From Escherichia coli (GTDB lineage: Bacteria; Pseudomonadota; Gammaproteobacteria; Enterobacterales; Enterobacteriaceae): a stretch of DNA of 397 nucleotides. The position numbers and the translations under genes were made by a program. Under the pieces are notes generated by a model. It was not told where the DNA came from. It did no database searches and saw only the letters and a list, made by a program, of their open reading frames with translations. Positions within the stretch are counted from its first letter, which is position 1. Each line of letters begins with the position of its first letter. Where the stretch lies: the NCBI RefSeq assembly GCF_003334315.1, contig NZ_QOWR01000134.1; one strand, written 5' to 3'. Positions 1 through 397 of the stretch are shown one piece after another.

Positions 1-20
1 TTATCGTGAGAGTAATTCAT
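1..20 (-). CDS. insL: IS186 transposase InsL, N-terminal fragment (first 6 codons, MNYSHD...); CDS runs off the window start
   Basis: ATG at 20..18 on the minus strand, followed by AAT TAC TCT CAC GAT = M N Y S H D, matching the recalled N-terminus of the IS186 transposase. It sits 55 nt inside the putative element end. Only 20 nt are visible. Confidence 0.55.
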
Positions 21-52
21 CGGCACGTTAAATCATATCAGGCGTAATACCA

Positions 53-75
53 CAACCCTTAAGTTAGCGCTTATG
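53..75 (-). repeat. IS186 terminal inverted repeat (about 23 bp)
   Basis: Minus-strand read 75->53 is CATAAGCGCTAACTTAAGGGTTG, matching the recalled IS186 terminal inverted repeat. The partner repeat would lie outside the window, so the inverted pairing cannot be verified here. Confidence 0.6.
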
Positions 76-96
76 GGATTACTCCCCGCACAACGG

Positions 97-249
97 CTAC
101 TTCTTCGGTTCGTAAGCGAGAACAGCCTTAAACTCAATATTACGTTCCTTCACCGTAAACTCACACAGCGAGTCTCCGACCAGAAGCGTAAATCCCAGCA
201 CCGTTAAACACAGCACTATGACTGCCGCAAGGGCATATTTCGTCAGCAT
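97..249 (-). CDS. hokE: Hok/Gef-family type I toxin, 50 aa (small membrane-damaging host-killing peptide)
   Basis: ATG at 249..247, stop TAG at 99..97. Product [50 protein letters not shown] has an N-terminal hydrophobic helix (about 178-237 in window coordinates), the conserved SLCE motif and the AYE C-terminal motif typical of Hok/Gef peptides (compare Hok ...SLCEIRY...AYES, Gef ...DLCEVHI...AYESE). It is near-identical to my recollection of E. coli HokE. A GGAGG ribosome-binding site lies 10 nt upstream. Confidence 0.85.
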
Positions 250-285
250 GTTTATATTGCCTCCATGCGAAGAAGGGACTACCAT
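97..285 (-). CDS. Possible mok-like (modulation of killing) reading frame: in-frame N-terminal extension of hok from ATG at 285 (62 aa)
   Basis: In-frame ATG at 285..283 lies 12 codons upstream of the hok start. In hok/sok loci, translation of an overlapping upstream mok frame is required for hok translation and is the target of Sok. No ATG-initiated ORF exists in the other two frames of the leader (M P R V stop at 361; M E A I stop at 266). No clear ribosome-binding site precedes the 285 ATG, so this is weak. Confidence 0.25.
257..285 (+). promoter_or_regulatory. Candidate sigma70 promoter for the Sok-like RNA (-35 TTGCCT at 257-262, 17-bp spacer, -10 TACCAT at 280-285)
   Basis: Hexamers match the consensus at 4/6 (TTGACA) and 4/6 (TATAAT, with A2 and T6 retained) with optimal 17-bp spacing. 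The predicted start near 292-294 is consistent with an antisense RNA covering the mok-like initiation region. Sequence-only prediction. Confidence 0.3.
260..264 (-). promoter_or_regulatory. Shine-Dalgarno sequence (GGAGG) for hok
   Basis: Plus-strand CCTCC at 260-264 is GGAGG on the minus strand, with a 10-nt spacer (CAATATAAAC) to the hok ATG at 249. Confidence 0.7.
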
Positions 286-293
286 CCAAATTG

Positions 294-352
294 TTCGGGT
301 TTGGAGTGGCAGCCCCAGGGTGTACTGACCCCAAAAAGTTGGACAGTTAAAC
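294..352 (+). ncRNA. sokE: Putative Sok-like antisense RNA (antitoxin of the type I TA system); boundaries approximate
   Basis: Position is inferred from hok/sok architecture: Sok is transcribed antisense to the hok mRNA leader and covers the mok translation-initiation region, here just upstream of the ATG at 285. A candidate promoter lies at 257-285 on the + strand. No convincing intrinsic terminator is visible, so the 3' end is uncertain. Confidence 0.4.
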
Positions 353-397
353 ACGAGGCATATAGGTCTGATTCCGATATTCAATTGGAGTCAGACC

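Follow-up and report, generated by a model that had tools for sequence, protein, structure and literature searches.

An IS186 end within the hairpin that follows the hokE stop codon in Escherichia coli

The DNA analyzed here, a stretch of 397 nucleotides from Escherichia coli that we call the window, holds a reading frame for the hok-family toxin HokE, and its first 75 nucleotides look like the end of an insertion sequence. This raises the question of whether the toxin gene merely has a mobile element as its neighbor, or whether the element lies inside the transcription unit of the toxin and, if so, what is left of the locus. In hok-family mRNAs, the tac/fbi closure controls hok translation, the full-length mRNA being untranslatable until 3′ processing, and fbi lies downstream of a post-stop hairpin such as the one found at hokE (PMC9841398). 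All five hok loci of K-12 are described as putatively inactivated in the part of PMC11551753 that cites Pedersen & Gerdes 1999.

Results

The original prediction, made from the letters of the sequence, held that the first 75 nt are a terminus of IS186, closed by the terminal inverted repeat of that element and carrying the transposase start MNYSHD 55 nt inside. We searched for the 23-mer CATAAGCGCTAACTTAAGGGTTG and found it once in the window, as an exact match (0 mismatches) at 75..53 of the minus strand. In 200 shuffles that preserved dinucleotide composition it never turned up, even with 3 mismatches allowed, while the 75-mer as a whole matches genomes at E = 1e-30, which together rule out a chance resemblance to IS186. 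On the same strand, 20..3 translates as MNYSHD, and its ATG at 20 lies 55 nt inside the element end at 75, as predicted; the RefSeq CDS WP_001300563.1, in the locus of E. coli C (L001), begins at the same base. The segment 1..20 (minus strand, ATG at 20..18) is the first 6 codons plus 2 nt of the gene for the InsL transposase, and a 32-nt untranslated leader separates this start from the 23-bp terminal inverted repeat at 53..75 (minus strand). By analogy with other elements of the IS4 family, this repeat would be the end that the transposase binds and cleaves.

Comparison with sequenced genomes led to the same identification. Of 5426 complete E. coli genomes, 2188 contain matches to window 1-75 at 100% or near-100% identity (median, 3 per genome), which lie on chromosomes and plasmids and in many different contexts; the annotation over these matches is always “IS4-like element IS421 family transposase.” In K-12 MG1655 (NC_000913.3), window 1-321 is 100% identical to a region that spans the annotated end of IS186B, the start of insL2 and hokE, RefSeq placing hokE at 607836-607988 and “insertion sequence:IS186B,” with insL2, at 608007-609351. 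The comparison with K-12 that had been proposed as a check thus bears out the identification of 1..75 (minus strand) as the left end of IS186 (IS186/IS421, IS4 family), multicopy and 100% identical to IS186B. Its boundary is exact: the inverted repeat starts at position 75 and the target-site duplication at position 76. The element reads on the minus strand from 75 down to 1, with its remainder past the left edge of the window, which, read on this strand, ends with GAAGAAGTAG CCGTTGTGCGGGGAGTAATCC CATAAGCGCTAACTTAAGGGTTG TGGTATTACGCCTGATATGATTTAACGTGCCG ATGAATTACTCTCACGATAA. Window 1-75 is a genuine IS186 end next to hokE, and as such it was already known from the K-12 annotation.

We then asked where IS186 lies relative to hokE. 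The hokE ORF (97..249, minus strand; 50 aa plus stop; RefSeq WP_000956455.1, type I toxin HokE) is intact, and its product, read from 249 to 97, ends in ...EPKK. One copy of a 10-bp target-site duplication occupies 76..85, reading GGATTACTCC on the plus strand and GGAGTAATCC on the hokE strand, and GGAGTAATCC flanks both ends of IS186 as a direct repeat in E. coli C (L001) and K-12 (L002). In-silico removal of IS186 and one copy of the duplication from the K-12 sequence yields a 572-nt sequence that is present verbatim (100%) in other E. coli genomes, and a 170-nt junction-specific query found the uninterrupted hokE junction in 3647 of the 5426 genomes. Multiple copies in varied contexts, together with this presence/absence polymorphism at hokE, mark IS186 as mobile. 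The empty site is GGGGAGTAATCCCC, i.e., GGGG-AGTAAT-CCCC, whose letters fit exactly the published IS186 target pattern, 5′-GGGG(N6/N7)CCCC-3′, a motif with only 19 N6 sites in K-12 (PMC5009759).

This target is also a structural element of the toxin mRNA. We folded the hokE region of an IS-free genome, taking as the transcription start the position that corresponds by homology to the beginning of the Rfam hok/sok leader model. In the predicted fold, the IS186 target forms a stem of 10 bp that begins 5 nt past the stop codon. There too, nt 1-11 pair in an 11-bp helix with nt 356-366, the latter segment lying about 40 nt past the insertion point. The MFE and centroid structures share the hairpin and the long-range helix (z = -6.4; none of 100 shuffles reached this stability); the tac/fbi pairing of hokE is nevertheless a thermodynamic prediction, backed by one diverged paralog (hokC). 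In the window, the hairpin is reduced to a remnant at 76..92 (minus strand; UGUGCGGGGA-GUAA-UCC|), cut by IS186 within its 3′ arm, and both partners of the long-range pairing are missing: IS150 has taken away the 5′ end, and IS186 has moved the 3′ partner 1.35 kb away. The earlier claim that the hok locus sits next to a mobile element therefore needs to be qualified: the adjacency stands, as in K-12, but “abutting” understates the case, since IS186 lies inside the hokE transcription unit, where it splits the post-stop hairpin and parts the ORF from the predicted fbi-like 3′ segment.

The K-12 hok loci offer a comparison for this arrangement. In agreement with the expectation that several of them have IS elements close to, but not within, the reading frame, RefSeq annotation places IS186B 18 nt after hokE, IS186A 19 nt after hokC and IS150 in mokA/sokA. 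At hokE, IS186B of MG1655 shares with the window its junction, its orientation (transposase co-directional with hokE) and its 10-bp duplication, whereas upstream MG1655 has an intact sokE and hokE leader and the window has an IS150 end from 321 onward. At hokC (gef), IS186A (L009 588-1952) hit the homologous post-stop hairpin, 19-20 nt after the stop codon and with the 10-bp duplication GGATCACTCC, and it too comes between the ORF and the predicted partner of the mRNA 5′ end, although hokC is a different paralog at a different chromosomal site and IS186A has the opposite orientation relative to the toxin gene. After in-silico removal of IS186A, the hokC hairpin reads GGCGGGG-AGTGAT-CCCCGCC, i.e., G4N6C4, and in the predicted fold the 5′ end pairs beyond the hairpin, with a clear terminator next. 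Of the IS186 downstream of gef/hokC in K-12, published work supposes that it disrupts fbi and the processing of the mRNA, and yet the gene is still transcribed and still antisense-regulated (PMC3562002), given which “inactivated” may be too strong a word. The hairpin of K-12 hokA (GGCGGGAAATTATTCCCGCC) has GGG/CCC only, without G4/C4 runs, and no IS186, a single case that is consistent with the motif rule.

Based on these data, we propose that IS186 transposed into the G+C-rich hairpin after the hokE stop codon, duplicating the 10 bp GGAGTAATCC. As the insertion point is in the 3′ UTR of the hokE mRNA, the toxin ORF is thereby parted from a downstream segment whose predicted partner, in the uninterrupted allele, is the 5′ end of the mRNA; in the tac/fbi closure known from the hok family, this segment would be the fbi-like half. 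The ORF is also cut off from its natural 3′ end. By analogy with hokC/gef and with hok of R1, the likely consequence is that the folding, processing and regulation of hokE mRNA are disabled while the reading frame stays intact. With the other side of the locus also destroyed, by IS150 in sokE/mokE, hokE is an intact ORF stranded between two IS ends.

A hokE mRNA that ended at the post-stop hairpin itself would, on the other hand, leave IS186 a mere neighbor, with no effect on expression or regulation. The hairpin, which is G+C-rich and only 5 nt from the stop codon, could serve as a 3′ end or as a stabilizer, but no T run follows it, and in the intact mRNA the predicted partner of the 5′ end lies 40 nt beyond it. 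Consensus scans for promoters and terminators, in the window and in the intact hokE locus, called no sites, a result that fits this alternative, as does the continued transcription and antisense regulation of gef/hokC in the presence of IS186 (PMC3562002); hokC, however, is the very paralog that has the same arrangement, with a clear terminator after the pairing segment, and the known architecture of the family puts fbi downstream of such a hairpin (PMC9841398). We consider it unlikely that IS186 is without effect on hokE, and retain the reading in which it parts the ORF from the fbi-like segment.

IS186 is found at the hokE site in both orientations. The window-type junction, with the transposase gene co-directional with hokE, is present in 1741 genomes, and a constructed query for the reverse orientation at the same site was found verbatim in 840. 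We verified the reverse orientation in four annotated loci (L004 3575-5045; L005, L006 and L008), in which the antiparallel transposase gene lies between hokE and entD, or between hokE and other genes. The 10-bp duplication is identical in the two orientations. The counts of empty (3647), forward (1741) and reverse (840) junctions add up to more than 5426, as each is the number of genomes with at least one such junction and the three are not exclusive states. At least part of this excess is due to tandem hokE duplicates of which one is empty and one occupied. Strain Ecol_316 (L007) has two tandem hokE copies of this kind, at 2920-3072 and 3422-3574, about 502 bp apart; only the second has IS186, and the first retains an intact GGGGAGTAATCCCC.

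From the two orientations and their shared duplication we infer at least two independent IS186 insertions at the hokE hairpin, as would be expected for a palindromic target. A common origin of both orientations, in one ancestral insertion that later either flipped at its site or spread through recombination, strikes us as quite improbable. Such a history would account for the shared 10-bp duplication, and the genome counts are not event counts; but a flip of the IS alone between its 23-bp inverted repeats, with the flanks unchanged, is not known as a common event, experimental IS186 insertions repeatedly use the same GGGG-N6-CCCC sites in both orientations (PMC5009759), and in K-12 the homologous hairpin of hokC has been hit independently.

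Repeated insertion at the hokE hairpin has precedents in the IS186 hot spots of the lon promoter of E. coli B, fimA and menC (PMC5009759), which share with it the motif, the use of either orientation and the reuse of one site. At hokE, in contrast to these hot spots, the motif is a structural hairpin of the 3′ UTR of a toxin mRNA, and it is natural genomes, not mutation-accumulation lines, that show the recurrence. Neither the papers from the long-term evolution experiment nor those about mutation accumulation mention hok at this site. That the hokE post-stop hairpin is a recurrent natural target of IS186, in both orientations and across thousands of genomes, is a mildly new observation.

The window holds just 75 nt of IS186, and the completeness of its own copy is judged from genomes that match the window. 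The proposed leftward extension, carried out in two of these, E. coli C (L001; whole window 100% identical) and K-12 (L002; window 1-321 100% identical), showed a complete element, with a transposase ORF, a second inverted repeat and the 10-bp duplication. The length of IS186 is 1339 bp between the outer bases of its two inverted repeats (L001, L002 and L009); in K-12, the second copy of the repeat, in reverse complement, lies 1293 nt away, and CATAAGCGCTAACTTAAGGGTTG makes up both ends of IS186A as well as of IS186B. The transposase gene of the complete element is a single ORF of 1113 nt encoding 370 aa, and its product scores 133 bits against the NCBIfam model NF033592 (IS4 family transposase; cutoff 115), which identifies InsL, at the level of sequence, as a putative DDE transposase of the IS4 family.

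That the 75 nt belong to a remnant, with IS186 truncated or reduced to a solo end, rather than to a complete active element is highly improbable: the window stops too early for completeness to be read from it, and IS-mediated rearrangements do happen at the hokE locus (in strain LS4, and with IS1 in the IS150 of E. coli C), but the two inspected genomes in which IS186 has the window orientation both contain all 1339 bp of it, with the gene for the 370-aa transposase intact and with duplications that match. Taken as a whole, the reading of window 1-75 as the left end of a complete and ordinary IS186, located in the 3′ UTR hairpin of hokE and parting the ORF from its fbi-like segment, has in our estimate a probability of about 0.93.

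At its other end, the window runs into a second insertion sequence. An IS150 that is co-directional with hokE has its right end at 321..397 (minus strand; plus-strand letters TGTACTGACCCC...), the base at 321 (T) being ambiguous between IS150 and flank. This segment is identical to the right end of K-12 IS150 and multicopy, with 100% identity under IS150 transposase annotations, and it is absent from the K-12 hokE locus. K-12 MG1655 was rejected as the source of the window, since 322-397 does not align to its hokE locus and is IS150.

The IS150 insertion leaves a truncated sokE antitoxin RNA gene at 293..320 (plus strand), of which the first ~28 nt remain, K-12 sokE (L002 3734-3793, minus) mapping to 293-352. 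It splits the SokE terminator hairpin and also lies nine codons into the mokE leader frame. A putative sokE promoter, the weak pair TTGCCT (257-262) and TACCAT (280-285), can be picked out by eye and was left uncalled in the promoter scan. The Rfam model RF01794 (hok leader plus Sok) scores 84 bits on the K-12 and intact alleles and finds nothing at threshold in the window, because IS150 truncates the leader at 321. The sokE::IS150 junction is present in 552 of 5426 genomes, and the allele has been published from XL1-Blue and more than 400 natural isolates (PMC11551753). Together with IS150 in mokA/sokA of K-12, this published allele is of the same kind as window 321-397, with an insertion in the antisense-RNA/leader region; these IS150 hits differ from IS186 at 1-75 in element and mechanism, and affect the 5′ regulatory side of a hok locus, not its 3′ side.

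IS150, hokE and IS186 are all co-directional, hokE being bracketed by two IS ends. The same arrangement is present in E. coli C and in the B-lineage strain BLR(DE3), both of which match the window at 100%. At a cutoff of 80%, matches to the window were found in 1817 genomes, a mix of IS186-only, IS150-only and both; genomes with both junctions number about 476, an estimate by inclusion-exclusion only. In the E. coli C locus (L001 4347-6250), the IS150 beside hokE is itself broken by a copy of IS1A, giving nested IS insertions.

The hokE frame (window 97-384, minus strand) is open upstream across the IS150 junction as far as a TTG inside IS150, giving a 95-aa ORF. With this ORF and co-directional transcription from IS150, aberrant expression of hokE could occur. 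High expression of hokE has been reported for REL606 (E. coli B; PMC3446290), and we count this, together with the 100% match of the B-lineage strain BLR(DE3) to the window, against the reading of hokE as disabled. In one locus (L003 601-869), and at equivalent positions elsewhere, RefSeq annotates a frameshifted “hypothetical protein” antisense to the hokE leader/sokE region, probably an annotation artefact overlapping the sok/mok region.

Discussion

Beyond correct annotation, the IS186 end at hokE carries little weight in itself, as IS186B at hokE is already in the K-12 reference annotation, and the IS-disrupted state of the K-12 hok loci was described already in 1999. With the regulatory parts at both ends of its mRNA cut off by IS elements, the hokE ORF of the window is not to be annotated as a functional toxin-antitoxin module.

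A more general proposition is that the conserved, G+C-rich post-stop hairpin of chromosomal hok mRNAs is a target of IS186 whenever it contains GGGG-N6-CCCC, which would make IS186 a recurrent, lineage-independent disabler of hok/sok loci. The forward insertion at hokE, the reverse insertion at hokE and the insertion at hokC imply at least three separate events; as a general rule, we regard the proposition as unlikely. In a stronger version, IS186 hits might be selected, as they would defuse a chromosomal toxin while its ORF is kept, or read-through from hokE might drive the transposase gene in the forward orientation.

The two co-directional IS elements around hokE are a likely endpoint for IS-mediated deletions or rearrangements near the ent/fep genes. 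In strain LS4 (L006 4880-7170), SDR oxidoreductases and an ABC permease replace entD/fepA beyond IS186, which suggests a rearrangement or deletion ending at this element.

Follow-up and report, generated by a model that had tools for sequence, protein, structure and literature searches.

A probable 21-nt remnant of the hokE 3′-UTR left by transposition of IS186 into a GC-rich hairpin behind the stop codon in Escherichia coli

The 21 nt at positions 76-96 of the 397-nt Escherichia coli stretch analyzed here (the window), which read GGATTACTCCCCGCACAACGG, are very probably what was left of the hokE 3′-UTR after transposition of IS186 into a GC-rich hairpin just behind the stop codon of this toxin gene. 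A second element, IS150, lies on the other side of the gene, and the double-IS allele thus leaves a 245-bp orphan, made up of a leader fragment and the ORF, between two co-oriented insertion sequences (Table 1); IS150, hokE and the IS186 transposase gene share one orientation. Positions 1-320 of the window are base-for-base identical to MG1655, and the window in its full length matches E. coli B REL606 and strain 300709 at 100% identity. The allelic classes compared were represented by L001 (both insertions), L002 and L005 (MG1655; IS186 only), L003 (IS150 only) and L004 (ATCC 25922; neither), and one locus of each class was aligned against the window.

Table 1. Features of the 397-nt window
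Feature	Position	Strand	Basis or detail
Left end of IS186/IS421: terminal inverted repeat (75-53) and start of the transposase ORF	1..75	-	orientation same as hokE
hokE 3′-UTR remnant, 21 nt	76..96	-	alignment with IS-free loci
hokE ORF, 50 codons + TAG (99-97), intact	97..249	-	ATG 249-247
Remaining hokE mRNA leader, 71 nt, with the hok SD GGAGG (264-260) and the 3′ part of the in-frame mokE frame	250..320	-	
Antitoxin RNA gene sokE, first 28 nt, 5′ end 293	293..320	+	MG1655 annotation
CCC, 3-bp target duplication of IS150	318..320		junction comparison
Right end of IS150: terminal repeat and C-terminus of orfB (397-347, minus strand)	321..397	-	orientation same as hokE

The ORF encodes a peptide of 50 aa, and a profile search matched its residues 5-46 to positions 1-42 of the 42 in the Pfam HOK_GEF model (PF01848, E 9.2e-8), as expected for the small hydrophobic Hok/Gef type I toxins. 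Its scores against the NCBIfam HokA/Hok families fall under the curated cut-offs, and RefSeq names the ORF HokE in all matching E. coli genomes. Codon 46 (TAC, window 114-112, minus strand, UACG context) coincides with a reported site of A-to-I editing by TadA that converts Y46 to C. For K-12, an editing level of 40% has been reported for the hokE transcript (PMC12214031), and this also shows transcription of the IS186-only allele.

The 23-bp terminal inverted repeat of IS186, CATAAGCGCTAACTTAAGGGTTG (minus strand), ends at window position 75, and the ATG of its transposase (MNYSHD...) is found at 20-18, 77 nt past the hokE stop and on the hokE strand. Only the left end of the element falls in the window. 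In L001, L002 and L005 the full IS186 measures 1,339 bp and lies between the two copies of a 10-bp duplication, GGAGTAATCC, one of which corresponds to window 85-76; together with the inverted repeats at both ends and the target described below, this identifies it as IS186 of the IS4 family. Because the native sequence carries CCCC at the junction, the C at position 75 can be assigned either to the element or to the target, so that IS186 lies 21-22 nt from the hokE stop and the duplicated target measures 10-12 bp. MG1655 shows the same spacing of 21 nt; its record starts IS186B 3 nt earlier and would thus give 18 nt. Coordinates and sequence therefore confirm what an earlier note had proposed from the window alone, namely an IS186 insertion 21 nt downstream of the hok stop.

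Comparison with IS-free loci revealed the structure that was hit. Past the hokE stop these loci read CCGTTGTGCGGGGAGCAATCCCCGCATATCC..., which can be divided into CCGTTG-TGCGGGGA-GCAA-TCCCCGCA-TATCC... and contains a hairpin, UGCGGGGA-GYAA-UCCCCGCA, with a perfect 8-bp stem from +7 to +26 (L004 3232-3251) and a GNRA tetraloop that is GCAA in L004 and GUAA in the K-12 allele. In the window, the remnant comprises, counted from the stop, a spacer at +1 to +6 (96-91), the hairpin 5′ arm UGCGGGGA at +7 to +14 (90-83), the loop GUAA at +15 to +18 (82-79) and UCC of the 3′ arm at +19 to +21 (78-76). IS186 entered between +21 and +22, that is, within the 3′ arm of the hairpin. The empty site, GGGGAGYAATCCCC, has the form GGGG-AGYAAT-CCCC and is a literal match to GGGG-N6-CCCC, within the preference of IS186 reported as 5′-GGGG(N6/N7)CCCC (PMC6925257). 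The earlier suggestion that the CCCC at the junction fits a preference for GC-rich targets is thereby sharpened to an exact match.

IS-free orthologues also allowed the native 3′-UTR to be reconstructed. Beyond the IS186 point it runs on for ∼80 nt: the rest of the post-stop hairpin is followed by an fbi-type segment, GCACCU, at +55 to +60, and a terminal hairpin of 14 bp occupies +71 to +102. This bears out the claim that the insertion cuts the hok 3′-UTR. The fbi-type segment is complementary to the mRNA 5′ end, GGGUGC. The 5′ end of the hokE mRNA was set by homology and by the Rfam hok leader model (RF01794), which matches IS-free hokE over its full length with 82.3 bits and starts exactly at GGGUGCC, supporting a 5′ end at this position. 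The native mRNA as reconstructed here is 404 nt long, and in its minimum free energy fold (z = -8) nt 1-6 (GUGCCU) close onto AGGCAC at +53 to +58. Scans of the window and of the native locus returned no canonical promoter or terminator. Since no terminator was found in the 21 nt, one of the outcomes that the earlier note had held against its own reading, a native mRNA end within this segment, did not materialize.

When hokE was taken by itself, the 5′/3′ duplex was not exceptional (dG -15.2, with 106 of 1,000 shuffles equally good), and because this single-locus test was not significant, family-wide concordance and covariation were used. The homologues compared with hokE were hokC, restored by removal of its IS, and seven plasmid hok loci at 40-48% protein identity. 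In seven of the eight hok loci, the best 3′ partner of the homologous 5′ 12-mer was located at +40 to +66 past the stop; in one homologue, L013, the best duplex was not at the expected site. A structure-blind MAFFT alignment of the eight hok mRNAs placed the 5′ and fbi segments in shared columns, and RNAalifold predicted from it a closing helix of columns 1-6 with 382-387 that carries two compensated pairs (pair 4, six UA and two CG; pair 6, five CG and two UA) and no broken pair. An explicit pair count over this sample, which is small at 8 sequences from ∼6 independent lineages, found 47 of 47 cells paired, a value reached by 1 of 500 shuffles, compared with 25-64% in slid registers. The helix agrees with the tac/fbi end-pairing model described as established for the hok family (PMC9841398). 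These comparisons map the fbi-type element of hokE to +55 to +60, which is 34 nt or more past the IS186 junction, and in IS186 alleles such as L001 the insertion separates this segment from the ORF. The UTR of the window ends at +21, so that the contiguous 3′ fbi of hok/sok loci is missing, while IS-free hokE has both a complete leader and a contiguous fbi. As a separate observation, the 3′-UTR of an R1-like plasmid hok copy on pKP09085 (L012, 203-432) is of the typical kind, with the fbi CUGAAGCGCC, and the region upstream of this copy, in which the conserved GGG[UC]GC start of the leader is missing, seems to have been replaced or rearranged.

This anatomy suggests what the insertion would do to the mRNA. 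Entry of IS186, with duplication of GGAGTAATCC, moved the remainder of the UTR ∼1.3-1.35 kb away, and with it the 3′ hairpin arm, the fbi-type GCACCU and the terminal 14-bp hairpin. An mRNA deprived of end-pairing and of its native 3′ end could not be stored as a stable, inert full-length form awaiting slow 3′ trimming, and post-segregational-type control would be lost, if hokE follows the plasmid R1 hok/sok model. Folding in silico is in line with the first part of this proposal. The 5′ end of the restored K-12 mRNA is predicted to be paired with the fbi (P unpaired 0.03), whereas in RNAs that begin at the native 5′ end and extend 0-300 nt into IS186 it pairs locally at nt 27-59 and the closure is lost. 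No comparable substitute partner for the hokE 5′ end was found in the first 200 nt of IS186. Further on, at nt 410-423 of IS186B (L005), ∼430 nt past the junction, there is a fortuitous complement to the hokE 5′ 12-mer, AUCAGUGCGCCCGG (-19.9 kcal/mol), which could conceivably substitute for the lost fbi. The predicted folds gave no clear change in mok SD accessibility between the IS allele and the native mRNA, and no clear de-repression of the mok or hok SD. The insertion would be expected to cripple or deregulate hokE expression, a step from lost end-pairing to crippled regulation for which the R1 paradigm is the guide.

Besides the cut in the 3′-UTR, the allele of the window carries a further lesion, which is probably the more severe of the two. 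IS150, which the earlier note on 76-96 did not mention, has its right end 71 nt upstream of the hokE ATG, inside sokE, with the terminal repeat TGTACTGACCCC... on the plus strand from 321. Only this end falls in the window; in L001, where both ends are present, the junctions read ...tcaaccc|TGTACTGCACCC on the left and ...CAGTACA|ccctgggg on the right, with TGTACTG... repeats and a CCC duplication, as for IS150 of the IS3 family, and the CDS is annotated as an IS150 family transposase with programmed frameshift. Owing to this insertion, the hokE promoter region, the tac hairpin with the 5′ end at GGGUGCC, and both the SD and the ATG of mokE are displaced by 1.4 kb. Of the ∼147 nt of the hokE mRNA leader, 71 remain, and this loss accounts for the low score of the window against RF01794 (24.4 bits, gathering score 59, with part of the alignment running into IS150), so that no complete leader is recognized. 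SokE keeps 28 of its 60 annotated nt (window 293-320), and IS150 splits its terminator hairpin, which leaves the window with no complete antisense Sok gene. It is the loss of promoter, tac and mok start, added to the truncation of sokE, that makes the 3′ cut only one of two IS lesions.

In the native locus, a 33-codon ORF precedes hokE in the same frame (L002 2974-3225) and is analogous to the annotated mokC; the latter shares the stop of hokC. In the window the mokE frame stays open into IS150 and, counted from a TTG at 384, makes up a mechanical ORF of 95 aa. A candidate sokE promoter, TTGCCT (257-262) and TACCAT (280-285), was read by eye; it matches at 8 of 12 positions and lies under the scan threshold. 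An inverted repeat at window 365-397 (ggtctga...tcagacc) was considered as the hok 5′ hairpin and rejected, being located inside IS150 orfB, and an Rfam sok match across 241-397 was discarded as partly spurious, since it extends into IS150.

The distribution of the alleles was determined in 5,426 complete E. coli genomes. The IS186-hokE junction was present in 1,964 (∼36%) and the uninterrupted 3′ site in 3,647 (two thirds), while an IS150-hokE junction was detected in 550 (∼10%) and both insertions, as in the window, in 345 (∼6%). The IS186-junction and uninterrupted counts add up to more than 5,426, with an overlap of ∼200 genomes that is probably explained by tandem hokE arrays. One such array, in strain 181.1 (L016 2468-7514; L006), has three tandem hokE copies, with a tandem unit of ∼504 bp and with IS186/IS421 directly downstream of each copy and in two orientations; the position in the hairpin was read from the sequence for the elements on either side of the entD-proximal copy. 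A tandem unit of this size has been reported for NRG857c hok-2.1/2.2 (PMC7232551). The hairpin has also been hit in a paralogue. In MG1655 hokC (L007 388-1752), IS186A lies 22 nt past the stop in the homologous hairpin GGCGGGG-AGTGAT-CCCCGCC, with the target site duplication GGAGTGATCC and in the orientation opposite to that at hokE, and represents an independent hit. A G≥4 N3-8 C≥4 motif occurs just past the stop in most of the plasmid hok homologues examined.

These recurrent hits bear on what the insertion means. It may be functionally neutral, hokE having already been no working killer and the hairpin being a transposition hot spot instead of a site of selection against the toxin. We consider this a serious possibility, somewhat short of an even chance. 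The perfect GGGG-N6-CCCC target, the independent IS186 insertions in hokC and, in two orientations, in tandem hokE copies, and the recurrence of the post-stop motif among hok homologues all point in this direction, as does a report that IS-free chromosomal hokA, hokB and hokC do not mediate PSK (bioRxiv 10.1101/2025.08.07.668861). However, neutrality questions only the consequence and the cause of the insertion, and the anatomy stands uncontradicted. Moreover, conservation of the leader (82 bits, RF01794) and of the compensated tac/fbi helix in IS-free hokE argues for a function there, and the site is uninterrupted in two thirds of the genomes.

The opposite possibility is that the IS-flanked remnant is expressed and active, through read-through or outward transcription from the upstream insertion sequence and free of SokE control, so that it causes low-level membrane toxicity or stress phenotypes. 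"Dead" may indeed be too strong a word for hokE, whose mRNA is detectable and edited in K-12 and for which the sokE::IS150 allele has a phenotype. The ORF and its SD are intact and co-oriented with IS150 and the IS186 transposase gene, hokE mRNA has been reported to be higher in REL606, a double-IS strain, than in MG1655 (PMC3446290), and sokE+ in place of sokE::IS150 was reported to suppress RecA-dependent viability in engineered K-12 strains (bioRxiv 10.1101/2024.04.20.590381). Against this, the SD and start of mokE have been removed, and the R1 model couples the translation of hok to these; the predicted folds leave the hok SD no more than partly accessible (P unpaired 0.5), and the mechanism of the sokE phenotype was, in that report, left uninvestigated by its authors. 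In REL606, IS150 is in addition split by a reversed IS1, which makes simple read-through from an IS150 promoter unlikely in that strain. We judge an active remnant unlikely. A more specific version, which we regard as quite unlikely, would have hokE RNA entered from IS150 or IS1, lacking end-pairing and SokE, yield a low level of HokE that lies behind both the mRNA level of E. coli B and the RecA phenotype; in IS186-only alleles, the hokE promoter would read into the IS186 transposase gene. If true, expression of the transposase would be coupled to the toxin promoter in K-12-type alleles.

Finally, an end of the native hokE transcript at the post-stop hairpin, which would put IS186 outside the transcript and leave nothing truncated, is highly improbable: a strong hairpin does stand directly past the stop, but no U-tract follows it and the terminator scan was negative, the element splits the hairpin itself and would imply damage even then, and a compensated fbi-type helix and a terminal hairpin lie downstream at positions as in seven other hok loci. 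We retain the reading of 76-96 as a remnant of the hokE 3′-UTR left by IS186.

IS186 next to hokE is already known for K-12 since Pedersen & Gerdes 1999, and sokE::IS150 has been published too. What is added here is the exact structure targeted, an 8-bp hairpin with a GNRA loop that coincides with the IS186 consensus, an explicit location for the hokE fbi-type element with covariation support, and a census of alleles over 5,426 complete genomes together with tandem arrays in which every copy is interrupted. The alleles form a natural series that can be used to ask whether chromosomal hok loci do anything, and the laboratory strains K-12, B/BL21 and XL1-Blue differ at the hokE locus.

Compared with known systems, the locus is a decayed member of a known family and not a new system, as had been supposed from the sequence: hokE is a known gene, the leader, fbi and sok features fail in the window, and both IS alleles have been published. 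According to Pedersen & Gerdes 1999, as cited in PMC6733600, PMC12214031 and PMC7232551, hokA, hokC and hokE of K-12 are inactivated by insertion sequences close to, and not in, their ORFs. The closest relative at the 3′ side, hokE-IS186B of K-12, has the same ORF, 21-nt spacer, IS186 orientation and duplication as the window; it differs in that the leader and sokE of MG1655 are intact, whereas the window has IS150 from 321. At the 5′ side, the sokE::IS150 allele has been described in the XL1-Blue lineage and in more than 400 natural isolates (bioRxiv 10.1101/2024.04.20.590381); the parent lineage of the K-12 derivative used in that work carries IS186 at hokE. This allele and that of REL606 are identical to the window throughout, with IS150 within sokE and the CCC duplication, but in REL606 IS150 is split, outside the window, by a nested, oppositely oriented IS1A (L015 13543-15446). 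The hokC (gef)/sokC-IS186A locus of K-12 shows the same post-stop hairpin, a 10-bp duplication, and an fbi and terminator displaced to the far side of the element, and differs in being a paralogous locus with the IS reversed and with a canonical U-tract terminator in hokC. To our knowledge, PSK activity has never been shown for hokE. IS-free hokE shares with plasmid R1 hok/sok the gene order, the RF01794 leader, the in-frame mok-like ORF, the antisense sok, the post-stop hairpin and the 5′-3′ closing helix. The differences are that hokE is chromosomal and that the window lacks the promoter, tac, the mok start, fbi and a full Sok, all of them lost to the two insertions.

Follow-up and report, generated by a model that had tools for sequence, protein, structure and literature searches.

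The 397-base stretch of Escherichia coli DNA analysed here, referred to below as the window, is very probably the chromosomal hokE locus, its toxin–antitoxin module having been taken apart by the insertion sequences IS186 and IS150 and its toxin reading frame left intact. Positions 1–321 are 100% identical to the hokE locus (b4415) of K-12 MG1655, and a megablast comparison with 5,426 complete E. coli genomes returned the whole window at 100% identity in many chromosomes, among them those of BL21, BLR(DE3), C41/C43(DE3), E. coli B and E. coli C. DNA of the hokE locus is confined to positions 76–320, and both ends of the window are insertion-sequence DNA. The identity of the gene, its family membership, the boundaries of the insertion sequences, their target duplications, the loss of RNA elements and the frequencies of the alleles in the population are established here.

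The gene hokE, the Hok/Gef family, the neighbouring IS186 and the sokE::IS150 allele are all already in the literature and in RefSeq annotation, and the arrangement is an ordinary one, both common and previously published, with little value for discovery. It carries a lesson for annotation, in that a window of this kind should be described as a toxin reading frame stranded between two insertion sequences and not as a working toxin–antitoxin module. The sokE::IS150 allele is also carried by widely used laboratory strains, namely BL21 and other B strains, E. coli C and XL1-Blue.

Insertion sequences on both sides of hokE

On the 3′ side of hokE, positions 1–75 (minus strand) are the terminal 75 bp of IS186/IS421, annotated as IS186B beside hokE in K-12. 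They include the 23-bp inverted repeat CATAAGCGCTAACTTAAGGGTTG (minus-strand reading, positions 53–75), which is found at both ends of the K-12 element, and the first 20 nt of the IS186 transposase coding sequence (20→1), which is co-oriented with hokE and whose start in strain M217 (locus L001, position 4020) corresponds to window position 20. The K-12 annotation sets the IS186 boundary 3 nt further out, at window position 78, as the repeat allows an extension of that length. Adjoining the element is its 10-bp target-site duplication, GGAGTAATCC on the hokE strand (positions 76–85), which in K-12 is likewise present on either side of IS186B. The 23-bp terminal inverted repeats, the 10-bp duplication and the GC-rich target are those of IS186/IS421, of the IS4 family.

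The duplication falls within a GC-rich hairpin, GCGGGGAGUAAUCCCCGC, located just 3′ of hokE, the insertion having occurred 21 nt past the stop codon. Comparison with the IS-free allele showed that the leftover hokE 3′ UTR (76–96, minus strand) consists of these 21 nt and that the fbi element and the terminal hairpin are missing from it. When the empty site was rebuilt in silico by removing IS186 and one copy of the duplication, the reconstructed sequence was matched at 100% identity in many genomes. Just 3′ of the paralogous toxin gene hokC of K-12 (locus L005), IS186 occupies nearly the same position, within GC-rich DNA of similar sequence, GGCGGGGAGTGATCC; the likeness of the two sites makes the 3′ hairpins of hok loci look like preferred targets of IS186.

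On the opposite side of the gene, the last 77 bases of the window (321–397, minus strand) were recognized by comparison with K-12 and M217 as the right end of IS150, which on the plus strand begins TGTACTG. The complete element in M217 measures 1443 bp (L001 4321–5763) and has GGG at both flanks (4318–4320 and 5764–5766). In the window this 3-bp target-site duplication occupies positions 318–320, while in K-12 the GGG is present as a single, uninterrupted copy. The length of 1443 bp, the 3-bp duplication and the RefSeq annotation of a programmed-frameshift IS150 transposase identify the element as IS150, of the IS3 family. The stop codon of its transposase (orfB) is at 349–347 (minus strand), which places the transposase upstream of hokE and in the same orientation; the IS150 transposase, hokE and the IS186 transposase thus all lie on the minus strand.

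IS150 interrupts the antisense gene sokE. K-12 sokE, annotated at L002 2234–2293, equates to window positions 293–352 (plus strand), and the two sequences are identical over positions 293–320, which hold the first 28 of the 60 nt of sokE, GTTCGGGTTTGGAGTGGCAGCCCCAGGG; thereafter the window continues as IS150. Because the match ends at nt 28 and is followed by IS150, the allele of the window is sokE::IS150. The remaining 32 nt, comprising most of the hairpin and the U-tail, are found beyond IS150 (L001 5764 onward). A complete cis-encoded Sok gene is absent from the window and present in K-12 and in the IS-free alleles. Compared with hokE/sokE of K-12 (b4415/b4835), the window has the same HokE and the same IS186B site with its 10-bp duplication and likewise lies between ybdK and entD, but sokE and the hokE leader are uninterrupted in MG1655, while the window has the extra IS150 after nt 28 of sokE. 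From the sokE::IS150 genomes (BL21, B, C and others) it shows no detectable difference over all 397 bases.

A scan of L001 4200–4600, together with folding, revealed a terminator-like hairpin of 15 pairs within IS150 at 364–398 on the plus strand (L001 4364–4398). It is antisense to the transposase and its T-run sits just outside the window. This hairpin would be expected to end transcripts that enter IS150 from the sokE promoter, including the truncated sokE RNA. On the minus strand, the scan predicted no terminator between IS150 and hokE.

To place the allele in the species, we counted allele states among the 5,426 complete genomes, obtaining the IS150-only and double-IS states by subtraction. 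A contiguous locus with neither insertion sequence was found in 3,590 genomes (66%) and a hokE 3′ end without IS186 in 3,648, while the IS186–hokE junction occurred in 1,742 (about 32%) and the sokE–IS150 junction in 540 (10%). By subtraction, about 58 genomes carry IS150 only and about 480 (9%) carry both elements, as in the window; the latter include B, BL21 and C strains. All four allele states were found, strain Combat13F7 having IS150 without IS186. The sokE–IS150 junction is identical across the 540 genomes, which comprise B, C and clinical and animal isolates, and PMC11551753 reports sokE::IS150 in XL1-Blue, a K-12 derivative, and in more than 400 natural isolates. The sharing of one IS150 site by unrelated backgrounds and XL1-Blue suggests an insertion hot spot or spread by recombination.

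The hokE leader, its RNA elements and the mok frame

What remains of the hokE leader is a 71-nt segment (250–320, minus strand) that aligns to approximately positions 80–157 of the Rfam model RF01794. Its predicted fold (−31.4 kcal/mol, z −3.3) contains a SokE-target hairpin (316→275, minus strand) with a loop at 299→291 that in the fold complements the 11-nt single-stranded 5′ tail of SokE. Alignment of lineages revealed two compensatory pair changes in the stem of this hairpin, the K-12 type having CCAAA...UUUGG, and O157:H7 and strain 158274-3 having CCGAG...CUCGG. This suggests that selection acts on the RNA structure, despite the description of the locus as inactive: PMC12214031 and PMC5630033, citing Pedersen and Gerdes (1999), describe hokA, hokC and hokE of K-12 as inactivated by insertion elements.

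The strong GGAGG ribosome-binding site that the preliminary description had assigned to the gene was seen at 264→260 (minus strand), 10 nt from the ATG at 249–247, which is among the longer spacings normally seen. When the residual leader is folded in silico, this Shine–Dalgarno sequence (260–264) is placed in a hairpin loop. On the opposite strand it is overlapped by the probable sokE promoter (257–285, plus strand), with a −35 element TTGCCT at 257–262, a 17-nt spacer and a −10 element TACCAT at 280–285, 7 nt before the annotated 5′ end of SokE. This promoter was placed from the sequence and the K-12 sokE coordinates and agrees with the consensus at 8 of 12 positions, the scan threshold being 9 of 12. 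Neither the window nor the K-12 locus yielded a promoter or terminator at the scan thresholds, and for this reason both the sokE and the hokE promoters were placed by homology and by hand, with 8 of 12 consensus matches.

RF01794 represents the hok mRNA leader, from the 5′ end to the hok start. The IS-free allele of strain 63-2 (L004) scored 84.4 bits against it over model positions 1–157, the gathering score being 59, with a match that begins at GGGTGCCTGAAG. The window scored 24.4 bits, under the gathering score, with a 5′-truncated match. That match spans positions 241–397, and its 5′ half was dropped as leader, since 321–397 are IS150; half of the apparent 'sok' Rfam match in the window is therefore an artefact of alignment to IS150.

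We then folded a 405-nt reconstructed intact mRNA, in which nt 1–8 (GGGUGCCU) pair with nt 353–360 (AGGCACCU), the predicted counterpart of the tac/fbi interaction described, together with mok, for R1 hok mRNA (PMC9841398). The mRNA ends used for this fold were chosen partly by complementarity. The 5′ end is independently backed by the start of the RF01794 model, and the 3′ end was picked by homology, so the fold is supportive and not independent evidence of the pairing. In the window the interaction is lost, its partners lying beyond IS150 and IS186: IS150 has put 1.4 kb between the ORF and its promoter, tac and the initial ~75 nt of the leader, and fbi and the 3′ terminal hairpin are displaced past IS186.

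The 3′ terminal hairpin sequence, TTTCGCCCGCGGTCAGTGATGGCTGCGGGCGA, occurs a second time upstream of the hokE locus in strain 158274-3 (L011 160–260), a hint that the hok locus has been duplicated, in tandem or in part, in some lineages. The genome paper of E. coli W reportedly noted multiple copies of hokE.

To locate the mok start column, five hok leaders were aligned with MAFFT; the alignment was rough and served only this purpose. In the four E. coli lineages examined, hokE has no ATG in the column that aligns with the start codon of mokC, and in the same four lineages hokE has GGGG where mokC has its GAGG Shine–Dalgarno sequence. The matching substitution in R1, A106G, which turns GAGG into GGGG, causes loss of function (PMC9841398). 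The intact locus does contain an in-frame ATG (L002 2238), 99 nt ahead of hokE and itself preceded at 9 nt by GAGG, and in the window allele this candidate start is cut off from hokE by IS150. A full-text literature search on mokE returned nothing relevant. Two minus-strand ORFs of the window, 97–384 (95 aa) and 161–334 (57 aa), were considered as mokE and rejected as junction artefacts, since their TTG starts lie inside IS150; the 57-aa mok-frame ORF had no NCBIfam match.

The paralogous K-12 system hokC/mokC/sokC (gef) has a leader homologous to that of hokE and a toxin that is 29% identical to HokE in the alignment, with the family-invariant residues in common. It differs in having an annotated mokC, in frame with hokC and with an annotated start 57 nt upstream, whereas hokE has no annotated mok and the homologous ATG is missing. 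The toxin of hok/sok (parB) of plasmid R1 belongs to the same protein family, HokE being 40–48% identical to plasmid Hok proteins. The intact hokE allele shares with R1 the RF01794 leader, the tac/fbi pairing and a sok promoter overlapping the hok start region, and in both systems the antisense RNA consists of an 11-nt single-stranded 5′ tail and a hairpin. In contrast to R1 hok, hokE is chromosomal, lacks the mok-homologous ATG and has GGGG for the GAGG Shine–Dalgarno sequence, and in the window its 5′ and 3′ regulatory elements have been removed by the insertion sequences.

Predicted expression of the interrupted locus

In the uninterrupted locus, hokE is expressed from an mRNA of ~400 nt whose 5′ tac pairs with the 3′ fbi and whose leader is the target of the 60-nt SokE. 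IS186 strips fbi and the 3′ terminal hairpin from the locus, and IS150 splits sokE and moves the promoter and tac away, so that the window retains the intact toxin ORF with its ribosome-binding site, the 71-nt leader with the hairpin targeted by SokE, and a shortened sokE with its promoter. Judged from this organization, we infer that the locus with both insertion sequences no longer acts as a regulated toxin–antitoxin pair. Any hokE transcript would start in or beyond IS150 and reach the gene by read-through, as the transposase lies upstream, is co-oriented and is followed by no predicted terminator before hokE, and the sokE promoter would yield a chimeric RNA ending at the terminator-like hairpin of IS150. 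In R1, translation of hok needs the translation of mok and the refolding of tac; with both absent here the output of HokE should be low, and by this analogy little HokE should be translated from the window allele.

Several observations hint at residual activity of the locus. The B strains carry the allele of the window, and hokE is among the genes with higher expression in E. coli B REL606 than in MG1655 (PMC3446290). PMC11551753 reports that, where antisense transcription had been engineered into strains, RecA-dependent viability was suppressed once sokE::IS150 had reverted to sokE+. In addition, the position of the hokE Shine–Dalgarno sequence in a predicted loop of the residual leader means that direct translation may be possible.

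These observations would also fit a second reading, which we regard as unlikely, namely that the IS-flanked hokE has been rewired. A leader-truncated read-through mRNA, freed of the tac/fbi lock, would then be opposed by a chimeric SokE–IS150 RNA, composed of 28 nt of SokE and ~85 nt of IS150 and ending at the IS150 hairpin, and the balance between the two would set a low but physiologically relevant level of HokE. The common orientation of the IS150 transposase, hokE and the IS186 transposase, with no minus-strand terminator predicted between IS150 and hokE, is consistent with such an mRNA, but mok translation and the tac stem, both of which are needed in R1 (PMC9841398), are missing from it. 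The chimeric antisense RNA is favoured by the plus-strand hairpin at 364–398 and by the retention of the sokE promoter region and the 11-nt SokE 5′ tail, although in the predicted fold of the chimera this tail is partly paired with IS150 sequence. As for activity, even K-12 transcribes hokE and edits its mRNA (PMC5630033), the expression in REL606 exceeds that in MG1655 and RecA dependence differs between sokE::IS150 and sokE+ in the engineered strains of PMC11551753; the expression and RecA phenotypes are, however, not tied directly to the HokE protein, and the IS150 allele is present in about 10% of complete E. coli genomes without obvious harm.

The extension of this reading, in which read-through hokE set against the chimeric antisense RNA would supply low HokE that affects stress or DNA-damage physiology, is consistent with the higher hokE mRNA of E. 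coli B and with the RecA-dependence phenotype of sokE::IS150, and we hold it to be somewhat less probable again. If the locus were rewired, the recurrence of IS150 at the exact same site in B, C and K-12-derived strains would reflect a hot spot or selection.

That the window carries a complete and functional hokE/sokE type I module is highly improbable: it does have an intact toxin ORF, ribosome-binding site, target hairpin and sokE promoter region, but sokE is broken after nt 28 of 60, the RF01794 score is 24.4 bits in the window against 84.4 bits for the intact allele, and tac and fbi are beyond the two insertion sequences. The preliminary description had called the gene the core of a type I module, which overstates the content of the window: the toxin ORF and ribosome-binding site are still joined to the target hairpin and to the beginning of sokE, but the module is incomplete, sokE being split.

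The HokE coding sequence and protein

The reading preferred here, that of a dismantled module with an intact toxin frame, is anchored by the hokE coding sequence, which occupies positions 97–249 of the minus strand and comprises 50 codons and a TAG stop (99–97), as determined by ORF translation, RefSeq, Pfam and comparison with K-12. A gene at 97–249 had been proposed beforehand with its strand unstated; the ORF stands, and the strand is the minus one. RefSeq names the coding sequence hokE (WP_000956455.1). Its peptide is 100% identical to K-12 HokE, with matching translations, so that the near-identity to HokE given in the preliminary description was correct, and identity to an annotated K-12 gene agrees with its view that the system belongs to a known class and is unlikely to be novel. 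The same neighbours, in the order ybdK–hokE–entD, were found in M217 (L001), K-12 (L002) and strain 63-2 (L004), and sequence of the hokE–entD region is present in 5,414 of the 5,426 complete E. coli genomes. The coding sequence shows few differences between lineages, mostly synonymous; in the HokE of other E. coli lineages (WP_000956465.1), Val8 replaces Ala8.

Assignment of the peptide to the Hok/Gef family was borne out both by its match to HokE and by Pfam, where residues 5–46 matched HOK_GEF (PF01848) over model positions 1–42 of 42 with an E value of 9.2e-8 and 32.0 bits, and by the family-conserved residues. The only NCBIfam matches were the HokA equivalog NF007290 (47.7 bits, cut-off 89) and the Hok subfamily NF007279 (38.9 bits, cut-off 73), both under their cut-offs, and no HokE-specific model was among them. 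In an alignment of HokE, K-12 HokC and three plasmid Hok proteins, C14, T16, L28, C29, A45, Y46 and E47 are unchanged throughout. The SLCE and AYE motifs singled out earlier were located at S27-L28-C29-E30 and A45-Y46-E47, and as their residues are invariant in the alignment, these motifs are the family-conserved ones. The proposed N-terminal transmembrane helix likewise found support in the Kyte–Doolittle profile, in which the 19-residue mean reaches its maximum of 2.79 at residues 6–24 and stays below 0.5 past residue 19, the C-terminal half being hydrophilic. We consider with high confidence that HokE is an inner-membrane Hok/Gef toxin, with one N-terminal transmembrane helix and with Cys29 and the AYE motif in a periplasmic C-terminal part.

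The Tyr46 codon of the AYE motif, TAC, forms part of a TACG motif at 111–114 (minus strand) that is a published site of A-to-I editing by TadA. Editing of hokE mRNA at this site recodes Tyr46 to Cys (PMC5630033, PMC12214031) and reaches about 40% in K-12 (PMC12214031).

Five ORFs of at least 20 aa are present in the window, two of them antisense to the hokE ORF, and the hokE ORF is for this reason weak evidence of a gene by itself; that it is a chance open frame and no gene is nevertheless a reading of negligible probability, given the full-model Pfam match, the family-invariant residues and an ORF conserved and annotated across E. coli with few, mostly synonymous differences in its coding sequence. 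The plus-strand ORFs at 73–207 and 218–328 are antisense to hokE, had no family match and were rejected.

RefSeq also annotates a pseudogene, 'hypothetical protein, frameshifted', antisense to the hokE leader and start and overlapping sokE, at L004 301–569 (minus strand), L010 101–369 (minus strand) and L001 5715–5932 (plus strand). It corresponds to the 69-aa antisense ORF at L002 2159–2368 in K-12 and is probably a spurious annotation.

Plasmid-borne Hok/Gef proteins with 40–48% identity to HokE were found on about 3,870 plasmids. A hokE copy identical to that of the window is annotated on the 129-kb E. coli plasmid NZ_CP137697.1 (111673–111822), and near-identical copies occur on about 10 plasmid records; these may be captured chromosomal DNA or misassigned contigs.

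Follow-up and report, generated by a model that had tools for sequence, protein, structure and literature searches.

The 397-nt stretch of DNA analysed here (hereafter, the window) is very probably the chromosomal hokE/sokE type I toxin-antitoxin locus of Escherichia coli, interrupted twice by insertion sequences and probably silent, in which the triplet at position 285 is kept mainly as part of the SokE −10 box and of a leader hairpin. Only one product of the window is conserved and curated: the 50-aa membrane toxin HokE, which starts from ATG 249 behind a GGAGG Shine–Dalgarno (SD) sequence. The components, hokE/sokE, IS186, and IS150, are all already-known systems, and what they form here is a known remnant that is probably silent. 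The sense strand of hok is the minus strand of the window, so hok features are read toward lower coordinates (Table 1).

Megablast against 5,426 complete E. coli genomes places the central part of the window at the hokE locus, between ybdK and entD, and gives matches for both ends of the window at many chromosomal and plasmid sites. The synteny ybdK–hokE–entD holds. Strain 300709 is 100% identical to the window, and PGAP annotates three co-oriented genes there: an IS150-family transposase CDS, which is annotated with a programmed frameshift and ends at the equivalent of window position 347; hokE, at 249–97; and the IS421/IS186 transposase, which starts at position 20.

Table 1. Coordinates of the features of the hokE/sokE window (positions 1 to 397).
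Feature	Position	Strand	Basis
Left end of IS186/IS421, with repeat CATAAGCGCTAACTTAAGGGTTG and transposase ATG at 20–18	1..75	-	Genome matches, annotation
hokE 3′ UTR remnant; native GC-rich hairpin GCGGGGAGUAAUCCCCGC split by IS186	76..96	-	Comparison with IS-free locus
hokE CDS, 50 aa and stop, type I toxin HokE, K-12 allele with Ala8	97..249	-	WP_000956455.1 / YP_025295.1, PF01848
95-aa ORF, a chimera and not a gene	97..384	-	Codons 1–21 IS150, 22–45 hokE leader, 46–95 hokE
57-aa ORF in the frame of R1 mok and mokB, TTG start in IS150 repeat, chimeric	161..334	-	ORF list
Second hairpin; hok AUG (CAUGC) paired with GCAUG immediately 5′ of the SD, GAGG in loop	239..274	-	Last RF01794 helix
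Putative sokE promoter: −35 TTGCCT 257–262, 17-nt spacer, −10 TACCAT 280–285	257..285	+	Alignment, K-12 SokE 5′ end
GGAGG SD of hokE	260..264	-	dG; on the plus strand overlaps the sokE −35 box
Conserved Sok-target stem-loop (GGGGCUGCCA...UAGUCCC), ATG 285 in 3′ arm	275..316	-	Folding, covariation
In-frame ATG, start of 62-aa form; complement of sokE −10 bases 4–6	283..285	-	Alignment, folding
First 28 nt of SokE antisense RNA	293..320	+	K-12 sokE 607733..607792 mapped onto window
CCC, 3-bp IS150 target-site duplication	318..320	.	Flanks both IS150 ends in L001; single CCC in IS-free loci
Right end of IS150 (IS3 family)	321..397	-	Matches IS150 at many sites; junctions read in 300709
Last 17 transposase codons; stop TAA	397–350; 349–347	-	Within IS150 end
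IS150 terminal inverted repeat TGTACTGACCCC	from 321	+	Within IS150 end

IS150 is inserted 69–71 nt upstream of the hokE ATG, in the orientation of hokE. The element shows the features of IS150, namely TG...CA termini (TGTACTGCACCC... and ...GGGGTCAGTACA), the 3-bp duplication CCC, and a frameshifted transposase. The native target sequence is ATCAACCC followed by TGGGGC, and the junctions in strain 300709 read ...ATCAACCC into TGTACTGCACCC... and ...GGGGTCAGTACA into CCCTGGGGC.... A 90-nt probe spanning the IS150–hokE boundary is fully covered in 550 of the 5,426 complete genomes, including strains of E. coli B and C. The IS150–hokE arrangement is a common inherited allele. On the other side, IS186 starts ~21 nt past the hokE stop, exactly as in K-12 MG1655; the position of this boundary is uncertain by 1–3 nt, and the MG1655 record puts it at the equivalent of window position 78.

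The HokE encoded by the window (stop codon at 99–97) is identical to curated K-12 HokE; it belongs to the Hok/Gef family (PF01848) and is specifically HokE. The ATG (249–247) sits 10 nt past GGAGG (264–260), with a dG of −9.3 kcal/mol that ranks in the top 2% of window positions. In a genome scan, the same ATG is common to all 57 full-length related loci, which share the N-terminus M(L/P)TKYAL. The loci come from one-genome-per-species contigs of 15 named genera, among them Escherichia, Citrobacter, Klebsiella, Kluyvera, Pseudocitrobacter, Phytobacter, Kosakonia, Trabulsiella, and Yokenella, together with several unclassified Enterobacteriaceae. The sequence GGAGGCAA is kept in all aligned rows but one (L045, which reads GCAGGCAA). 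In a collection of ~15 billion predicted proteins, the 50-aa form (HokE, HOKE_ECOLI) occurs on at least 1,000 contigs. The earlier note, made from the letters of the window, had placed the toxin start at the internal ATG 249 with its GGAGG site, and this assignment is borne out.

Native Escherichia leaders carry a perfect LexA box (CTGTATAAATAAACAG), a promoter, the mRNA 5′ end (GGGUGCCU), and a conserved start codon, ATG(+49). In IS-free loci, hokE would be transcribed from the LexA-controlled promoter into an mRNA of ~360 nt. Three mechanisms would keep this mRNA untranslatable: 5′–3′ pairing, i.e., fold-back inhibition; a hairpin that sequesters the hok AUG; and pairing of the leader with SokE, whose promoter is predicted to overlap the hok SD. 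SOS induction of hokE has been described in the literature. In the minimum-energy fold of the full-length native mRNA, GGGUGCCU (+1 to +8) pairs with AGGCACCU ~55 nt past the stop. The fold-back assignment draws on this fold together with knowledge of the hok family; in a shuffle control the duplex is not significant, 126 of 300 shuffles being equally good.

Most of these elements are no longer connected with the hokE of the window. The 5′ partner of the fold-back duplex is gone through IS150, and the 3′ partner is gone through IS186. The structured 5′ leader of hok mRNA is incomplete, as IS150 replaces its first ~75 nt. In accordance, the Rfam hok leader model (RF01794) matches the IS-free E. 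coli locus L004 over its full length with 86.2 bits, and matches the window with 24.4 bits, under the gathering threshold of 59, with the match cut at its 5′ end. Rfam aligns GGUCUGA...UCAGACC of the window to leader helix 1, but we regard this placement as spurious, since those bases belong to IS150. Weak mir-1990 matches in the native leader were dismissed as chance palindromes. A complete Sok gene is likewise lacking: only its promoter and its first 28 nt (257–320, plus strand) are present. In the window's strain, the LexA box, the promoter, the mRNA 5′ end, and ATG(+49) now lie 1.4 kb off, beyond IS150. The hokE gene has thus lost its connection with the promoter and LexA box, with the initial ~75 nt of the mRNA, with both partners of the fold-back duplex, and with most of SokE. 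The locus in this strain is most likely a silent remnant, in which hokE could be transcribed by read-through from the co-oriented IS150 transposase gene. The hok loci of K-12 have been described as inactive (PMC1635323), and the IS150-bearing allele has lost still more than they have.

In MG1655, sokE is annotated at 607733..607792, opposite hokE. We took the ends of SokE from this annotation; mapped onto the window, it runs from 293 to 352 on the plus strand. The remaining ~32 nt of the 60-nt SokE, including the 3′ end, are separated from the promoter by IS150. A scan of the window with promoter and terminator consensus sequences returns nothing, the putative sokE promoter having 8 of 12 matches against a threshold of 9. 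To examine this region across genera, we aligned the 57 full-length loci with the window and with L004, the IS-free E. coli locus, for a total of 59 rows. The −35 hexamer is present in 59 of 59 rows, with a spacer of exactly 17 nt. L031, which has no conserved block, was left out further on, leaving 58 alignable rows. The −10 hexamer of these reads TAACAT in 40, TACCAT in 10, TACTAT in 7, and TGCAAT in 1. The annotated 5′ end of K-12 SokE lies 7 nt past this hexamer. Together, these observations suggest that the stretch opposite the hok SD is the sokE promoter.

The mRNA strand of the same region is predicted to fold into two hairpins. For an 86-nt fragment with the Sok-target hairpin, the folding energy is −31.4 kcal/mol (z −4.7); the fold of the chimeric transcript retains this hairpin. 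Owing to indels, RNAalifold on the raw alignment recovers only 13 pairs; the hairpin was then supplied explicitly for the covariation analysis. Among 32 distinct sequences, 89.5% of cells are paired, versus 30–46% with slid partners, and 36 cells are changed on both sides, versus 11.8 in shuffles; none of 500 shuffles reaches 36. The second hairpin lies downstream of the first and holds the hok AUG.

The triplet at position 285 belongs to both the −10 box and the first hairpin. The motif GGAT(G)nTAGyCyCTTCTTyGCAnGGAGGCAA, which contains it, has no indels in any alignable row, and the triplet itself is ATG in 50 of the 58 rows (86%), ATA in 7, which keep the −10 box as TACTAT, and ATT in 1. Its A and T are the complements of the invariant −10 bases T6 and A5, and its G is the complement of the varying position 4. 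In the hairpin, the whole triplet is paired within the 3′ arm, and the G pairs with C in 26 of 32 sequences. Because A and T occupy invariant −10 positions and G a varying one, conservation cannot settle whether the triplet also serves as a start codon. In the leader alignment, of the kind that the earlier note had called for, the start at ATG 249 is common to 57 of 57 loci and the column at 285 is mostly ATG, but the conservation of the latter is confounded by the −10 box and the stem. More generally, conservation of an upstream ATG is not readable as evidence for a start codon when the same bases form a −10 box on the opposite strand and a conserved RNA stem. We infer that the triplet owes its conservation mainly to its place in the SokE −10 box and in the 3′ arm of the Sok-target hairpin. 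Judged from the alignment, these non-coding constraints appear sufficient for most of its conservation. ATG fills 86% of the rows even though it entails C at −10 position 4, which departs from the sigma-70 consensus, so some selection for a start codon is possible.

Should hokE require a mok-like ORF in its leader, ATG(+49) would be a better native E. coli candidate than ATG 285. No mokE is annotated in MG1655, and the term is not mentioned in the open-access literature searched. A functional E. coli mokE that starts at ATG(+49), 99–100 nt upstream of the hokE ATG, and that was lost from the window through IS150, is a tentative explanation that we hold to be distinctly less probable than its opposite. 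ATG(+49) is kept in 8 of 8 native Escherichia leaders and is preceded, at proper spacing, by an SD-like GAGGU with a dG of −6.3, called equal to those of mokB and mokC. It lies inside the SokE-complementary region; the window has lost this ATG to IS150. In K-12-type alleles it is in frame with hok and opens an 83-aa form, which gene callers have chosen on at least 1,000 contigs of the protein collection above; in other alleles it opens a 62-aa ORF in the frame of R1 mok. The frame is shifted between strains by two 1-nt indels, so that ATG(+49) stands in frame 0, 1, or 2 by strain, and in two loci (L010 and L012) it is in the third frame and its ORF stops 32 nt before the hok ATG. In addition, ATG(+49) is absent outside Escherichia, is contained in the 3′ strand of the leader's first hairpin, and lies at the 3′ end of SokE, not at the 5′ end, unlike the starts of R1 mok, mokB, and mokC. 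With a frame that differs between strains and two ORFs that stop early, ATG(+49) is not a clean mok either.

It is about equally conceivable, and in our estimate likewise improbable, that the hokE subfamily has no mok at all. HokE would then be translated directly from GGAGG after refolding of the mRNA, and SokE would trigger cleavage of the RNA instead of blocking a leader ORF. Among 59 native loci (here, the 57 full-length loci, L004, and K-12), an ATG or GTG that combines an SD of −5 kcal/mol or lower with a frame open across the hok SD occurs in only 13, and candidate starts of every kind are lacking in 3. A canonical start (GAGGC-N6-7-ATG) is found in only ~10 loci. The SD of hokE (−9.3) exceeds those of hokB and hokC (−8.5) in strength, and a recent survey terms the identification of Mok 'not trivial' (10.1101/2025.08.07.668861). 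However, R1 requires translation of mok (PMC9841398), and a conserved hairpin, which must somehow be opened, sequesters the hok AUG. The pairing site of SokE, moreover, is 44 nt or more upstream of the hok AUG, too distant for a direct block.

The earlier note had proposed that ATG 285 could act as a mok-like coupling start. Its description of this codon is accurate: ATG 285–283 is in frame, 12 codons upstream of the hokE start, and the frame is open from 285 through 249 (ORF list), giving a product of 62 aa, a form that is found on 235 contigs of the protein collection. Were ATG 285 a genuine mok-like start, ribosomes initiating there would unfold the hairpin downstream, making the hok SD and AUG accessible; E. 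coli would also make the 62-aa, N-terminally extended HokE, and most other genera a 12-codon uORF with a UGA overlapping the hok start (AUGCUGA). We consider this unlikely. Of the 50 rows with the ATG, 48 have an ORF from it that extends to the hok SD, and in about half of the loci no other ATG opens such an ORF. Curated mokC, too, shares the frame of hokC, mok translation in R1 is needed only up to the hok SD (PMC9841398), and the 5′ end of SokE, 8 nt upstream of ATG 285, is within a ribosome footprint. Against this, ATG 285 has no SD of its own (dG −0.9 kcal/mol, vs −5.9 for mokB and mokC), and hairpin pairing covers the entire triplet. With the SokE 5′ end at 293, it falls 8 nt outside the SokE-complementary region, unlike the mokB and mokC starts. 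The hok ORFs are intact in the 8 rows without ATG and in the 2 rows with a stop before the SD, and hokB has ATC at this position. As set out above, the invariant −10 positions can account for its A and T, and pairing with C for its G.

The frame from ATG 285 relative to hok is not conserved between loci. Length variation is confined to a spacer of 3, 4, or 7 nt after GGAGGCAA, so the ATG stands 32, 33, or 36 nt from the hok ATG. Accordingly, 29 loci have a 12-codon uORF that terminates in AUGCUGA, 19 rows (18 loci and the window) have an extension in frame with hok, and in 2 loci a stop precedes the hok SD. It seems improbable, to the same degree, that in the hokE subfamily the canonical mok is replaced by an SD-less mini-ORF starting at the ATG within the Sok −10 box. 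If this were true, the 12-codon uORF (MLVSSLQGGKTC and a stop) in 29 of 58 rows, with its UGA overlapping the hok start, would be a termination–reinitiation arrangement; in Escherichia, a 4-nt insertion in the SD–AUG spacer would fuse the mini-ORF in frame and yield a 62-aa HokE proteoform; and one triplet would be promoter element, stem base pairs, and start codon. In papers on start-site profiling, hokE is not mentioned in the text and the supplements searched contain no hok or mok entries. The reading that we prefer remains conservation of the triplet through the −10 box and the hairpin. For the window, the role of ATG 285 matters little, since the locus lacks its promoter, the 5′ part of the leader, the fold-back partners, and most of its antitoxin.

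The other frames of the leader had been said to contain only 4-codon ORFs. This holds for ATG starts (MEAI and a stop from 266, MPRV and a stop from 361, the latter being the C-terminus of the IS150 transposase), but a 57-aa ORF appears if TTG is allowed. This ORF covers the leader and overlaps hok. We reject it as the real mok of the window: its start is in IS150, and the K-12-type allele has no native ATG in this frame. The position homologous to the starts of R1 mok, mokB, and mokC is CCA in E. coli hokE.

That the 95-aa ORF from TTG 384 is a real gene product can be dismissed with near certainty: its frame is uninterrupted, but it begins at a TTG without an SD, codons 1–21 come from the 3′ end of the IS150 transposase gene, read in another frame, and from the terminal repeat, it is impossible in ~90% of genomes (those without the IS150 insertion), and its exact sequence is absent from the ~15 billion predicted proteins. 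The sequence upstream of the TTG (GGUCUGACUCCAA) contains nothing SD-like, with an anti-SD dG of −2.2 kcal/mol, weaker than the window-wide mean of −2.8. Pfam HOK_GEF (PF01848) matches residues 50–91 of the ORF (E 5.5e-7), and the NCBIfam HokA and Hok-family models match residues 46–95, below their cut-offs. The ORF exists because the alternative frame of the IS150 end chances to stay open into the hokE frame. In IS-free strain A21, a stop 48 nt upstream of hok closes the in-frame leader. In the window, the in-frame leader is open up to the IS150 junction because the window descends from a K-12-type allele, and for this reason the IS150 frame could lengthen the ORF to 95 aa. The earlier note was thus right to call the 95-aa ORF an over-call that starts without a ribosome-binding site, and the IS150 origin of the start puts this on firmer ground than the note had. 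Its statement that the N-terminal 45 residues have no recognisable features needs to be divided: residues 1–21 are encoded by IS150 and are not hok DNA, whereas residues 22–45 are hokE leader. ORF finders give HokE five or more lengths (50, 62, 67, 83, and 95 aa); the longest form here is made by a mobile element and should not be propagated in annotation.

The closest known system is hokE/sokE of E. coli K-12 (b4415 / b4835), which was reportedly described by Pedersen & Gerdes in 1999 (cited in PMC1635323). HokE, the leader from −71 onward, the SokE promoter, and IS186 ~21 nt past the stop are identical in the two; to judge by these identities, the window carries a K-12-type hokE allele. Unlike K-12, the window has IS150 in the leader and in sokE, and has lost ATG(+49) and the 3′ half of SokE.

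The hok/mok/sok system of R1 is alike in its ~50-aa Hok, in a Sok promoter that overlaps the hok translation-initiation region, in a leader hairpin with a GAGGC/GCCUC base, and in 5′–3′ fold-back pairing, which is predicted for the native hokE locus. The R1 start codons of mok (+116) and hok (+174) are separated by 58 nt and differ in frame, and translation of mok must extend to the hok SD (PMC9841398). The R1 mok start lies 8 nt past GAGG (PMC9841398); E. coli hokE has the CCA mentioned above at that position. In MG1655, mokB starts 58 nt upstream of hokB and out of frame, as in R1, and mokC starts 57 nt upstream of hokC, in frame and with the same stop as hokC. An in-frame mok therefore has a precedent, as mokC is an in-frame extension of hokC. 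However, the starts of mokB and mokC are 6–7 nt past a conserved GAGGC and 9–11 nt inside the Sok duplex, whereas ATG 285 has neither the SD nor the duplex.

The insertion itself also has counterparts. [quoted passage not shown] They too fall in the sok/hok-leader region, and the hokC site reported there (16,972; PMC5419217) is the homologous CCC of ATCAACCC. Those events arose in the laboratory, whereas the hokE insertion of the window is a natural, widely inherited allele.

Among the 58 aligned rows (the related hokE-type loci, the IS-free E. coli hokE locus, and the window), a conserved upstream ATG opens a 12-codon uORF in 29 (e.g. MLVSSLQGGKTC followed by the stop; L015–L055 and others). 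From there the hok ATG follows 32 nt downstream, and the TGA of the uORF overlaps the hok start in the sequence ATGCTGA. Such an overlap of uORF stop and hok start is a textbook layout for translational coupling. In Escherichia, the spacer between the Shine-Dalgarno site (SD) and the hok ATG carries a 4-nt insertion, which places the conserved ATG in frame with hok instead of opening a uORF.

An SD-like GAGGU and a second leader start candidate, ATG(+49), are retained in all native Escherichia hokE leaders. The ORF from ATG(+49) occurs in all three frames relative to hok, shifted by two single-base indels, and is accordingly 83 aa long (in frame), 62 aa long (overlapping), or 22 aa long (stopping before the hok SD).

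On the strand opposite the hokE leader and start, the PGAP annotation includes a "hypothetical protein" of 89 aa (WP_072020182.1). Its ORF is frameshifted in K-12-type strains, and the 36-aa plus-strand ORF of the window is its remnant, truncated by IS150. This call, which spans the sokE/hok-leader region, is probably spurious.

Coordinates of features of hokE and related loci (L001, strain 300709, the window's allele; L003, strain PK8261; L004, IS-free E. coli locus; L068, REL606; other L-numbers, further loci)
Feature	Window	Other loci
Conserved upstream ATG	285	
SD-like GAGGU and ATG(+49)		L004:1473; L008:438; L010-L014
89-aa antisense ORF	218-328, + (remnant)	L004:1335-1604, -
Hairpin after hokE stop	76-96, -	L004:1737-1754
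IS150-end hairpin	365-397, -	
IS150 target CCC	318-320	L001:1131-1140 and 2570-2580; L068:322-324 (homologous)
LexA box	outside	L004:1380-1395; L001:1009-1024
Tandem hokE pair		L003:1573-2227

A GC-rich hairpin, GCGGGGAGTAATCCCCGC, directly follows the hokE stop, and IS186 is inserted in its 3' arm. The IS150 end has a hairpin of its own (GGUCUGACUCC...GGAAUCAGACC), which Infernal aligned with helix 1 of the hok-leader model RF01794; the weak match to this model is therefore inflated. RF01794 is named "sok antitoxin", but the strand matched is hok-sense.

The target duplicated by the natural IS150 insertion in hokE is the CCC of ATCAACCC/TGGGGC. Independent laboratory IS150 insertions have been reported in three lineages at REL606 position 16,972 (PMC5419217), and this site lies 71 nt upstream of hokC, at the homologous CCC in ATCAACCC/GAGGC. 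Hok leaders appear to contain a site-specific IS150 hotspot.

Strain PK8261 carries a tandem pair of hokE copies, separated by ~500 bp and both equipped with a leader of their own, and several hokE copies have been reported in E. coli W (PMC3032704).

Directly upstream of the native hokE promoter lies a perfect LexA box, CTGTATAAATAAACAG. In the window's allele, the box is 1.4 kb from hokE, with IS150 in between. The native position of the box fits published work in which hokE is under SOS control.

Follow-up and report, generated by a model that had tools for sequence, protein, structure and literature searches.

Analysis of a 397-nt stretch of Escherichia coli DNA (hereafter the window) revealed that its predicted antitoxin RNA gene is, in all likelihood, the 5' part of sokE, such that the promoter, the start at G293 and the first 28 nt of the gene are intact and an IS150 insertion at 320/321 removes the rest. 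An earlier sequence-only reading had placed here a Sok-like antitoxin RNA of about 60 nt on the + strand, running from near 293 to about 352. The presence of a sok gene on that strand opposite the hokE leader was borne out, as were its promoter and start, whereas the full RNA was not, and neither of the two IS ends in the window had been recognised.

The locus in the window is hokE/sokE, a type I toxin-antitoxin system of E. coli. Window bases 1-321 are 100% identical to K-12 MG1655, beyond which the two sequences diverge, and a megablast search of 5,426 complete E. coli genomes returned many full-length matches at 100%, with BLR(DE3), BL21, C41/C43, E. coli B, E. coli C and clinical isolates among the exact-match genomes. 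The features lying under the full-length matches were hokE, an IS4/IS421-family (IS186) transposase and an IS3/IS150-family transposase, and hokE is thereby flanked by two IS elements (IS186 and IS150). The 50-aa hokE toxin CDS occupies 97-249 on the - strand, as given by translation of the open reading frame and by the hokE annotation in the exact-match genomes, and is identical to K-12 b4415 (hokE at 607836-607988 on the + strand of MG1655, with IS186B directly downstream). The HokE Tyr46 codon is TAC followed by G (window 114-111, - strand), and UACG is the TadA editing motif. Copy number varied elsewhere in the collection: in E. coli ECC-1470 the hokE/sokE locus is tandemly duplicated, with two like-oriented hokE genes spaced about 500 bp apart (L009 117-269 and 620-680), and the 80-mer spanning sokE was found at 2-3 places in some genomes.

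On the hokE-distal side, the end of IS186 (IS4/IS421 family) fills window 1-74, its insertion point lying 22 bp past the hokE stop codon. This assignment follows from three IS-free alleles (L009-L011), whose homology to the window starts at base 75; because they align only from there, IS186 occupies 1-74 and took most of the hokE 3' UTR, all but 22 nt of which was removed, leaving a native remnant at 75-96 (- strand). The terminal sequence CATAAGCGCTAACTTAAGGGTTG... adjoins a transposase gene, the IS421-family transposase CDS extends to window 20, and window 1-78 lies inside the annotated K-12 IS186B. The K-12 mobile_genetic_element feature for IS186B starts at 608007, equivalent to window 78, which is 4 bp off the divergence point of the IS-free alleles at 74/75.

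Mapping the K-12 annotation onto the window placed the antitoxin gene precisely. The K-12 ncRNA sokE (b4835) is a 60-nt gene running from 607792 to 607733 on the strand opposite hokE, and its 5' end at 607792 corresponds to window 293, exactly where the sequence-only reading had put the start. By register its 3' end corresponds to window 352, so that the 3' end guessed near 352 agrees with K-12 sokE by length only, window 321-352 being IS150 DNA. What the window encodes is a truncated sokE at 293-320 on the + strand, nt 1-28 of the 60-nt K-12 SokE, delimited by the mapped annotation and by the fold of the intact RNA. K-12 SokE reads GUUCGGGUUUGGAGUGGCA-GCCCCAGGGUUGAUAGAAAUAUCUCCUGGGGC-UUCAUCUUU, its three parts being the 5' tail, a long stem-loop with interruptions and a U-rich tail; the window retains GUUCGGGUUUGGAGUGGCA, which is the single-stranded 5' tail, and GCCCCAGGG, which is the 5' arm of the terminator stem. 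The remainder of the gene (loop, 3' stem arm and U-rich tail) is found 1,443 bp away, except in B and C strains, which have lost it. The 5' end of sokE sits 44 nt from the hokE ATG (49 nt for sokC and 48 nt for sokB), and the gene is thus antisense to a hok-family leader with its 5' end tens of nt upstream of the hok ATG. K-12 SokE is routinely included in sRNA lists and screens; among the papers covered we found no primary one with experimental mapping of its 5' end, and the paper of Pedersen and Gerdes (1999) is reportedly the primary account of the chromosomal hok loci.

Folding analyses separated the intact and the truncated gene. K-12 SokE folds into a 14-bp interrupted stem at -24.6 kcal/mol (z = -2.8), whereas window 293-352 folds no better than its shuffles (z = +0.63), and a terminator scan found no hairpin followed by a T-tract within 293-352. 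The sequence-only reading had itself failed to see a clear terminator hairpin with a U-tract, correctly so, and the reason is that IS150 displaced the 3' half of sokE. A hairpin pairing GCCCC (312) with GAGGC (359) was considered as a Sok-like stem and set aside, since 321-397 is IS150 and the fold is no better than shuffles. The reading that the window nonetheless encodes a working, full-length Sok-like antitoxin RNA (about 60 nt, ending at about 352) that starts at 293 and represses hokE is almost certainly wrong: its promoter and start are right and its span equals the K-12 sokE length, but bases 321-352 belong to IS150 rather than sokE, no hairpin or terminator lies within 293-352, and the true 3' half is displaced or deleted as above. 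A complete RNA of about 55-65 nt with a 5' tail and a terminator stem-loop is accordingly not what this sequence specifies; it specifies nt 1-28 only.

The truncated sokE passes directly into the right end of IS150, which occupies window 321-397 on the - strand, carries the terminal repeat TGTACTGACCCC... and is identical to the reverse complement of the annotated K-12 IS150 right end at 77/77 positions. Within it lie the final codons of the transposase and its stop at 349-347, the CDS ending at window 347 on the - strand, and the IS150 transposase genes read towards hokE. The complete element was seen in strain 300709 (L003), which carries a 1,443-bp IS150 identical to the K-12 copy at 1443/1443 positions and flanked by GGG at both ends (L003 2818-2820 and 4264-4266), after which K-12 sequence resumes with GGGTTGATAGAAATATCTCCTGGGGCTTCATCTTT, corresponding to sokE nt 26-60. 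Because a complete, GGG-flanked element is followed by sokE nt 26-60, the sequence describes a simple IS150 insertion into the 5' arm of the SokE terminator stem that duplicated 3 bp of the target, the window copy of the duplication being the GGG at 318-320 (no strand assigned). The terminal inverted repeat (TGTACTG...), the 1,443-bp length with insJ/insK and the 3-bp duplication all identify the element as IS150 of the IS3 family.

This insertion was followed by others at the same place. In B and C strains (L001, L004 2822-4795) the hokE-adjacent IS150 is itself interrupted by IS1A, and the K-12-equivalent bases 322-479 are missing, so that the sokE 3' half and the hokE leader/promoter region are gone. 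ECONIH6 (L005) has IS1A in the other orientation and the 322-479 deletion is absent. IS150 and then IS1A represent successive layers of IS activity at one site. An 80-mer spanning the sokE/IS150 junction was present in 540 of the 5,426 genomes (at least 80% coverage) and the intact K-12 sokE 80-mer in 4,511 of the same set; the junction allele is an ancestral, widely distributed, natural one. Plasmids contributed almost only IS150 matches, with about 1,500 records matching only the right-hand ~80 bases, under IS150 transposase annotations, and no plasmid hok/sok homologue could be aligned in that search. One plasmid, NZ_CP110860.1, carries hokE at 111673-111920 with 100% identity to window 74-321; its match ends exactly at the IS150 junction position, where another element may abut.

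Upstream of G293, the promoter predicted by the sequence-only reading is present at 257-285 on the + strand. It comprises the -35 hexamer TTGCCT (257-262), opposite the hokE Shine-Dalgarno sequence GGAGGCAA, a 17-nt spacer and the -10 hexamer TACCAT (280-285), whose CAT is the complement of an in-frame mok-like ATG at 285-283. The two hexamers agree with the consensus at 8/12 positions, and matches this good occur at a mean of 1.76 per dinucleotide-shuffled window and are present in 83% of shuffles, so the motif alone is no better than chance. A promoter scan at a 9/12 threshold returned 0 sites, which, as with the terminator scan, we do not count as absence, given that threshold and the displacement of the real terminator. 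The significance of the sokE promoter rests on position and conservation, not on the motif.

With regard to position, aligning the Sok strands from the hok ATG revealed that the annotated 5' ends of sokE, sokB and sokC share one column and that the -35 elements TTGCCT (sokE), TTGACC (sokC) and TTGCCG (sokB) are in register, each opposite the hok Shine-Dalgarno sequence. The -10 elements TACCAT (sokE) and TAAGAT (sokB) both precede the annotated 5' end by 7 nt; in the same alignment sokC showed no clear -10 hexamer in that register. With regard to conservation, four intact hokE/sokE alleles that are 91-98% identical in this region leave both hexamers invariant and vary in the SokE 5' tail. The same TTGCCT-17-TACCAT arrangement was reported at the ybdK/sokE spacer among RpoD-holoenzyme SELEX sites (Shimada et al. 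2014, PMC3946193), a survey made in vitro with K-12 that placed the hexamers inside the bound spacer in silico. These observations point to a sigma-70 promoter of sokE's own with its -35 opposite the hok Shine-Dalgarno sequence. They also make it highly improbable that the hexamers are a chance match with no + strand transcription here: the frequency of 8/12 matches in shuffled windows and the empty 9/12 scan are what chance would give, but the architecture is common to the sokB and sokC promoters, the hexamers stay invariant in diverged alleles while neighbouring bases vary, RpoD holoenzyme binds the spacer in vitro, and an annotated K-12 ncRNA begins 7 nt after the -10.

The mok-like ATG beneath the -10 hexamer is in frame with hokE, and K-12 has no mokE annotation. 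A 95-aa frame at window 97-384 on the - strand runs open from a TTG inside the IS150 end to the hokE stop; we rejected it as a genuine mok-like gene and regard it as an artefact of fusion by the insertion, the K-12 sequence upstream of 321 being different. In many genomes the NCBI pipeline also places a pseudo-CDS ('hypothetical protein, frameshifted') over the intact sokE/hokE-leader region (for instance L010 238-505 and L011 238-506), which is probably a spurious call.

Scoring the locus against the Rfam 'sok' model (RF01794) gave 24.4 bits for the window, on the - strand (241-397) and cut at the 5' end, below the gathering score of 59 bits. The low score reflects the fact that IS150 takes up roughly two thirds of the model's span, and in strain 300709 a match above threshold (63.7 bits) lies on the far side of the element. 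Intact K-12 loci scored 84.4 (hokE/sokE), 118.3 (sokC) and 109.7 bits (sokB), and all matches lie on the hok-sense strand, opposite the annotated Sok (L002 3690-3845, L006 402-554, L007 467-618). The RF01794 consensus ends in the hok AUG, and the model in effect describes the hok leader. Because it sits on the hok-sense strand, a + strand match is impossible even at intact sokE, which makes the + strand RF01794 scan proposed by the sequence-only reading an unsound test. Strand-specific use of RF01794 therefore misleads, as the score reports on the locus and not on the Sok strand. Other Rfam matches were discarded, namely caiA in the window (E = 1.7, mere Shine-Dalgarno/ATG similarity) and mir-331 and mir-1990 on the K-12 SokE hairpin (generic hairpins far below gathering scores).

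Within the IS150 end, a terminator scan (L003 2864-2898) and folds identified a 15-bp perfect hairpin at window 364-397 on the + strand, plus the next base T (398). It is followed by TTTAATTTCA just beyond the window (on to L003 2898-2908) and is terminator-like for + strand transcripts. This resemblance to a terminator holds only for transcripts that come into the IS from outside, and the hairpin might shield IS150 from impinging transcription. From the intact promoter, transcription would still fire from G293 and produce 28 nt of Sok followed by IS150 sequence antisense to the 3' end of the transposase gene, and the hairpin at 364-398 is the likely 3' end of this putative chimeric Sok'-IS150 RNA of about 110 nt.

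Such an RNA could have acquired a new function, with an active sokE promoter making a stable Sok'-IS150 RNA that ends at the 364-398 hairpin and acts as an antisense regulator. Its targets could be read-through from IS150 into hokE, keeping the toxin silent, or, in trans, the 3' ends of transposase mRNAs from all IS150 copies. The promoter is intact, the IS150 genes point at hokE, a strong hairpin lies downstream and is followed by UUUAAUUUCA, and the allele persists in 540 genomes. Background on plasmid R1 adds to this, in that the 5' tail of R1 Sok recognises the target and the tail retained here would, by analogy, be the target-recognition part of SokE. Persistence is, however, equally expected of a neutral relic spread by clonal descent, and the breakage of IS150 by IS1 in B and C strains suggests decay over maintained function. 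We consider such a regulator a long shot, and its more specific form, in which an RNA of about 110 nt (28-nt SokE recognition tail plus antisense IS150) silences read-through hokE or dampens transposase in trans, a slightly longer one; if true, an antitoxin promoter would have been co-opted as a transposon regulator.

The truncation of sokE by IS150 is the reading we favor, and its consequences can be set against the intact system. Intact SokE is a 60-nt antisense RNA in which a 19-nt single-stranded 5' tail is joined to a GC-rich stem-loop serving as an atypical terminator, and sok genes do use atypical rho-independent terminators (PMC3326304). By analogy with Sok of plasmid R1, SokE would pair with the hokE mRNA leader, stop mok/hok translation and trigger RNase III cleavage. 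In the window, one insertion splits both overlapping genes, sokE and the hokE mRNA leader: SokE loses its loop, 3' stem arm and U-rich tail, and the hokE mRNA is deprived of its native promoter and of ~100 nt at the start of its leader. The hokE 3' UTR was removed separately, by IS186. The IS150 split together with the IS186 loss of the 3' UTR leaves the locus a relic that has been disrupted twice, with sokE in effect a pseudogene comparable to K-12 sokA.

The IS150-truncated hokE/sokE is an ordinary broken toxin-antitoxin locus that is already catalogued, and nothing about it is new. It is one more natural example of IS150 in hok/sok regulatory DNA, and its importance is small beyond correct annotation. 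It does illustrate that, behind a plausible 'antitoxin RNA' call made from a promoter only, there can be a gene that a mobile element has broken. In addition, BL21, BLR, C41/C43 and E. coli B and C carry the allele, and work on hokE/sokE in these strains meets a split leader and a split antitoxin.

Compared with known systems, the closest relative is K-12 sokE (b4835) itself, which shares the DNA of window 1-321 from the IS186 end through hokE, the promoter, the start and sokE nt 1-28(29), and then goes on with GUUGAUAGAAAUAUCUCCUGGGGCUUCAUCUUU (loop, 3' arm and tail) where the window goes on with IS150. The Sok family more broadly, including R1 Sok (hok/sok, parB), sokB and sokC, resembles sokE in being antisense to a hok leader and shares one layout, with the -35 opposite the hok Shine-Dalgarno sequence and the 5' end 44-49 nt upstream of the hok ATG. 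The intact sokE allele, like sokB, sokC and R1 Sok, has a 5' tail and a terminator stem-loop, whereas the window copy has no stem-loop. The relation to mok also differs. SokC overlaps the start codon of the annotated mokC with its 5' end (by 9 nt) and SokB that of mokB (by 11 nt), whereas no mokE is annotated and the one in-frame ATG near sokE (285-283) is 8 nt away from SokE, without overlap. The hok/sok mechanism is summarised in PMC9841398, according to which the ends of R1 hok mRNA carry tac, ucb, fbi and dcb, elements controlling folding and translation; by analogy, we infer that a similar end-element control may apply to hokE mRNA.

The K-12 hokA/sokA locus is like the window in having IS150 between a chromosomal hok and its sok/leader region, with mokA and sokA surviving as remnants annotated as pseudogenes and IS150 lying between hokA/mokA and sokA. 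It differs in that hokA is a different hok paralogue, the element lies 32 bp upstream of the ATG rather than 72 bp as at hokE, and the orientation is opposite, insJK reading away from hokA and towards hokE in the window. Similar events have been observed in evolving E. coli B lines derived from REL4536, where IS150 was found repeatedly next to hokC, hokE and mokB and where the authors viewed the insertions as inactivating redundant toxin-antitoxin systems (PMC5419217). Those insertions are new and arose in the laboratory, whereas the IS150 insertion in the window is an ancestral natural allele.
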